From: a virus | DNA: 64,000 nt | Reading direction: 5' to 3' (one strand) | IMG/VR virus record: IMGVR_UViG_3300030002_000003 | Location: 1 to 64,000 of that record | In this document: positions 1 through 64,000 of the stretch, piece after piece | Position numbering within the stretch: position 1 is the stretch's first letter | Layout of the letters: every line of letters begins with the position of its first letter | The notes under the pieces: model-generated | What the model was told of the DNA's origin: nothing | What the model saw: only the letters and a program-made list of their open reading frames with translations | The model's database searches: none | Translations under genes and position numbers: made by a program

Positions 1-2
1 TA

Positions 3-314
3 AAAGAATGGCTAAATGAAGAGTTTGCTCCAGGAAAGAAGAACTTAACAAAGATAATGTCAGAAGCACTACTAGAAGAACTTATACAGTACAATACTAA
101 AGGAAAATTCGATAGGGTAATAGCACTGATAATGGTAATGATATACAGGCTTCAAATGCATAATACATATGTAAAGAAGCGTGATTCAGAATCCAAAAAG
201 ATTAACTTATTTGATAAGCCACTATTCTCTAAAGAATGGTATTCTGGTACAGAGTTATCAGATCTATCAGATATAGACCTAAATACAAATACTAAAGAAA
301 TAAAATGGTTTTAA
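3..314 (+). CDS. terL: Large terminase subunit, C-terminal fragment (gene starts upstream of window)
   Basis: Frame is open from nt 3 (KEWLNEEFAPGKKNLTKIMSEALLEELIQYNTKGKFDRVIAL). The 'LLEELI.YN..G.FDRV.AL' nuclease-domain ending is typical of crAss-like TerL, and the gene lies just upstream of the portal. Confidence 0.85.
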   Translation, partial: KEWLNEEFAPGKKNLTKIMSEALLEELIQYNTKGKFDRVIALIMVMIYRLQMHNTYVKKRDSESKKINLFDKPLFSKEWYSGTELSDLSDIDLNTNTKEIKWF

Positions 315-315
315 T

Positions 316-1080
316 ATGATACCTAAAACAATTAAGCCAATACTACCAAATCTAGACCTGACTGCCAATAAAATTCAGACTCCAGTAAAAGGAATGTTTA
401 CCGATATGAAATCAATTGGAAGTGTTGATCTTTCAAATAGGACGTTATCTCCTAAAGAATTTACAGAGAAGTATATTCAATCGCCTATATATAAAAAGAG
501 AATGGAGTTATCTGGATATGAGGATTTAGAAAAAAATAGACAGACTAGGCTAAAAGCAGTACAGGAGTCTAATACTATTATACAGGAAAAGACCCCTTCT
601 ATAGCAAAGCAAATCTCAAATGAACTAAATGGAATTCCCTATAGTAATTCTGGAAGTAATGCCGTAACTCCTAAATATGTTATAGTAGATAAGTCCGAGG
701 CTAAGAAATATAACGTTCCAGTAAGTAGCATAGAGACTCATGAATATAGTCACAAGGAGACCGGGATAGATAAGGATCTATTGAATAATAATGATATAAT
801 GCAGTTGCAAGATAGGCTTAGACCTACTATACGCGATGAGCATGATATAGACCCAACAGAGAATAAGGCCGATATGAATGCACTTCGATACGAATTATAT
901 AAAAGCGGAGTTGATGTATTCAATGGGAAGATAGAGCAAAAACATTTAGACATGATAAGGAATTCTAAGTCATCTGGAGGTAAAAGGCTTTTAAAGAATT
1001 ACGAAGACAAGGACGCATTATGGCTTTTGAATAATGTTGCTCAAAACAAACAAAATAACAACGAAATACTTAATGTTTAA
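316..1080 (+). CDS. Putative zincin-like metallopeptidase (HExxH), possibly virion-packaged
   Basis: HEYSH at nt 739-753, followed by the downstream 'PTENKAD' glutamate (possible third ligand); coupled to terL via TAATATG. Confidence 0.55.
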   Translation: MIPKTIKPILPNLDLTANKIQTPVKGMFTDMKSIGSVDLSNRTLSPKEFTEKYIQSPIYKKRMELSGYEDLEKNRQTRLKAVQESNTIIQEKTPSIAKQISNELNGIPYSNSGSNAVTPKYVIVDKSEAKKYNVPVSSIETHEYSHKETGIDKDLLNNNDIMQLQDRLRPTIRDEHDIDPTENKADMNALRYELYKSGVDVFNGKIEQKHLDMIRNSKSSGGKRLLKNYEDKDALWLLNNVAQNKQNNNEILNV

Positions 1081-1083
1081 ACA

Positions 1084-4000
1084 ATGAGAGATACAACTAG
1101 CATTTTCCCGGCACAGAAGCTTAGTCTAAAGAAAAAGAACGCTGAATGGGGAGAAACGTGCGTTGACTATATCATAGGAATGGGGGAGACTGTACCATCT
1201 GGTTCAGATAGAACTTCATTCGAAGAGATGGCTGCATATTACGACCTATACAATAGCATATTTGATCCAAAAGATTTAAAGCATGTTACTGACCCATTTA
1301 ATCAAGAAGATGGATTTCCTGCTAATCCTCAGAGTATTAATATCATAAAATCTAAAATAGATCTACTTCTTGGAGAAGAAGCTAAGCATCCATTTAGATT
1401 TAGAGTTATTAGAACTAGCCAAGATGCAGCGTCTGACGTACAAGATAAGATGAAGCAAATGCTTATGGATTATACCATGGCTACTATTCTATCTGGAATG
1501 GATGAGAAATCTGCTCAAGAATACCAAGAGAAGCTACAGACCGGTGAATTAATGCCGCCTGAAAAAATAATGAACTATGTATCTAAAGGATATAAAGACA
1601 TTGCAGAGAACTCAGCATATCATACACTTAACTATCTAAAAGAAAAGCTTAATCTACCTCACGAATACTCTAAAGGATGGAAAGATGCTTTAATTGCTGG
1701 TAAAGAGGTATACTACACTGGAGTAGTTAACGGAGAGCCAAATATGGAACGCGTTAATCCACTATACTTCGGTCATGATCATTCACCTGATATGGAGTTC
1801 ATAGAAGATGGTGATTGGGCTGTTAGACGTATGAGAATGTCTTATACTGAGGTATACGATAGATTGTTTGATAAGATGACAGAGAAAGAGCTAGATAAGT
1901 TATTAGAACTTACTGGTCAGAATCCACAATCTGGTAGATATGGTAAAGATACTCCATCATCATTAGATTATGTCAACATGAACATGAAGACTGTAGCAGG
2001 TGGAGGTGATAGTACTATTAATCAACCAAATCAAGTTAATCTATGGCATGCGGTATGGAAATCATACAAAAAGATTGGATTCGTAAAAGTACTTGGCGAT
2101 AATGGAGAGCCTAACGAGATCATAGTAAGTGAAGACTATATGGTTATCGGCAACGAACTTAGCATCGAATGGAAATGGGTTATCGAAGTATGGGAAGGCT
2201 ATAGAATTGGAGAAGATATCTATATTGGGATAGCTCCACTAGAATATCAACACGTTTCTGCAGATAACCTTAATTCACAGAAATTACCTTATAGTGGCGT
2301 TATATATAATAACACTAATTCTACTCCTAAGTCATTAGTGGCTATAATGAAACCGCTTCAATACATGTACATAGTTATATGGTACAGACTTGAACTTGCG
2401 TTAGCTAGAGATAAAGGGAAGGTTATCAACATGGATATCACGCAGATACCTAAATCGATGAATATAGATCCAGCTAAATGGATGCATTATCTATCATCTG
2501 TAGGCGTTAACTTTATTAATCCATACGAAGAAGGTTGGGATATACCAGGACGTGAAGGTGGTAAGTGTTTTGGTCGCGGAACAAAGATATTAATGTTTGA
2601 CGGAAGTTTAAAAAACATTGAAGATGTGTCTGTTGGGAATTTAGTAATGGGTCCAGACTTGTCTCCTAGACGAGTACTTAATACGCACAATGGAGTCGAC
2701 AATATGTATAAGATAGTCCCTAGCTCTGGAGGAGATGTTCAAATAGTTAATAGCAGACACGATATATACTATGGTTTAAAAAATCATCATACGAACGAAG
2801 TATCTTTTATTACGTCCACCCCAGAAGAGCTGATGTTAAAGTTCAATAAAACCCCATCATGTAGAGATAGGCACTTTCTATATAGGAGAGGGGAGATAGA
2901 TATGTGGCGAAGTGGGAATTATAGAGATCATTTAATAGATCCGTACACTCTTGGACTATGGATTGGCGATGGAAGCACAAACAAAGCTCAGTTCGAAAGT
3001 ATGGATACGGAGATAATAAACTATCTAGAGGAATTTGCTATTCTTCATGGAATGAATACTAGAATAACTGCGAACATAAATAGTCGATCTCTTACTGTAA
3101 ATTTATCTGGAGGAAGTAGATCAAAATACAGGAACCTGCCTGGCAATTGGTTTTTGGATAGGCTTTCCGATCTGAACATAAGAGAGTATAAGGATATTCC
3201 AGAAGAGTATATATACACATCAAAGGAAAATAGGCTTTCAATCCTTGCTGGCCTTATAGATACCGATGGATGGTACGATAAAACAAAAAATAGATTTGGA
3301 TTCTGTCAAACAGAGTATAGAAAGCACATTGTTGATAAATTTGCATTTATTGCAAGAAGTTTAGGAATGAAGGTGTCTGTTAGAAAAAGAAAATGTACGC
3401 CATCGGAATTATGTAAAAACCATGCTGAATTTTGTTATGTTGCAAGTATACTAAGTGGATGCGAAAGAATTCCAACTAGAATAAAAAGAAAGCAAACTAA
3501 TCAAGTAAAATTCTTCGCAAGAGATGCTAATAGATCAATGTTTAATGTCGAGTATCATGGAGTTGATGAATATTTTGGATTTGAGTTGGATCAAGATCAT
3601 TTGTTCCTTCTTGGAGATTTGACAATAGCTCACAACTCAGCACAGTTCAATCAGATCACTGCTTTAGACTTAACTATGTCTAATGTTATTAACCAGTATA
3701 TTGGATTAATGAATAAGATAGAGGATATGATGGCTGAGATATCGGGCGTATCTAGACAACGTCAAGGCGAGATTTCTCCAAGCGAATTAGTTGGTAATGT
3801 TAATGCAGCTGTAAGTAACTCTGCAAGCATCACAGAACCTCTCTACTGGACTCATAATCAATGTAAGCGTAATTCATTAAGAATGTTATTGAATACCGCT
3901 AAGGAGGTCTGGAAGGACTCTAAGCGTGTTAGCTTGCAATACATAATGGATGATTCTACAAGAACATTCCTTAAGTTGGCAGATAACTTCTTCTATGAGG

Positions 4001-4710
4001 ACTACGATATATTTGTATCTGACTCAGTTAAGGATCTACAGGACTTGGAAGCTGTTAAATCACTTTATCAACCTGCCATGCAGAATGGTGCTACTATATT
4101 AGATATTGCTGAAATCATGACACTTGATAGTGTTAGTGCAATTAAATCTAAATTAGCTGGTATTGAAAAAGCTAGAGGAGAGAAAGAGCAGGCTGCCGCC
4201 GAACAAGAAAATCAACGTCAAATGCAATTGATTGATGCTCAAAATCAAGTTAAATCTCAAGCATTATCATTAGAGCAACAAAAACTCGAACTTGAAAAAT
4301 ATAAAATTGATACTGACAACCAGACTAAGATATATGTTGCTGAGCTTAGTGCTTATAGAGGACAACAAGATCTTGATGCTGATCAGAACGGTATTCCAGA
4401 TGTAATGGAAATTGCTGACATGTCATTGAAGCAAAGAGCTCAAGACTCTAACGAGATGGATAAAGCAATGCAGTTGTCTGTTAAACAGAAAGAAGCTGCT
4501 ATGAAACATAATTTAGAAGTTAGAAAGATTCAGCAACAGAAAGCTACTGAAGACGGTAAGCTTGCTTTGGATCATGATAAGCTAGAGCTGGAGGATAAAA
4601 AGATTAAGGCTGTGAAAGAACTTCAGGCTATGAAGGATCGGAACGCTATGGATAGAGAGAGATTAAAAGCTAAGACTGCAATGAAGAATAAGGTAACAGG
4701 AGAAAGATAA
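1084..4710 (+). CDS. Portal protein (intein-containing precursor; ~851 aa after splicing)
   Basis: crAss-type portal motifs (FPAQKL, NIIKSKIDLLLGEE, EVWEGYRIG, RLELALARDKGK, GVSRQRQG), coiled-coil C-terminus, and position between terL and scaffold/MCP. Confidence 0.9.
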   Translation: MRDTTSIFPAQKLSLKKKNAEWGETCVDYIIGMGETVPSGSDRTSFEEMAAYYDLYNSIFDPKDLKHVTDPFNQEDGFPANPQSINIIKSKIDLLLGEEAKHPFRFRVIRTSQDAASDVQDKMKQMLMDYTMATILSGMDEKSAQEYQEKLQTGELMPPEKIMNYVSKGYKDIAENSAYHTLNYLKEKLNLPHEYSKGWKDALIAGKEVYYTGVVNGEPNMERVNPLYFGHDHSPDMEFIEDGDWAVRRMRMSYTEVYDRLFDKMTEKELDKLLELTGQNPQSGRYGKDTPSSLDYVNMNMKTVAGGGDSTINQPNQVNLWHAVWKSYKKIGFVKVLGDNGEPNEIIVSEDYMVIGNELSIEWKWVIEVWEGYRIGEDIYIGIAPLEYQHVSADNLNSQKLPYSGVIYNNTNSTPKSLVAIMKPLQYMYIVIWYRLELALARDKGKVINMDITQIPKSMNIDPAKWMHYLSSVGVNFINPYEEGWDIPGREGGKCFGRGTKILMFDGSLKNIEDVSVGNLVMGPDLSPRRVLNTHNGVDNMYKIVPSSGGDVQIVNSRHDIYYGLKNHHTNEVSFITSTPEELMLKFNKTPSCRDRHFLYRRGEIDMWRSGNYRDHLIDPYTLGLWIGDGSTNKAQFESMDTEIINYLEEFAILHGMNTRITANINSRSLTVNLSGGSRSKYRNLPGNWFLDRLSDLNIREYKDIPEEYIYTSKENRLSILAGLIDTDGWYDKTKNRFGFCQTEYRKHIVDKFAFIARSLGMKVSVRKRKCTPSELCKNHAEFCYVASILSGCERIPTRIKRKQTNQVKFFARDANRSMFNVEYHGVDEYFGFELDQDHLFLLGDLTIAHNSAQFNQITALDLTMSNVINQYIGLMNKIEDMMAEISGVSRQRQGEISPSELVGNVNAAVSNSASITEPLYWTHNQCKRNSLRMLLNTAKEVWKDSKRVSLQYIMDDSTRTFLKLADNFFYEDYDIFVSDSVKDLQDLEAVKSLYQPAMQNGATILDIAEIMTLDSVSAIKSKLAGIEKARGEKEQAAAEQENQRQMQLIDAQNQVKSQALSLEQQKLELEKYKIDTDNQTKIYVAELSAYRGQQDLDADQNGIPDVMEIADMSLKQRAQDSNEMDKAMQLSVKQKEAAMKHNLEVRKIQQQKATEDGKLALDHDKLELEDKKIKAVKELQAMKDRNAMDRERLKAKTAMKNKVTGER
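2566..3636 (+). mobile_element. Intein with LAGLIDADG homing endonuclease (357 aa) in portal
   Basis: Block A begins CFGRGTKILMFDGSLKNIEDV; block B-like VNSRH; LAGLIDADG helices LGLWIGDG and LAGLIDTDG; blocks F/G YFGFELDQDHLFLLGDLTIAHN, followed by +1 Ser. Exteins rejoin as GREGGK|SAQFNQ. Confidence 0.95.
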
Positions 4711-4711
4711 T

Positions 4712-5026
4712 ATGAAATTAAAAGAAAGATTAGTAGATCTACCAGATCTAAATGTTACTGCTAAAAGAATTAAGAGCAAACTTCCTATAAATGAACCGGC
4801 TAAATTAGTTAAGCCGGTATATGATACTCAGTATACACATACTACTGATTTAAACTTCTATAATAGCGGTCAATTATCCGATACAGAGAAGGCTTTGTAT
4901 GATCCAAAAACTCTTACTAGAACATTAACTAAGGATGAGTATGAAGCAGCTATGAAGAATAATGACGAATCGGCCACAGATAATGGGCCTGGATATAGAA
5001 AGATTAAAGTTCTAGTAACTAAATAA
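4712..5026 (+). CDS. Hypothetical protein (N-terminal LPDLNVTAKR motif)
   Basis: 104-aa ORF coupled to the portal stop (TAATATG); fills the gap before the scaffold-like gene. Confidence 0.65.
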   Translation: MKLKERLVDLPDLNVTAKRIKSKLPINEPAKLVKPVYDTQYTHTTDLNFYNSGQLSDTEKALYDPKTLTRTLTKDEYEAAMKNNDESATDNGPGYRKIKVLVTK

Positions 5027-5048
5027 AATACAATTATACTAAATAATT

Positions 5049-6173
5049 ATGAAAAAGAATAATAATGAGATACTGGGTGGGTTCAGCGCTATGTTTGATA
5101 CGCTAACACCTAATGAAGACATTAAAATTAAAGGGGTAGAAGTAGTTGAAGACCCAAACGATCCTACGAATGATACAAATGCTTTTGACTTAGAAGACGA
5201 AGATGAGTTTGAAGAAACTCCAGCTCTAGATATAGAAGACGAAGATGAAGTAGAAGAAGCTAAAGAGACCAAAGAGCCCAAAGCTAAAGAAGAAAAAGAA
5301 GTAGAGCCATCTGCTGAAGACACTGCTGAAGCTGAAACGGTTGGAGCTCTATTTGATTCTATCGCTGAATCAGTTGGATGGACTGATATAGAAGAAGATG
5401 ACAAACCTAAGTCTGTAGAAGGTCTTATAGACTACATGAAAGCCGCTGTAGAGGCATCAAGTGTCCCAGAGTATGCAAATGACGATATAGCTAGCTTAGA
5501 CGCCTACGTAAAGGCTGGTGGATCTATAGAGGACTATCTTAATGTTGCCAAAGCTGGAACTGATTATGATGCCTTAGATATAGAGGACACTACTACTCAG
5601 AAACAATTGATTAGAGAGTATCTATCTGAAAAGGGATTTAGCGATACTCAGATCAAAAGAAAGCTTGAAAAGTATGAAGATGCTGACCTTTTAGAGGATG
5701 AGGCTACCGATGCACTCGAATTTCTTAAAGAATCTAAGGAGCAAAATAAGAAAGCGCTATTAGAGAGCCAAAATCTTGCTAACCAGGCTGCTATCGAAAG
5801 CCAACAAACATTCTACAACTCCGTTGTTGATGAAATAGAGTCACTTAATGATGTAAGAGGTATCCAAATACCGAAGACCGATAAGAAGGCATTAATGGAA
5901 TATATATTCAAAGTTGAGGCTGATGGTAAAACAAAATACCAAAAAGAATATGCCAAATCTACTAAGAATCTGATCGAATCTGCATACTTCACTATGAAGG
6001 GCGATGCATTGATTAGTCAAGCTAAACGATCTGGAGAGACATCTGCCGTATCGAGACTTAAACAAACTTTAAGTTCTAACAAAATAAGTGGTTCAAAACA
6101 AACAATAAATAACGGGTCGGCAGTACCATTGTGGTCATTAGCGTCACAACAACTTTTGCGAAAGCCCCAATAA
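5049..6173 (+). CDS. Acidic scaffold-like protein upstream of MCP (conserved crAss-like gene)
   Basis: Very D/E-rich N-terminal half, helical C-terminal half, immediately upstream of the major capsid gene. Confidence 0.7.
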   Translation: MKKNNNEILGGFSAMFDTLTPNEDIKIKGVEVVEDPNDPTNDTNAFDLEDEDEFEETPALDIEDEDEVEEAKETKEPKAKEEKEVEPSAEDTAEAETVGALFDSIAESVGWTDIEEDDKPKSVEGLIDYMKAAVEASSVPEYANDDIASLDAYVKAGGSIEDYLNVAKAGTDYDALDIEDTTTQKQLIREYLSEKGFSDTQIKRKLEKYEDADLLEDEATDALEFLKESKEQNKKALLESQNLANQAAIESQQTFYNSVVDEIESLNDVRGIQIPKTDKKALMEYIFKVEADGKTKYQKEYAKSTKNLIESAYFTMKGDALISQAKRSGETSAVSRLKQTLSSNKISGSKQTINNGSAVPLWSLASQQLLRKPQ

Positions 6174-6202
6174 CAAAAAAATAATAAAACTTAGTTTTAT
6201 AT

Positions 6203-7678
6203 ATGGAAAACGGAATTTTAAACGATCTGCAACTTTACAAAGGCAAATGGTTTTCTGACTTAGTTGATGAAAACAAATTGTCTAATGCTTTACTTATTAA
6301 ACCTCATGAAGTATCTAGCGTAATCTCTTACGTATTTGGTACTAAAGATAGTGGCTATAACTCATCTCTTGACTTCCTTACTGGTGGTTTAGGTAAGACT
6401 ATGGTTATCGATCAACGTGAATTCAGATGGTCAGTTATGATCGATTCTGATCGTGCGGTTACTATTCGTTCTGCTAAATGGAATGGCTCAGCAGTGACTA
6501 CTGGCGTAACAGCTGGTTTAGGAAATACTCCAATCATGTTGTCTCTAGAAGATAAATGGTTCGGACCTGGCTCAATCATCGAATTGGACGATAAAGAATA
6601 TCAATTACGTGTAGCTGGCGCTCCTTACCAAGATGGTAATGAATGGGTTTATACCTGTTTCATCGCTGACGGTCAAGCAACTTCTTATGTTCCTGCTGAA
6701 TATTTAACAGCTGGATCTCAAGTTTCTCGTTTAGGTTCTGCCTATGAAGAGTATTCAGAAGAAGCTGATATCATCAACTATAGCACTCATATCAAATTGC
6801 ATAATCACCTTACTACTGTTCGTTTGTCTTATGACATCACCGGTTCTGCTTATAGCACCGTTCTTGCAGTAGCTTTAAAAGATCCTAAAACTGGTAAGAC
6901 TTCTTACTTGTGGTCAGACTTCCAAGAGTGGAAAGCAATGCGTGAGTGGTACAAACGTCTAGAACGCCAATTAGTTTACTCTAAATACAATGCAGCTGCT
7001 GATGGCACTACTGAATTGATGGGTACTAATGGTCGTCCAGTATATATCGGAGCTGGTCTATTGCAACAAATTGCACCTGCTAACCGTAGATATTATACTC
7101 AATTGACAGCAGAATTGCTAGAAGACTTCTTGTTTGATATGTCTTATAACATGATTGGAACTAACGATCGTAAATTCGTTGCCTTTACTGGCGAAATGGG
7201 TATGCGTGAGTTTGACAAAGTATTGAAACAAAAAGTTGCTGCATTTACTTTAGTAGATAGCAAATTCATTACTGGTTCTGGTCAAGAGCTTACATTAGGT
7301 GGTCAATTCACTACTTATCGTATGACTAACGGTATTGAACTTACTGTTAAACATATGCCTTTGTATGATGACTTGATTCATAATCGTAAATTGCATCCAA
7401 TCACTGGAAAGCCAACTGAATCATATCGTTTCACTTTCCTTGACTTCGGTGTAAGAGATGGTGAAGCTAATATCGTTAAGGTAGCTAGAAAAGAAAGAGA
7501 GTTGAGTATCTGGCATAATGCTGGTTCTGTAGCTCCTGGTGCAGGTTATGCTAAGTCAACTAACACTTTGCGTTCAAATGCAAAAGATGGTTACTCTGTA
7601 CACTTCTTAGGTGAAGTTGGTATCATGGTTCGCGACCCACGTGCTTGTGGAGAGCTCATACTCGACGTTATTGATTAA
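6203..7678 (+). CDS. Major capsid protein
   Basis: 491 aa with high-expression codon bias; crAss-type MCP motifs (GRPVYIGAGLLQQI, FTGEMGMREFD, GGQFTTY, DGYSVHFLGEVGIMVRDPRACGEL). Confidence 0.92.
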   Translation: MENGILNDLQLYKGKWFSDLVDENKLSNALLIKPHEVSSVISYVFGTKDSGYNSSLDFLTGGLGKTMVIDQREFRWSVMIDSDRAVTIRSAKWNGSAVTTGVTAGLGNTPIMLSLEDKWFGPGSIIELDDKEYQLRVAGAPYQDGNEWVYTCFIADGQATSYVPAEYLTAGSQVSRLGSAYEEYSEEADIINYSTHIKLHNHLTTVRLSYDITGSAYSTVLAVALKDPKTGKTSYLWSDFQEWKAMREWYKRLERQLVYSKYNAAADGTTELMGTNGRPVYIGAGLLQQIAPANRRYYTQLTAELLEDFLFDMSYNMIGTNDRKFVAFTGEMGMREFDKVLKQKVAAFTLVDSKFITGSGQELTLGGQFTTYRMTNGIELTVKHMPLYDDLIHNRKLHPITGKPTESYRFTFLDFGVRDGEANIVKVARKERELSIWHNAGSVAPGAGYAKSTNTLRSNAKDGYSVHFLGEVGIMVRDPRACGELILDVID

Positions 7679-7710
7679 CAACATCAAAGATTAATTCTTT
7701 TTCATGAATT

Positions 7711-7745
7711 AAAAAAAGTATGCCTCTATTGGTTTAGAGGCATAC
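7711..7745 (-). terminator. Hairpin/intrinsic terminator after MCP (U-tract on minus strand)
   Basis: Perfect 11-bp stem GTATGCCTCTA/TAGAGGCATAC (7718-7745), preceded by A7 on the + strand. Confidence 0.6.
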
Positions 7746-7896
7746 AACTAAATAAAGCAAAAAATCAAATTTTGTCAATAATGTCAAATAGTAAGGCTTA
7801 AAGATATTTTGAATTAGTTTACTAACTCATAGGGAATAATTGATCCTATAGCGTTGGATTAATTATATTTAATATTAATTTAAATCTTATAAAATT

Positions 7897-8625
7897 ATGG
7901 CACTTACATTAGATGGAACTACCACATTGCCTGCAATGGGTGGCTCAGGATTAGGTTCAGGAGTTGGCTTAGGAGCAGTTGGTGGTGGTATCGCCGGTTT
8001 GCTTATAGGTGGATTACTTGGAAACAATGGTGGTGGACTATTCGGAGGAAACGGAAATAATAATGACGTTCAATTCGATGCTGTTCAAGGACAAATAAAC
8101 AATCTATCCGGACAAATTAGCAATGAGGCTTTATCTTCAGAGATAAGATCAGATGCTATCAGTCTAGCTGGAAGTATTGCTGGAGTGGGAACTCAGATTG
8201 GTCAATTAGCTACAGCTCAAGCTTCTGCTAATTTTACTACTCTAGACTCTATCAATGGCTTAGGAAGAGACATTACTGCACAATCAAATCAAAATGCTTT
8301 GCAGCAATTGAATAGCTTCAATAATCTATCTACTACCACATTGCAAGGATTCAATAGTCAGGCAATGCAAATGCAAAATGCTACAAATCAAATTATAGCA
8401 CAAGGTACTGCAAATGCAATGGCTATGGCCAACTGCTGTTGTGAAATAAAGAGTACTATCCTTGCCGACGGCAATTCTACTAGAGCATTGATAAATGACC
8501 TTAATGTTCAAAACTTAAGAGATCAATTAGCTGCGGCTAATAATAAAGTTTCCAACAATGAACAAAATCAGTACTTACTTAGTACTTTGATTGCTCATTT
8601 GAAACCAGCCGATGTTATTATCTAA
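7897..8625 (+). CDS. Gly-zipper/coiled-coil protein with CCC motif, function unknown
   Basis: Hydrophobic Gly-rich N-terminus (GLGSGVGLGAVGGGIAGLLIGGLLG), N/Q-rich heptads and 'ANCCCEIK'; recalled as a recurrent uncharacterised phage family. Confidence 0.75.
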   Translation: MALTLDGTTTLPAMGGSGLGSGVGLGAVGGGIAGLLIGGLLGNNGGGLFGGNGNNNDVQFDAVQGQINNLSGQISNEALSSEIRSDAISLAGSIAGVGTQIGQLATAQASANFTTLDSINGLGRDITAQSNQNALQQLNSFNNLSTTTLQGFNSQAMQMQNATNQIIAQGTANAMAMANCCCEIKSTILADGNSTRALINDLNVQNLRDQLAAANNKVSNNEQNQYLLSTLIAHLKPADVII

Positions 8626-8634
8626 TTAAAAATT

Positions 8635-8660
8635 ATACAGGGAGTTTCGGCTCCTTGTAT
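8635..8660 (+). terminator. Stem-loop with TTCG loop after CCC gene
   Basis: ATACAGGGAGT-TTCG-GCTCCTTGTAT; lacks a strong U-tract, so it may be a stabiliser or attenuator. Confidence 0.45.
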
Positions 8661-8674
8661 ACATCTTATAAAAC

Positions 8675-8968
8675 ATGGCTAGCCCATTAAACATAGGCGT
8701 ATCGGCTGTAGCAGTCGCACCTATAAATAAGAAAAGAAATTCAATTAGATTTCAAAATGCAGGGACAACTCAGATATACTTGAAAAGGATTCCTTTAGAA
8801 GGAGCTTATTCTTTAGTATCTGCTACTGACTATGAAGCAGTCTTATTTCCAGCATCATCATCTCAAGAAGGTGGAGAGGCTTTTGAAACAGATTCAATAT
8901 TATCATTCATGGCTATATCTCCTGGAACTCCAGGGCTTCTAGCTATATACGAAACTAAAAAAGTTTAA
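8675..8968 (+). CDS. Small beta-sandwich-like hypothetical protein
   Basis: 97 aa with an alternating hydrophobic pattern ('RNSIRFQNAGTTQIYL'). Confidence 0.65.
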   Translation: MASPLNIGVSAVAVAPINKKRNSIRFQNAGTTQIYLKRIPLEGAYSLVSATDYEAVLFPASSSQEGGEAFETDSILSFMAISPGTPGLLAIYETKKV

Positions 8969-8972
8969 TATA

Positions 8973-9146
8973 ATGGAAGAGGAATATTTTAAAATAAGTA
9001 TGGAAAAGGTTTTTGAACTAAGGAGTAGTGAAATTATTCAAGACATAAGAAGATTCTATCTAGATAAACTTGGTAAGGCTACTGCTGATATGCTAGATGC
9101 ATACGAACCTAAACCTTCTGAGATATTGAAACTATTCACTCGCTAA
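8973..9146 (+). CDS. Small hypothetical protein (57 aa, absent from ORF track)
   Basis: ATG at 8973 reads MEEEYFKISMEKVFELRSSE...LKLFTR to TAA; fills the gap between 8968 and 9157. Confidence 0.6.
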   Translation: MEEEYFKISMEKVFELRSSEIIQDIRRFYLDKLGKATADMLDAYEPKPSEILKLFTR

Positions 9147-9156
9147 ATAAACTAAT

Positions 9157-9417
9157 ATGGAAGAGATAAAATTACCTACAGTCGTTAGTGATTCTCCTAT
9201 AGAACCAAAAAAAGTTTATCCACTAGTAGAGGAAATGACATTCAAAGCTCCAGTTAAGAGTGAGGAAGAAGGATACAGATTGCTAATGGCTATACAGGTA
9301 TTAGTTAATGAATTGGGATCAGAACAAATTTTATCAACGTATGACTATCTTATAAAGAATCCGTCAATGATTCAAAAAGCTAAGAAATATCTTCCGTATA
9401 TAAAAATGTTAACATGA
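9157..9417 (+). CDS. Hypothetical protein
   Basis: 86-aa ORF with ATGA overlap onto the next gene. Confidence 0.65.
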   Translation: MEEIKLPTVVSDSPIEPKKVYPLVEEMTFKAPVKSEEEGYRLLMAIQVLVNELGSEQILSTYDYLIKNPSMIQKAKKYLPYIKMLT

Positions 9418-9887
9418 CCAAATTTATAGAATTAATAGAGAAAGTATACCCATCTAAGAGTCAATCTAAACCAATGTCTGAAATATTCGAAGTTCTAGAC
9501 GATCACCTAGAAGCTATATGCATTAAAGACTTTACTACATATTCTGATGTTATAGAAGAGATGTGTATTATAGTGCATGGTCCATACTTCAATGTAGATA
9601 CTGCCACAAAAGCAGTCGCTGCGATGAAGAACGAAGATGGTACATTTGGACAAAAAGTTTCAATGGATGAAAGCAATATAGCTGCATCTGAACTTGGGAT
9701 CACATTTGATAAATTCACGGTATACGATTGGTACTATGTAATGAATATGATATATTCTGACTTTTGCGTAGTACTTGGACCTGATAATAAAGAAGTATAT
9801 AAACAATTAGCTAAGGCTTTTATAATGGATGCAGACGCCCCAGTTGGTAAAGCATTTCTTTATTACAAAGCAATGACTGATTTGTAG
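9414..9887 (+). CDS. Conserved hypothetical phage protein (MxNEDG..G / DWYYVMNMIYSD family)
   Basis: Motifs GPYF, MKNEDGTFG, YDWYYVMNMIYSD and AF..DADAP.GK..YY; recalled as a frequent neighbour of CCC-motif genes. Confidence 0.7.
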   Translation: MTKFIELIEKVYPSKSQSKPMSEIFEVLDDHLEAICIKDFTTYSDVIEEMCIIVHGPYFNVDTATKAVAAMKNEDGTFGQKVSMDESNIAASELGITFDKFTVYDWYYVMNMIYSDFCVVLGPDNKEVYKQLAKAFIMDADAPVGKAFLYYKAMTDL

Positions 9888-9894
9888 ATCACAT

Positions 9895-9929
9895 ATATAA
9901 GGCTAGCCCCTCAATCACTAGCCTTATAT
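9895..9929. terminator. Stem-loop closing the CCC cassette
   Basis: 12-bp perfect stem ATATAAGGCTAG/CTAGCCTTATAT with an 11-nt loop. Confidence 0.5.
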
Positions 9930-10021
9930 TGTACATATAGATTAGCTTCTATTTGTATAGCAAAACATTAAAACAATTAATTGCACTTACGTTATCGTAA
10001 AGGAGAATTATACATACCCAT

Positions 10022-10774
10022 ATGGAAATATTACTAAAACATAAAAGAGTAGACCCTTGGTCCGGCGTTACTAAATATAAAAGCTGTTCTGATTATATCG
10101 CACCATCATTAACTAGATCTGGTAATCATCACACTGGCTTAACTCCAGAAGATGAATCGAGATTAGAAAAGGCGCTAGGCCTTGGAGAAAAAACACTAGC
10201 ACAATATAGTTCGTACTGGAATACATTCACTGTTAAAATTACAAACAGAGAATTAGTACTTGATACAGATCGTCCTTGGGATGAACTTCAATATCTATTC
10301 CTTAAAAATCACCACAGAGTTTCAAATGGCATTAACGATATGAAACCAAAAGCTGATTATGTACTTATAAATAAAGACTCGGAAGCACAAGAATCCAACA
10401 GACTTAACAAACGTAAGAGAGACGCTATTAAAGAATTTGACAAGATGTCATTAGAGGATATGCGTAAATGCTTACGATTATTCGGATATAAAGCAGATAC
10501 CATGTCTGCCGAATTGGTTGAGAGTAAATTATTTGAACTAGTTGAGAAAGACCCTGAAAAATTCTTCTTGAAGTGGGTTAATAACAAGACAAAAAATACT
10601 GAGTTTACAATACAGGCTGCTATAGCTAAAAATATTATGCGTAAGAATAAAAATGCATATTATTACGGTACTGAGATAATTGGCACTTCTATAGATGACG
10701 CTGTTGCGTTCTTAGATAATAAAAACAATCAAGATTTGAAGATGACTATCCTCAATGAGCTTGAAGTAAAATAA
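10022..10774 (+). CDS. Conserved crAss-like capsid-module protein
   Basis: 'TGLTPEDESRLEKALGL', 'YWNTF' and C-terminal 'YYYGTEIIG..IDDAVAFL'; the type of gene normally found just downstream of crAss MCP. Confidence 0.65.
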   Translation: MEILLKHKRVDPWSGVTKYKSCSDYIAPSLTRSGNHHTGLTPEDESRLEKALGLGEKTLAQYSSYWNTFTVKITNRELVLDTDRPWDELQYLFLKNHHRVSNGINDMKPKADYVLINKDSEAQESNRLNKRKRDAIKEFDKMSLEDMRKCLRLFGYKADTMSAELVESKLFELVEKDPEKFFLKWVNNKTKNTEFTIQAAIAKNIMRKNKNAYYYGTEIIGTSIDDAVAFLDNKNNQDLKMTILNELEVK

Positions 10775-10777
10775 TAT

Positions 10778-11731
10778 ATGACATTAAAAGAGTTACATAG
10801 AATTTGGGATATAGAGCTAGACAAACTAAACGTGTCTAGCTATCCTTCATTTCTTCCAGAAGAAAAGGATTATTGGATTAACGCCTCTACACAAAGATTC
10901 ATCAAAACTAGGTACTCTGGACTAAATTCACATAGAGCTGGATTCCAGCAAAATCAAAAAAGGAGCGACGACTTAAGAACTGTTATTAAGACAGTGGAAT
11001 ATGACGTAACTCCATTTAATTATTCGAAAACGTATTTCATGGGAGATACTGTAGTTAGTAGAGGATTTTATTATAAATGCAAAATAGATGATATCTCTGG
11101 GGATATATTTGAGTCTCAATGGGATTCTATATCTACATCAGAAAATTCTGTCTATTTTCCATACCCTTTAGACTACATGATAACTGTTGGAGAGTTTGCA
11201 AAAGTTGGTACATTTGTTGCCACCGAACTTCCCGATAATAGATTCACTCCTGACAATATATTAATCCGCAGAAGAAATGATATTACTGAGGCTACTATAG
11301 AGAACTTGGATTCTAAGTTAAATAATTCAATAGCTCCTCATTTATTTCATAATAATACTGCTAAGCCATTGAGGGCATTTACTGACGACTCTATATCATT
11401 GTATACCGACAGTAACTATTATGTATCTAAATACGGGTTGACTTACATATTTCTACCTGAGAAGATAGATACATATAAGTATCCTACATTCAACCAGAGT
11501 CTTTCTTATGTAATTGGAGATAAGGTTCTATATAATGGACAACATTATGTATGTACACAGGACAGGCCAGGTGGAGCATTTAATATGGATTACTTCGAAG
11601 AAATTAAAATTATAACAATGCCAGAACATACTTGGGATGAAATACTAGTAGGAGCTGTTCGATTAGCATTGGAAAATATCTCTGAGTCAAGGTATCAAAC
11701 CTATGCAGCAGAGTCTCAGGCAACTGAGTAA
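10778..11731 (+). CDS. Tail ring/connector protein with two CBM5/12-like insertions
   Basis: 'ELDK...FLPEEKDYWIN...FIKTRY...FQQNQKRSDDLR' and C-terminal 'MPEHTWDEILVGAV' match crAss ring proteins; two F.....Y..GD.V...G..Y.C repeats. Confidence 0.7.
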   Translation: MTLKELHRIWDIELDKLNVSSYPSFLPEEKDYWINASTQRFIKTRYSGLNSHRAGFQQNQKRSDDLRTVIKTVEYDVTPFNYSKTYFMGDTVVSRGFYYKCKIDDISGDIFESQWDSISTSENSVYFPYPLDYMITVGEFAKVGTFVATELPDNRFTPDNILIRRRNDITEATIENLDSKLNNSIAPHLFHNNTAKPLRAFTDDSISLYTDSNYYVSKYGLTYIFLPEKIDTYKYPTFNQSLSYVIGDKVLYNGQHYVCTQDRPGGAFNMDYFEEIKIITMPEHTWDEILVGAVRLALENISESRYQTYAAESQATE

Positions 11732-11837
11732 AGTTCTCAGTCTTAGTTTAACGTGGAACCCTTTAACGGTAGTAGAGCGACTAGACTATAGTTAAGCTGA
11801 GTTTTAAAGAACAATTAACTATAAAAATTAAAATATT

Positions 11838-12809
11838 ATGATGCAAAAACCAAATACCGTATTTGTCGGTAAACAAACTTACGTAACACAAAAAGCACCT
11901 GGTGCTGCCAATGCTTTAACTGTTGGTGATATTGTTGTTATCAACCCAGCAAACGGTAATGTTTGTGCAATCGCAGATCTTACTTCTGCAGTAGAATCTA
12001 TCCAATTAGGATATGTAAAGGCTGTAGGAACTTTGACTCAAGATGCTACAATAATTAAAACATCGCCAATCAGCAGAAAGAAAATTACCAGTATCACTCC
12101 AGACGGAACTTGCGCTTATGTTGCAAAAACTGAAGCTTCCTCTGTAGTTGAATTCTCTGGTGTAACTCCTACTGTTGGAAATCGTTACGTTCTTCGTATT
12201 GTATACAAAGATCTTTACGAACATCCAGGTCAATTTACTCACTCTTATGAAGTTATCGCTACTAGCGTAAATCCTGCAGTCCTGTCTGCCGCTTTTGCTG
12301 CTCGTATTAATGCTCATGTTGGAGCCAGAGTAACTGCAACAGATGATGGTACTTCTACTTTGACTATTACTGCTAAAGTAATCACAGGAATGGGAACTGA
12401 TGGCGTTAATGCTATTACTCCTTATTCTCAAGTTGCTATGGAGGTATTTGCTTATGTAACTAACCCTACTGCTGCATTTAGCTCACAAGACGCTGTTACT
12501 GGTCTAACCATTACTACCGTTCAAAGCAAACCTGGTCGTGGAAATTGGAAAATAGTTAGAGATCGTGAACGTGAAGCTCTTGGATATAAAGGTATTACTT
12601 ACCGTACTGAATTCCCAGTTATTCAACCTGACTTAAACGTTGATTCAACTAAAACTTATGATACGCTTACATTAGAGTTTTCTAAAGCATATCAAAGCCC
12701 TGACAATCAATATATAAAATCTACTGACCTAGCATCTGAGATTTATATCGTTGCTGGTAATGGAGCAGAAGCGTTGAGAGACGGAATCGCTGCATGGATG
12801 ATTGCCTAA
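11838..12809 (+). CDS. Auxiliary capsid/virion stabilisation protein
   Basis: 323 aa, beta-rich, high-expression codons; position after the ring gene and motif 'PG.G.WK.VRDRE..ALGYKG'. Confidence 0.6.
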   Translation: MMQKPNTVFVGKQTYVTQKAPGAANALTVGDIVVINPANGNVCAIADLTSAVESIQLGYVKAVGTLTQDATIIKTSPISRKKITSITPDGTCAYVAKTEASSVVEFSGVTPTVGNRYVLRIVYKDLYEHPGQFTHSYEVIATSVNPAVLSAAFAARINAHVGARVTATDDGTSTLTITAKVITGMGTDGVNAITPYSQVAMEVFAYVTNPTAAFSSQDAVTGLTITTVQSKPGRGNWKIVRDREREALGYKGITYRTEFPVIQPDLNVDSTKTYDTLTLEFSKAYQSPDNQYIKSTDLASEIYIVAGNGAEALRDGIAAWMIA

Positions 12810-12823
12810 TCAAAATAAATAAT

Positions 12824-12851
12824 GGAGGCGGCTGTAATGGTCGCCTTTTTT
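12824..12851 (+). terminator. Rho-independent terminator
   Basis: AGGCGGC/GTCGCCT stem followed by a T-tract. Confidence 0.8.
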
Positions 12852-12908
12852 ATTACCAAAAAATACGGGTTGCTACCTAAATAGCTGAATAAACTTAATA
12901 AAAAACTT

Positions 12909-14390
12909 ATGATAAATAGAGCATTTACTAAAACGTACGCAAGTACTATAGCCCCATCTCCATCAATGAATTGTCTTTGGATGGACCTATCCGCTGATCC
13001 TTATGGCTCAGTAATAAAATATTTTAATGGCAGCTCATGGGCTTCTGACGCTAGCGATACATTAGTATCTCCTAGTTTATCTGGTATACCTACTGCCCCT
13101 ACCGCTACAGTTGGTACTAATACTACTCAATTAGCCACTACCGGGTTTGTTTCTACAGCTGCTGCTTTGAAGGCCGATAAGGAAAATCCAACGTTTACTG
13201 GCGTTATATCTAGATCTGGTACAGGGACTCCTGCAGCTTTATCTGGGTTAAGTTATCAATCATGGGATACTGTATCTGGAGTATTTCAAAATAATATACA
13301 GAATTTATCTAATTCCGCTACAGCGTCAACTGACTTAGTCGCTACAGCTGATTCTGGCAATGATACTACTAATTACGTAGACTTTGGTATAAATGGATCT
13401 GGATATTCAGTTGGAACATGGACCATAAACGGGGCTCTTGATGGATATTTATATTCTCAATCAAGCAATATTGCAGTTGGTACTGCCACTTCTGGAAAGA
13501 ATTTAGTTCTATTTACTGGAGGCACTTTGGCGGCTAATGCTAGATTAACTCTTAGTGATTCAATGTCAACGTTCTCTGGGTTGGTTTCATCCCCTAATGT
13601 CATAGAAGGGTATGCAACAGTAGCTACAGCTGGAGCAACTACTACATTTGTAGCAACTAGCCCATATCAACAATACTTTACTGGTACTTTAGCGCAAACA
13701 GTTGTTATGCCAGTTGTTACTACTCTCACTAATGGTCAGCAATGGTTAATCACAAATAACTCTACAGGATTAGTAACTGTTAATACTTCTGGTGCTAATG
13801 CATTGATAGTCCTTGTTAGTGGTACTTCTGCTTCAATTACATGTATAAATACTGCTGGAGGAACTGGAGTTGCTTCGTGGAATGTACAATATTCTGGCGC
13901 AAATTCAGCCACTGGTAAAAAATTAATATCTAACAACACATTGACTTTGGCTGGTACTGATGCTACCACAATGACCTTCCCTTCTACTTCTGCTACCATA
14001 GCCAGGGCTGACGCTACTGGTAATGCTGGTGCTTTATTACACTCTGGCTCAGCTGGTATAGGTTATACTACTGGTGCTGGCGGTACAGTTACTCAATTAA
14101 CATCCAAGGCTACTGCTTTTACATTAAGCAAATTGTGTGGAACAATAATAACCGCCGCTGATGCATTAGCTTCTCAAACTACAGTTACTTCTACATGGAC
14201 CAATACTACTATAGCTGCAAATGATATAATCATAGCTACTCATATTAGTGGAGGTACTCTTGGAGCATATAATATATGTGTTGCTGCTGGCGCTGGTACA
14301 GCTACAGTCTCAATAAGAAATGTTGCTGCTGTTTCACTGTCAGAAGCTATCACTATTAGATATACAGTACTTAAAGGAGTAGTTGCTTAA
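12909..14390 (+). CDS. Head/tail fibre protein
   Basis: crAss head-fibre-like N-terminus (AP.P....W.DLS.DPYG.VIKYFNG..W), fibre repeat SPSLSGIPTAPTA..GTNTTQLATTGFV, and a T/S/G/A-rich beta body. Confidence 0.7.
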   Translation: MINRAFTKTYASTIAPSPSMNCLWMDLSADPYGSVIKYFNGSSWASDASDTLVSPSLSGIPTAPTATVGTNTTQLATTGFVSTAAALKADKENPTFTGVISRSGTGTPAALSGLSYQSWDTVSGVFQNNIQNLSNSATASTDLVATADSGNDTTNYVDFGINGSGYSVGTWTINGALDGYLYSQSSNIAVGTATSGKNLVLFTGGTLAANARLTLSDSMSTFSGLVSSPNVIEGYATVATAGATTTFVATSPYQQYFTGTLAQTVVMPVVTTLTNGQQWLITNNSTGLVTVNTSGANALIVLVSGTSASITCINTAGGTGVASWNVQYSGANSATGKKLISNNTLTLAGTDATTMTFPSTSATIARADATGNAGALLHSGSAGIGYTTGAGGTVTQLTSKATAFTLSKLCGTIITAADALASQTTVTSTWTNTTIAANDIIIATHISGGTLGAYNICVAAGAGTATVSIRNVAAVSLSEAITIRYTVLKGVVA

Positions 14391-14392
14391 TA

Positions 14393-14791
14393 TTGTTATA
14401 TATGAAAAAATACCAAGGAGAAGATATATACTTTTCATTAAACTTCAGCAATTCTAGTAATGTAAATATATCTAGCTTTGATGATTTGGAAAATGTAATA
14501 GTATACGCGTACACAGGTGAAAATGACATAGTTAAATTCTCTAGGGATCTCAAAGAAGGGTATGAGCCATTGACTTCATTCAGCTCAACTAATTTAAAAG
14601 GGGTTATTAGGAGTGAATTTACTAAACTAATGACCGGTCAGATAATGCTAGATATAATGTGCATAGCCACTTCTATAGATGGAGATAAGGCTGACAATAT
14701 TATACAAAGAGCAATGTCTGGAATATATATATTGCCAAGCATAATTAAAGATGAGGCGGTAAATGAAATACCAGTAATAATTCCGGAATAA
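14393..14791 (+). CDS. Small fibre-associated structural protein
   Basis: 132 aa, beta-rich ('YQGEDIYFSLNF'), located between two fibre genes. Confidence 0.5.
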   Translation: MLYMKKYQGEDIYFSLNFSNSSNVNISSFDDLENVIVYAYTGENDIVKFSRDLKEGYEPLTSFSSTNLKGVIRSEFTKLMTGQIMLDIMCIATSIDGDKADNIIQRAMSGIYILPSIIKDEAVNEIPVIIPE

Positions 14792-14801
14792 ATACTAATC
14801 A

Positions 14802-17597
14802 ATGACATTAGAATTCAATCAGGCAGAAGAATCTGTAATATCAATAGACAATGTTATTGGAAATATTGATTTATCATTAAGCATAGAATCACCGTCAGTT
14901 GAGGCTATTCCTGTAGATGTCGTTTTAAGCGCTTCTAATGAACTTAATATTGAAGTAGTATTAGATAACCAAGAGGTACCTTTAAGTGTCACTATAGAGC
15001 CGCAAATGGCCTTAAACGTCGATATAACTACTAATGATTCCATAGACTTTACTATAGACGTAAATACAGATATAAATAAGGGGGATAAAGGAGATCAAGG
15101 CTCTGATGGCCAGCCTGGTCCAAAAGGCGATAAGGGAGACAAAGGTGATAGAGGAGATACTGGAGCTACTGGACAAACAGGCAATACTGGCTCTACCGGT
15201 TCTATTGGACCTAAAGGAGATAAAGGCGATAAGGGAGACTTAGGCCTTACTGGCGCTAAAGGCGATAAAGGAGATCAAGGGAATCAAGGTTTTAAAGGAG
15301 ATAAGGGTGATACTGGACTTTCCGGAGACAAAGGTGATCAAGGAATGCCTGGAGCTGAAGGGCCACAAGGGATACAGGGTGCACCTGGACAAGACGGGTT
15401 AACTACCTCAGTAAATGGAGTAACTCAAATAAATGGCAACGTTACATTAACTAAAGCTGATATAGGTCTTGTTAATGTAGATAATACTAGTGATCTAAAT
15501 AAGCCAATATCTACTGCAACTCAAAGCGCATTAGATTTAAAGCTTGGTCTTAACACTCCAATAACTGCTGGATCTAATTCCAAGATAACATACGACTCTC
15601 ATGGACTCGTTGTAAGCTCATCTAAGGCTGATATAAGCGACATAAATAATTTAACTAGTGCTTTATCAAATAAACTAGAAACGTCGCTTAAAGGTGCTAT
15701 AAATGGCCTTGCCGAACTTGATTCAAGTGGATTTGTAAAGAACTCCCAATTGCCGTCATATGTAGATGATGTTTTGGAGTACTCATCAATAACCCTATTC
15801 CCAGCTACTGGAGAATCCGGTAAGATCTATATAGACACCACTACTAATCTTACATATAGATGGAGTGGCAGTATATATGCTCTTATTAGCCAATCATTGG
15901 CATTAGGAGAAACTTCTTCTACGGCGTATAGAGGAGATAGGGGAAAGACTGCATATGACCACTCTCAGATAATAACTGGAAATCCTCATAATACATCTAA
16001 GACCGATATAGGTTTATCTAATGTCCCAAATCTTTCATTTTCTGGATCTAATACTGGTGATGAGACAATTACAACTATTAAAACTAAGTTAGGTGTAACT
16101 ACGTTAAGTGGTAGTAACACTGGAGATCAAACTTTATCTGGCCTTGGCGGTCAACCACAATTAAACGGGACTGGATTTGTTAAGTCTAGTGGAACTACGG
16201 TTAGTTACGATAATTCATCATACTACTTAGCGTCAAATCCTAATAGTTATATTAGCGGAATAACTAAAGCTAATGTTGAATCAGTTCTTACTGGCTTAAT
16301 AACTACTCACACGCACAACTACCTATCTAGTTTTACTGAAACAGACCCTATATTTACTGCATGGAATAAATCTACTGGTATAAGCATTACTAAGTCGCAG
16401 GTTAGTAATTTTCCAACTAACCTAAGTCAATTTACAAATAATCTTGGTAACTATGGTGGTTGGATAACAGGTATAAATAGTGGAATGGTGACTACTGCTT
16501 TAGGCTACACCCCATGGAACACTAGTAGTCACCCTACTACAATTAGTGGATATGGAATAACAGATATACCTACTTATAGTGGAAGTAATTTCATACTAAA
16601 CCAAAATGCTTCTGCTCAATCTGCAAATATGTGGATTAGTGGGGTTGCTCGCGCTAATTCACATATTAGAACAGGAGTTGATGCAACTATGTTTCTTGGA
16701 GTTGGTGGTGATATATCGGGGGGTTATTCATCAACAGATTTTATATTGTTTAATACTGGTGGTGATGCTTATTTACTTGGTACTGGTGCTCAAGGATTAA
16801 AAATATCTGCAACGACAGGAGCAGCAACTTTTGCTTCTATTGTAAATGCTACTCAACTTCAATCAACAGTAGCAACTGGAACTTCTCCACTTACTGTAAA
16901 TTCTACTACAATAGTTAGTAACTTGAATGCAGAATATCTTGGTAATAAATCAGAATCTAGTTATTTTGTAGGAGAACTTGGAAACGCAACAGGTCAAAAT
17001 GCCAATGATTTAACAAGACATGCTGGTTATAATGTATTTGGCATGCCTTCATCATTAAACTATCCTATAGATGGTGGATATGGTTCCGTTTTAAATTTTA
17101 ATACTTACTATGGAACTCAATTATATTTTAATTACGATGGCTCTAGTATGTATTTTAGAAGTACTAGACAGGTAGTAAGTCCATGGAATAAGGTATATCA
17201 CTCAGGCAATCTAACAAATACTTTATCAACTAACTACCTTCCTAAATGGAATGGTAGTAGTATGGTAAATAGTTTGATTAGCGAAAGCGGAAGTTCTATT
17301 TCTGTAAGCGGAACCGTTACTGCCAGTAACTTTATTCTATCATCAGATAGAACCTTAAAAACCAATATTCAACCAATTATTAAAGACTATAGCAGACTTA
17401 ATTTAGTATCATTTAATTTTAAAAATAACTTAGATGAACTTAGATTTGGTACTATTGCTCAAGATTTACTTAGTAATGGATTTGATGAATTTGTAACTGG
17501 AGACAAAGAGGGTGAATACAAAGTAAAATATATTGATTTATTGGTAGCTAAAATAGCATACTTAGAAGTTGAGATAAATAAACTAAAGAATAAATAG
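14802..17597 (+). CDS. Tail fibre with collagen-like repeats and C-terminal peptidase S74 intramolecular chaperone
   Basis: 36 G-X-Y triplets; fibre motifs (GLVNVDNTSDLNKPIST, QLPSYVDDVLEY, LGETSSTAYRGDRGK); autocleavage motif SSDRTLKTNI followed by G.IAQD and a terminal coiled coil. Confidence 0.85.
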   Translation: MTLEFNQAEESVISIDNVIGNIDLSLSIESPSVEAIPVDVVLSASNELNIEVVLDNQEVPLSVTIEPQMALNVDITTNDSIDFTIDVNTDINKGDKGDQGSDGQPGPKGDKGDKGDRGDTGATGQTGNTGSTGSIGPKGDKGDKGDLGLTGAKGDKGDQGNQGFKGDKGDTGLSGDKGDQGMPGAEGPQGIQGAPGQDGLTTSVNGVTQINGNVTLTKADIGLVNVDNTSDLNKPISTATQSALDLKLGLNTPITAGSNSKITYDSHGLVVSSSKADISDINNLTSALSNKLETSLKGAINGLAELDSSGFVKNSQLPSYVDDVLEYSSITLFPATGESGKIYIDTTTNLTYRWSGSIYALISQSLALGETSSTAYRGDRGKTAYDHSQIITGNPHNTSKTDIGLSNVPNLSFSGSNTGDETITTIKTKLGVTTLSGSNTGDQTLSGLGGQPQLNGTGFVKSSGTTVSYDNSSYYLASNPNSYISGITKANVESVLTGLITTHTHNYLSSFTETDPIFTAWNKSTGISITKSQVSNFPTNLSQFTNNLGNYGGWITGINSGMVTTALGYTPWNTSSHPTTISGYGITDIPTYSGSNFILNQNASAQSANMWISGVARANSHIRTGVDATMFLGVGGDISGGYSSTDFILFNTGGDAYLLGTGAQGLKISATTGAATFASIVNATQLQSTVATGTSPLTVNSTTIVSNLNAEYLGNKSESSYFVGELGNATGQNANDLTRHAGYNVFGMPSSLNYPIDGGYGSVLNFNTYYGTQLYFNYDGSSMYFRSTRQVVSPWNKVYHSGNLTNTLSTNYLPKWNGSSMVNSLISESGSSISVSGTVTASNFILSSDRTLKTNIQPIIKDYSRLNLVSFNFKNNLDELRFGTIAQDLLSNGFDEFVTGDKEGEYKVKYIDLLVAKIAYLEVEINKLKNK
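15081..15404 (+). repeat. Collagen-like (Gly-X-Y)36 repeat
   Basis: GDKGDQGSD...GAPGQDGLT, with repeated ggagataaa/ggcgataag units in the DNA. Confidence 0.95.
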
Positions 17598-18707
17598 ATG
17601 GCTGTACCGAATACTGATTCATTTAATCAGCGCGATGTAGTAACTGAAATATATGGTGATAGCAGTGATATGACTCTAACTGAACTATTTTCTGCGGCAG
17701 TAGGCACTTTTGATTCTAGCTACGTTGGCTCAAAAAATAGCTTGTATAATTTTAGAAATTATCAACATATTATTCCTAATGGTGGATATGGTAGATTATA
17801 TAATAACTATGCAATACACGATAGCAGAAATATAGCCCCAAGCGGATGGCATGTTCCAACTGCTGCAGAACTATCAACTCTTATTTCTACAGTCGGAGGA
17901 AGTTCGGTTGCTGGTGGAAATTTAAAGGAAGTGGGAACTACTCATTGGCTTACTCCAAATACTAGTGCGACTGATTCTTATGGTTTTTCTGGAGTCGGAA
18001 GTGGATATAGATTATATAATGGAGTATTTAATTATATAAGATCGTATGGTTTATACGGAACTACTACTTATTATGGATTGGAGTTATATTACAATCTAGC
18101 TAGCATAGGATCAGGTGACGGAGGAAATGGAAATACCGGTTTATCAGTAAGACTTATTAAAGATAATTCTACTAACGACGGAATAATGACTGACAATAGT
18201 GGATATACATATAAAACTGTAAAGATTGGCAGTCAAGTGTGGATGGCATCGAATTTAAGAGGAACCAAATATAGAAACGGTAATGATATACCAGTAGTAA
18301 CAGACAATTCGACCTGGGCTAGTCTTAGCACTGGAGCTTGCTGCAGTTATAGCAATAACGATGCATGGGCTTATGCTGATAATTATGTGATCAATGATAC
18401 ATATGTCGAAATATATGTTGATACTACGTATGATGGAACCAATTGGAAAATGTATGCATATTCTGTATATGCTGGATCTCCTAGTGCTGTTACCGTAAAC
18501 ACTAATGTCACTATAACATTTAACTACAGCTACTATGATGCTTCCGCAGGAAGGTCATTTAATGTTTCTGGAGCTAATTTGATAATAGCATCTGGACAGT
18601 CTCAGTCATCAAGTACTATCATAGGAGGATACTTTACTGCTTTAGCATTACTTTCAGTAAGCCCTACAAACAATGGAACGTACCACTATACAAAAGGTGG
18701 ATTATAA
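17598..18707 (+). CDS. Fibre-tip/receptor-binding candidate with circularly permuted Fib_succ_major (FISUMP) domain
   Basis: YGRLYN, APSGWHVPT, GFSG...G.R, SVRLIKD and then YKTVKIGSQVWMASNL; starts immediately after the fibre stop codon. Confidence 0.75.
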   Translation: MAVPNTDSFNQRDVVTEIYGDSSDMTLTELFSAAVGTFDSSYVGSKNSLYNFRNYQHIIPNGGYGRLYNNYAIHDSRNIAPSGWHVPTAAELSTLISTVGGSSVAGGNLKEVGTTHWLTPNTSATDSYGFSGVGSGYRLYNGVFNYIRSYGLYGTTTYYGLELYYNLASIGSGDGGNGNTGLSVRLIKDNSTNDGIMTDNSGYTYKTVKIGSQVWMASNLRGTKYRNGNDIPVVTDNSTWASLSTGACCSYSNNDAWAYADNYVINDTYVEIYVDTTYDGTNWKMYAYSVYAGSPSAVTVNTNVTITFNYSYYDASAGRSFNVSGANLIIASGQSQSSSTIIGGYFTALALLSVSPTNNGTYHYTKGGL

Positions 18708-18725
18708 AAAAATAAATAAATAATT

Positions 18726-19067
18726 ATGGCACTACAGCAATCAATAGATTTTAAGAACGGGGTGGTATCCAAAAGTGCATACCTAGAAGTAACTAGCATA
18801 AACTTAGACTTTGAAAGAAAATCAGCTAATTTCACTTTAAAGACTTATCTAAATAAAGAGTCTAAAGAAGCAGGATTAAACACAATAATCCAACCTGAAA
18901 ATATATATGTATCTGATGATATTATGTTGCCTACCACTGGAATTGTAGAGAGTACATCTAATAAAGATAGCTTCACTAAATATTTTAGCACTGGAGATTC
19001 ATTGTCAAATGCATACTCTTATATAAAAACACTCCCTAATCACTTAGACGCAATAGAAATAAAATAA
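18726..19067 (+). CDS. Hypothetical protein (fibre assembly-associated?)
   Basis: 113 aa ending '..AYSYIKTLP', a type commonly found after fibre genes. Confidence 0.55.
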   Translation: MALQQSIDFKNGVVSKSAYLEVTSINLDFERKSANFTLKTYLNKESKEAGLNTIIQPENIYVSDDIMLPTTGIVESTSNKDSFTKYFSTGDSLSNAYSYIKTLPNHLDAIEIK

Positions 19068-19072
19068 ATCAC

Positions 19073-19231
19073 ATGAACTTAACTGAACTAACTGTAGACC
19101 AACTAAAAGTAATTGCATTCGATCAAATTCAATTACTAGAGCAAAGTAAAAATAACCTATCATTAATATACGCTGAACTTTCAAAAAGAAATGAAAGCCA
19201 AACTAAAGATGAAGTAGCTAATGACAAATAA
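19073..19231 (+). CDS. Small coiled-coil protein (52 aa, absent from ORF track)
   Basis: MNLTELTVDQLKVIAFDQIQLLEQSKNNLSLIYAELSKR...; overlaps the start of the next gene. Confidence 0.6.
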   Translation: MNLTELTVDQLKVIAFDQIQLLEQSKNNLSLIYAELSKRNESQTKDEVANDK

Positions 19232-19505
19232 GACAGAAGTGAGTAAATTTTCATATGCAGAAGCCATGAGTAATTCAAATGGCAAGACAAGTGGCTCTAA
19301 GCTGAATGGAGATAAAATAGTAACAATAGGATGTATCTCATTCTTGCTTTGTACATCTGCATTATTTTTAGATATAAGGGATGCTTTAGCATTCGGAGCA
19401 TTATCTGCTGGGGTTATAGCCACTGGAGCAGGGTTGCTTGGGTACTCAAAAAAGCACGCAACACAGGACACAACAAATTCAATAGACATCGACAAACAAG
19501 AATAA
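19221..19505 (+). CDS. Putative holin (two TM helices)
   Basis: Two hydrophobic segments (IVTIGCISFLLCTSALFL; ALAFGALSAGVIATGAGLLG), charged tail, upstream of the endolysin. Confidence 0.55.
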   Translation: MTNKTEVSKFSYAEAMSNSNGKTSGSKLNGDKIVTIGCISFLLCTSALFLDIRDALAFGALSAGVIATGAGLLGYSKKHATQDTTNSIDIDKQE

Positions 19506-19509
19506 TTAA

Positions 19510-19830
19510 ATGAGTACTTCGGAAATCATAATGATAGTCGGTATAGCCTTAGTCAATATAGGCGGACTACTAACTGTCTTTACTAACCTCAATGTGAAGA
19601 TAACAGAAACTGCTAAGGATATTCTATCACTTAGAGACGATATGGAAGAGCACAAGAATAAAAATAGGGACGATATTCGTGAAATAAAGGAGATCGTTTA
19701 CAGAGATCGTAATGAGAATAGAGAAGATCATAACTCCTTGATGAGAGAGATTGGATGTATATCTAAGAGCATTTCTGACCTAAAAACAGATTTAAAAGAT
19801 GATTTAATTCAAATCATGAAACGAAAATAA
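19510..19830 (+). CDS. Single-TM coiled-coil protein (holin/antiholin-like)
   Basis: N-terminal TM IIMIVGIALVNIGGLLTVF followed by charged heptads. Confidence 0.5.
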   Translation: MSTSEIIMIVGIALVNIGGLLTVFTNLNVKITETAKDILSLRDDMEEHKNKNRDDIREIKEIVYRDRNENREDHNSLMREIGCISKSISDLKTDLKDDLIQIMKRK

Positions 19831-19831
19831 C

Positions 19832-20458
19832 ATGAACATAAAATTAAGTATTTTAAAAATAGCCATTACTTCCGTACTGGCTATTTGTTCTTTAGGGGGT
19901 ATAATAACCGGAATAAAGAACTATTACTCGCTGAAAGAACAATTAACTAACGAAACTAGCAATAGGAAGGCATATGAGAATATGAATTCAGCATTAAAGA
20001 ATGATAAGCGTGTCCTAAGGCTATCTGTATCCGATTTAAGAGACTCAAATGATAAATACATACATTCTATGGATTCATTAAGAAAGTCGCTTAAATTGCC
20101 TAAGAAGAAGTCTGGTGACGTTTCTACGGGCATAAGTACTACTATTCACGACACTGCGTACGTAGAACTACCAAAACCAGCTGAATGCGACATAGATACC
20201 ACCATAATTCATAACGAATTTACAAATACCAGAGTTATTTTACACGAAAATCAACTAAAAGCAATACTTGATGTAAACAATACTGAGTATTTATACGTTT
20301 ACTCATCGAGGGAGTTCGTAAATAGTAGGAAGGGATGGCTGGATAGGTTATTACATTTAGACTATAGGAAAGAAGATATAGAACGATATGAGATAGTTAA
20401 TACCAATGATTTAATTAAGGTAGGAGATGTTCGTATAATTAAAACAGTAGATAAATAA
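19832..20458 (+). CDS. Putative spanin-like membrane protein (Bacteroidota phage type)
   Basis: N-terminal TM, coiled coil, then a beta-rich C-terminus with '..WLDRLLHLDYRK'; lies in the lysis cluster. Confidence 0.5.
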   Translation: MNIKLSILKIAITSVLAICSLGGIITGIKNYYSLKEQLTNETSNRKAYENMNSALKNDKRVLRLSVSDLRDSNDKYIHSMDSLRKSLKLPKKKSGDVSTGISTTIHDTAYVELPKPAECDIDTTIIHNEFTNTRVILHENQLKAILDVNNTEYLYVYSSREFVNSRKGWLDRLLHLDYRKEDIERYEIVNTNDLIKVGDVRIIKTVDK

Positions 20459-20889
20459 TGAAACTAGAATTAAAAAGGAAAGCATTAATGGATACCTATA
20501 CCATAGGTGATCTGTTTTTAAATGACGTATTCTTCTGTAATGTACTTGAAGATACAGTCAGAGATTTGAACAAAGATGGCGATCTTGACGAAAAAGGGGA
20601 GGAGAAGGTTTATGGGCAAACTGCAATTCCTTATGGTACCTATACTATAGATCTTACTCATTCTAATAGATTTAAAAAAATACTTCCATTACTTGAAAAT
20701 GTGAAAGGATTTGAAGGAATTAGAATTCATCCAGGCAATACCGCAGTAGATACTCATGGGTGTCTATTAGTTGGGAACAATACTGAAAAAGGAATGGTTA
20801 CTGATTCTAGGAAGGTTTTTGAAAAACTAATGATTAGATTAGTAGACGCTCACGAAATGAAAGAAACAATTACAATTAAAATATCATAA
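20458..20889 (+). CDS. Putative endolysin, DUF5675-type (L,D-transpeptidase-like fold)
   Basis: YTIG.L...FC..LED, TAIPYGTY, and GIRIHPGNT..DTHGCLLVG (His/Cys pair). Confidence 0.75.
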   Translation: MKLELKRKALMDTYTIGDLFLNDVFFCNVLEDTVRDLNKDGDLDEKGEEKVYGQTAIPYGTYTIDLTHSNRFKKILPLLENVKGFEGIRIHPGNTAVDTHGCLLVGNNTEKGMVTDSRKVFEKLMIRLVDAHEMKETITIKIS

Positions 20890-21551
20890 TGGTAAGACTG
20901 AATACACTCAACACTCTTATAGATGACATACTAAACGAGGCAAGGAATAGCAATATATCTGAGTCTGAGTCGTTGAGTAGGATTCAGATAGAGCAATGGA
21001 TAGTTCAATATAGAGCAATCCTGATAAAACAAGATATAGATAAAGGTAGAGATATCAATCCAGACTATGTACAAGAAATGGAGCTGGTTAAGCTAGTTGA
21101 GGCTGGTAATAGCCCTTCGTATATAGACAATAGAAGGTGGACCGCTAAAACAGATATAGTCATACCCAAAACTATAGACTTTCATTTTGGTACCGGAATA
21201 ACTGCAATAACAGACCTAATGGGAAATAAGATACAATTAGCCACTGAGTATATTGCAAACATGCAAAGTAATAGACGTTACACTAGCAATGACTATATAG
21301 CGTACAAGAAGGGTGATAGACTGATGATATCTGGTCCTAATGAATTAGGAGCTGTTAATATAAGAGGAGTTTTTGAGAATCCATCAGAAGCCTCAGTTAA
21401 TTTTAGTGCAGATGACTTATATCCTATACCGGTAAATATGTTGCCAGTTATAAAGGAAATGATATTTGCAAAGGAACTTAAGTTGCAGTTTCCTTCTGAC
21501 ACTACTAATAATTCTACAAACGATATTCAGCAAGTAAATAATGCCAGATAG
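20889..21551 (+). CDS. Tail ring protein
   Basis: 'LSRIQIEQWI.QYRA.LIKQDIDK', 'IRGVFENP' and 'YPIP..M' are typical of the crAss ring protein preceding the IHF-like gene. Confidence 0.65.
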   Translation: MVRLNTLNTLIDDILNEARNSNISESESLSRIQIEQWIVQYRAILIKQDIDKGRDINPDYVQEMELVKLVEAGNSPSYIDNRRWTAKTDIVIPKTIDFHFGTGITAITDLMGNKIQLATEYIANMQSNRRYTSNDYIAYKKGDRLMISGPNELGAVNIRGVFENPSEASVNFSADDLYPIPVNMLPVIKEMIFAKELKLQFPSDTTNNSTNDIQQVNNAR

Positions 21552-21987
21552 AAATTCATATACTATAGAAGATTACTATCTATCATATAAAGAGTACGTA
21601 TCAGACAATAGATTATATCAGGTTTCAAAAGCTAAGTTTAGGGAGATATTAAATGATTACTTCAAATACTTAGCTACTGAGCTGATAGACAACTCAAAGG
21701 AGATACGACTACCAGCTAGAATGGGTACGCTATGCGTAATAAAGAAGAAGCCTAAACGCTACGACTTCACCTATCTTAGAGTAGATTTTCACGAGACTAA
21801 AGCTTGTGAGAAAACAGTACTTCATTTGAATGAGCATTCCGATGGATATAATTATCAGTTCTTTTGGTCTAAGCACGATATGCTTATAAGATGCAAAAGT
21901 ATGTACGAATTGGTAATGTCTAGAGCCAATAAAAGAAGACTAGCAAAAGAAATAAAAGAAAATAAACAAGATTACATAGAGAAATAA
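21541..21987 (+). CDS. IHF/HU-like protein of the crAss tail module
   Basis: 'EIRLPARMGTLCVIKKK' and 'HLNEHSDGY.Y.F.W'; conserved position before the tubular protein. Confidence 0.7.
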   Translation: MPDRNSYTIEDYYLSYKEYVSDNRLYQVSKAKFREILNDYFKYLATELIDNSKEIRLPARMGTLCVIKKKPKRYDFTYLRVDFHETKACEKTVLHLNEHSDGYNYQFFWSKHDMLIRCKSMYELVMSRANKRRLAKEIKENKQDYIEK

Positions 21988-22886
21988 TGATCTATAAATA
22001 CATATCGAGCAAGCAGGTCGTATCAAAGATACTGTCTGATCTTGACATTAGAGAAGAGGATGTTAGAATATCTAGTATTCTTGAATGGATTGGAGAGGCT
22101 GTTGAAAAGATAGGTTCTGTTACTCAGCTAGATAGAAAGATATCTGGAGTAGATGGGGAACCTATTATTCCTATTATTGGAAATCAAGCTCAACTTCCAG
22201 CATCACTGCATAGGCTTAACCAAGTTACATATTCGCCAAATTTAAACGGACCATGGATTCCAATGAGCGCTTCAACGAGTTCGTTTAACGTATGGAAATC
22301 AACAGATAAAGTTTCAGGCGAAGTGTCTGATCCGATACCTTCTCAAGAGCTTATAATAAACATCGTTAGATCATTATACAATGTTGGATCTGAGGAAGCG
22401 CTTAAGCTTATAAATGAGAATGCGAATATAAGGCCAATGATTGTTAGTCTGTTGTCCATAGCTGGACAAGGGATTACAGTTCCTAATGGTGGAATAAAGT
22501 ATTCAATTAAACCTGGATATATAGTGACTAATATACCTACTGGATACCTAAGAATAAGCTACGACTCAGTTAAGGTTGATTCGAATGGATATATGCTTAT
22601 ACCCGACTTAATGTCATATATAGAAGCTGTGTACTGGTACGTAGTAATGAAACTAAAATACCCAGAATACATGTCAGGCCGAATGAATAGAGAGATCTAT
22701 TACGATATGAGAAGGTCTTGGAATTTCTACTGTAAGCAAGCATATGCTGAATCACTTATGCCAAACGAAGATGGAATGGAAGCTATAAAGAATGTATGGG
22801 TTAAATTGATTCCAAACATGAACGCTCATTCATCAATGTTTGAAGATATAACACTCTCTGAAGGGTATAAAGACCAATCTAGATAA
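21987..22886 (+). CDS. Tail tubular/ring protein (P22 gp4-like adaptor)
   Basis: 'IIEWIGEA'-like motif (ILEWIGEAVEKIG), 'YSIKPGYIVTN..G.L.ISY', 'D..GY.LIPD..SY.EA' and 'W.FYCKQA'. Confidence 0.7.
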   Translation: MIYKYISSKQVVSKILSDLDIREEDVRISSILEWIGEAVEKIGSVTQLDRKISGVDGEPIIPIIGNQAQLPASLHRLNQVTYSPNLNGPWIPMSASTSSFNVWKSTDKVSGEVSDPIPSQELIINIVRSLYNVGSEEALKLINENANIRPMIVSLLSIAGQGITVPNGGIKYSIKPGYIVTNIPTGYLRISYDSVKVDSNGYMLIPDLMSYIEAVYWYVVMKLKYPEYMSGRMNREIYYDMRRSWNFYCKQAYAESLMPNEDGMEAIKNVWVKLIPNMNAHSSMFEDITLSEGYKDQSR

Positions 22887-22887
22887 T

Positions 22888-25800
22888 ATGAATCCAAGAA
22901 CAGGTAAAAAAGTAGCAAATACTTTTGGAAAGGGGATGAATCTTGATCTAGATAAATCCTTATTGAATAAAGATCAGTACAGATATGCGGAGAATATAAG
23001 ATGCGTTGCTAATAACAATGCGACTTCTGGAGCAATAACAAATATACAAAGCTCAAAATTAGTCGACCTTTCGTTCGGTGCGAATGAAAAGATAATAGGT
23101 ACTACAGCAATTAGAAATATTGGTGTAGTTTTTACGTTTGATACAGTCACTAATAAGAATAGACTATACAGAATAGATTTCTCAAATCCTCTAATCCCAG
23201 TAAAGAAAAATGTTTTGCCTGGCAATCCAGGGAGAGTAGTAGGACTTGACGTTGGAGTAGATATGGGAATAAACGAATCTAGCGTACTAAGTATAGTTGG
23301 TAGGTTTGAGGATTTCGATAATATTAAAGTATATTGGGCTGATGGATTATCATACATGAGATCTGTTAATATAGCTGCATCTAACGACATTAAGAATGAA
23401 ATCATAGATAATGTATCAACGCTAGATATACTTCCCTCTACGGCCTTTAAAAGGCCATCTATCTATGGTATTGACTCTGGTTTGTTGAACTCTGGTCTGA
23501 TACAGTATTACTATCAGTTGTTTAACTCATCTGGTAGCGAAACTGCGGTTAGCCAGCCAAGCCCAATGGTCCACTTAACTGAGTCTGTAATCAAACAGAA
23601 GAGTATAGATTATCTTGGAACTGGGCTTGGAGATAAATATGGTAAATCTGCGAACAAATCAGTAAAAGTAGAAATAGGAATACCAGAAGGGAATAAGCTT
23701 TCTAAAATTAGATTAATATCAGTATACTATTATAATTATGCTGAAGTTCCGGTTATACACATAGTTAAAGAGCTAGATCTAGTTGAATCTAATTCAGGAT
23801 CCTCTATAATAATAGAGGATAGTGGATCTGGTGCTATAGGAGAATTGTCAGTACAGGAGTTCGCTTCTATAGGGGGCTATCTATTTAAACCTAATTATCT
23901 AGAATCTAAAGACAATATTCTGTTCGCAGGAAACGTTAAAGAAGATACTTGGGATATGCCTAATCCTGGAGAACCTGGATACTATGATACTAGAGCATAT
24001 CAGTTTGATATAAACGGATATTGCCATATAAAAAACGGTTCTGTAACAAATACTTATTCATCAGAAGTTATAGGTACAGTTCCGACTACGCATGACTCAA
24101 TACACGATGAAATATATACTGTAGATAAATATTCGTCACTTACTGATATATACGACGCTAACGGTAATCTAGGTGGATCTGGAGTTAACGTAAGCTATTT
24201 GTTTACTAATACATACTTTGTAGAATCATATGGAGATTTTTGGAGCAACACTCCTGGAATTACTAAGCCAGCTGGAGATGCAGCTAGATTCATAGACAAT
24301 AGGACTGCTAGGATTGGAGACGTAAAAAGAGAAATAGACTCAGTACGCATATTTAAGAGCGATGGTACATATTGTAATTCAGATATAACTAATTTTGGTC
24401 TACCAGTTCATGAAGGTCCACTAAACTATGCTAATCCATATCTATCTAATAATTTTAAATCTTATCAAAGGGATGAGATTTACAGGTTCGCTGCTGTATT
24501 TTACGATTCTAAAGGAAGAAGTACTACTGCAAAATGGATAGCAGATATTAGATTTCCGGCTGGATATGTAAGCAACTCTGAATGGAATTCAAGTATATTT
24601 GAGATGCCAGAAGAAACTGATAACCTTGGATATTCCGACATCACAATGTTAAAGAATCAAGAGCTATTAGTAAAGCCGCTTGGATTATCATTTAACTTTA
24701 ATAATATACCTTCTAATATTAGCAGGATAGAGATAGTCAGAGCTAAGAGAGATTTAATCAATAAGACTATATTGTCTCAAGGGGTGGTCCAAAAAGTTGG
24801 AACGTACCATGACAGTATAGGCGATAGTGATCTTACTCCTCCGATAGAAGGAAGCATAATGCCACACCCATTTATTGCGATGGGATATAACTACTCGTCA
24901 CTTGGCCCAGTATACGAAATACTTGAGACTGGATATAACTCAAACGACATAGCGGTTCCATGGACTTCAGACAATAAATGTTGCTTCTTTGGCTTTCCTA
25001 ATGCAATAGTATGGGAAAGATCTGGTGCCGATACTACTCAATTTGTAGGATACGATGACTTTGGTGGAGGAAGAAATGTAAGATATGACTTCACTAAGCA
25101 TGCATTATCTCCATATAGAGCAAGCAATACTGACTTCTTGTTTATAAACCCGGAAACTTCTTTTTACGGAGTAGATTTTACTGAACAGATTAGAGGAATA
25201 ACTACTAATCCTACATTTGAAACTGTAGACATAATATTCCCTAAATCAACTCCACCTACATTATTAACTGCTAGGGGAGATACTGGAAGAAGTTCATATT
25301 ACGGAAGTCCGCTACACGAAAGACTATCGTTCTATGGTGGCGGTAAATGGAACCCATCTTCTTTATATTTTGGTGCTGATATAAATACAAAGAACAGGAA
25401 TAACACAACATTCTTTTCTTTGTTTGGTTTATTTGGAATGGATATGAAGAATATAAATCCAAGCTTTGATCACAATTTAGCATTAGATTTATGTAAAGTA
25501 ATACCTGCTCCAGAGAAACTTGATATATATCCACCTACGCTAAATGATGGAATAAATAACATTACGTACCCAAGGGGATATGTTGCGACTGGCGGAGCAT
25601 ACGTAACATCAACTGGAGATCAACAAGCTTCGTATAGAAGTGGATCTGGAAGAGTATTTAGCGATGCGGCTGCATTTGATAACGGAAGACCAATGTGTGA
25701 TATACCACCAGCCTACTATACTGCTAGCATTGAAGGTGGTTTGATTGGTGGAACGTTCAAATACTTCAGAAGGCTATTCGATGTTAAGAATGACTCAAAG

Positions 25801-27321
25801 ACTATAAAGCTTCTATACCAAAACAGCAGGAACATTACAAATAAAACTATAGAGACTACTTCTAATCCATTTGGATCAGATTATACTAGAAGACTGTTTC
25901 AAGCAGATTCATTTGAATACTCTGGAGATACGTTGCCAAAAACAAAGGCTGGATTAATTACACCCGATAGATATGTGTCTAACGGAGGTAAACAATATTT
26001 AAATCTATCATATTCACTGACTATTGGAGATTGTAGGGACTTTAATGGAGCTAAATCTGAAATAGATGACGTATATACTAGCTCTGTATTAGCTATATCT
26101 GGAACAAAGGCTTCAGGACATCACGGAGAAGGAATAATATTTTCAGTTAATAATGAGAATACAATACCTCATATGTTATCCATAGATACGGTTAGAAACG
26201 AATACTCTAATTCTAACTACTCTACTGAACATAAGCGACTTGATAAGATGGGGATGGCCACTCTTTCTACATATATAATGAATATGAAGAAGATGAATAG
26301 CAGTATATACGGTGGATCATCTATAGTTGATAGACAATTTACTGAATATATATCTACTGGATATTCTATTAACCCTGAAGAAGCGACAAACGTTGATGTA
26401 TTTGGAGGTGACACTTTCATAGGAATATTTGACTATACTATAACCAGGTCTACAGAACCTATGATGGGTAATGCTGGAATGGATAGCGGCCTATTTGTAA
26501 CTGAAGAATGTCTTGCTGCTCAAGCTAAGCACGTAGGTGCTATGATACCATTAGAATCATCTATAAACTTACACCTGGTTAATTCTAAGTCATACGTGGC
26601 TAGTAGCTATAATGGAGATATAGAAAAGAATCCAGGATCATATATGCCAGCCGGTTCATATGGAGGAACATATACATCAGTTCAAGAGCTACCTCAGTAC
26701 GCATATAACTCAGCGTACTCAGCGGAACCTACAGCATTGTCGTATTACCCTAGATTAATAGGTACTGAGTCAAATAAATCATTTGATTGTAGAGTTTATT
26801 CGTCAGAGGTTAAGACTAATGATGAGTTATCTGACAGTTGGACTAAGTTCAAAGTTGCTAATTATATAGATGTTGACTCTGAATTTGGTAGACTGACCAA
26901 TTTGTATAAATTCAACAATAAGCTATTTTTCTGGCAAGATAATTCGTTTGGAGTTTTATCAGTAAACGAACGATCACTGATGAAAGATAATAACCTTACT
27001 GAATTGGTACTTGGGACGTCTGGAATACTTACTAGATTTGATTATATATCTACAAGCAATGGATTTAAATACGGCATCATAGGGGGCATTTCTAGCTCTG
27101 ATAATACTCTTTACTGGTATGACTCAGACAGGGCGGAGATCGTCGCTTACAGGGGCTCTATTGGTGCTCTATCGAAGCTTAAAGGAGTTCAATCGATATT
27201 GAATGATAGCAAATCTACAATAAATGAAGAAGGAAACAATATTCCTATCATATACGACAAGAAATATAACGAGATTATGATATCTCTTTACGGCATAAAG
27301 GATGCCTCTACTATAGAATAA
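22888..27321 (+). CDS. Muzzle/tail stabilisation protein (P22 gp10-like), N-terminal part
   Basis: NTF.KGMNLD.D, YRYAENIR, KSYQRDEIYRFA, VFGGDTFI, DSWTKFK.ANY.DVD..FG, LGTSGIL.R.DY, and YDKKYNE near the end. Confidence 0.8.
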   Translation: MNPRTGKKVANTFGKGMNLDLDKSLLNKDQYRYAENIRCVANNNATSGAITNIQSSKLVDLSFGANEKIIGTTAIRNIGVVFTFDTVTNKNRLYRIDFSNPLIPVKKNVLPGNPGRVVGLDVGVDMGINESSVLSIVGRFEDFDNIKVYWADGLSYMRSVNIAASNDIKNEIIDNVSTLDILPSTAFKRPSIYGIDSGLLNSGLIQYYYQLFNSSGSETAVSQPSPMVHLTESVIKQKSIDYLGTGLGDKYGKSANKSVKVEIGIPEGNKLSKIRLISVYYYNYAEVPVIHIVKELDLVESNSGSSIIIEDSGSGAIGELSVQEFASIGGYLFKPNYLESKDNILFAGNVKEDTWDMPNPGEPGYYDTRAYQFDINGYCHIKNGSVTNTYSSEVIGTVPTTHDSIHDEIYTVDKYSSLTDIYDANGNLGGSGVNVSYLFTNTYFVESYGDFWSNTPGITKPAGDAARFIDNRTARIGDVKREIDSVRIFKSDGTYCNSDITNFGLPVHEGPLNYANPYLSNNFKSYQRDEIYRFAAVFYDSKGRSTTAKWIADIRFPAGYVSNSEWNSSIFEMPEETDNLGYSDITMLKNQELLVKPLGLSFNFNNIPSNISRIEIVRAKRDLINKTILSQGVVQKVGTYHDSIGDSDLTPPIEGSIMPHPFIAMGYNYSSLGPVYEILETGYNSNDIAVPWTSDNKCCFFGFPNAIVWERSGADTTQFVGYDDFGGGRNVRYDFTKHALSPYRASNTDFLFINPETSFYGVDFTEQIRGITTNPTFETVDIIFPKSTPPTLLTARGDTGRSSYYGSPLHERLSFYGGGKWNPSSLYFGADINTKNRNNTTFFSLFGLFGMDMKNINPSFDHNLALDLCKVIPAPEKLDIYPPTLNDGINNITYPRGYVATGGAYVTSTGDQQASYRSGSGRVFSDAAAFDNGRPMCDIPPAYYTASIEGGLIGGTFKYFRRLFDVKNDSKTIKLLYQNSRNITNKTIETTSNPFGSDYTRRLFQADSFEYSGDTLPKTKAGLITPDRYVSNGGKQYLNLSYSLTIGDCRDFNGAKSEIDDVYTSSVLAISGTKASGHHGEGIIFSVNNENTIPHMLSIDTVRNEYSNSNYSTEHKRLDKMGMATLSTYIMNMKKMNSSIYGGSSIVDRQFTEYISTGYSINPEEATNVDVFGGDTFIGIFDYTITRSTEPMMGNAGMDSGLFVTEECLAAQAKHVGAMIPLESSINLHLVNSKSYVASSYNGDIEKNPGSYMPAGSYGGTYTSVQELPQYAYNSAYSAEPTALSYYPRLIGTESNKSFDCRVYSSEVKTNDELSDSWTKFKVANYIDVDSEFGRLTNLYKFNNKLFFWQDNSFGVLSVNERSLMKDNNLTELVLGTSGILTRFDYISTSNGFKYGIIGGISSSDNTLYWYDSDRAEIVAYRGSIGALSKLKGVQSILNDSKSTINEEGNNIPIIYDKKYNEIMISLYGIKDASTIE

Positions 27322-27322
27322 T

Positions 27323-28450
27323 ATGCTAAGCACATTAAACTACTCAGAAGCCATAGAGGCTTTTTCATCATTTATCTCATCTGATCCTAAATGGTATATT
27401 GATTTAAAGGGATCGTATTACTCATTTGATGCAGACGGTAAATGTTTTCTTCATAATGTAGAGAATGACTATAATAGAATGAAAGATACATATACTCCAG
27501 ATAGATCATTCATTAGATTTCTAATAAATGATGATTATGAAGTTACAAAAACATTTGACAATGTATCATATTCTGCTGATTTTCATCCTACTGAAAATAT
27601 AGTTCCATTGCAATTTAAAACTAGATTGTACACTACAGATAAGGTTGAATTTATAGATAGTAGAGAAGATACTTATAAGTTTTCTATACCTAGAGATAGC
27701 TCAGAAGACATATCTTCATCGTCGTCAAAAACTATAAAACACGGTAGACTTTATAGCTGGGATGCCTTTATAGATTCTAGAGGAATCGCCCCTTCTGGCT
27801 GGCATATTCCAAGTCTAGAGGAATGGCAAACCTTAATCACTTACTCAGGAGGAAGTGAGGCTGGCGGAAAACTTAAAGAAGTCGGCACCCTTAATTGGAA
27901 CTCCCCAAATACAGGAGCTACAAATGAATCTAATTTTACGGCTTTGCCAAGCGGAATAAGGTATGGTTCTGATATAAATATTGGAGATGAATGTTCTTTT
28001 TGGGCTTTAGAACAATATTATATCAAATTAGAGCATGATAATGGCAGTGTTAGCACAGTGTATTTATACAATACTGGTGGACAAGCAAAATCAATAAGAT
28101 TAATCAAAGATGACTCCATAAATGAAGGAGATATTATAATTGATGGAGATACGTATAATTCGGTTACTATTGGTACTCAGGTTTGGCTAAAACAAAATCT
28201 CGCTGTTAAGCATTATCAAAACGGAGACCTAATAGGATCTGATTTCTCTGGAACAATTGGCGCCGTTGAGGCGTATAATGGAGATGAGAATAATGTATAC
28301 GCAATAGTAAATATTCCTGAATCAAAAGCATTATTTGCATCCAGGCTTAGAGGTAAGTACATGGTATGCGATTACGAATTTAAAAGCAATGATGGGTATA
28401 CGTTCAGATTGCCTTATATAGAAACAACATATAGATATTCAATGATATAA
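27323..28450 (+). CDS. Muzzle C-terminal part as a separate ORF, carrying an inserted permuted Fib_succ_major domain
   Basis: TL.YSE...AFSSF, TKTFDNV, RED.YK..IPR ... RLRGKY ... TTYRYSMI are muzzle C-terminal motifs; HGRLYSW...SIRLIKD...VTIGTQVW lies between IPR and RLRGKY. Confidence 0.75.
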   Translation: MLSTLNYSEAIEAFSSFISSDPKWYIDLKGSYYSFDADGKCFLHNVENDYNRMKDTYTPDRSFIRFLINDDYEVTKTFDNVSYSADFHPTENIVPLQFKTRLYTTDKVEFIDSREDTYKFSIPRDSSEDISSSSSKTIKHGRLYSWDAFIDSRGIAPSGWHIPSLEEWQTLITYSGGSEAGGKLKEVGTLNWNSPNTGATNESNFTALPSGIRYGSDINIGDECSFWALEQYYIKLEHDNGSVSTVYLYNTGGQAKSIRLIKDDSINEGDIIIDGDTYNSVTIGTQVWLKQNLAVKHYQNGDLIGSDFSGTIGAVEAYNGDENNVYAIVNIPESKALFASRLRGKYMVCDYEFKSNDGYTFRLPYIETTYRYSMI

Positions 28451-28451
28451 T

Positions 28452-30674
28452 ATGAATAAGAATATAAATAAATTGAAGTCTAATACTGCTTCTAAAAGAC
28501 TTTTAAAGAAATATGATCTAGGAACTACTGGTTTTAATGTAGATAGTTACATGAAGCTAAATAAGCCTGGAATGCAGCAAGTATACGGAGCTCAATACTT
28601 TGATCCAAATACAAACACTGCTATAGCGTCAAATGGAGTAGCAGCTGGTGGAGAATCTGTAGCTGGAAGCGCGATGGGTGGAATTACTCCTGGAGGAATA
28701 GCATCCGCTGCTAGTGGAATAGGTGATTTAGTTACATCGTTTGGTGGCGGAGACGCTACGTCTACCGCATCTAAAGTAGGTGGAACATTAGCTAGTGCTG
28801 GAAAGTTTGCTCAAATGGGTGCAGGATTTGGACCATATGGAGCAGCAGCAGGAGCTGTAGTTGGAGGAGTTGTTGGATTGCTTGGTGCTAATAAGGCGGC
28901 TGGGCAACAAATAGCTGCGGAGACTCAAGCTGATATAGATACTAGAATGAATTCCAACAGGAACTCAAATACTGCTATAGCTGGAAAATATAACGCTAGG
29001 AACTTTACAAACAGCAGAGTAGCTGGATTTGATAAAGGCGTTGCTAAGTTTAAATCAAATGGAATAAACTCTAATGATCCAAATGCATTAATTGCTAACG
29101 GAGAAGGAGTAATGGATGGAGCAACTGGTAGAATTGGAACCGTAGATGGTACATATAATCCTAATAATCCAGATGTCGTCCCAGCTAATTTAACAGAAGG
29201 TAGTTCAGTGTATTCTAAGAATGACAAATACGTAATACCTGGAGGGTATAGCACTCCTGCTGATATTATAGCAAGAGCTGAAAAAATGCAAACAATTAAC
29301 GATAAAATACTAATGCCAAAAGAAGGACAAAGAAAACTTGCTGGATTAGATAAGAAAACTGCTGAGTTAAATAGACTTAATATATCGAAGCAAGCTCAAT
29401 TGCTTAACATGAATACCATGCTTAATCAACAACTACAGGGAGGAATTCCAGCAAATTCACAATTACCTAGATATGACGATGGAGTTACTTCATCTAAGAA
29501 ACAAAAAGTATCTACCGATGTAATGCAAGGCGGAAGTACAGTTGGTATTCCTAAAGTAGATGTAACTGGTGTTCCAGAGGGAGATTATATTGATATACAA
29601 GTTCCAGTAGCTAAGGGTCAAACTATAGCTAGACAAGGAGTGTCTTTTGCAAATAAAGCCGCTCTTGATAAATGGGGACTAAATGTTGACTTTGGTGTTA
29701 AAAATGGAGCAGTTGATGAGGTAATGGCTGGGAATTGGACTGGACAAATGAATAAACTAGATCCTAATTACAAAACTGGAGGGAGTTCTGGGTATACGGA
29801 CGGAATTAAGAACCTTAGGATTTATAAGGATCAGGCAGCTAAATATGCTGTAGCTGGATCACCTGCGGCAACTACTGCTCAGTCTCAAATAGACCCATCT
29901 TATAGTCTATCTAACTATGGACTTAATGGAGGAAAGCAAGCTCCGTCGACTATGACTGGATTTGGTACTAAACCAACAGTTAATAATATAGTTAGCCCTA
30001 CATCGTCTCCTAGCATAGATGTATCAGGAGTAGGATACGGGAATGTATTTTCTAGTCTATCTGCAATGGCACCTGCATTGAACAATATGTTCTCGGGTCC
30101 AGCTGATGTTGCTAAGCCAGTATACGAGCAATATCTAAATACTAACAATAGATACAATATGGCTCCAGCAATGAAAGATGCTGAAGAGCAACGCAGAATA
30201 GCTGCATATAATAATAGATCTATAAATACAAGTACTGGAGCAGGCATGGCATTCAGATCAGCAACTCCATCTATAGATATATTGTCTGATATACAAGATA
30301 GAGCAAATACCGCTAATATTGGTTATAAGAATCAATACAATGCAGTCGCCAATGAAAATATTAGAGCTAATACTAACGAACAAAGAAGAGTAGATGACCT
30401 TAATGCTAGAAATCAAGCCTCTGCTAGAAATATCAAGCGAACTGGATTGTCTCAAATGGCAGAAGGAATTCAAACTAATCAACTTATGTCTAATCAACGT
30501 AAGGATGATATGTTTAAATCATTAATATTCTCTAGATATAATACTGCAATGTCTGACGCAGATAAAGCCTCATTAGATGCTTCTATAGCAAAGATGTATG
30601 GTGGTCAAGATAATATAAATATTGGCAAATTTTTTAAAAAGAAAACAGGTATTAGAAAACCTACAAATAAATAA
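28452..30674 (+). CDS. Cargo/ejection protein 1 with Gly/Ala-rich membrane segment
   Basis: GAGFGPYGAAAGAVVGGVVGLLG segment, 'ANGEGV' motif, N/Q/R-rich helical C-terminus; lies directly after the muzzle. Confidence 0.65.
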   Translation: MNKNINKLKSNTASKRLLKKYDLGTTGFNVDSYMKLNKPGMQQVYGAQYFDPNTNTAIASNGVAAGGESVAGSAMGGITPGGIASAASGIGDLVTSFGGGDATSTASKVGGTLASAGKFAQMGAGFGPYGAAAGAVVGGVVGLLGANKAAGQQIAAETQADIDTRMNSNRNSNTAIAGKYNARNFTNSRVAGFDKGVAKFKSNGINSNDPNALIANGEGVMDGATGRIGTVDGTYNPNNPDVVPANLTEGSSVYSKNDKYVIPGGYSTPADIIARAEKMQTINDKILMPKEGQRKLAGLDKKTAELNRLNISKQAQLLNMNTMLNQQLQGGIPANSQLPRYDDGVTSSKKQKVSTDVMQGGSTVGIPKVDVTGVPEGDYIDIQVPVAKGQTIARQGVSFANKAALDKWGLNVDFGVKNGAVDEVMAGNWTGQMNKLDPNYKTGGSSGYTDGIKNLRIYKDQAAKYAVAGSPAATTAQSQIDPSYSLSNYGLNGGKQAPSTMTGFGTKPTVNNIVSPTSSPSIDVSGVGYGNVFSSLSAMAPALNNMFSGPADVAKPVYEQYLNTNNRYNMAPAMKDAEEQRRIAAYNNRSINTSTGAGMAFRSATPSIDILSDIQDRANTANIGYKNQYNAVANENIRANTNEQRRVDDLNARNQASARNIKRTGLSQMAEGIQTNQLMSNQRKDDMFKSLIFSRYNTAMSDADKASLDASIAKMYGGQDNINIGKFFKKKTGIRKPTNK

Positions 30675-30676
30675 AA

Positions 30677-32575
30677 ATGGGAATAAATTTATACGATAAT
30701 CCAGCACAAGCTAAGTTCATAAATACGTATGTTCCTATTCAGTTTGAGAACTTATATAGAGTTGCCGATAAAGCACAGAAGAATCTAGACGAGAATGAGA
30801 AGTTAATGGATGACACTACTCTTAACTACTCTAGCTTAAACACCATGTCTGATGCAGATAAGGCTAAATGGGACTCTGATATCTATGGACCTATAAAGAA
30901 CTTTGTTGATACTAAGTTTAATAGCGACCAAGCAATGAAAGATCCTACGCTACAGTCTGAATATAAGGCTATGGTAAGGAGATTAAAGAATAATCCAACT
31001 ACATCTGCTTTGATGACCTCTGCTGTTAATATGAGAGAAGTGGCTAAGAAGTCTGACCCTAGATGGGGTGAATATGAAAAGAATAAACTTAGGGCTCATG
31101 ATACATCTGCTCAAGGTGTATTTGATGGAAGTAATATTCAATACGAAGGATGGGATAAAGTAGAGGAAGAGATATTTAAAGATCTTCCAAAGGATGGTAC
31201 TCATCAAAAAGCATTATCTACTGGTAATTGGGAAGTTAGCGGTACTACTGATACTGACTTAAAAAATGTTCTAGCAAATACAAAAGACTATTTAGCTACT
31301 CATCCATTTATAAACGCAGCCGTAGAAAAAGATTTACAGGATGGAAACATACCTAAATCTTATTACAGTACTGACTCCAAAGGAAATGTACTTGTAGATC
31401 CTTCTACTGGACAACCATCCGTAGATAAATTTAAATATGCAGAAGACAAGATATATGCTTTAGCTAAAGCTAGGGAACACTTAGACTATAAGTATATAGG
31501 AGATAAGATTAGAGCTAATAGGCCTACATACTCAGGCGCAGAAAGTCCTCAGCAGTATTCTATAGTTCAAGAGGAGAATAACCTATTAGGAGGACAAGTG
31601 CAATCTAATTTAAGAACCGCATATCTAGAAGCTATTGGAAAACAGGTAATTAGAAAAGATGGTCAACTTCAGGCTAACACTAGGGGCCCATTAGGATCTA
31701 TAGGGGCAAGTTATTGGACTGCTAATTCAAATGCGTCTAGACTTGAAGGCGATGTCGCTAAGGCTAAAATAACTCTATCTAGAACAGAAGATCCAGCCGC
31801 CAGAGCAAACATAATGAATGTGTTAGCAGGAAAGGAAAAGGCGTTGTCTAATGCACGCGAGTCCGTTTCTAGGCTGCAAGGAGATTTCGATAATCAGATA
31901 GCAGCAGACGTTAGTTTACATAAATATCCAACAGCAATTGGAGGAAGACAGCTTAAACCAGTACTTACTAAAGATCAGGTAGCTGAGGCCTATAAAACTA
32001 AAATGACTCCAGCGTTTATATCTCAATGGTATAATACTAGTATAGGAACTCCATTCCAATTAAAGAATCAAAGAGGCGTAGTAGCCAATACATACACAGT
32101 TCCAGGTTCTGAGAAGCTAACATTTGTAGATAGACATAAAAAGCTACCACTAACAACTACTGGTGCTCATACAGATAAATCTGTACACGCCATGAATACT
32201 CTTATGAGTTCTGGCAGACTAAGTAATAAAATATCATTCGCTCCTACTTCTACTGCAATTAAGTATTCTGACAATATAGAAAACTATGGGTCTGCATACA
32301 TAGATAAAGGATCTGCGCTTCAATCAGGACTTACTCCTTATGATATTTCTACACTAAAGAAGAGTGGTATGATTTCAGAACAAACAGTAGAGGTTAGTCC
32401 TGCTACAGGAACTGGAGCTACTGCAAAACCAGCAAAAACGGTTACATACTTAGTTATTCCAACTACGTATAATATACCAGCAGAATCTACATCTCCTGGA
32501 TATGAAGCTGCAAGAGTAGACCAAAAGAATCCAAATTTCATAGCTAATCCAGCTCATTACGGATTAAACAAATAA
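30677..32575 (+). CDS. Cargo/ejection protein 2
   Basis: N-terminus 'N.YD.PAQA.FINTYVPI.F' recalled from crAss cargo proteins; position before the RNAP gene. Confidence 0.6.
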   Translation: MGINLYDNPAQAKFINTYVPIQFENLYRVADKAQKNLDENEKLMDDTTLNYSSLNTMSDADKAKWDSDIYGPIKNFVDTKFNSDQAMKDPTLQSEYKAMVRRLKNNPTTSALMTSAVNMREVAKKSDPRWGEYEKNKLRAHDTSAQGVFDGSNIQYEGWDKVEEEIFKDLPKDGTHQKALSTGNWEVSGTTDTDLKNVLANTKDYLATHPFINAAVEKDLQDGNIPKSYYSTDSKGNVLVDPSTGQPSVDKFKYAEDKIYALAKAREHLDYKYIGDKIRANRPTYSGAESPQQYSIVQEENNLLGGQVQSNLRTAYLEAIGKQVIRKDGQLQANTRGPLGSIGASYWTANSNASRLEGDVAKAKITLSRTEDPAARANIMNVLAGKEKALSNARESVSRLQGDFDNQIAADVSLHKYPTAIGGRQLKPVLTKDQVAEAYKTKMTPAFISQWYNTSIGTPFQLKNQRGVVANTYTVPGSEKLTFVDRHKKLPLTTTGAHTDKSVHAMNTLMSSGRLSNKISFAPTSTAIKYSDNIENYGSAYIDKGSALQSGLTPYDISTLKKSGMISEQTVEVSPATGTGATAKPAKTVTYLVIPTTYNIPAESTSPGYEAARVDQKNPNFIANPAHYGLNK

Positions 32576-32589
32576 TATAGCAATTTCTG

Positions 32590-35500
32590 ATGAAGAGACC
32601 AAAAATAGATAAAAGAATTATAACTCCAGGTGCAATGGCAGACTATGCTAAGAGGGAAGCCTCTTGGTCTGGTATGCTTATGAGCGCAGGTGATTTGAGC
32701 GTCGGCAATTACAAAAAGGTTGCTCCAGAGGCTCCTGAGGTAGATACCGAGGCTCAAGACAAAGAGATTGCTAGAAAAGTTGATGTAGCTGTTGCTGAAA
32801 AACTAAAAGCAGCCGAGGCTGGGAAAGTAGATACGAATCTTATTCCTAAAGAGGATAAAGCTACTGAAGCTCCAACTAATCCTTTAGAACAGAAGCAATG
32901 GGAAGTTAATCAGAATAACTGGTTTGAAGCATACAAAAATAAGTTAGGCCCAAAATCATATCCATTGACTACTGGTCCATCTGAGACTCCTTTGTTTGAC
33001 TCAATGAAGGAAGGGGCTAAAAATACCATAAACTTTGTAAATACTGGCCTTAATCAGATATTTGACTTTCCTGCAACCTTGTCTGATATTGGCTCACATG
33101 CAGTTAAATTCGCCGCTAAATCTGCAAATGAGATAGATCAATTTGGGAAGGCTAATTATTTCTCTGACTCATGGAAAGCTACTGCAAATGGATTTGATGA
33201 TTCACATATAAGTAAAGCCGCTGGAGAGCAAGTTGAAGTATTAGGTCAGGCTAGAGACGGAATAGAAACTATGTCTGATGTAATTAAGACTGACCCTACT
33301 ATGCAAGAAGCCCTTCTAGCTTATAATGAGTGGAGTAAAAGACCAGATAAGATGGATGATGGAAATGGAATGCCAGTTTGGGATCAAGTTCAATCAGATC
33401 TTAGGCCTGCATTCGATAAACATTATAGTACTATCAAGAAATATATAGAGGCTAGAGATAAGTTTAGTCCTAATATGTTTAACACCGGTGAATCATTTGA
33501 AAAGACTGCTCATAAGGCTGGCTTATTAGATGGTATTGGTAACTTTGTAGATCAATTAGGAAATTCTATTACTGGCGTAGATGAAAATAATTCATTAGCA
33601 GGGAATGTTAGTAGATCTGGAAGTGGCGCATCTAATGCAGAAGCGTATCCAAAAGGATTCACTCCATATATGCAACCTGATGGCAAACCCGTTCCTAACT
33701 ACGCGCTTCCATCAACAGAAGAGCTTTTTGGTAAAGGTCCTGGATATGACATGCGTGCTACAAATGGGTATCTGAATGCTATGAATAAAATAAATCTTCA
33801 GGATATGAAAACTGAAGAAGACGTTGCATGGCACATGAGACAAAAGAAAGCTCGTGGAGACGCTTCTAATGCATTCCTTGTTAAGCAAAATCAGAACGAT
33901 AATATACTGTTTTCTATGCCTTCTCAGGTAGGTATATCTTCAGGCGATGTAACTACTCAATTTGCTTCTACAGGCCTGTCAATGGCTTTAGGTGCAGCCT
34001 CAGGGGTATCTAAGAACCCATTTATAAAGGGTGCTATTACCGCTGTTAATTTTGGTTCCAATTTAGCCTTAAATGCATACCAACGTAAGCATGAAAACTG
34101 GATGGAGCTTGATGATAATCATAGAACTAAGGTTAATGAGTATCTAGCTAAGAATGGCGGTGGCGACAGCAATATGCTGTATAACCAATCGGACGATAAG
34201 ATATTAAAACCATTATTAACTGATGGTGCTGGTGGGGACGAGGTAAATAAAGCTAGACAGGAGTTAAAAGAAAACGGAGCATTATCTACAGAGACTAGAG
34301 CTATTATAGAAAGAGGTATATTATCTAGACGTATCAAGACATCTGATAAAGTAACTAATGATGCATTAGCTAATGGTGACGTGAAATTGAAAGAATACAT
34401 GAAGCAGAATGATGCTTTCATGTGGACTGATGTTGCAGAGTCTATGATTATGTCTATCCCATTTGGAAGTGGAGCTACTAAGGCAATAGAGCTCGCTGCT
34501 AAACCAGAAGCATCTGCGGCTGCTAAATTTGCTGCAAAAACTATAGAAATGGCTGAAGGCAAGTACACTAAAACTATTGGAAAGATAATGCAACATGGAG
34601 CTATGATAGTTCCAAAGATAGCTGCAGCTCATACTGTAGATGCCTTAGGTGAAGCTTTTGAAGAATCAGGTCAATACGTAAATGGTCAGAACTATATAAA
34701 GAATCATATGAATGAATATGATTCATATATTGGGTCATTGATAGAAGGTACTAATTCTGGTATATCTGGTATCAAAATGATACTTGGAGAGAATGTAGAC
34801 AAAAATTACTATGATAAAGATCAACTAGAGATGAATGCTAAGGCTGGATTCTATATGGGACTTATTATGCCTCTTCCGTTTACTGCATTTCATACCGCTA
34901 CGGAAATAAGGGAAAATTCTAGAGAGAATAGAGCAAAGTCTTATATAGATGGAGGTATTGGGGCTCAAATAGACTCTGAATCAAGAATTACTAAAGCTAA
35001 TTTCTATGTAAACGCAGCTACAAAGGGGATGGGCGATGCTGTTGAAAATCATATAGAGAATCTTTCAGCTAATAACAAAGACCCATATAAAAAGAGACAA
35101 TTCCAAGACGAAGCTAAATTCGCTAAAGAGGTTCTTTCTGTTGCAGATAGCCCACAGGTAACTAAGTTTGCTAAAAATAATGGAAAATATGGATCAGAAG
35201 ATCATAAATTACTCACCTCTTTAATAGTTGACCATAGTGCGGCATATGAGGATGCTGTAAAAAAGGTTGATGAATCTAATTCTATACTTGATAAATCTAG
35301 TAAGACTGACTTTGAATCTGACTTTACATTCCAATCTGCATTTAATCAAATAAATAGTAGGAGAGAGGATGGGAGTGAGGCTATTATACCAAAAAATGTT
35401 CAACAGGAGTTGCATTCTCTAATGGCGGAAAAGCAGGCAACGGAGGTTTTAATTAACTTTAAAGAACTTAGTGACGCTCATGACATAGATAGAAAAGATA

Positions 35501-38500
35501 AAACTGTAAACTCTCCACAGAATAAGCAATTTAAGTCTGATTTAAAATCAAGACTTATGTCTATAAATAATAGAATAAATTCATTTGCTGATGTGATGAG
35601 TATACCTAAGGAAGAGTTCAATGATCTTCCAATGGCTAAGTCATCTAATGAGAGTAAAACTGCTCTATCAACAGGAATAGCTGCTCAGGAAGGATCTAGA
35701 TACGATTCTGACGTTGTTAATGCTTTATCTGGCTATGAATCTAAAAGAAATTCAAACGGAGAGCAGTCATTCAAAAAGATGAGTGATGCTAAACATACTG
35801 CTACAGTTTTAGATTATTTAGATAAATATAGAGCTGCTAGACAGTCAGAGGACGAGACTGAAGACAATTTGCAGTCTCGGGAGGCTGAGAAGGCCTCTAA
35901 GGACGATTCTAAGACAGTTTTAGAGGAAAATGGTATTCCGCATCCAGGAACTCATGAAGAACCCGCTACGGAGCTAGAAATGGCACCAGCAGAGGAGCCG
36001 TTAACTACGGTAACTTCATCGGTTGAGCCAACAGAAGAGACTAAGCCTGTATCTACTGAGGCACCGCAGGTTCAAGAAGAACCAATTAAAGAGGTATTAC
36101 CAGAAGAAGATGTAGAGACTAGTTCAAAGGAAACTCCAGAATCATCTGATGTAACTCCAGAGCCTGCTCCAGAAGTACAAGAAGAACCACTAGCTCCGAC
36201 CGAACCAAAAGGAGAACAGTCTGTAGAGGCTGAAGAAAAAGCTACTAAAGAAACAATATCTACTGAAAAGCAAGCAGGTAGAAATACCTTTGCGTATGCC
36301 AGTAGAATGTTTTATGGCGTTACGGCTAATGCAGTTGCACCTAAAAGTATAAATGGACAAAGAGTCAAATCACACGAAGAATTAGGTAAATTACTCGCTA
36401 CTAATGATTTCTTGGTTGACACCGAGATTGAATTTACTATGCAGGATAAGAATCCTAATATAGGTGGGTTTATACCCGGTCATAGAACTACTTATGATCA
36501 AGCGGCTATTATTGCTGTCATAAATAAGAAGAGCGGCCCAATGAAGGGTTACTATGTAGCTATGGTTACAGACCCGTCTGCTAATACTGCTACAGTAAGG
36601 AGTATGCAAGAAATTATTGCATTGTCTAACTTTAGACGAGGAATAATAGAATCTATAGCATCTAATGAGACGCTTCCTTCTGATAAAAAAGTAAAGGTTG
36701 TAGCTTCTGTAGTAAAGGTAAATGATGGAGAAATCAAAACTCTTCTAGTAGATGGTCAGTCCGTTATACACGAACAGCGTAATATAGCTGACGTTCCTGG
36801 ATTTGGGCTACCAATGAAAGACGGTAAGGTGGTATGGAGTGAAGTGTCTAGCGAAACCATTGGATTGCACCTTGGAAAAGGAGATCGTGGAGATAGAGCC
36901 ATTATGGATGCAGATCAACATGTCGTTTCATATGTTAAAGATGAGAGTAACTCAGGTAATGCGTTCATAAGCGTAACTACTCCAGTAAGAAAAGATAAGA
37001 GAGAAATTAAGGTTAATCAAAAACAAATTAAACGTGAGACTCAAGAGGTAATTGATTTAATATATGACTTAGTTATAAATAAAGCTGCATCTGATGCAGA
37101 ACGTATATATACCAGTCACAAAGGAAAGCAATTAGATACTGGTGTATCTGCATTCTCATTGTTAGATAAATTAATTAACTTCGGCGAAAAGACTATAGTT
37201 CAAGAATCTAGAACTGAAGAGGAGCGTAAATATTTACTTCCAAAACAATTCTATATTAGCTCTGACTCGGCTGCTAGGTTTATTGTATATGGAGAAGACT
37301 CTATGACTTTAGATCAAGCTAAAACTGAATCTGGAGCTAAGATTATAAAAGACTTCATAGTTGGTGGAATGCACTGGAACTTAGAGAAGAATCACCTATC
37401 TATAGAGGGTACCCCAGTAAGAGTTAATCAACTATTTCCTCAATTAGACTATCTGTTTAATGAAACTAATCTTGGAATAGATAAAGTTGAGTTTGCAAAA
37501 GGATTTACAATAACTAAAGAAGACGTCAATAGTTTAACATGGGCTGCATGGATGCTAAAGAACGGTAAGATTACAACTGATGCTATTGATGGTATTTTTG
37601 GCAATCCGTATCTTCACGTGGAGTCATATGATGTAGTTCCAAAGAATAGTATTAGTACTCCAGTGTCGTCAGATGGTGGTTTAAGGGGCCTAGGAGCCTC
37701 TGAGAGCGTCGTAAATAACTCAATTAATGATTCTGTTCAACCAGATAAATCGTTCGTTACAGAGCCTACAGTAGAGCGTGAGATATCACCAGATTCTTAT
37801 GACGAGCTTCCTTCGTTTGACGATCTGATGAATTTTGATCTAGAGGGAGCTCCAAAAGAAGTTAATGGTCCAGTAACCAAAGAGATGAACTCTGATATAG
37901 AGTCCGCTTGGTTGATGGACAAGTTAGGATTAAACGAGGACGAAATCGATATTAGAGACGAAATTATCAAATTAGCTCATGATAGACGCGCTATGGGGCT
38001 TATGGCAGAGTCATCTATAGTATTATGGAATAAGGGCGAAGCAGGTACTGCGTATCACGAAGCATTCCACAGGGTATCGTTATTGCTATTAAATCAATCT
38101 GAAAGAAACAGAATATACAGTTTGGCCAGAAACTCAAACTCTGAGTTAACTAACGCTACTGAAAAACAAATAGAAGAGCACTTAGCTGAATTATTTAGAG
38201 AGCAGATGCTATCTCCTACTCACGTATCTGACGTACTAGGAATTAGAAAGTTCTTTAGAAAAATCGCTAATACAACAAGAAGGTTCTTGGGTATGACTCC
38301 TAGAACCATAAACAGATTATTTAAAGATATCCAACTTGGCGCTTACTCTGACGTAAAAGTAGATAGATCTAGCTTAAATAGATTCAAAGAGGCTTATACT
38401 GAAGGTGCTGAATATGGAATCAAAGAACTTAAGCTTAGAAATATAGGCACTTACTCTGAATTGTTCGCAATTAGAGATTCTTTAGTATATGCAATGTTCC

Positions 38501-41500
38501 AATTGAATAACGTTGCTGCTATCGGTGATATAAGCGACCTAGATATGGGTACACTTAAGTCCTGGATAAAGAAAGTTTCGGCTGATAAATCAAACGAATC
38601 GAGGTCTGCGTTATTTACTGAAATAGATGAAAGATTTGAAGACATATTTAAGCCAAAGATAAATCAATTCTTGGCCGCAATGGACATCAAAGAAGTAGAT
38701 GAAGACAACAGAACAGAAAGCGATTCTAATCAAATAGCTGATGAGGCCGCTGATCACTCTAAAGCCTCTTATGAAATATCTAAGGCTGATAATACTAGGG
38801 CGTCTGTTAAGATGTTTATAGCTACTATGCCTAACTCTGAGATGATAGATGGCAAACCTACTGTATCGTTAGAACCTTTAACTGGAATACCTACATTCGT
38901 ACCATTTGTTCCTTCATGGAATAAGATGATTAGCGAATTAAGCGACATGAGTACAGTTCCTATGATGATAGAGAAGATAGACCGCTTATCAAAAGTAGAT
39001 CCTTTCTATAAACTATTACTAGGCAGACTTAATAAGGTAGATGCTAAGACCGGTAAGATGATGTTAACCGATCAATTTATTACTCAGTTCTGGGGATCGT
39101 TGTTCAGTATGCGTCACCAATTTATAAACATTGGATATAGGGAAATAGCTGAGTCTAAGGATGATATAAGAAATCTATTCGTAATTAGAGATAGTGATGT
39201 TGAAAGAGCTACTAGAGAATTACCTACTCTGTGGGGACAATCTTTTGCTGAGAATCCATCGTTGTTTCCAACCGATGAAAATGGAGATAAGTCGTTTAAT
39301 AAAGAGTACGCTCAATCTATAAAAGATAGATACTTAACTGGACTATTGTCTCAGACTAAACCGTCTAAAGATAAAACTAAACAGATTGATCTTAACGTAG
39401 AGGAAAATAGAAATGCCGTACTCGATGAAATAGTAGACCTATATAATATGGTAGGTATTGCTATTGATAGAGATACATTAAACTACATGCTTCAAGGTAA
39501 AAAAGGAACTGCATCAGAAATGGTTGCAGAACTTACAAAATACCTAACAGATACTAAATCTGGCAGTATGAGCATCTTGTTCAATAATGTAATGTCGTCA
39601 TTAATAAAAAATAATGGAGAACTACTTAAATCTGCCAAGAATAGAAAGTCCGAAATACGTAGAGAGGTTAAAGAGATATTCCTGAATGAGAAGTTTGCAG
39701 AAAGACTTGCAGTAGCTCAATCTAAATCTCACAAATCATATGTAGAGGCAACTGTTATTGGTGCTGATGGAGCTAAGCTTTATCAAGTATCTCAAAACAA
39801 TATTATATCTGATACAGTTAGAGAGTTAAATACTAATCCGGAATTAGTTAATAATTTAATTAATACTACATATGTAGGTGGATTTGTTAACGCTAATGGA
39901 GTTAGTACTGGATCTAGAGTCTTAAGACAATTAAAGGATGGTACCTCCAAAGGAATAGATTTAAAGACATTTGTTAAACTTACTGAAGAGGGAGCTAGAG
40001 ACAAAGGACGCGACTACTTATCTATATCTGATGCTGAGGATTATGTTATGAAAATGTCTGCTTTAGCAAACGATTACATGACTATTCCTACTATGGCGGA
40101 TAAGAAGACGTATATGTTCGTTTCTGGAGTAGAGTTAATTCACCAGCCCATAGTATACTCTAGATTTATCAAGCAAGGAGCTGATGGTAAAAACGTTGCT
40201 GATATTACTATAGATTTCCCTTCTGAAGCTAAAAATCAGTTATCTCAATATATGAGAGCTGAGTTTATGTCGATCAAGAATGCATGGCAAGAATTTAAAA
40301 CTGGCCAGGATCTTATAAAGGTATACCACTATAAATCAAATAGAGACGGCTCTATATCTCATGGAAATGGACTTAGGTTTAGATACTTTGGAAATATATC
40401 TGCTGCTGTATTACTTGGAGCCGATGTTATAAATAAAGATATAAGTTTAAACTCATACTTAGATATAGCTGAAGATACTGGAAATAAGCAAGCGTTTGAC
40501 GATGTACTTGACAATATAGAAAGATTGATGCTGAATGATTACGAAGTTATGAACTCTGTAATAAATGCATCATTAATGAGTGCACTAAAGAAGGAGGTTG
40601 CATATGCTGGATCTATAGGGGTTATTGAATACAATGGTACTATTGGATCTATAAAAAATAAGCTACTTGATAGAGGCTCCATATCTAGAAAATCCGCAGA
40701 AATGGATTCATTGCTTAGTAGCTATGACCCAGTATCTGGAAACAAGATCTCTAACTATGGAGAACAAGCTGCTATCTTAGACGCTTTGTCGGAAAACTTA
40801 GTAAATGAAATTATATCTGTAATCGAATTTGAGAAGCTATTTTCTAAAGATCCTGCATTCTACAAAGATACCGATGCTAAGATTAAGCGTCTATCATCTA
40901 TGCTATCTACTGGTACTAACCTTAGAACTGAATGGCCAATTGGTCATAACCTTCAAGGCGTAACTACATTTACTTCTGCTGAGGCAGCTGATAATATAGT
41001 AGGCAGTAGGGAATACGACAAGGTATTGAATAGATTCAAGGCTAATGAGATAAATGAACTTATAGTTGCTCATGGAAAATTATATGTATACGATCTACAT
41101 GACTTAATTGAAAATCATTCATTACCTGCTGAATCTAGAGACCAGGCTAAAGAAGATAGGCTTCAAATGCTTCAAAAGTCATTTAAAGAGGAATTTATTG
41201 CTGGATCTAAGATAGCTGAAAAGAATTCTGCTGGATATGGATTGAATGGAATAGATGAAACTGATGCTACTGTATATATAACTCCTAAGATGTGGAGAAA
41301 TATGCAAGAAATGCTTGGTGATTGGAACCCTGATATGCAAGAGGCTTTTGATTTACTAGAGTCTAAAGAGCAATCATGGGTTAATAATGATGAACAGTAT
41401 AACAAAGTTGCTAAATTAGCTATGGCTCCGATGAAGATGATCTACTTTGGTAGTAAGGTTGATTCAGAGAGAGGTTTGGATATTCCAAAGCTTGACAAGA

Positions 41501-44500
41501 TGGCAATGTTCCCATTGTTTAAATTCATGGCTAATGGAGATTTATCTCATCTATATGATACTATGAATAGCAAAACGAAGCCAATCGACATGGTTGCTTT
41601 CCAAACTGCTGTTAAAGTAGGTAATATAGAAGCGTCTAAAATATATACCGATGCATCTAATACGGAGATGGCCGATTTGTCAAATATGGTTACTGATACC
41701 CAAGAGTATAAATACTTAAGAAAACAGTTAGTTACTGACGCTCACCATCAATCAGAGATGTCTTTGGGTACTCAACCTGCAAAGGCTGCTATGTCTAATA
41801 TTATTGGAGATAGAGTTTATCAGAATATAATACTCGACGGGAAGAAAGGTGCTACTGGCAATAGAATCCTTGAGGCGTGGAGAGCTACAAACGTTGCTCT
41901 ATCTGATAGAGGTGTTGTAGACATGGAAAAAGAATTAGGGTTCGTAAAGAATGCTGATACTGGAGTATATGAGTTTAACGAACAGAAGCTTATAGATTTA
42001 TTCTCTGCCGATGCTGAGAGATCTAAAATGCCTGATGATGTTGTAGCAAAACTTAAATCCAATACCAAAGAAAATCCTGTATCGTTACAAGCGTTGCAAG
42101 ACTGGAAATGGATTCAAAGTAGAGTCACTTCTATGATTGGAAAGAATGTTATTGATATAAAGACTCCTGGTGGAATGTTTATTCAAATGACTGCATTCGG
42201 GCTTAGAGACGACGGAACTTCTAAGGCAAAAGGTATTGGTCAATCAAACTATAAAGGAAGCTACAAGATTAATAATGGAAATAGATTAAGATTCTTGAAT
42301 GATGATGGATCTATGGATGCAGTGGTTTCTATAAACTTATTCAAAGATGTTATTCCCGCTGATATCAAAAAACTTAGCTTTACGAAGCAAGTTGATTGGT
42401 TAATATCTAACGGAATAATTGGAAATGATTCAGCTCCATCTTCTATTGGGTATCGTGTACCAACTCAAGGACTATCATCAATGTCAGCACTTAAGATCGT
42501 AGATGTCTTACCTGCAAATATAGAAGATACTATAATTCTTCCTACTGAGTTCACCAAACTTACCGGCTCTGACTTTGATATTGATAAGCTTTATATAGCT
42601 AGATATAATTTCAAAACTGATTCAGAAGGCGCTATTAGAAAAGTAGAGTTCGACGATTCTAGAATTGGGAAGAATGGAGAAGATGCTTATCACTCAAATA
42701 GTACTACTGCTTTACAGAATAGACTATTAGATCTATTTATGGGCATATTAACAGATCCATCTAATGCTCATGAAACAAGGATGCCATTGGATACTGTTAC
42801 TGACGAGTTAAAAGGCAAAGGTGGTATATTAGAAGATATAGACAAGTTATCAAATGCATCTAGATCTACATATCCATTTGAACATGTAACTCCTGCTTAT
42901 CAATCTAGAAAGAAAGCTGAGTATGCTGGAGGTAAAGGTGGTATTGGGCCAATGGCATTAGCAAATGCTCACCATGTTCTTACCCAGGTAGCTAAATTAG
43001 AGTTCTTCGATAGAGGCCCTATTAAGAAATTCGGGATGAAGGATCTAGGACTTGTGTACGGTAAAGATGGTAAACGTATTCTTGACTGGCTATCTGCCAT
43101 GATCAATGCATTCGTAGATATTGCTAAAGATCCATATATCATACGTTTGAATATGAATCCATTTACTTACAGTACTGCTGAGTTATTGCTTAGAACTGGA
43201 CTAGGAAAAGATACTTTCTATTACTTGTCTCAACCAATCCTTAAGGACGTCGCTGCTGCAGTATTATTGACAAAAGGTAGATATGGTTCAATTAAAACTT
43301 TAAGTGCCTATGAGAGGGAGCAAATAGCCATTAATGAGGTTAAGCAAACCTATATCAACGCTGCTGTTGATGCTGCTAGAAAGGAAGGTGGTCCTGTTAA
43401 TGAAAAGATAGCTAAATTGAATGCAATTGAAACTAATTTAGATGATTTTGGTAGAAAGATTCTGGCTAATGAGCATATATTTGGTCATGACTTTTTAGTT
43501 TCCCAGATATCTGGTGATAGAAATTCATTCGACTGGAACTATAATCAGATAATGATGATGGAAACATTCGAGGAATTAGCTCCATTCTCTAAAGCATTGG
43601 CCGAGCTAGTTAAGTACTCTCAAGTAGATGGTAAGAAGTGGGGCAACACCCTTATTTCAATGTCTATGTATAATGACAACGTTAATGAGCTTATTGCTAA
43701 GGGAAAATCTGGGGTGTTTAGGAATCTACCTGAATTCTATTCTAAAACGTTCCTTGGAGCTAAATTGAAGAATGCTATTACAATGTCAAATTCTATTGGC
43801 AATTCAATGTTCTTTAGAACTACTCCAATAATGTATAACTTCCTTAAAAAGGCTGGAGCATTAACAGGATCTAGAAAACTACTTAGCTCTGAGACTGTAG
43901 AGTCTATTGCAGATGCTACTGATTCACTTATTAAGTCAGAGTTCTTTATCAATAGGGCTAATAAACAGGGAGTTGAAATAAAAGACTTATTCTATGGAGC
44001 AGATTCAATGGCTAGACGCCTATATAAAATAAAGGATAAAATAGCCAAGGCTGACAAAAATTCATTGTATTTAAGCTTAAAGAATAACGTATTTATCAAT
44101 CACCTTAAACCAGATATAGCTACAGTTAGGTATATTGAAACTAAGGATGAAGCTGGAAATGTTATCTCAAATAGAGACGAGTACAATCAAAGACCTGATC
44201 ATATTCTTACAGACAGTGCCAACAATTCTGACCCAAATTACGTTACTATGTTAAAAGAGTATTGGGCAGAGCTATTGGACAGCCCTATAGAGGACGTTAA
44301 TAAATTTGCTAATGACTTTATATTATATCAATTCTTCTCTAATGGAGAGAATGGTGCAATAAACCAAGTAAAATTAGGAGAGGACGTTAGAACTGATATA
44401 GGATTAGAGAAATTTATTAAAGATAGAATGAAAAATATTGCTAATGGTGAATTACCATTTGAATATAATGAAGCTATCAGAAGTATATTTGTTAATAGAT

Positions 44501-46158
44501 GGTATGATGACGACCTAGTTCCTTATGTTAAGCTAACTGAGAACCAAGGGTTAGATATGCAGGCTACTCAAATAACTGGAACTAGGGTAAATAAAATATA
44601 TAATGCACCTCAAGTTCCTTCACCAGCAATCACTTCCAACGGTAAGGCTAGACCACTCTTCTTTGTAGATGATCTTGCTAGACCAGTAGGTATAATGAGA
44701 GGTGGTGGTAATATGTTTAGTCCATTTGTTAAAGTATCTTACGATAATGGTACTTCTGTACCTGATGTAACCCTATTTGAATTAGTAGGCGTAGTTAGAA
44801 AAGGAGATGAAGGATTTGGGACTACTAAGCCAGTATATGCAGCTATAAATAAATCCAGTGAGAAAGTCGCTGGTAAATCAGTAGTTGAATTTGGCCTAGA
44901 GAAATCAATAATACCTGCCAATAAGGTGATGGCTTACGGTTCTATAAATAAGTCCGTGTTCGAAAGTAAAGATACTTTACTTCCTCATATACCAAATTTG
45001 TTTAATAGATATAATGAAGCGTATCAAAATGCAAGATTATCTATAGAGCAAATGGATAGAACTTATAATTTATTTAGCACATTTCGGCCAATTACATCAT
45101 TTGAATCATTTGAGAAACGTGATGCAGCGGCTAAAGAAGTTACCGATACTGTAGGTGATTTGTACGATAAAGTAATAAACTATGCTAACATAGCTAAGTC
45201 TACTGGTGATTTTGATGCCTACCAAATGTTATCTGATATACAATCTGATGATAATGGTTATTCTGAATCACAAATAGCAGCAGCTCTGTATTTATATGCA
45301 GACACTCTAAAGTCGCTATTTAATGAGAATGCATCAGAAACAGAGTTTAAGGCCGTAGATAGCATATATGATAAATTAGGCGCTAAGACCGAAAGCAAAA
45401 ATGTAAGAATAGTTAAATGGGCTGATCTAAAAGATGCTACAGAACCGTATATACGAGTTGGAGGACATGTAGTAAATGTAATATCAACAAGAATAAAAAA
45501 CTCTGATGAACATTTTGGAAATCCATTTAGTCCTGACGCTAGAATACTTGCTAATAATAAAGATTTAATAAAAGCCGACAGTACTAAAGACGCGGTTGAG
45601 AAGTATATTGACTGGATTATTTACGGAGGCGGTGCGTTTCTAGAAGAAGGCACTGGGCATCCAACAGAGCTTAGTGAAAGGGTTGATGAACTTAAATCAA
45701 GAAGAGGCTGGATTTTGTCTAAGCTGAAGACAGGCGAATTTAAAGATAAACCAATCTTATATTACACAGAACTTGGAGAGCCATCTCATGCAACTGCATT
45801 AGATTACTTAATCAATAGATATTCATTTAAAGATGATTTAATCAACTCTGAAGAATCTAATGATCAAATCACTAATTCCAATGAGATAGTGTCTAAAAAC
45901 GCACTTAAAGCTCGTGTAGAGGAATACACCAACAAACATATGGATGAGAATAAGGCGTATTCTGAATATTTTAACGACTACAAGGAAATTCCAATATCTG
46001 AAGGATGGACTGAAGATAAAATAGCATTATCTGAAAATTCAATAGAAGCTATAAATGGCGGACTTGAATCTATAGGATTACCTAGAATATCTCAAGAGGA
46101 TTATAACAATATGTCACAAGAAGAATTAGATAAACTAAAAGCCTGTTATGGCATATAA
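32590..46158 (+). CDS. Giant virion-packaged DNA-dependent RNA polymerase polyprotein (4522 aa)
   Basis: Catalytic GSDFDIDK (DFDIDK at 42571-42588) preceded by IGYRVPTQG, plus AMINAFVDIAKDP; zincin motif AYHEAFHRV (HEAFH at 38056-38070); acidic Pro-rich linker ~35850-36270; N-terminal cargo-like part with hydrophobic helices. Confidence 0.92.
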   Translation: MKRPKIDKRIITPGAMADYAKREASWSGMLMSAGDLSVGNYKKVAPEAPEVDTEAQDKEIARKVDVAVAEKLKAAEAGKVDTNLIPKEDKATEAPTNPLEQKQWEVNQNNWFEAYKNKLGPKSYPLTTGPSETPLFDSMKEGAKNTINFVNTGLNQIFDFPATLSDIGSHAVKFAAKSANEIDQFGKANYFSDSWKATANGFDDSHISKAAGEQVEVLGQARDGIETMSDVIKTDPTMQEALLAYNEWSKRPDKMDDGNGMPVWDQVQSDLRPAFDKHYSTIKKYIEARDKFSPNMFNTGESFEKTAHKAGLLDGIGNFVDQLGNSITGVDENNSLAGNVSRSGSGASNAEAYPKGFTPYMQPDGKPVPNYALPSTEELFGKGPGYDMRATNGYLNAMNKINLQDMKTEEDVAWHMRQKKARGDASNAFLVKQNQNDNILFSMPSQVGISSGDVTTQFASTGLSMALGAASGVSKNPFIKGAITAVNFGSNLALNAYQRKHENWMELDDNHRTKVNEYLAKNGGGDSNMLYNQSDDKILKPLLTDGAGGDEVNKARQELKENGALSTETRAIIERGILSRRIKTSDKVTNDALANGDVKLKEYMKQNDAFMWTDVAESMIMSIPFGSGATKAIELAAKPEASAAAKFAAKTIEMAEGKYTKTIGKIMQHGAMIVPKIAAAHTVDALGEAFEESGQYVNGQNYIKNHMNEYDSYIGSLIEGTNSGISGIKMILGENVDKNYYDKDQLEMNAKAGFYMGLIMPLPFTAFHTATEIRENSRENRAKSYIDGGIGAQIDSESRITKANFYVNAATKGMGDAVENHIENLSANNKDPYKKRQFQDEAKFAKEVLSVADSPQVTKFAKNNGKYGSEDHKLLTSLIVDHSAAYEDAVKKVDESNSILDKSSKTDFESDFTFQSAFNQINSRREDGSEAIIPKNVQQELHSLMAEKQATEVLINFKELSDAHDIDRKDKTVNSPQNKQFKSDLKSRLMSINNRINSFADVMSIPKEEFNDLPMAKSSNESKTALSTGIAAQEGSRYDSDVVNALSGYESKRNSNGEQSFKKMSDAKHTATVLDYLDKYRAARQSEDETEDNLQSREAEKASKDDSKTVLEENGIPHPGTHEEPATELEMAPAEEPLTTVTSSVEPTEETKPVSTEAPQVQEEPIKEVLPEEDVETSSKETPESSDVTPEPAPEVQEEPLAPTEPKGEQSVEAEEKATKETISTEKQAGRNTFAYASRMFYGVTANAVAPKSINGQRVKSHEELGKLLATNDFLVDTEIEFTMQDKNPNIGGFIPGHRTTYDQAAIIAVINKKSGPMKGYYVAMVTDPSANTATVRSMQEIIALSNFRRGIIESIASNETLPSDKKVKVVASVVKVNDGEIKTLLVDGQSVIHEQRNIADVPGFGLPMKDGKVVWSEVSSETIGLHLGKGDRGDRAIMDADQHVVSYVKDESNSGNAFISVTTPVRKDKREIKVNQKQIKRETQEVIDLIYDLVINKAASDAERIYTSHKGKQLDTGVSAFSLLDKLINFGEKTIVQESRTEEERKYLLPKQFYISSDSAARFIVYGEDSMTLDQAKTESGAKIIKDFIVGGMHWNLEKNHLSIEGTPVRVNQLFPQLDYLFNETNLGIDKVEFAKGFTITKEDVNSLTWAAWMLKNGKITTDAIDGIFGNPYLHVESYDVVPKNSISTPVSSDGGLRGLGASESVVNNSINDSVQPDKSFVTEPTVEREISPDSYDELPSFDDLMNFDLEGAPKEVNGPVTKEMNSDIESAWLMDKLGLNEDEIDIRDEIIKLAHDRRAMGLMAESSIVLWNKGEAGTAYHEAFHRVSLLLLNQSERNRIYSLARNSNSELTNATEKQIEEHLAELFREQMLSPTHVSDVLGIRKFFRKIANTTRRFLGMTPRTINRLFKDIQLGAYSDVKVDRSSLNRFKEAYTEGAEYGIKELKLRNIGTYSELFAIRDSLVYAMFQLNNVAAIGDISDLDMGTLKSWIKKVSADKSNESRSALFTEIDERFEDIFKPKINQFLAAMDIKEVDEDNRTESDSNQIADEAADHSKASYEISKADNTRASVKMFIATMPNSEMIDGKPTVSLEPLTGIPTFVPFVPSWNKMISELSDMSTVPMMIEKIDRLSKVDPFYKLLLGRLNKVDAKTGKMMLTDQFITQFWGSLFSMRHQFINIGYREIAESKDDIRNLFVIRDSDVERATRELPTLWGQSFAENPSLFPTDENGDKSFNKEYAQSIKDRYLTGLLSQTKPSKDKTKQIDLNVEENRNAVLDEIVDLYNMVGIAIDRDTLNYMLQGKKGTASEMVAELTKYLTDTKSGSMSILFNNVMSSLIKNNGELLKSAKNRKSEIRREVKEIFLNEKFAERLAVAQSKSHKSYVEATVIGADGAKLYQVSQNNIISDTVRELNTNPELVNNLINTTYVGGFVNANGVSTGSRVLRQLKDGTSKGIDLKTFVKLTEEGARDKGRDYLSISDAEDYVMKMSALANDYMTIPTMADKKTYMFVSGVELIHQPIVYSRFIKQGADGKNVADITIDFPSEAKNQLSQYMRAEFMSIKNAWQEFKTGQDLIKVYHYKSNRDGSISHGNGLRFRYFGNISAAVLLGADVINKDISLNSYLDIAEDTGNKQAFDDVLDNIERLMLNDYEVMNSVINASLMSALKKEVAYAGSIGVIEYNGTIGSIKNKLLDRGSISRKSAEMDSLLSSYDPVSGNKISNYGEQAAILDALSENLVNEIISVIEFEKLFSKDPAFYKDTDAKIKRLSSMLSTGTNLRTEWPIGHNLQGVTTFTSAEAADNIVGSREYDKVLNRFKANEINELIVAHGKLYVYDLHDLIENHSLPAESRDQAKEDRLQMLQKSFKEEFIAGSKIAEKNSAGYGLNGIDETDATVYITPKMWRNMQEMLGDWNPDMQEAFDLLESKEQSWVNNDEQYNKVAKLAMAPMKMIYFGSKVDSERGLDIPKLDKMAMFPLFKFMANGDLSHLYDTMNSKTKPIDMVAFQTAVKVGNIEASKIYTDASNTEMADLSNMVTDTQEYKYLRKQLVTDAHHQSEMSLGTQPAKAAMSNIIGDRVYQNIILDGKKGATGNRILEAWRATNVALSDRGVVDMEKELGFVKNADTGVYEFNEQKLIDLFSADAERSKMPDDVVAKLKSNTKENPVSLQALQDWKWIQSRVTSMIGKNVIDIKTPGGMFIQMTAFGLRDDGTSKAKGIGQSNYKGSYKINNGNRLRFLNDDGSMDAVVSINLFKDVIPADIKKLSFTKQVDWLISNGIIGNDSAPSSIGYRVPTQGLSSMSALKIVDVLPANIEDTIILPTEFTKLTGSDFDIDKLYIARYNFKTDSEGAIRKVEFDDSRIGKNGEDAYHSNSTTALQNRLLDLFMGILTDPSNAHETRMPLDTVTDELKGKGGILEDIDKLSNASRSTYPFEHVTPAYQSRKKAEYAGGKGGIGPMALANAHHVLTQVAKLEFFDRGPIKKFGMKDLGLVYGKDGKRILDWLSAMINAFVDIAKDPYIIRLNMNPFTYSTAELLLRTGLGKDTFYYLSQPILKDVAAAVLLTKGRYGSIKTLSAYEREQIAINEVKQTYINAAVDAARKEGGPVNEKIAKLNAIETNLDDFGRKILANEHIFGHDFLVSQISGDRNSFDWNYNQIMMMETFEELAPFSKALAELVKYSQVDGKKWGNTLISMSMYNDNVNELIAKGKSGVFRNLPEFYSKTFLGAKLKNAITMSNSIGNSMFFRTTPIMYNFLKKAGALTGSRKLLSSETVESIADATDSLIKSEFFINRANKQGVEIKDLFYGADSMARRLYKIKDKIAKADKNSLYLSLKNNVFINHLKPDIATVRYIETKDEAGNVISNRDEYNQRPDHILTDSANNSDPNYVTMLKEYWAELLDSPIEDVNKFANDFILYQFFSNGENGAINQVKLGEDVRTDIGLEKFIKDRMKNIANGELPFEYNEAIRSIFVNRWYDDDLVPYVKLTENQGLDMQATQITGTRVNKIYNAPQVPSPAITSNGKARPLFFVDDLARPVGIMRGGGNMFSPFVKVSYDNGTSVPDVTLFELVGVVRKGDEGFGTTKPVYAAINKSSEKVAGKSVVEFGLEKSIIPANKVMAYGSINKSVFESKDTLLPHIPNLFNRYNEAYQNARLSIEQMDRTYNLFSTFRPITSFESFEKRDAAAKEVTDTVGDLYDKVINYANIAKSTGDFDAYQMLSDIQSDDNGYSESQIAAALYLYADTLKSLFNENASETEFKAVDSIYDKLGAKTESKNVRIVKWADLKDATEPYIRVGGHVVNVISTRIKNSDEHFGNPFSPDARILANNKDLIKADSTKDAVEKYIDWIIYGGGAFLEEGTGHPTELSERVDELKSRRGWILSKLKTGEFKDKPILYYTELGEPSHATALDYLINRYSFKDDLINSEESNDQITNSNEIVSKNALKARVEEYTNKHMDENKAYSEYFNDYKEIPISEGWTEDKIALSENSIEAINGGLESIGLPRISQEDYNNMSQEELDKLKACYGI

Positions 46159-46163
46159 TAAAT

Positions 46164-49100
46164 ATGAAACACTGTATTAATCTTAAAAGTCCTGATTTTC
46201 AGGCATTAGCAAAAGGATCTAACATGCATCCAGCTGTATTAGCAGCAAAAATGGGTATATGGCAAGATGAAAATAATACGAGTGAATGGCCTACTCTAGA
46301 TCAACTAACGTCGGAATCTTCCGAATTAGTAAAGGATGGAGTAGATTTTGTATTTAGCCAAAATCCAGAGCTGTTAAATATTGGAAGTAAGCAGCTATAT
46401 TCTCAATACGTAAATAATATATTTCCAGAAAGTGAAGTTAAATATATTGCTTATCATGGAACTAATAGTGAATTTGATAAATTTAGTTTAGAATTTGAGG
46501 GATCTAATGAAAAAGGTGGTAGAGGAAAAGGATTGAACTTTTCAAAAGATTTGTCTGATAGCGACATGTATGGAGACATTAAGATGCCAGTCGTATTGAA
46601 TGCTGTAAATAGAGTTCAAAAAGATTCAGAGGCAAAAGATATTGATTTATCATACATTGATGATGTAGATGAAATTGTTTTATATAATCCAGATCAAATT
46701 CACATACTTGGATCTAAATCCGATATCGATGGATTTCGAAATTTTATAGAAGAGAATAAGCAAGAAACTGATACTATAAAATTCCAACGCTCAAATGTAG
46801 AAGTTCTTCCATTGGCTGGAAATGAAGCTCTGTATAAAGACAAAAACCTAGTCAATGATAAAGGAGAAATCAAGTTCTTTGACAATTATGCAGCCGGCAA
46901 AAAAGCAGAAGCTTCATTTAATAGAAGCACTGATTATCAATTCATACTCAAACCGTCTCAATCTAGAACCAAAGAAGGATGGAGATTATTTATAGTTAAA
47001 CCTATTGTTGAAAGAGATGGTCAAGCTAGAATACAGTTTCAATCGCCAAATGATGCTGCAGAATCGTTAAATAACGCTGCTAGTGCGTTCGCTAAGTCTA
47101 ATACAGACGCTATAATCAACGAGAATGCCCCTAGGAGCTTCACTACGGCCTCTAAATCTCTTTTTAATGCAATTGATCGTCTCAGAATAAAAGCGTCTAA
47201 GATCAGCGGATATCAATCCAAGGCTATCGTCTATTCTATAGCAAAGAATATATCAGATAGGACTGGCATTGAGTTTTCTGTTATATCTCAAGAAGAAGCT
47301 GCTGCTATGCATGCAAATTGGGGAGGATCTCCAGGAATGTATGACTCAGCAAATAAGAAGGCATATTTAGTAGAGGGTCTATTTGACGCATCTACTGCTG
47401 TACATGAGATATTCGGTCACCCATTTCTAGACTCATTAAAAGAGACTGATGAGGGCAGACAAATCCTATCCGATTTACTGTCTGAGGCTAAACTCAATAG
47501 CCTGGTTATAGAGAGTGCAACGAGTAGATATGGCGAAGACGTTAGTGATGATGAAATAACACTTGCAGCGCTAGATTTATTTATACAAGAGAAAGTAGCT
47601 AGCAATAGTGGCCTATATAATGCCATTAAAGCCTATTTTAAGGCGTTTACAGACCTCATTAAAGGGGTTATAGGTAAATCATCCAACGACATAGTTTCAA
47701 TCAAACCTGGCACATCTATTGAAGCCATAGGTAATTGGGCTTGGAATGGAGAAGGACGACTTAAATTAATGGACTCGTATCCTGATGGAATTGTTCCAGG
47801 GATAGAGGCTGCAATATTTCCATTCAATGCAGACAATCACGATGCTACAGATTATGGAATAGGCCTTAATAATGAATTAATAGGTCACATATTAGTTAGT
47901 GATGATGGTCGCATCTCTAGCACTATAGGGCAGGCGGGCGTAGAGCTTGATAAAGAGTATGTTGGAAAGGGATACGGCCTTTCATCATATTTAGCTGTTG
48001 CTAAGGAACTTGCCAGTTCAGGAAAAACATTAAAATCCGAGGGTCTTGGAAAATCCAATATAAATGAAGCAGCTAGACGAGTTTGGGCTTCATTGATCAA
48101 AAAAGGATATGCGGTGGATAGAGGCGATTATTTTGAAATAGTAAATCTTGAATCTGAATTTAGATCCATGTTGAATGTAGCTGACTCAATAGCCAATACA
48201 AATACAGAGACGGAGTTCAATCTTATGCTTGATAATGGAGATGTCGAAGGATTTGTAAATTCTATTGCATTAAATGAACATAACTCAGAATTAGTTAAAG
48301 CTTGGATATTTGAAAATGATCCAGCTACCTTATGGGATTTGGCTCATGGAATGAAATCAGACTTAGTTGGGTTCAATGAGCATATATCCAAGAGTAGTGA
48401 TATACTATTTCAAAGACCTACGGTAGAAGCTAGAATTGAACATGCAAAGGATTTAGCTAAACAGAGAGAGTCTATTATGACTGGATTGCAGTCAAGACTT
48501 AGCTCCTTGAAGCGTGATAAGACTGCTACTATTACAGAAATAGAGGCTTTAGATGACTTACTATTAGATATAAATAAACTATCCAATTCATCTGCGGTAG
48601 TTAGATTCCTCGAATACGCAAATAATGAAGGGTTTGACGTAAATAGAAGACTTGATGCTATGATGGGTCAGTCTAATAAGGCAGAGGAGATTGATGCTGC
48701 TAATGTAGTGTCAATTGGAGAGAACTTCTTATCTATGTTTAGAACCAATCTAAAGAAGATAAATGAGTTATTAGTCGATGAAGCTAATTTCATAACAAAC
48801 TCTATGACTCCAAGAGAAATAGATGATTTGAATAGATTAGTCAATGGTACTAATAACGACTTCGATAAGATGGCCGCTAAGTATGATACTATCGTCAAGT
48901 ATGTATATAGACAAGAGCTAGCTAAGATAGCAAATCAAGTTGGTGACTCATCTATGCAGAGTGTTATAGATAATGCATATGAGTCAGATCAAGACGTATC
49001 TGTAATGTCATTATTTATTGGCAGCCCCGCTAAGTCCAGACTAGTTCAAATTAGAGCTCTAGATAGAAAGATACTCGATGCTAAGAATGCAGCAAATTTA

Positions 49101-52100
49101 GAATTAAGCAGAAGCGGTTATGTTGCTAAATTAGTAGCATTAAATAATAAGATAAATAAGTTAAGTCCTGTAAAATCATTCACTCAGTTCTATGAAAAAA
49201 ACAAGGATGGAAAGTTTACTGGATATATAACTCACTTTCTTAAATATGGAGAGTTTAATGCTAATTACGAAGCTAAAATAGAGGAACTTGCTAAAAAGTA
49301 TAATCTTCCTGGAAAGATGGATAGGCCTACTAATGATGCAGAATATATAGCCTACAATAAAGAGCTTAATAAGTTCTTAAATGAACATGTAGCTAGAAAG
49401 TTTGTTCCCGAATATTACGACGCTAGAGCTAAGTTATCTATAGATACAAATGAATCATTAGATCAAGTAAATAATGCTATAAGTAGAATATCTAGAGATT
49501 ATTTGGATGCTGATGGACACTTAGATACTTCTAGGATGTCAAAATCTGAAAAGTATGCTCTGTGGGACGCTAGAAAGACTAAGGAATATTTATCCAGCGA
49601 TAGATACGCTAATGGAGATATAAAACTAGAATCTGACCTTAAGATAGCAAACGAAATAAAAGCTTTCAATGAATCTATAAGCGGTAACCTAAAATACAAA
49701 GCAAATGTAGAAGCGTTCGAGAATGCCAAAAAGAATGTTAAATTGAATTTATCTCCTGAGAAGTACTTGCAGTGGATAGAGGATAATACAAAGGTTGAGT
49801 ATGATGAGAAATTCTATGAGCAATTGGCTAAAATAGAAAAGGCTGACCAAGCTCCTGAATGGCAAGACCTATATGATAAAAAACAGGCTATCTTAAAACG
49901 TTTTAAAAACAAAGATACAATGGGTATCAATGTTGATATGATGGAAGAGACTAGACAAGGTGGACGATCAGTTAGATCTATTATAGACGAGATAAATGAA
50001 ACCTTATCCAATAATAAGAATGAAAATGTAGCTACAGATGGAGTTAAATTCTCTAGCTTGGCCAGAATGATAACTACTAGGGAGTATAAGCAGAAATTAG
50101 CAGATATGTCTAGTATATCGCCAACTGATACAGCTGGATGGGCCGCAATGGAGCAATGGTATAAGGATAACCATACCCAAGATAGAATGGGTCACGAGGT
50201 TCCTAAATCATACTGGATGATGATAGAGCCGAAAGATACTACCCTTATTAAGAAAGGAGTTCCTAATTCAACCTGGACTGTTTTAGATGACGAGTCTAAA
50301 TTTGTCAATAAAGAGTATGATGATGATTTAGCTAAGAACGGAATGCAGCCATCTAAGAAGTTATACGACAATTCAAAAGTATATAACAAATTAGTTAGTG
50401 ATCCAACTAGAAAAGAGTTTCATGATACCTTAGTTTCTATGATGACTGAGGCTAATTCATTTTACTCTTATATAAATAGGCCAAACAACTTAAAGATGCC
50501 TCAAATAGCTGAGCATTCATTACTATCTGCGTTTAGACGTACTGATAGCGGAAAGAGTTTACTTGAGAGAATAAAATCTATTGGCCAACCTAGAGTTGAT
50601 GATATCCAGTTTGGTGAAAAACCGAAAGAATATAGACCCGATGGTAGTCCAATTAAATACATCCCTACTTCATATAGATCTACATTAGGGAATACAAACT
50701 CTATATCAAAGGATATGATTCACATGTATGCTATCTATTATCAAGAAGCCGCTAACTTTAAACACTTATCTGAAGCTTTGCCAGCAATAAAGATACTTCA
50801 GGCAGGTATGGATAATACTGTTATATCAAATAAGGAATCATTAGCTAATGCAGATAAGCTTGAAAGAGATAATGCTGGAGCTAGATGGAGAAGTCTATCT
50901 GATGACGTTAGATCTGCTATCGGCCTTAAAAAGAGTACTGATAGAGTAATGAAAAAAGCTGGGGAAACTCATCTATCATCTAGAGCTAAAGGAATTATAG
51001 AAAGAGAAGTGTATGGAGTAGAGTCTACTAAGATGATGGTAGGTATACCTCTAACTGGAATAAAATTTGATATAGGGAAACTAGTAAAAGGTGTATTTCT
51101 TCCTTGGTTTAGGGCTGTCAATTTAGGTTTTAATACTATGGCAATTGCAGCTAATTATACTCAATCGGAACATGCTTTAATGGTAGAATCTACTATTGGC
51201 TCTTTAATCAATAAAACAAATTTGCTTAGAGCTAATTGGGAAATAGGGAAAAGAATGCCATATCTATTGGCTACACTGACTTCAGATAGGCATACTGATA
51301 AGACTTCTACACTGATGAGATTCTTTCAAACTTCAAATTCGGAAGTTGAATCAGTAAAGGATATTAACGGAGTAAAAGCTTTAAGTTTTATTAAGGAGCA
51401 CTGGCTATATGGACCATACTCTGCTGGTGACTTCATGGTTAAATCTAAGATGTTAACTGCAATGCTAATGGGATACAAATACCATAATGGAGAATTTGTA
51501 AGCTTAGAATCATTTATCAATAAGAATTACCCTGGAAAGATTAATAGGAAGGAAGCTATTCAACTACACGATGCATTAAAAGTAAATTTATATGATGTTC
51601 TATCTTCAACAGATAAAGGAGAGTTAGTCATAAAGGATGAATACAAAGACGCTTTTAACTATAAGCTAATATCTTCCATTACGCTACAATCAATGGACAT
51701 GGGTAATAGATTAGATGGTATGCTTGCTCCTTCTGATAAGAATGCTATAAATGTTAACGCATTTGCAAGTGCTTTGATGATGCACCGTGGATGGTTAGTA
51801 AATGCATTCCAAGAAAGACTTGGAGGTCAGATGTATAGCTACAGAAAGGAAAGAATGGAAGTTGGCCAATACAGAACTGGATTTACAGATTCTGCTAAAA
51901 TTCTATTCGGCTATCTATCTGGAAGGTTTCAAAAAACTAATCAAATGATGAACGAAATGGGTCAAGCTGAATATGCAAATGCCGTTAGAACTACTGGTGA
52001 AATTGCATCAATGTTTATATTTGCAATGGCTACTGTTATTCTAGGAAATATGCATGACGAGGAACCTGACGATATGGCATTAGAATTAGCTTATACATTT

Positions 52101-52499
52101 ATGATGAGAGCTCTTTACGAACAAAATGCTATGTATTCTCCTGCTGACTTAAGCAGTATTTTACAAAGTCCTACAGCAGCTCAGAATCAATTAAATGAGA
52201 TGTCCGATATATACGGCATGTTAATAGATGGAGACTATATGAAACCGGTTAGAAGTGGTAAATATAAGGATATGCCTAAAATTGAAAAGTCAATAATAAA
52301 GCTTATTCCAGGGTATAAAGGATACTACGAGAATATAGAAAAAGCTGACTATAAAACTAAGCGTGACTATATGTTAAAAGCAGAAGGTCCAGCATATGGT
52401 ATAGTTAACAGAATAAATAAAATGACCCCATTGTTCGGAGCAAAGCCAGAGATTCCAGTTCAAACTCAGTCGTCGGTAAGTTCAAACTCCTCATACTAG
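46164..52499 (+). CDS. Large polyvalent virion cargo protein (ART-like, metallopeptidase, GNAT and long helical domain)
   Basis: AYHGT...F.S...G..FS...YG...DEIV (ART-like); HEIFGH at 47403; EYVGKGYG...A.RVWASL (GNAT); helical C-terminus with hydrophobic segments. Confidence 0.7.
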   Translation: MKHCINLKSPDFQALAKGSNMHPAVLAAKMGIWQDENNTSEWPTLDQLTSESSELVKDGVDFVFSQNPELLNIGSKQLYSQYVNNIFPESEVKYIAYHGTNSEFDKFSLEFEGSNEKGGRGKGLNFSKDLSDSDMYGDIKMPVVLNAVNRVQKDSEAKDIDLSYIDDVDEIVLYNPDQIHILGSKSDIDGFRNFIEENKQETDTIKFQRSNVEVLPLAGNEALYKDKNLVNDKGEIKFFDNYAAGKKAEASFNRSTDYQFILKPSQSRTKEGWRLFIVKPIVERDGQARIQFQSPNDAAESLNNAASAFAKSNTDAIINENAPRSFTTASKSLFNAIDRLRIKASKISGYQSKAIVYSIAKNISDRTGIEFSVISQEEAAAMHANWGGSPGMYDSANKKAYLVEGLFDASTAVHEIFGHPFLDSLKETDEGRQILSDLLSEAKLNSLVIESATSRYGEDVSDDEITLAALDLFIQEKVASNSGLYNAIKAYFKAFTDLIKGVIGKSSNDIVSIKPGTSIEAIGNWAWNGEGRLKLMDSYPDGIVPGIEAAIFPFNADNHDATDYGIGLNNELIGHILVSDDGRISSTIGQAGVELDKEYVGKGYGLSSYLAVAKELASSGKTLKSEGLGKSNINEAARRVWASLIKKGYAVDRGDYFEIVNLESEFRSMLNVADSIANTNTETEFNLMLDNGDVEGFVNSIALNEHNSELVKAWIFENDPATLWDLAHGMKSDLVGFNEHISKSSDILFQRPTVEARIEHAKDLAKQRESIMTGLQSRLSSLKRDKTATITEIEALDDLLLDINKLSNSSAVVRFLEYANNEGFDVNRRLDAMMGQSNKAEEIDAANVVSIGENFLSMFRTNLKKINELLVDEANFITNSMTPREIDDLNRLVNGTNNDFDKMAAKYDTIVKYVYRQELAKIANQVGDSSMQSVIDNAYESDQDVSVMSLFIGSPAKSRLVQIRALDRKILDAKNAANLELSRSGYVAKLVALNNKINKLSPVKSFTQFYEKNKDGKFTGYITHFLKYGEFNANYEAKIEELAKKYNLPGKMDRPTNDAEYIAYNKELNKFLNEHVARKFVPEYYDARAKLSIDTNESLDQVNNAISRISRDYLDADGHLDTSRMSKSEKYALWDARKTKEYLSSDRYANGDIKLESDLKIANEIKAFNESISGNLKYKANVEAFENAKKNVKLNLSPEKYLQWIEDNTKVEYDEKFYEQLAKIEKADQAPEWQDLYDKKQAILKRFKNKDTMGINVDMMEETRQGGRSVRSIIDEINETLSNNKNENVATDGVKFSSLARMITTREYKQKLADMSSISPTDTAGWAAMEQWYKDNHTQDRMGHEVPKSYWMMIEPKDTTLIKKGVPNSTWTVLDDESKFVNKEYDDDLAKNGMQPSKKLYDNSKVYNKLVSDPTRKEFHDTLVSMMTEANSFYSYINRPNNLKMPQIAEHSLLSAFRRTDSGKSLLERIKSIGQPRVDDIQFGEKPKEYRPDGSPIKYIPTSYRSTLGNTNSISKDMIHMYAIYYQEAANFKHLSEALPAIKILQAGMDNTVISNKESLANADKLERDNAGARWRSLSDDVRSAIGLKKSTDRVMKKAGETHLSSRAKGIIEREVYGVESTKMMVGIPLTGIKFDIGKLVKGVFLPWFRAVNLGFNTMAIAANYTQSEHALMVESTIGSLINKTNLLRANWEIGKRMPYLLATLTSDRHTDKTSTLMRFFQTSNSEVESVKDINGVKALSFIKEHWLYGPYSAGDFMVKSKMLTAMLMGYKYHNGEFVSLESFINKNYPGKINRKEAIQLHDALKVNLYDVLSSTDKGELVIKDEYKDAFNYKLISSITLQSMDMGNRLDGMLAPSDKNAINVNAFASALMMHRGWLVNAFQERLGGQMYSYRKERMEVGQYRTGFTDSAKILFGYLSGRFQKTNQMMNEMGQAEYANAVRTTGEIASMFIFAMATVILGNMHDEEPDDMALELAYTFMMRALYEQNAMYSPADLSSILQSPTAAQNQLNEMSDIYGMLIDGDYMKPVRSGKYKDMPKIEKSIIKLIPGYKGYYENIEKADYKTKRDYMLKAEGPAYGIVNRINKMTPLFGAKPEIPVQTQSSVSSNSSY

Positions 52500-52562
52500 A
52501 AACCGTCGCTATATGTGAAAGTAAACTAGTCAAGCAAAGAAAAAAATCATAGAAAGCGTACC

Positions 52563-53126
52563 CTATTCAGCATCTGTCTGAGTAGGGTATTTTTCTAGGT
52601 ACTCTTTTGCTATTGTTACTCCGTGTGACTCTATATAGTCCTTTTCGTCGATAATGTCATTTGATATATCTAGTATTCTGTTATCGTTTGAATGTATATT
52701 CATTGATAAGTATCCATTTGACTGTGCTGACCAAAAACTTGTCATTTTTGACTTTAGCTTTCCATCAATCTTATTACATCTTCCTTGTTTTATCAATTCG
52801 AATGATTTTCTGTATTCTATAGGTACTTTTAATGCATATATTGTATAGAACTTATTTTTAATTCTATAATTATACATAGAGGTAAAATTATCATTTTTTT
52901 CTATAAATGATAAATCAAACTCTTTTCTAATTCCTGAATCAAATACTAAAAATATATGCTCATCTAGCCATGGTTTATTTATATCACTTGAGAATCCATT
53001 TATAAATGAAGTCTCTTGTTTTGTAAAATTTCCTGGTCCTAGATATGATTGCCATTTCTCACTTTCTTTTGAAACTAGCGGCAGTAAAAATAGTAAAGAG
53101 TTATTTATTCTTTCACGTGTTATCAT
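52563..53126 (-). CDS. Hypothetical protein
   Basis: Likely start ATG at 53126 (MITRERINN...), overlapping the nuclease stop; 'FLLPL' and 'DINKPWLDEHIFLVF' motifs. Confidence 0.65.
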   Translation of the reverse strand: MITRERINNSLLFLLPLVSKESEKWQSYLGPGNFTKQETSFINGFSSDINKPWLDEHIFLVFDSGIRKEFDLSFIEKNDNFTSMYNYRIKNKFYTIYALKVPIEYRKSFELIKQGRCNKIDGKLKSKMTSFWSAQSNGYLSMNIHSNDNRILDISNDIIDEKDYIESHGVTIAKEYLEKYPTQTDAE

Positions 53127-54114
53127 AAAGTAATAGCTCTGCGCCATCACCTTCATAATACTCTTTACTGTAATCCCATAAATTATTGCTAAAATGCCAA
53201 TCCATTTGTGTTATTATTTGAGTTAGTTTGTCTATGTTTGTTATAATTGTGTCGTCATCTATTTCAAATACCTTGCATGTTGCTCCATCATTTTGTATTG
53301 CTACAATATATGTTGAGTGTTTATATTCCTCGATATCTAATTTAAGTTCATTTTTAAAATACCAATATATTGCCATCCAGTAATAGGCCATTTGAGTACC
53401 ATAACTATACTCTTTAAAAGAGTCTTTGAATTTACTAACACTTACTGTAGTTTTTAAATCTATTAGTGTTACCTTCTTTGAGTCATGATCAATTATCAAT
53501 CTATCTATTAATGATTTGCATGGTATTATAGAACCCTTTCTGACTTCTATTTCCCAATTTATATGAAATTCGTTATGAGTTATTACTCCTGGCGAATTGT
53601 CATTTTTGAAAAGTAATTCATTTGCTTTCTTGTGCAATTGAAGTTTCTCTTTTGTTAGTTTTAAGGCCGATAATTTAGCCCATGATATTGTCTCTTCCTC
53701 TGCGTTGCTTGACTTTAGCCATTTAATATAAGGCTTAAGTTTTAAGGCCATTTCTAGCGCTTTTGCGGCAGTTTCATCTTCGTTCTTACTAGTTGTTACA
53801 TAATTAGCTTTAAGTGCCTCTGTGGCCTTTAAAATGACCGTAGTGGCCTTGCTATTGACATAATCTTCACAGAACTTCTTCTGTTGTGCAGAAGTTGGTA
53901 TTGAGAAGTCTAGTATTTTGTATTTCTTCTTAAATTCAGCATGTTGTAATAGATACATATGAACCATTGTTCCATTCTTCATGGCTACTGATGGCTTGTC
54001 TGGTATCTTTCCGTCCATAATATCTTTTGCAAATCTTGGCGATTCTTCAAACGCTTTGATTAAACTATGATTTACTCTGGATCTGTCTGAATAATACTCT
54101 ATGTCGATTTTCAT
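53113..54114 (-). CDS. PD-(D/E)XK exonuclease (RecE/Exo VIII, DUF3799-like)
   Basis: YY.D...NHS.IK, GT.VH..LL, HNE, CKSLIDRL...LIDLKTT and Y..QMAYY. Confidence 0.8.
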   Translation of the reverse strand: MKIDIEYYSDRSRVNHSLIKAFEESPRFAKDIMDGKIPDKPSVAMKNGTMVHMYLLQHAEFKKKYKILDFSIPTSAQQKKFCEDYVNSKATTVILKATEALKANYVTTSKNEDETAAKALEMALKLKPYIKWLKSSNAEEETISWAKLSALKLTKEKLQLHKKANELLFKNDNSPGVITHNEFHINWEIEVRKGSIIPCKSLIDRLIIDHDSKKVTLIDLKTTVSVSKFKDSFKEYSYGTQMAYYWMAIYWYFKNELKLDIEEYKHSTYIVAIQNDGATCKVFEIDDDTIITNIDKLTQIITQMDWHFSNNLWDYSKEYYEGDGAELLLYDNT

Positions 54115-54133
54115 CTATTTTGCATTAAATATG

Positions 54134-54184
54134 AAAAAAAATAGCCAATTCATTGCCTCACGGTTTTGAATTGGCTATTTTTAT
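54134..54184. terminator. Bidirectional intrinsic terminator
   Basis: AAAAATAGCCAATTCA/TGAATTGGCTATTTTT inverted repeat with A- and T-tracts on both sides. Confidence 0.8.
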
Positions 54185-54199
54185 TTTGAATAAATTATT

Positions 54200-54415
54200 A
54201 ACTAATGGTGCTTTTACTCTCATACCTTGTTGCTTTCGATCCAACATGGATTTTCTAGCTCAATATTACCCTCGAACCTCTATATAGCTTCTTTGCTCAG
54301 CTTGTTTCCTTACTCACTTTCGAGATTAATTTAATCTCTATTGTTTTCTCTACTTTGCGGTAGCACTCTCCCTAATAATTTACTCGAGCTACCCTTAAAT
54401 CATTCCTCGCTCAAG
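54200..54415 (-). ncRNA. Candidate structured non-coding RNA
   Basis: No credible ORF; several GNRA-containing hairpins and a long-range helix (54256-54261 with 54386-54391); followed by the terminator. Confidence 0.4.
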
Positions 54416-54426
54416 AAATAATATTT

Positions 54427-55635
54427 TTATTTTTTAAAGTACGATCCTAATTCATCGCTCCATTCAGAATCTATTTCGTATATCCATACGTCATTTATCC
54501 TGTCATAAGCGAAAACTATTCCTGCATCTTCTATTAAACAGTTTTTGTATACCCCTGCGTCTTCTATGTATGCGTTATGTTGTTTTGCTGAGCAATAGAA
54601 CATTCCATCATACGTTGCAAAAATCAGTGTATCTTTTTCTCCACATATTGGACACTCTTCATCATCAAGAAATACTACATCTCCTCCAATTGGTTTAAAC
54701 ATTCTTGAATTTCCTATTTCTATTAATTTCGTTAAGTTTGTTTCTGCCATCTCAACTATTAGATTTGCTGCATCCATTGAGAAGAAGTTTCTTGTAATTG
54801 AATTAGTAAATGCTTTTTTAGCTTTCTTGGCTGTCGACCTTACTGTGTATGTAGGAACGACATGTTCATGTGCAAACTTAGTATTTCCATGAGTCGTAAA
54901 CATTTCTGACACGAATCTATAACATTTATCTAAGTCTTCCATGTCAATGGTTTCTGTGGAAGTATGAGGATTCCAATATCCTGCCGACATATTACATGCC
55001 GAAACCGGAAGGCCTCTTCTTTTTAACGTACCAACATCAGTAGACGTTCCTATCGCTTTTGAATATCCATATTTCAATCCTATTTCTAGCATTGTGTCTG
55101 TAAATTCTTGGCTTGCTACTGATATTCCATTTGTATGTGTGATAAAATCAGAGTTTCCCTTTCTGTCGCATTGCACGACAAAATTACAATCATTGAAAAA
55201 TGAAATATTTGAGGCATTTGATCCCTTACATCCACTTTCCTCAAATCTGAAAAATACTGATTTTACGTTATCAAAATCCTGTAATGCTTTTATACATGTA
55301 TAGATTCCTGATCGATCGTCCCCACCAATACCCGTTTGAACTACTTTAGCTCCCACATATTCATTTGAAGCCATTGCAAACAATGTATTTCCATGAACAT
55401 ATACCTTTCTATTCTTTTTAATCGAATGAACTGTATCTGTGTGAGCTACTATGCATTTGAAGCCATTTTCTCCTTTTCCTTTTGTTGCGTATATGTTTCC
55501 ATATGCATCTTTCTGGATTAGGATATTTTTATCTATAGAAGTTATTATGTTAATAATAAATTCATTGATTTCTTCGTCTGCATCGAAAGATGATTGCACT
55601 GAGACTAATTTTACTAATAATTTTGAATCTATCAT
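54427..55635 (-). CDS. M28/M20-family metallopeptidase with C-terminal zinc ribbon
   Basis: Co-catalytic metal motifs AHTDTV, GGDDRSG, EESG, QCDR and HT; CPICG...YC...H near the C-terminus. Confidence 0.85.
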   Translation of the reverse strand: MIDSKLLVKLVSVQSSFDADEEINEFIINIITSIDKNILIQKDAYGNIYATKGKGENGFKCIVAHTDTVHSIKKNRKVYVHGNTLFAMASNEYVGAKVVQTGIGGDDRSGIYTCIKALQDFDNVKSVFFRFEESGCKGSNASNISFFNDCNFVVQCDRKGNSDFITHTNGISVASQEFTDTMLEIGLKYGYSKAIGTSTDVGTLKRRGLPVSACNMSAGYWNPHTSTETIDMEDLDKCYRFVSEMFTTHGNTKFAHEHVVPTYTVRSTAKKAKKAFTNSITRNFFSMDAANLIVEMAETNLTKLIEIGNSRMFKPIGGDVVFLDDEECPICGEKDTLIFATYDGMFYCSAKQHNAYIEDAGVYKNCLIEDAGIVFAYDRINDVWIYEIDSEWSDELGSYFKK

Positions 55636-58241
55636 GCTATCATTTTTAATAATCTTTCGTATTCTTGTTCGGCCTTTGTGTTTGAAATGTCAATACAGTT
55701 AACTGGAATATTTAATGGCCAAGCTTTCAATTCTCCATAATTGGCGAATCTTTGGGTTGACATAAATTTCATTCTTTTTATTTCTCCATCAACTTCTACT
55801 GCTTTTATTTTTCCGTATCCAAATTCTCCACTCCAATTTCTTGACGCGTCTGAAATTGATAAAGATTGATCTAAATTAATTGGATTGTCTTTTAAGCTTT
55901 CTGAGCTTTTCATCAATTTTGTTAATTCTTTTACAAATTCCTTCTTCTCTTCTAATATTTTATAATTAGAACTGTCGCATTTTAGGATTGCCACATGTTT
56001 TAAACACTCTTTTGTTATTTCCAATTGAGAGTCTGTTGGATTTGCTGGTATCGCCAATGTTATTGGTTCTACATTGATCATTTTTATTGTTTTTGGATCG
56101 AAATATAAATTTTCTGTATCTTTTAGTGAATAATAATTACCAAATTCTACAAAATCGTTTTCCTCTCTTGCATTTTTAAATAAGAACGAGTTTCCTTGTT
56201 CTATCTTTTTTTCTTTTTGCAATGGAACTGCTTTTATATCTACTTTTAATCCTTCGTAGTATTTCGATTGCCTTTTTGTTGTTGCATCTATAATTATTGT
56301 GCATGCTCCCGCTCCCTGGAAATGACTATTTTTTCGTTCTATCTTAGTAGTGGCCTCTGGTTTAAAATGTCTTATATTTGAACACGTTAATATATTTGCT
56401 ATATAAGTTTTTTGTGCCTGATTATCTCCTAATGTATAAACATTCCCTTGGTTTTCTGCTAGAATTTCTCCATCTGAAGCTATTGTTATATGATTTGCAC
56501 ATATATAATTTTCCCCAAACTTAAAAGCGCTATCTTTTATTATTTTTCTGCATACTTGGCATATCTCTTCATCTCCTTTTGTTAGGTCTTTTTTAATTAC
56601 GAGTGGTATTCTATTGAAGCTTTTTGATGTATAATAAAGAACATCTTTCTTCATTATAGTTTCCATTGTTTTTGAATCCTCTGGGCGACCAATAAATAAT
56701 TTGTTGTTTTTTACATATAAGCTTGTGCTCATTGTATCAAAATATGGCGGATTTTGGTTTGTAGATTTTACTCCATTGAATTCAATTAGAAAATTAGATA
56801 ATAACTTCCCTGATTTCATTATAGATTTAGATACTCCTGACGAGTTTATAAAGAAGAAATTTTCGTTCTCGTTTACAAACGTAATCATTTTCTCTGCTGA
56901 TGCATCACAATTCGTGAACATTCTATCTACGTAGTGTTTTTCGGTTGATTTTTCATACCATACTACAGCTCTTCCCATTAGATATTTACCATCTCCTGTT
57001 GTTAGTGCTAGCATTTTTATGAAGTGATCGTTTTCTGCATAGAACTTAATTCTGTTCTTTACAGAAGCCCCTCTCATACATGAGTTGAATAATGTTCCTT
57101 CTTTCTCTCCTGATTTCGCGTACTGTAGTTCTGGATTATCTAACGCAGCCGTTCCTTTGTAGGAAGATACATTATATAATGCCACGATCTCATCACCTGA
57201 TACCAGTTTAACTGAAGCTTTTGATTTTGAATTTACTCTGTCTTCCTCTATTCTTATCAACGCTGATAAGTCTTCGAAGAATTTATTTGTTTCCGAAAAG
57301 TCTTTAACCACTTTCTCAATTTCTGAATCAGATAATTGTGCAATTTCTGACTTTATTCGCGTATTTCTTATTGAAACGAATCCACTTACTGGATTAACTG
57401 ATTCTATTTTTTCAATCTTTGTGTTTAACTCTACTGAAATTCTATCTCTATCAACCATATCAAATGTTTTAGATATAGATTGGTTTAACGATACTTCGTA
57501 TAAATCAAAAGCTGACGATATTATGATTGCTTCGTTTAAGATTGATTTTTCAGTTTTTGGAGTGTAAAATGGATGTGCCGTTCTTAGGACATTTTCCATG
57601 TTCTTCGCACTTTGCCAAAATTTATATCCTTTTCCGCTTGTGTCTTTTGTGAACAATTTTTGTAATGCCTCTCCCATATAATAGAAGGAGTATAGGAACG
57701 TATCTCTGTCGAAATCTTTTTGTTCATCTACAGATTCTAATGCACTCATTATCGTTCCTGATCTGTCAACGCATCCAGCAATTACTGCTAGTTTTCGTTT
57801 TGCTATATTTTTCTCCATTTGAGATCTATTTAGCGCAGTAAAAACCAATTTTCCTGCATCTTCTGAGTATTCACTTTTGAAGAAATTGAAGTTTCCTTCT
57901 TTTACGTATTCCGCCTTTACTCTCGTATTGGCTATGACGCGTTTCTTTAATTTGCAATTTTCTGCCTTTCCTACTAGGGCGCTGATTGATTTAGATTTTA
58001 CGATTTCAATTGATTTGCTTTCGCTGTCTTTTGTTTTATAAAATCTATCCAAATCTTCATTTCCTATAGTTCCGACACTTATTAATTTCTCAATTAGGTC
58101 GAAATATCTCGCAAGTATTGGGCTAGCTGCTCTGGCTTTGTTGAATATATTCCATGTCCATACATCTTTTTCTTCAAAGATTCTGTAATTGAATTCATTC
58201 TGAGCTTTTTTGTCTATCTGTCTTTGATCTTCTGTGATCAT
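55632..58241 (-). CDS. Large uncharacterised phage protein with SCM / GRA..W / DR motifs and zinc finger
   Basis: NSCMRG...FYAEN...MGRAVVW...YVDRMF...PPYFDT; CQVC...CANH; ATGA-coupled to both neighbours. Confidence 0.7.
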   Translation of the reverse strand: MITEDQRQIDKKAQNEFNYRIFEEKDVWTWNIFNKARAASPILARYFDLIEKLISVGTIGNEDLDRFYKTKDSESKSIEIVKSKSISALVGKAENCKLKKRVIANTRVKAEYVKEGNFNFFKSEYSEDAGKLVFTALNRSQMEKNIAKRKLAVIAGCVDRSGTIMSALESVDEQKDFDRDTFLYSFYYMGEALQKLFTKDTSGKGYKFWQSAKNMENVLRTAHPFYTPKTEKSILNEAIIISSAFDLYEVSLNQSISKTFDMVDRDRISVELNTKIEKIESVNPVSGFVSIRNTRIKSEIAQLSDSEIEKVVKDFSETNKFFEDLSALIRIEEDRVNSKSKASVKLVSGDEIVALYNVSSYKGTAALDNPELQYAKSGEKEGTLFNSCMRGASVKNRIKFYAENDHFIKMLALTTGDGKYLMGRAVVWYEKSTEKHYVDRMFTNCDASAEKMITFVNENENFFFINSSGVSKSIMKSGKLLSNFLIEFNGVKSTNQNPPYFDTMSTSLYVKNNKLFIGRPEDSKTMETIMKKDVLYYTSKSFNRIPLVIKKDLTKGDEEICQVCRKIIKDSAFKFGENYICANHITIASDGEILAENQGNVYTLGDNQAQKTYIANILTCSNIRHFKPEATTKIERKNSHFQGAGACTIIIDATTKRQSKYYEGLKVDIKAVPLQKEKKIEQGNSFLFKNAREENDFVEFGNYYSLKDTENLYFDPKTIKMINVEPITLAIPANPTDSQLEITKECLKHVAILKCDSSNYKILEEKKEFVKELTKLMKSSESLKDNPINLDQSLSISDASRNWSGEFGYGKIKAVEVDGEIKRMKFMSTQRFANYGELKAWPLNIPVNCIDISNTKAEQEYERLLKMIA

Positions 58242-59119
58242 AGGGGTGTGGTGTATTTGATAGTTCCGTCAATTTCTACTCCTCTAAAGGATACTTTACT
58301 TACTTTTTTGTCTTCTATAAGTTTCAGTAGTAGTTTGTTCGACGACTTCTTTTTGTTAGTATATGATAATTCTATCTTTGTTGCATTGTATTCAACATCG
58401 ATGGTATTTAAAATCTGAGTTTTCGCATTATCAGGATAAGCCATAGACTCTCTTGATGTATACTCTACTATTTCTTCTGTAAAGATTTCATATGGATCTA
58501 CATAAAAACATTGACAAGTATTTAACTTGCTTGCTCCTTCTACATATCTTCCATCACTTGGATAGAACGCTGTCATTGCTCTATTTTTTGCTCCAGCTAA
58601 TACGAAATCTATTATTTCCTTTTTGTTAGCATCTGTAGCTATCATTGTTTTCTGCATGCTTACTGGAACGTCTGGATTCGTTATTGCGATTCCTGCTAAC
58701 ATTCCCTTTGTCATTAAAAATCTGTGTTTAAACATAGTATCCTTTGATATTAACATAAAAATGTCTTCTACGATTATTTCACAGTTTGGCATATTTACTG
58801 CTGATACTGTTGCCCGTGCTAATTTTGTTTCGAAATCGAAATCCAGTTCATCATCTACTCCTATCAATACATCCTTATCTACTATCTTTCCAAATGCTAT
58901 ACATTTGCAATCTAGTAGTCTGTCAGTAAGTGGAGCGAATGTTTCTTGAAATTCTTCATTTCTATATGCTATTCCGTTTAAGTTACATACCTTTCCATTC
59001 ATTAATATGCATGGAATTCCAGGCTTAACTTCAGAAATATGAAACTCCGTGTTCTTTGGAAGCATATCTATTGTGTTTATGCCAGTCTGTACCGGCGGAT
59101 TCATTTTTTTGAAATTCAT
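58238..59119 (-). CDS. Degenerate ATP-dependent DNA ligase-like protein (catalytic motifs lost)
   Basis: SEVKPGIPC aligns by eye to S.KLDG.RC; 'NLNGIAYRNEEFQE', 'DGRYVEG' and an OB-like C-terminus follow phage ligase spacing. Confidence 0.55.
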   Translation of the reverse strand: MNFKKMNPPVQTGINTIDMLPKNTEFHISEVKPGIPCILMNGKVCNLNGIAYRNEEFQETFAPLTDRLLDCKCIAFGKIVDKDVLIGVDDELDFDFETKLARATVSAVNMPNCEIIVEDIFMLISKDTMFKHRFLMTKGMLAGIAITNPDVPVSMQKTMIATDANKKEIIDFVLAGAKNRAMTAFYPSDGRYVEGASKLNTCQCFYVDPYEIFTEEIVEYTSRESMAYPDNAKTQILNTIDVEYNATKIELSYTNKKKSSNKLLLKLIEDKKVSKVSFRGVEIDGTIKYTTPL

Positions 59120-59138
59120 GTTTTCTTGTTTTTAATTG

Positions 59139-59210
59139 TCGGCTAAGCGAGATTTGAACTCGCATACTATCTATTTCTAGATCTCCATGTACCAATGTGG
59201 GCATTAGCCT
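59139..59210 (-). ncRNA. tRNA-like cloverleaf RNA lacking an anticodon (GAAA tetraloop)
   Basis: Minus strand reads AGGCTAA TG CCCA CATTGGTACA TGGA G ATCTA GAAA TAGAT AGTAT GCGAG TTCAAAT CTCGC TTAGCCG A. Confidence 0.8.
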
Positions 59211-59218
59211 TCCGTTAT

Positions 59219-60187
59219 TTAATTAATCATTTGTTCAAAGATATTTGCTGCTTTCGCATATCCTACCTTTTTCACTAAATCACTAATATCTTTTGTTTTG
59301 TACTTCTTATTGATAAAAACGAAGTCTAGATTATACTCTTTTGCTAGTTTTCTAGTAAATTGCATTCCAGTTTTGTCTCTATCATAAAATATTACAATTC
59401 TTTTGAATCTCCCTTTTATAGTGTCTATTGCGATTGTAGATATGATTGCGCTTTCGCTCGGTGGAGCTATTGCCTCATACCCCATTTCATGCAGTGTCAT
59501 AACATCCTTTAAACTTTTGGTGATTATTAATAGATCGCCATTTTCTGACAATTGTTCATACCCCTGAATATCTAAATTGCTTAAGTTTCCTCGCCATTTG
59601 TCAAATTTCTTTGCTAATGGCCTGTATATCTTAAATTTGTTAAACACTTTATAACTGTAAATTGGATTGTCTGATTCGTATTTGCCTTTAACTTCTCCAT
59701 TTACTAGAAATCTAGATAGAGCATTTACATTGTACTCTTCTAAAGTTTCTTTAGATATACCAAACTGTTTCCAGAATAGTAAATCTTTTTCACTAAATGG
59801 TCTTCTAACTACTTTTATCTCAGTTGGCCTACTTGCGAATGTTCGTCTAGTTACCCGTATCTGAATTTGGTCTAGATTCATTTCCTTTTGGATTTCCTCT
59901 AAAGTTTCTTTGTATGTTGTGTAACCTCTTAGTTTCTTTACAAACTTAAATACGCTTCCGCATTCTCCATTTGCAAGATCTTTATATAGTAAAGTTCCGT
60001 CTCTATTGCTCACAAATATTCCAAATGAGGGACTTGGATCTTCCCTCAATGGACTATTATATGATTTCCCAATTTTAAAATCTCCAATGTACCGTTTAAA
60101 AATATCGTATTCCGATACCTTGTCCAATATATCCGAAAATTCTAATCGCTTGGGCTGCGTTTCTAATATAATGTCTGTGTTAAACAT
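59219..60187 (-). CDS. DNA primase (DnaG/TOPRIM, crAss type)
   Basis: SPLREDPSPSF...YKD...GECG N-terminal domain; KIYRP, IQGYEQL, ITKSLKDVM, FYDRDKTG and KDISD. Confidence 0.88.
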   Translation of the reverse strand: MFNTDIILETQPKRLEFSDILDKVSEYDIFKRYIGDFKIGKSYNSPLREDPSPSFGIFVSNRDGTLLYKDLANGECGSVFKFVKKLRGYTTYKETLEEIQKEMNLDQIQIRVTRRTFASRPTEIKVVRRPFSEKDLLFWKQFGISKETLEEYNVNALSRFLVNGEVKGKYESDNPIYSYKVFNKFKIYRPLAKKFDKWRGNLSNLDIQGYEQLSENGDLLIITKSLKDVMTLHEMGYEAIAPPSESAIISTIAIDTIKGRFKRIVIFYDRDKTGMQFTRKLAKEYNLDFVFINKKYKTKDISDLVKKVGYAKAANIFEQMIN

Positions 60188-60199
60188 TTCAATTACTTA

Positions 60200-60787
60200 T
60201 TAGAATGGACTGTTTGAAGTTGCTCCAAATGTAGCGGCTGCTGATTTGGTAGTTTGTTCTACGTCCCCCATTTCTGGTCTAACGAAAACGTCAATCTTTA
60301 AGTCTTTCACTTTTGATTCGCTAGCTGGGATTTCCATGCTTTCGATAAATGTGTATTTGGCGTATTTTGGGAGTGATGTGTATCCCGTATTGCCATATAC
60401 GACTTTTAGTCTAACTTTCTTTGATTTGTCTGTTGCATCTAGCATTCCTTTTACCCATTTACCAAATTGGTCAAATGATTCGGCGCTAAAGCTGCTTAAT
60501 TGTTCTTTTGTATACCAAACTTGTAAGATCTGAAGTATTCTTCTAACTTGGTTATTGGCTTTCGCTTCTAATTCCTCGGTAGACTGATCAGCTCTTTTTG
60601 TTGGTTCATATTCAGTGTGAGTTAACTGTGCTCCGTTCTTATCGAACGCGAATTCTAGAAATAAATTTCCGTTTGCACTTCTTTCCTGTCTAACTCCTAC
60701 TAGGCTTACATCTTCATGTATACCTCCTTCTAAGTATGAAACATCTTTAGTTTCTATCTTAAAAGCACTATCTGTACTAAATATCAT
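60200..60787 (-). CDS. Putative single-stranded DNA-binding protein
   Basis: OB-like N-terminus, 'RLKVVY...GY..LP', flexible tail ending PF; lies between AAA ATPase and primase. Confidence 0.6.
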   Translation of the reverse strand: MIFSTDSAFKIETKDVSYLEGGIHEDVSLVGVRQERSANGNLFLEFAFDKNGAQLTHTEYEPTKRADQSTEELEAKANNQVRRILQILQVWYTKEQLSSFSAESFDQFGKWVKGMLDATDKSKKVRLKVVYGNTGYTSLPKYAKYTFIESMEIPASESKVKDLKIDVFVRPEMGDVEQTTKSAAATFGATSNSPF

Positions 60788-60798
60788 CTTCTTCTCTG

Positions 60799-61542
60799 TT
60801 AATCGTTATCTGGTAAAAATACCCTGTCCCAAAAGGTTGTGATTCTGTTGTCCTCGTCGGATTCAGCGATCACTATTTCTTGTCCCCTTATGTGAGGCTG
60901 TCTGGCCTCTACTATAAAGTCTCCTCCTCCATTGAAATTCAAAATCGTTTGATTCTTCATTCTATAAAGAAATCCTATTGCGTCAGCATCAGCTGCTACT
61001 AGCCTTGCTGTTTTACCTGATAAGTCTATAGACATTTCGCTTAATTCTTTTCCGTCCTTATTGATCATTGCGTCCTTAACGTGGCAAATCAATATTAATG
61101 TAGGGGATAGTGTTTTAAACATGTCTATAACCTTAAAGAAGGCCTCTCTTACGAAAAGCCATCCAGCTCCATTTGGAAGTTTTCTAACGTCATCGTTGTA
61201 GTTCTTTCCTTGTGGAGTTTCTTGGTAAAGTTTTAAAGCAAGCGGCATAATCATTTCTTCCAACTTAGTTCCATTGTCAATGGTTACATAGTTATAGATA
61301 TATTTGCCAGCTGCTTTATTTGCTGTTGCAATTGATGCGGCTGTTTCAGAAAGTTCTGTTATATTTGCAGCCTTCACTACCATTGCTGATAAGAAATCTG
61401 TCCCGTTTTCGAGGTCAATTATAAGGTTATTTTCTAAAGCAGCCGCGATTGTAGTCTTTCCTGACTTAGGTTTCCCAAAGTACACGAAAAATTTTGGATT
61501 TGATATTTTCGGAGTGCTTTTTATCGTTGGTAGTGTAATCAT
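60799..61542 (-). CDS. AAA_24/Sak4-like ATPase
   Basis: Walker A GKPKSGKT, IIDLENG, TIDNGT, LPNGAGW, ILICHVKD and ADAIG. Confidence 0.85.
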   Translation of the reverse strand: MITLPTIKSTPKISNPKFFVYFGKPKSGKTTIAAALENNLIIDLENGTDFLSAMVVKAANITELSETAASIATANKAAGKYIYNYVTIDNGTKLEEMIMPLALKLYQETPQGKNYNDDVRKLPNGAGWLFVREAFFKVIDMFKTLSPTLILICHVKDAMINKDGKELSEMSIDLSGKTARLVAADADAIGFLYRMKNQTILNFNGGGDFIVEARQPHIRGQEIVIAESDEDNRITTFWDRVFLPDND

Positions 61543-61656
61543 ATATTTTTATGTATATTCTGACGCTACTGTGATTTGTATTTTGATAAGATTTGATAAG
61601 TGGTGATATGATTTGTTAATTATTCACGGCTCTGTCATTTGTATTTCATCCGAAGA

Positions 61657-62196
61657 TTAGTACAAGTTTTTGATTGTGATCACCAGCGTTTTGATTGTTT
61701 CCAATTGAGCTGATGTGTAAACATTACTGTTCGCTTTGGTGCGAGGGATAATGTTCAAACCAATTTTGAAGAAGTTATCGAAAACTTCTACCTTTTGGCC
61801 TCCTGTGTAGAATGATGAACCGGTTTCACGAGTTACATATTTTGGTGCAGGTTTGCGAGCTGCTGCGAATGCGGCAAGTTCTGATTCGATTTTATTCCAA
61901 TCTTTTAACAGATTGTATACTGGATTGTAACCTTTGCCACATGCGTAGTTAGGATCTTTTACCCAGTTAATATCGTGGTTTTTCGCGGTTCCGAAAGTCA
62001 ACAATTCTGTTGGTCCGGCATATTCAATTCCTCGTAGCTCACGACCCGATTTCAATGTGAAAGGGGCATCCATACCGGCAATGGTTAACCATGGGTATTT
62101 TGTGGTGATGTTTTTTACAAACTGTGATTTGTAATAACCGTTTTTGTCTTGAGCGATCGTTGGCAATTGTACTGCGAAAGTTGATTTATTTGTCAT
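61657..62196 (-). CDS. Hypothetical protein
   Basis: 179-aa ORF with high-expression codon usage inside the replication operon. Confidence 0.7.
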   Translation of the reverse strand: MTNKSTFAVQLPTIAQDKNGYYKSQFVKNITTKYPWLTIAGMDAPFTLKSGRELRGIEYAGPTELLTFGTAKNHDINWVKDPNYACGKGYNPVYNLLKDWNKIESELAAFAAARKPAPKYVTRETGSSFYTGGQKVEVFDNFFKIGLNIIPRTKANSNVYTSAQLETIKTLVITIKNLY

Positions 62197-62207
62197 CCTG
62201 GTAATTT

Positions 62208-63209
62208 TTAAATTTTAATTTCTAATTGTGTCTCTGGCGCTTTTTGTTCTTCTTCTTCAGATTCTTTTAAGTTATTATATTTTAAGTCGTTTATGAACTT
62301 AAGTATTTTAACTTCCCCCTCTCTATTCTTTATTATGTGTAGGTATATGCAGTCTCTTACAGGGAGGTTTTGAAATCCATAAGATAGGATTCCTAGTATT
62401 TCGGGGCGGTGTATTACTATTACGTAATCTGAACCTTGAAATACTGCATCACTTGACGATAAGTCTGAGCGTTGTGGGTAATGCAATGAACTATTGTTTA
62501 TCCTCTCTGGACTTTCAATGTTTCTGTTCATTTGCGATATCTGAATAATGGAGGTTTTGCCAATTTTCTTAGCCTCCATAAGTGTTTTCTCTAAATCTAC
62601 TATTATTTCTCTTTCTCCACCAGTACCACTACCTTTAATTAGTAATGTATGGTCTATTATAACAACTAGCCATTTTCCTTTGGCTAGCGTCTCCTGAAAG
62701 AAACTAATAGTATTTGCAATCTCTTGTACATTCCCTGGTGTGTCTACATAGTAAATCGGATAGTTTACTATCTCCTTTGCTTCTGATTCTACACTGGCAA
62801 TGTCCGCTTCTGATATAGGGCCTGATTCGGCCGCACTATATAATTCAGTAGTGGTTTTTTTGAGTTTGTAGGATAATTTTCTACCAACTTGCTTACTCGC
62901 TAACATCTCAAATGAAAACGATAATACGATTGTTGATTCATCCTGATTTAGATCTATTAGATCAGTTTCTAACGAATTCACAAATGAACTTTTACCACTG
63001 CCAGAAATTCCGGCAATTGTATATATTGCATTTGGCTCTATACCCCCCATTGTTAGTCGGTTTAGTTTAGGCCATCTCGTTACTAACGATTTTGCTTTAT
63101 TTGTTCTTCTGTCTTTGATATATCTAACAATTTCTCCTGTTGCTGATGATATATGCCTGTAAGTTAATATCTTTTTATTCGACTTTAGCTCCATACATTT
63201 CATCTGCAT
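62208..63209 (-). CDS. Replicative SF4 (DnaB-like) helicase, C-terminal domain only
   Basis: GISGSGKS, FSFEM, IIDH, ISQMNRNIE, P.RSD...SD and IIKNREGE. Confidence 0.9.
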   Translation of the reverse strand: MQMKCMELKSNKKILTYRHISSATGEIVRYIKDRRTNKAKSLVTRWPKLNRLTMGGIEPNAIYTIAGISGSGKSSFVNSLETDLIDLNQDESTIVLSFSFEMLASKQVGRKLSYKLKKTTTELYSAAESGPISEADIASVESEAKEIVNYPIYYVDTPGNVQEIANTISFFQETLAKGKWLVVIIDHTLLIKGSGTGGEREIIVDLEKTLMEAKKIGKTSIIQISQMNRNIESPERINNSSLHYPQRSDLSSSDAVFQGSDYVIVIHRPEILGILSYGFQNLPVRDCIYLHIIKNREGEVKILKFINDLKYNNLKESEEEEQKAPETQLEIKI

Positions 63210-63741
63210 TTCTAATCACACTTACATCGTTCATGGCATCAGCATAGAGTAACCACTCTTCTGATAATAACCATTTTGACATCCTCTTCATGTATTGCAA
63301 TGAATTTCCTGCTTTTCGAGTTTTAACCTCGAAATTGAGACACTCAAGCATTGATTCATGCTTACTTAAACTTTTTCCTACTATCTTTTGATAGTATTTT
63401 CTGCACCTTGAAATATCACCACGTAGGTAATCCTTCTGTCCATCTGGTCGAGTCGTTGAAGTTGGATAAGCTTCATAGAATTCATCGAAAAAGTCTCTTT
63501 GCTTATACTTCATTTTGAAGTTTTCAGTAAGATGCAGATTCTTTGTTATTCCATCAGTGTAAGTTGATTCTGTTGTTAGTATATTTTGTTCTTTTAAATT
63601 ATTAATATCTGTATCATCAATGCGGATAACATTAATCAATGATTTGATATCAATTTTGTCTATTAATAATTTAATTAGTACAAACTGATTCATAGTAATT
63701 TTAAGGCGTTTAGCCTCGTCCAAATCTATTTCTATCAGCAT
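63175..63741 (-). CDS. Putative replication initiator/helicase loader-like protein
   Basis: N-terminal wHTH-like segment, 'FDEFYEAYP' and 'YMKRMSKWL..EEW'; overlaps the helicase start. Confidence 0.55.
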   Translation of the reverse strand: MLIEIDLDEAKRLKITMNQFVLIKLLIDKIDIKSLINVIRIDDTDINNLKEQNILTTESTYTDGITKNLHLTENFKMKYKQRDFFDEFYEAYPTSTTRPDGQKDYLRGDISRCRKYYQKIVGKSLSKHESMLECLNFEVKTRKAGNSLQYMKRMSKWLLSEEWLLYADAMNDVSVIRNADEMYGAKVE

Positions 63742-64000
63742 TCTATTTTTTACTTTAAAGTTAAAAAGGGAATATTTGATAAAATTTGATATGATTTGTG
63801 TTTGTAGGAGTGGTATCGACTTCCGGAATCGGCTAGTATAAAACTCCCTAAAAATAATTCTAGCATTCTTTTATAGACGCAATAATGCAAATTTTGTCTA
63901 TATTTTTATTGGTAGATTAGTAATGCATGAGTAATTTATGTCGGACTCGATTGCTTGCCGTATTTATTACTAATCTATTGTTAAAGCGAGGGGATTGGAC

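Follow-up and report, generated by a model that had tools for sequence, protein, structure and literature searches.

The closest annotated crAss phage is CrAssphage cr118_1 (Suoliviridae, Besingivirus), which shares with the virus analyzed here orthologous genes for a Sak4-like ATPase, gp22, primase, exonuclease and gp16 in identical order, as well as a major capsid protein that is 77% identical. In cr118_1, the slot between the primase and exonuclease genes is tightly packed, without non-coding RNA, and is occupied by an ATPase, a Holliday-junction resolvase and a small ORF. Homologs of two of the proteins encoded in the corresponding slot of the present virus are found in cultured phages, namely Cellulophaga phage Calle_1 (gp49/gp50) and the KP34-like Klebsiella phage fHeKpn01 (gp12/gp13); we found no published function for any of these proteins in the literature.

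In the window (the first 64,000 nucleotides of IMG/VR record IMGVR_UViG_3300030002_000003), the stretch between the genes for a DnaG-type primase (59219-60187) and a PD-(D/E)XK / exonuclease VIII-like protein (53113-54114) contains three minus-strand ORFs. From the primase side, these encode a ligase-like protein (P0001, 293 aa; 58238..59119), a protein with an SCM motif (P0002, 869 aa; 55632..58241) and a peptidase (P0003, 402 aa; 54427..55635). Both junctions in this unit are 4-nt ATGA overlaps, and the order primase, ligase-like protein, SCM protein, peptidase, exonuclease is kept in L001-L005. The trio belongs to the replication block, and the structural and cargo genes are on the other strand. 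None of the three proteins has a match in the cr118_1 genome and, because the slot with orthologous flanks holds other genes there, the cassette is swappable cargo relative to that phage. The best overall explanation, to which we give, taken as a whole, an even chance of being correct, is that a gut crAss phage of Suoliviridae-like type carries these ~5 kb among its replication genes as a replaceable cargo cassette, with a core formed by the SCM protein and the hydrolase, an inactive ligase-fold protein as an adaptor, and accessory RNAs. A sequence-only reading of this DNA had combined the three coupled genes, an anticodon-less tRNA upstream and a second structured non-coding segment with a terminator downstream into one system located between primase and exonuclease. 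The gene arrangement and both flanks are as it described, and the coupling and the synteny in L001-L005 support the three genes as a unit; this unity does not extend to all five components.

At the core of the cassette, the genes for the SCM protein and the clan-MH peptidase form a two-gene module that is widespread in phages and has no name. Among 75 metagenome loci fetched by the peptidase alone, the SCM gene is located directly upstream of the peptidase gene in 59 (intergenic distance -37 to +157 nt), directly downstream in one and elsewhere in the locus in four; no SCM gene is present in the other 11, so that the hydrolase appears to be able to stand alone. The proposed association of these two genes is thus borne out by tight linkage across very distant phages. 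The pair is also present in the IMG/VR loci L012/L013, and megaphage contigs carry several paralogs. The pairs of Calle_1 (gp50/gp49) and of fHeKpn01 and other KP34-like phages, with peptidases of PHROG 4191, belong to the same families, are adjacent, co-oriented and often overlapping, and likewise keep the SCM motif and the metal ligands; in KP34-like phages, the pair adjoins primase and helicase genes. The version in the window departs from these pairs in several respects: at 869 aa (vs. ~400-600 aa), its SCM protein is much larger, having N- and C-terminal regions specific to the clade; its peptidase ends in a Cys-rich tail; and the unit includes an additional upstream ligase-fold gene and is flanked by RNA elements.

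The GenBank annotation of fHeKpn01 lists gp12 (SCM-like), gp13 (peptidase) and gp14 as associated with the virion on the basis of LC-MS/MS; by analogy, this may point to injected effectors rather than to a role linked to replication inside the cell. The pair would then be effectors, either packaged in the virion or acting very early, whose modification of host proteins upon entry serves take-over or counter-defense, and the RNAs would be unrelated neighbors. The confinement of the SCM family to viruses among the atlas and BFVD matches and the multiple paralogs on megaphage contigs fit this possibility. However, the mass-spectrometry note is a record annotation for a distant homolog (A4 profile, E 1e-5), and the genes in the window belong to the replication block rather than to the oppositely oriented structural and cargo genes; we consider this explanation unlikely.

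The peptidase, initially taken to be of the M28 type, is confirmed as a metallopeptidase and is assigned to the di-zinc hydrolases of clan MH (M20/M28/M42-like). Its C terminus is a Cys-rich tail. The protein matches phrog_4191 ('peptidase'; E 9e-49), reaches 23.0 bits with the Pfam M42 model (cut-off 23.2) and 18.4 bits with M28 (cut-off 21.3), and shows weak NCBIfam matches to PepT, ArgE and DapE. The metal ligands are intact, with H65, D106/D107, E132-E133, D157 and H224 invariant.

In the SCM protein (AF2 pLDDT 81), a GNAT-like domain occupies the center, between an N-terminal region specific to this clade and a C-terminal region that contains a CxxC...CxxH zinc ribbon. The central domain (residues ~340-540; 56622..57224, minus strand), delineated by VIA, Foldseek and profile searches, is the sole part in common with other representative phage proteins, of which a profile search at E<=1e-3 retrieved 1,460 via profile positions ~330-510. 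Its invariant residues are S387-C388-M389-R390, R424, R440 and D502 in alignments of 33 and 90 sequences, so that the cysteine noticed in the motif proves to be a constant feature of the family. The core is not represented by any Pfam, PHROG or NCBIfam model, and none of the 123 family members scanned match any Pfam GNAT model. In structure comparisons, all 50 matches listed by VIA are GNAT-superfamily structures (best Z 7.7), and Foldseek likewise indicates a GNAT-like fold (probability 0.97, E 0.013); this model-based similarity is moderate (Z < 8), and no acetyl-CoA-binding Q/RxxGxG/A motif (strand beta4-helix alpha3) was seen by eye in P0002. RimI-type acetyltransferases, Gcn5, FemA (Z 6.1) and the C-terminal domain of MprF (Z 5.7), which Foldseek lists as well, share the predicted fold, over a Z range of 5.7-7.7. 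P0002 differs from the GNAT superfamily in its invariant cysteine in the alpha1-alpha2 region, which is, to our knowledge, unusual for GNATs; the formation of a cysteine acyl-enzyme has been considered for the MYST acetyltransferases. Among viral models, the structure search retrieved uncharacterized proteins of KpV48, Nobby, Buco and P087, and these or their relatives also encode the peptidase. The SCM enzyme might transfer an acyl, aminoacyl or peptidyl group to a protein or small-molecule target via the cysteine in a GNAT-type cleft, and the partner hydrolase could trim or remove the transferred group or prepare the substrate.

The ligase-like protein has no sequence match in Pfam, PHROG, NCBIfam or PDB. 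Nevertheless, its predicted structure (AF2 pLDDT 81.7) adopts the ATP-dependent DNA-ligase fold across residues 1-293 (VIA Z 16.4), with Foldseek matches to the ASFV and Chlorella-virus ligases at E 1e-12. The likeness to Chlorella virus ligase, Lig E, the T7/T4 ligases and inactive ligase-fold scaffolds covers the nucleotidyltransferase and OB domains, that is, the whole 293 aa. Unlike minimal ATP-dependent DNA ligases, to which it shows no sequence-level similarity, P0001 is encoded by a gene translationally coupled to non-ligase partners. The KxDG motif is absent: its place is taken by K-P-G in the window, and the motif-I lysine position is K, R or E across lineages (R or E in L002 and L003). 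P0001 is probably a minimal ATP-dependent DNA-ligase fold (nucleotidyltransferase plus OB) that is catalytically inactive, in accord with the dead ligase suspected from the sequence. Outside this crAss-like clade, the ligase-like gene is found with the pair in only two further lineages (L017 and L019), where it lies directly upstream of the SCM gene, and it is absent from most pair-carrying loci, which argues against it being a constant component of one system. It could be a nucleic-acid-end or nick-binding adaptor that localizes the enzymes.

A more direct involvement in replication, repair or recombination has to be considered as well, with the ligase fold as a nick or end scaffold, analogous perhaps to the ligase-like domain of the poxvirus polymerase cofactor, and with P0002 and the peptidase processing a replication protein. 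The cassette would then functionally replace the ATPase and Holliday-junction resolvase of cr118_1. Consistent with such a role, the cassette is located inside the replication block, from primase to exonuclease, in a slot that is filled by recombination genes in cr118_1; the KP34-like pair is just upstream of primase, helicase and polymerase; and the ligase-fold matches include a monkeypox polymerase holoenzyme chain (8wpf_B, Z 10.3). Furthermore, the split DNA polymerase encoded in cr118_1 is absent from the present genome, and no family A or B DNA polymerase is detectable in this genome or in G001, both rated 100% complete. However, the conserved core of P0002 is GNAT-like and not a nucleic-acid enzyme fold, and the cr118_1 polymerase gene is upstream of the helicase, outside the slot. 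G003, G004 and fHeKpn01, which also have the pair, encode a PolA of their own, so the pair does not replace a polymerase. Altogether, we regard an accessory function in replication as having a low probability.

The tRNA-derived element (59136..59210, minus strand) is located 16-20 nt ahead of the start codon of the first gene of the trio. An end-to-end match to the Rfam tRNA family (59139-59210, minus strand) falls short of the gathering score of 29, at 27.0 bits (E 0.018 for 5.5 kb of sequence searched); no other Rfam family matches, and ARAGORN does not call the element. It folds as a cloverleaf (z -2.4; none of 200 shuffles folds as well) with a canonical T arm (GCGAG-TTCAAAT-CTCGC), an acceptor stem of 6/7 bp, a 3' A-CAA tail and a 5-bp 'anticodon' stem capped by a 4-nt GAAA tetraloop in place of the 7-nt anticodon loop, so the description as an anticodon-less tRNA holds. 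The D arm is irregular in the window and there is an A-G mismatch at 1:72. A syntenic counterpart in L002 (6879-6948) has a GTAA loop, also of the GNRA type, and an identical ACAA tail; 12 of the 17 stem pairs are doubly compensated between the two copies and none is broken in L002. tRNA-like processing elements and phage small stable RNAs include the MALAT1 mascRNA, the T4 species 1/2 RNAs and the tRNA-like domain of the bacterial YrlA Y-RNA. These similarly mimic the acceptor and T arm without decoding capacity and, by analogy, RNase P, RNase Z or a CCA-adding enzyme would probably accept the phage element as a substrate; the element differs from these RNAs in its full cloverleaf with a GNRA tetraloop on the 'anticodon' stem and in its location inside a phage operon. 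Incapable of decoding, the tRNA-shaped RNA would most likely be a processing (RNase P/RNase Z-type) or stabilizing signal that separates the primase message from that of the cassette.

Its position immediately before the trio raises the possibility of an integrated RNA-protein system. In it, the SCM protein would belong to the aminoacyl-tRNA-dependent transferases (Fem/MprF/L,F-transferase kind) and would use the charged mimic as donor or scaffold, editing of the product would fall to the peptidase, and the RNA 3' end would be held by the ligase-fold protein. Such a system would be compatible with the presence of FemA and MprF among the GNAT-fold matches, with the intact acceptor/T-arm minihelix and the identical tail in two lineages, and with the location of the Calle_1 pair among tRNA-Glu, tmRNA and RtcB. 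However, the mimic assorts independently: L001 (where the genes overlap), L003 (57-nt gap) and L005 keep the trio without it, and it adjoins the pair in none of the remaining loci examined. In addition, the acceptor stems in the window and L002 share no identity element, and Fem/MprF score no better than ordinary acetyltransferases. We consider the integrated system highly improbable, and both RNAs are better viewed as putative accessories of the cassette than as obligate enzyme partners.

The structured segment described downstream of the trio is present, too. The region 54130-54430 (minus strand, 301 nt) has a folding energy of -70.8 kcal/mol (z -4.1), matched by none of 100 shuffles. Its end (54134..54182) is formed by a terminator-like hairpin with 16 bp, two of them in an inner stem, and a subsequent U8 run. 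A simple consensus terminator scanner does not flag this hairpin, we think because the loop exceeds its 8-nt limit. Between 54188 and 54385, the minimum-free-energy and centroid folds agree on a multi-branched domain with a 14-bp long-range closing helix and several GNRA-capped hairpins; L001 and L003 show the same layout, with a 12-13-bp closing helix, a multi-branch domain and then a U run (z -2.9 and -2.4), and no primary-sequence conservation was found in this body. The 5' part (54378..54425) is a conserved motif with paired stems in which a hairpin (10 bp in the window) exposes a GAGC loop region that pairs with GCTC 9 nt downstream, as an H-type pseudoknot or an alternative helix. A five-lineage nhmmer profile detects the motif in the window (E 2e-7) and in L014, L002, L003 and L005 (5e-8 to 3e-6), and nowhere else in the ~1 Mb searched. 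Together with its distance of ~650 nt from the peptidase gene in L002, this confinement to five lineages of the clade speaks against the 3' RNA being part of a five-component system; it could be a clade-specific structured 3' UTR or a small RNA that ends the transcript.

As judged from compensatory changes, both RNA elements are maintained, each in a part of the clade. The alternative, that the tRNA-like element is a decaying pseudogene and the 3' stretch a spacer plus terminator, appears very unlikely. It would account for the score under the Rfam threshold, the 1:72 mismatch and irregular D arm, the absence of the element from three sister lineages and the lack of sequence conservation in the 3' body. 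Against it stand the doubly compensated cloverleaf pairs with GNRA loops and the same tail in L002, and the retention of the 3' motif in five lineages despite protein identities of only 25-54% among them. In this motif, the hairpin stems vary in sequence and keep their pairing, and the loop-downstream helix, also selected by RNAalifold, is paired in 90% of cells (vs. 20-43% when slid), with two pairs changed on both sides. The motif also contains G-U pairs that can form only on the transcribed strand, and the folding z-scores range from -2.4 to -4.1 in three lineages.

The 5-kb stretch lies in a window that spans the initial 64 kb of a virus record of 93,235 bp, which is 100% complete according to CheckV. 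The major capsid protein shares 77% identity with its counterpart in CrAssphage cr118_1 (Crassvirales, Suoliviridae), the closest annotated crAss phage, and the window further encodes proteins of 4,522 and 2,111 amino acids. All the elements from which the sequence-only reading started, namely three ATGA-coupled ORFs on the minus strand, a cloverleaf and a structured 3' stretch with a terminator, are present. The ORFs (58238-59119, 55632-58241 and 54427-55635, minus strand, with a 4-nt ATGA overlap at each junction) encode a ligase-fold protein of 293 amino acids (P0001), a protein of 869 amino acids with the SCM motif (P0002) and a peptidase of 402 amino acids (P0003), respectively. This trio belongs to a minus-strand replication block in which a DnaB-like helicase, a 179-aa ORF, a Sak4-like ATPase, a 195-aa ORF and a DnaG-type primase are followed by the trio stretch and a PD-(D/E)XK exonuclease. 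The order primase, ligase-like protein, SCM protein, peptidase, exonuclease is kept in all five IMG/VR relatives of the locus (L001-L005), and a megablast search of the region against phage records produced no match. The genes that flank the slot in cr118_1 are orthologs of those in the window (primase, 1e-95; exonuclease, 1e-87; Sak4-like ATPase, 5e-113) whereas the slot itself contains tightly packed genes for an ATPase, a Holliday junction resolvase and a small ORF, with no matches to the profiles of the trio. Furthermore, locus L006 encodes a resolvase homolog between the peptidase and the exonuclease, at the place held by the 3' RNA in the window. Thus, the interval between the primase and the exonuclease serves as a cargo slot with alternative fillings, among them the 5-kb stretch. 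This is a case of modular exchange, given that a sister crAss phage has recombination genes in place of the cassette. The locus itself consists of three layers: a widespread, uncharacterized enzyme pair, a clade-restricted dead-ligase subunit, and two locus-specific structured RNAs with a putative link to the enzymes.

The pair of the SCM and peptidase genes is a real, robust unit, as indicated by linkage in metagenomes, pairs in cultured phages and recovery in a structural search. We fetched 80 metagenome loci using the peptidase alone and searched them with a profile of each family. The upstream DNA was usable in 75 of these loci; among them, the SCM-domain gene is directly upstream of the peptidase in 59 (gap of -37 to +157 nt), directly downstream in one and elsewhere in the locus in four; no SCM-domain gene was found in the remaining 11. 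Hence the gene neighborhood analysis proposed for these homologs bears out the link between the two enzymes but not the link to the other components: another convincing copy of the tRNA-like element was found only in L002, and the ligase-like gene is mostly confined to this clade. The members of the cassette are adjacent and co-oriented and combine a peptidase of the PHROG-4191 type with an SCM protein that contains the invariant S-C-M, R, R and D residues. The pair is readily identifiable in Cellulophaga phage Calle_1 (gp49/gp50; E-values of 6e-81 and 1e-63) and, with a weaker match, in Klebsiella phage fHeKpn01 (gp12/gp13), and a structural search against viral models recovered SCM partners annotated as 'hypothetical' in KP34-like, Pectobacterium, Shigella and Lactococcus phages. 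In Calle_1, genes for tRNA-Glu(TTC), tmRNA and RtcB adjoin the pair. According to the GenBank record of fHeKpn01 (L095), LC-MS/MS detected gp12-gp14 (the SCM-like protein, the peptidase and a small protein encoded after them) in virions, despite their being encoded in the early/replication region. Very large phage contigs (L026; L045, the 636-kb WNFQ01000001.1; LR756501-LR756504) encode several SCM-domain paralogs, in some cases at a large distance from the peptidase gene.

The peptidase, P0003, is a hydrolase of clan MH (M20/M28/M42). It matches phrog_4191 ('peptidase') with an E-value of 9e-49, scores just under the Pfam cut-offs for M42 (23.0 vs 23.2 bits) and M28 (18.4 vs 21.3 bits), and shows weak matches to PepT, ArgE and DapE in NCBIfam. 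The metal-binding and catalytic residues of this clan appear in the canonical order (H65, D106/D107, E132-E133, D157 and H224) and are invariant in seven sequences, down to 35% identity. In L077 (8001-9515), on a 94-kb contig rich in tRNA genes, the peptidase homolog is split into three collinear ORFs, which could reflect stop-codon reassignment or a broken gene.

Only about 12 full-length homologs of P0002 were identified in a protein-cluster search at 90% identity, and a single-protein scan of IMG/VR with P0002 found no match. A profile search of 1.8 billion representatives, however, retrieved 1,460 proteins that have in common only the central region (profile positions ~330-510); these are representative clusters at 50% identity. 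The N-terminal third of P0002 and the C-terminal third, which bears a zinc ribbon, are specific to this clade. The central region contains an invariant Ser-Cys-Met-Arg motif along with two more arginines and an aspartate. A Pfam scan of 123 family members (33 and 90) detected no domain over this region and no GNAT model, and scans of family samples against PHROGs and NCBIfam likewise yielded no match. In the AlphaFold model of P0002 (pLDDT 81), residues ~340-540 adopt a GNAT-like fold. All 50 matches listed by VIA belong to the GNAT superfamily (best Z of 7.7 over 116 residues, rmsd 3.7), and Foldseek links the model to GNAT with a probability of 0.97 at an E-value of only 0.013, so that the structure predictions lend moderate support to a GNAT fold of the core. 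The beta4-alpha3 loop (TNCDASAEK) seems, by eye, to lack the acyl-CoA pyrophosphate-binding motif Q/RxxGxG/A. The aminoacyl-tRNA-dependent transferases FemA (Z of 6.1) and MprF (Z of 5.7) rank below many acetyltransferases in VIA. A link to PcfJ, suggested by an atlas row at 0.78, was dropped because none of the 123 members matches PcfJ.

The SCM domain has no entry in Pfam, PHROGs or NCBIfam and nearly always comes with a zinc hydrolase of its own, in phages that range from crAss-like gut phages and megaphages to therapy-relevant Klebsiella phages. Given the ~1,460 clusters, the missing family entry and this broad range, the SCM/peptidase pair ranks among the larger enzyme modules of phages that still lack an explanation, and some of the phages that carry it have hosts in culture. 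Literature searches retrieved no functional study of the pair.

The third protein, P0001, had been described as a pseudo-ligase, and this description holds. Close homologs are a handful only, and sequence searches detected nothing in Pfam, PHROG or NCBIfam and no PDB ligase at E<=10. The AlphaFold model, built from eight sequences (pLDDT 81.7), contains a nucleotidyltransferase domain and an OB fold and matches minimal ATP-dependent DNA ligases over the whole length, with Foldseek E-values of 1e-12 to the African swine fever virus (ASFV) and Chlorella virus ligases and a VIA Z of 16.4 over 237-263 aligned residues. Where ligases carry KxDG, the strand-loop-strand of residues 26-40 reads EVKPGIPC, that is, K-P-G, with the equivalence of motif I positions taken from the model topology rather than from superposition. 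The lysine column in the eight sequences reads K, K, K, K, K, R, K, E, the R being that of L002 and the E that of L003, and Asp is missing. The ligase fold together with the degenerate loop and the variable lysine column supports the inactivation of the ligase. Outside the crAss-like clade, the gene was detected only as weak matches in L017 and L019, where it immediately precedes the SCM gene. The expanded, three-protein form of the module with an inactivated ligase fold hints at a target linked to nucleic acids.

The tRNA-like element (59139-59210, minus strand) lies inside the 99-nt gap that follows the primase gene and aligns end to end with the Rfam tRNA model. The score against RF00005, 27.0 bits, is under the gathering score of 29; accordingly, Rfam yields no match at the gathering threshold, and the sole match at E<=10 is this sub-threshold tRNA. 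ARAGORN predicts no tRNA genes over the window. In place of a 7-nt anticodon loop, there is a 4-nt loop, GAAA in the window and GTAA in L002, whereas the acceptor stem (6 of 7 bp) and the T arm (5-bp stem, loop TTCAAAT) are retained. In L002, where the trio proteins are ~25-30% identical to those of the window, the counterpart occupies the same place, between the primase and the ligase-like gene, with all seven acceptor pairs, a canonical T arm in which all five stem pairs form (loop TTCGAAT), a D arm with a 4-bp stem and a GG-containing loop, a 5-bp stem below the GTAA loop and the same A-CAA tail. A scripted tally on the two copies, which MAFFT had misaligned, showed that 12 of the 17 pairs in the acceptor, 'anticodon' and T stems are changed on both sides and still paired, with none changed on one side only and none broken in L002. 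This covariation fits poorly with the decay of a pseudogene. In the sister lineages, there is no gap between the primase and the ligase-like gene in L001, a 57-nt unstructured gap in L003 and a 145-nt gap without a cloverleaf in L005. No further convincing copy emerged from a structure-constrained scan of related loci totaling ~1 Mb; a relaxed cloverleaf scan, with ~132 chance hits expected, is uninformative. The candidate at L003:2806-2869 does not fold (z of +0.8) and was rejected. The alignments of both RNAs are shallow and do not include the closest relatives (P0004-P0007 and P0015-P0017), which are 49-92% identical; in the 87%-identical P0016, the N-terminal extension added by the ORF caller (…GSIPIRLA…) would be compatible with a T loop and an unchanged acceptor strand. 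In two contigs of large phages (L050:4921-4983 and L073:5120-5182), a permissive scan, for which the chance rate is high, gave, as a lead only, a short tRNA-like unit with the T arm CGCAG-TTCGATT-CTGCG and no normal anticodon arm, ~3 kb upstream of the SCM/peptidase pair.

Judging by these comparisons, the tRNA-like element is under selection where present but dispensable for the trio genes. The minihelix formed by the acceptor stem and the T arm is what RNase P and RNase Z, as well as the CCA-adding enzyme, recognize in a tRNA, and because it is this part that is retained, a role in transcript processing or stabilization is the most economical interpretation. Literature searches revealed no functional study of such an anticodon-less tRNA mimic. 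In a DNA phage, a cloverleaf of this kind, kept by compensation, represents a clear candidate for either transcript punctuation in the style of tRNA or tRNA mimicry.

Downstream of the peptidase gene, a 290-nt gap folds far better than shuffled sequences (z of -4.1). A 16-bp hairpin followed by U8, present in both the MFE and the centroid structures, forms a predicted intrinsic terminator at the end of this 3' RNA, although a simple terminator scanner did not list it. The first 48 nt form a hairpin in which GAGC in the loop region pairs with GCTC ~9 nt downstream. In L014, L003 and L005, the motif follows the peptidase gene either immediately or at a short distance; it lies ~650 nt past this gene in L002, where extra sequence (L002:11403-12050) intervenes. 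The stems vary yet stay paired (ATTATTTCTT, TACTAG, ATACCTC, AATACTTT), and L003 has a compensated GATC/GATC variant. Across five sequences, the helix between the loop and the downstream segment is 90% paired compared to 20-43% in slid controls; in a shuffle control, 32 of 500 reach the observed value, which, with five sequences, is not decisive. The G-U pairs work solely on the transcribed strand. Past the GAGC/GCTC helix, alignment of the RNA body across lineages yields no consensus and the sequence is not conserved; L001 and L003 fold into the layout seen in the window, in which a multi-branched domain is closed by a long helix and followed by a U run. The motif was found in no other locus searched and nowhere else in the genome. 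The 3' RNA is a clade-specific RNA of this locus rather than a general partner of the enzyme pair.

The proposal that the five parts make up a single system is borne out only in part: it stands as far as the enzyme pair is concerned, but the tRNA mimic is missing in three of the sister lineages, the ligase gene is largely limited to the clade, and the 3' RNA is clade-specific; an integrated tRNA-dependent system is unlikely. We also see little chance that the locus is a novel RNA-dependent modification machine, in which a host-charged or CCA-tagged tRNA mimic would be the donor or guide for the SCM protein, the ligase fold would grip the RNA or a nucleic-acid end, and the hydrolase would edit the product. 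If that were the case, the SCM/peptidase pair in general would be a tRNA-linked transferase system of phages. The explanation that we favor, with about an even chance of being correct, is a two-enzyme transferase/hydrolase module to which the ligase fold would contribute a nucleic-acid-binding adaptor and the two RNAs punctuation elements.

Several other features of this genome deserve mention. Neither the complete genome (the window along with L010 and L011) nor the one that includes L005, also rated 100% complete, encodes a detectable family A or family B DNA polymerase; both encode the primase, DnaB-like helicase, Sak4-like ATPase and exonuclease. In cr118_1, a split DNA polymerase is encoded upstream of the helicase. 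The possibility that P0002 is the missing polymerase was ruled out: the conserved core has a GNAT-like fold, other phages encode the pair alongside PolA, and the polymerase of cr118_1 occupies another slot. The portal protein (1084-4710, plus strand) contains an intein with Hint and LAGLIDADG homing endonuclease domains (residues ~490-860), and the large terminase (L011:6113-9235, plus strand) carries a LAGLIDADG insertion. Finally, downstream of the replication block (72.1-75.2 kb of the genome, minus strand), three intervals of L010 (8162-8236, 9826-10143 and 11126-11197) encode two tRNAs, tRNA-Arg(TCT) and tRNA-Glu(TTC), and a circularly permuted tmRNA (55.7 bits against Rfam tmRNA_permuted).

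Follow-up and report, generated by a model that had tools for sequence, protein, structure and literature searches.

A conserved tRNA-shaped element without a decoding loop lies 3′ of the primase gene in crAss-like phages

The stretch of viral DNA analysed here, called the window (64,000 nucleotides), comes from the 93,235-bp genome of a crAss-like phage (Crassvirales) whose nearest family, by primase DNA similarity, is the Suoliviridae, and this phage is present in many peat metagenomes. At the locus described here, a DNA primase gene is followed by a gene for a 293-amino-acid protein, and the 99-nt gap between the two ORFs contains a tRNA-like element that lies 8 nt past the primase stop codon and 19 nt ahead of the next start codon, with all three on the same strand (Table 1). 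The downstream protein has no Pfam, PHROG or PDB sequence match; its AlphaFold2 model (pLDDT 83.7) was matched by Foldseek to the ligases of ASFV and Chlorella virus with E values of about 1e-13, and the motif I lysine of this predicted ligase-fold protein is not invariant. Elsewhere, the same phage also encodes a permuted tmRNA together with two tRNAs (tRNA-Arg and tRNA-Glu).

Table 1. Positions in the window of the tRNA-like element, its parts and its two neighbouring genes.
Feature	Position	Strand	Basis
DNA primase gene (zinc ribbon and Toprim), upstream neighbour	59219..60187	-	Pfam Toprim_2, Zn_ribbon_DnaG; PHROG 12622, E 3e-43
5′ leader GGA	59211..59213	-	Leader comparison, 14 variants
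tRNA-like element, 72 nt, cloverleaf without anticodon loop	59139..59210	-	RF00005 and R1 models; identical independent contig
Acceptor 5′ strand (positions 1-7); A1 unpaired, 2-7 pair with 59141-59146	59204..59210	-	RF00005 alignment, family pairs
D arm: stem CCCA/TGGA, 10-nt loop with GG	59184..59201	-	RF00005 alignment
"Anticodon" arm: 5-bp stem ATCTA/TAGAT, GAAA tetraloop at 59174-59177	59169..59182	-	Sequence, RF00005, fold
Variable loop AGTAT, 5 nt	59164..59168	-	Identical in L004, L005, L009
T arm GCGAG-TTCAAAT-CTCGC: 5-bp stem, 7-nt loop	59147..59163	-	RF00005, covariation
Acceptor 3′ strand (59140-59146) and discriminator A (59139)	59139..59146	-	RF00005, family alignment
3′ trailer CAA (C74; CCA not encoded)	59136..59138	-	Trailer comparison, 14 variants
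Downstream 293-aa protein, predicted ATP-dependent DNA ligase fold	58238..59119	-	AlphaFold2 and Foldseek

A first-pass annotation of the DNA had described a 72-nt cloverleaf on the minus strand of this 99-nt gap, and all the anatomical details given there are confirmed by the sequence, by the Rfam tRNA model RF00005 and by folding. The acceptor consists of six base pairs (GGCTAA/TTAGCC) plus an A1xG72 mismatch and is followed by U8 and G9, the D stem has three base pairs and one C.A mismatch (C10.A25), and the T arm, whose 7-nt loop fits the UUCRANY type, directly abuts the 3′ strand of the acceptor. The element has no U33 and no anticodon, and it carries 4 nt where a canonical tRNA has 7; the earlier reading of this loop as GAAA holds as well, with RF00005 aligning 4 nt at the 7-nt site.

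RF00005 finds the window element at exactly the coordinates 59139-59210 with 27.0 bits over model positions 1-71, that is, 2 bits under the gathering score of the model (29) and with an E value of 0.0018 in a 551-nt search, while ARAGORN makes no call there with default settings and calls a "tRNA-???" only with relaxed ones. The homologues in two related loci, L005 (37.0 bits) and L019 (38.1 bits), both score past the gathering score despite their shortened loop. Given that the minimum free energy fold of the window element has only a modest advantage over shuffled sequences (z about -1.8 to -2.1), the case against chance rests on homologues and covariation. With R1, our own covariance model built from ten variants, the element scores 61.1 bits and is the sole strong match in the 93-kb genome of the window phage; with filters off, R1 found no further copies there, and a candidate extra copy at 42944-43020 (12.9 bits) lies inside a 4522-aa ORF and was put down to chance. 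Two other readings of the same nucleotides were rejected: a 57-aa ORF (59031-59204) that starts within the element is not conserved, its frame stopping after three codons in L005 and L009, and an amber-suppressor reading of a CUA in the hairpin fails on inspection, there being no 5-bp stem that flanks the CUA.

The short loop is not an assembly slip, since contig X8, from a different peat sample and not flagged as a possible source of the window, shows 0 differences over positions 59136-59286. A wastewater relative about 95% identical to the window phage has the element stretch alone swapped, with 75 other bases replacing 78.

The corresponding sites of related phages were fetched by means of the primase from IMG/VR and JGI metagenomes. 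The primase cluster of the window has 29 members at 90% identity or above, and a metagenome scan with the primase added one extra near-duplicate variant, L050. Homologous elements lie directly 3′ of the primase stop codon in phages whose primases are 50-61% identical to that of the window, and 14 distinct variants of the element were collected in all. Over 99 loci R1 gave 30 matches, with one strong site per related genome; wherever a locus was anchored on the primase, the match fell just 3′ of the primase gene, and the whole-genome matches are the same elements. A scan of IMG/VR with the D-arm pattern returned loci that were already known and unrelated coding matches, with nothing else, and blastn of the element against GenBank phages gave no match. 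R1 likewise had no match at the primase site of about 55 human-gut crAss loci, and no element stands between the primase and the next gene in L022, L023, the gut clade, cr50_1, cr55_1 and cr118_1. The family is specific to crAss-like phages, lies directly 3′ of the primase in one clade of environmental members, and is missed by current annotation.

The element is more conserved than the neighbouring primase gene; the window and L005 share 88% of the bases of the element and 60% of the amino acids of the primase. In a structure-blind MAFFT alignment (A2), 91.6% of the acceptor and T-stem cells are paired, 11 of the 12 acceptor/T pairs show changes on both sides, and the observed covariation score was reached by none of 500 shuffles, with pairing at 43% or less in slid controls in which the partners were moved by 1-3 columns. 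The same picture was obtained with a model-fitted alignment of 12 variants (A3). Across the family, acceptor pairs 2 to 7 all change on both sides, four of the five T-stem pairs covary while G53-C61 is invariant, and nine of 12 variants have no base pair at 1:72. The discriminator is A in 13 of the 14 variants in the register used, L073 being one base shorter, with 6 bp followed by A and CAA. Judging from these alignments, the acceptor stem (6 bp and the usually mismatched 1:72), A73, C74 and the T arm are kept by selection. Selection has kept a D arm as well in most members of the family. The C.A position of the window D stem is C-G in L005 and U.G in L009, and the sequence of the D loop, of AGTAT and of the UA-GAAA-UA core recurs in five variants from several primase clades (56-63% primase identity). 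Clade B and L026 have a tetraloop for a D loop and AGCGAKA for a T loop, and therefore the elbow of the tRNA shape has been remodelled there.

The anticodon arm follows a different course from one variant to another. A 5-6-bp arm closed by GAAA is present in the window, L005, L009, L011 and L026, and in L005, L009 and L026 the stem has 6 bp, with compensatory changes beneath the same UA-GAAA-UA core. The tetraloop is GUAA in L077 and UAAA in L019, the loop has 3 nt in L010 and L079 and 3-6 nt in L074 and L073, L004 has no anticodon arm at all and keeps its AGTAT loop right after the D arm, and in L015 and L018 a structured insert of 50-90 nt replaces the arm. By this comparison the anticodon arm is expendable, free to shrink, vanish or expand. 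None of the 14 variants has a 7-nt anticodon loop, and therefore the non-decoding state is old and maintained.

These comparisons bear directly on the simplest alternative, namely that the element is a functionless, decaying tRNA pseudogene, a phage tRNA that lost three loop bases and is now drifting. The window copy is the weakest of its subgroup, with A1xG72, C10.A25, one stem pair fewer and 27 vs. 37 bits, three other variants (L021, L079 and L074) look degenerate, and some lineages miss the element wholly. Against decay, covariation at 11 of the 12 acceptor/T pairs among lineages that are 50-60% identical in primase largely refutes this reading; besides, all 14 variants are non-decoding yet cloverleaf-shaped, and the element is better conserved than the protein gene next to it. 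We consider a drifting pseudogene very improbable. A search for a parent tRNA among seven genuine tRNAs of the clade gave pairwise identities of 42-69% and singled out no parent. The earlier suggestion of selection for a tRNA shape without decoding is supported by the compensatory acceptor/T changes and by the absence of 7-nt loops, and close relatives or reads with a normal 7-nt loop, which had been named as the case that would speak against it, were looked for and not found. The comparisons support the view that the element is a selected, non-decoding, tRNA-shaped RNA and not a broken tRNA gene.

The flanks and the setting of the element are those of genuine tRNAs in several respects. The gap between the stop codon and the element is 4-9 nt in 9 of the 14 variants; GGA occupies positions -3 to -1 in 10 of them, one being L005, whose element is 190 nt away from the stop codon; and every one of the 14 trailers begins with C, nine of them reading CAA. 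The genuine tRNA-Arg and tRNA-His of the relatives lie 3-10 nt from their flanking genes and have an A-CAA trailer, and in the L010 phage the tRNA-His is, in addition, preceded by GGA and followed by the motif TATTATTAAC. In the tRNA-Arg and tRNA-Glu of the window genome itself, the ending is A-C-non-C. Three of five occurrences of TATTATTAAC in the relatives come after a tRNA or a mimic. As a genome-wide motif TATTATTAAC was rejected, being too rare, and its two matches in the window, at 55549-55558 (inside an ORF) and 29979-29988, were not tied to any tRNA-like element and are within chance expectation. Given this shared setting, the element is very probably excised by the same host tRNA-processing enzymes. 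One feature sets the two groups apart: the genuine tRNAs of the clade are paired at 1:72, and the mismatch, present in 9 of 12 variants, is peculiar to the mimics. A scan of the gap for sigma-70 promoters and terminators found nothing above shuffled sequences.

The genes next to the element give a different kind of information. A gene for a ligase-fold protein of about 290 aa follows in the window, L019, L021, L022, L073, L077 and L079, the downstream gene of clades A and B encodes a MoxR-like AAA+ ATPase, and L026 and L074 share, by sequence, the start of that same gene. In the 93-kb genome no match to PTH2 (PF01981) was found, and both SmpB and a CCA-adding enzyme are absent from the phage genome. 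With a downstream gene that is not constant and without PTH2, SmpB or a CCA-adding enzyme, a functional pairing of the element with the adjacent enzyme is unlikely.

That gene content switches exactly at this site, from ligase-fold gene to MoxR-like ATPase, that the element is swapped in a near-identical relative and that a primase gene adjoins it are points in favour of a function in the DNA itself, as a recombination or cassette boundary, an attachment-like site or a single-strand initiation structure, with the tRNA shape being either a relic or acting as DNA. We regard this as quite improbable, since the G.U pairs (L009, L004, L018 and L011) are confined to the sense strand, the T loop typical of tRNAs and the GG in the D loop have been retained, and no integrase or repeats were noted nearby; in addition, the turning point of the GC skew lies near 52 kb and not at 59 kb. 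On account of this skew turn at about 52 kb, the more particular idea of the element as a replication origin was also rejected.

The variable neighbourhood weighs as well on another proposal of the first-pass annotation, that of a carrier for the adjacent enzymes, which is disfavoured because the downstream gene is not conserved and has a DNA-ligase fold rather than one for handling RNA or tRNA. In its wider form, the element would be an aminoacylated non-ribosomal carrier, or a tmRNA-like mimic, which would receive its amino acid from a synthetase indifferent to the anticodon and then serve a transferase or function on the ribosome. An intact acceptor/T minihelix suffices for some synthetases, A73 is conserved in the family, and the phage does invest in translation RNAs, with its permuted tmRNA and two tRNAs. 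However, position 3-70 in the window is G3-C70 and not G3.U70, there is no long variable arm, 1:72 is mostly mismatched, no transferase is conserved in the neighbourhood, where the adjacent enzyme is of predicted DNA-ligase fold, and the analogous t-elements discussed below are not aminoacylated. An aminoacylated role is, in our opinion, extremely improbable.

Compared with known systems, the element resembles a canonical tRNA (RF00005) in its cloverleaf spacing, UUCRAAU-type T loop, D-loop GG, U8, A73, setting and A-C(AA) trailer, and differs from it in the 4-nt loop, the lack of U33 and anticodon, the 1:72 mismatch and the sub-threshold score. The mascRNA and MEN-beta RNAs of MALAT1 and NEAT1 are tRNA-like, with a reduced anticodon loop, lie within a longer transcript and are excised by RNase P and RNase Z and given a CCA, the cut maturing the upstream RNA. 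In contrast to the phage element, they belong to vertebrate nuclear lncRNAs, with no homology between the two, and cmscan at the element with E values up to 10 returned the tRNA model and one chance hit, without any match to their family RF01684. The tRNA-like domain of tmRNA also has an acceptor and a T arm without an anticodon, and the L004 variant is entirely armless; the element, however, lacks the G3.U70 alanine identity, the mRNA-like part and the pseudoknots, and the phage has no SmpB. The tmRNA models had no match at the locus of the element, the permuted tmRNA of the phage being elsewhere. The vtRNAs of murid gammaherpesvirus 68 differ in belonging to a eukaryotic virus, in providing miRNAs with a pol III promoter and a processing module, and in keeping an anticodon-like loop.

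A nearer likeness is that to the t-elements of plant mitochondria, the subject, reportedly, of work by Hanic-Joyce in 1990 and treated by Forner in 2007 (PMC1920247). Like the phage element, they are tRNA-derived, non-decoding and cloverleaf-like, and abut a protein-coding gene on the same strand. RNase P and RNase Z cut t-elements and in this way define mRNA ends, and the t-elements are CCA-tailed and base-modified without being aminoacylated (PMC1920247; bioRxiv 10.1101/2024.09.09.612099). They differ from the phage element in being organellar and without sequence relation to it, and their cleavage and tailing have been demonstrated, whereas the phage element is known from sequence. An anticodon arm sealed by a tetraloop is not described for t-elements in these two sources (PMC1920247; bioRxiv 10.1101/2024.09.09.612099).

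Since the t-element is the closest working analogue, we favour, tentatively and by analogy, the reading of the phage element as a processing signal for RNase P and RNase Z, a reading that we would place somewhat short of probable. Among the three roles proposed in the first-pass annotation, it is also the only one to have received indirect support, through the flanks that the element has in common with genuine tRNAs. Because the element lies in sense orientation and leaves no space for a separate promoter, it would be co-transcribed as part of the mRNA of the replication genes. The host enzymes that mature the genuine tRNAs of the phage would then recognise it, RNase P cutting on the 5′ side, a few bases past the primase stop codon, and an RNase Z-type activity cutting on the 3′ side, after which CCA would be added. 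Most likely, the cut itself would be the purpose, that is, a punctuation that uncouples the primase message from the variable genes downstream, and the released RNA of about 72 nt would be left over from it or serve some secondary purpose. The family has kept the acceptor/T minihelix, A73 and C74, usually together with the elbow, and these are what RNase P, RNase Z and the CCA-adding enzyme recognise in a tRNA; what it has lost is the portion on which the ribosome and most synthetases rely.

Several observations on the family limit how far a role as a processing signal can be taken. For a bare RNase P/Z signal, the minihelix of acceptor and T arm is enough. Given that the D loop, AGTAT and UA-GAAA-UA are conserved in sequence, extra constraints are indicated, for example a binding partner. 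As there is one element per genome, it is not a general punctuation system, and its absence between the primase and the next gene in some relatives means that the cut is not essential to this module. In clade B and L026, the tetraloop D loop and the AGCGAKA T loop may weaken the recognition of the elbow by RNase P.

In the main competitor of the processing signal, the excised, CCA-tailed RNA would itself be the product and work in trans, as a decoy or sponge that occupies a host protein reading the body or the tail of tRNAs and not the anticodon. Candidate targets would be a defence nuclease or toxin acting at the acceptor end or the CCA tail, or else a tRNA-maturation or quality-control factor, and since such a decoy cannot decode, it would not disturb translation. 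In line with a decoy, the sequences of the loops and not pairing alone are conserved (D loop, AGTAT and UA-GAAA-UA in five variants), the element is kept better than the primase between the window and L005 (88% against 60%), there is a single, gene-like copy per genome, the 1:72 mismatch is confined to the mimics (9 of 12, with genuine tRNAs paired), and the element alone is swapped in the wastewater relative of about 95% identity, such a fast turnover being typical of conflict loci. Furthermore, bacterial defences that cut the bodies or tails of tRNAs have been described, as have phage tRNAs that escape these defences (PMC10264068, PMC12851939, PMC12445682). On the other side, no conserved partner protein lies beside the element, the genome is without PTH2, SmpB and a CCA-adding enzyme, L004 lacks the arm that bears GAAA, L015 and L018 have an insert in its place, and no comparable anti-defence RNA was found in the literature. 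On balance, we consider the decoy possible and rather unlikely, and we give the same doubtful standing to the broader proposition that crAss-like phages, those with published human-gut genomes included, encode a dedicated non-decoding mimic that acts in trans, as an RNA counter-defence without a translation cost.

Beyond the primase site, R1 also matches unannotated tRNA-like elements in two RefSeq gut crAss phages, cr118_1 and cr50_1. The former (NC_055872.1, 60609-60674, minus strand; RF00005 42.3 bits) has a loop of about 2-3 nt and A1xA72, and lies 35 nt past a weak permuted-tmRNA-like match. The latter (NC_055868.1, 48785-48850) has 66 nt and no anticodon arm, and lies 7 nt past a stop codon, with TATTATTAAC coming next. 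Searches of the literature turned up no account of tRNA-like elements without an anticodon, whether in crAss-like phages or in others. Such elements are skipped by tRNA finders and genome annotation, and the cr118_1 copy is above the Rfam threshold yet unannotated in RefSeq.

In summary, if the element is a processing signal, these phages would use an organelle-style "tRNA punctuation" to shape the expression of an operon, which would also explain the persistence of tRNA-shaped sequences after decoding was lost. If it is instead a decoy, it would represent an RNA anti-defence of a new class, in a phage order that ranks among the most abundant both in the gut and in the environment. On either reading, the family would be a natural experiment on the parts of a tRNA that matter to its non-ribosomal readers, in which the acceptor/T minihelix, A73 and C74 are kept and the anticodon arm is expendable.

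The non-decoding tRNA mimic directly 3' of the primase gene retains the canonical elbow (GG and UUC), in contrast to the phage's genuine tRNA-Arg(UCU) and tRNA-Glu(UUC), both of which have D loops without GG and a T loop of UUUGAWU, with U at position 56. The same genome also carries a permuted tmRNA, which scored 55.7 bits with Rfam RF04321 (gathering score 47) and was placed at the same site by ARAGORN, and no SmpB gene was found in this tmRNA-bearing phage. In the related gut phage cr50_1, a tmRNA at 39374-39869 is an existing RefSeq annotation. We also found that cr50_1 and a second gut phage, cr118_1, have tRNA-like elements with no usable anticodon loop, both unannotated in RefSeq.

Coordinates of RNA features and motifs in the phage (C1, whole genome) and its relatives (L, loci; G001, genome)
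Feature	Position	Strand	Remarks
Permuted (two-piece) tmRNA	C1 73917-74099 (L027 9917-10099)	-	RF04321 and ARAGORN; outside window
tRNA-Arg(UCU)	C1 72163-72236	-	genuine; outside window
tRNA-Glu(UUC)	C1 75127-75197	-	genuine; outside window
tRNA-like element, cr118_1	NC_055872.1 60609-60674 (L140 410-475)	-	RF00005, 42.3 bits
tRNA-like element, cr50_1	NC_055868.1 48785-48850 (L139 386-451)	+	66 nt, without anticodon arm
Element variants with an insert for the anticodon arm	L015 3483-3606; L018 3486-3592		insert 50-90 nt, structured
Group I introns	L018 40-310; L009 45-281; L073 1-146		RF00028, 80, 73 and 38 bits, respectively
10-mer TATTATTAAC	G001 21429-21438; G001 39044-39053; NC_055868.1 48864-48873

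Among the relatives, the element varies in surroundings and in form. In the L005 lineage, a 190-nt non-coding insert (L005 3479-3668) lies between the primase stop and the element, and the GGA leader still adjoins the element despite this insert. In L015 and L018, the acceptor stem and the T arm are normal, and a structured insert takes the place of the anticodon arm between them, resembling either an expansion or the insertion of an intron-like sequence. In a wastewater relative (run X13), the 78-nt stretch with the element (window 59133-59210) is swapped for 75 unrelated bases, known by their length only, between flanks that are about 95% identical.

The neighbouring 293-aa protein (window 58238-59119, minus strand) is confidently predicted by modelling to have an ATP-dependent DNA-ligase fold, with no sequence-family match found. 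Homologues have K, R or E where the motif I lysine is expected, so the protein may be related to ligases without being catalytic. In the related phages L018, L009 and L073, group I introns are located some 2.2 kb 5' of the primase gene, within the replication module.

On the 3' side, the clade A relatives, which have a MoxR-like ATPase gene downstream, share a conserved hairpin TTGAAC-ATAA-GTTCAA after the element, followed by the motif TATTATTAA and by a second hairpin just 5' of the ATPase start, which shows covariation between L004 and L009; this whole stretch (L009 3557-3650, and the equivalent place in L004, L005 and L015) may be a regulatory leader. The 10-mer TATTATTAAC, rare at 1-2 copies per genome, is found 10-30 nt 3' of a genuine tRNA-His, of the L010 mimic and of the cr50_1 mimic, and may serve either as a promoter element or as a site of 3' processing.
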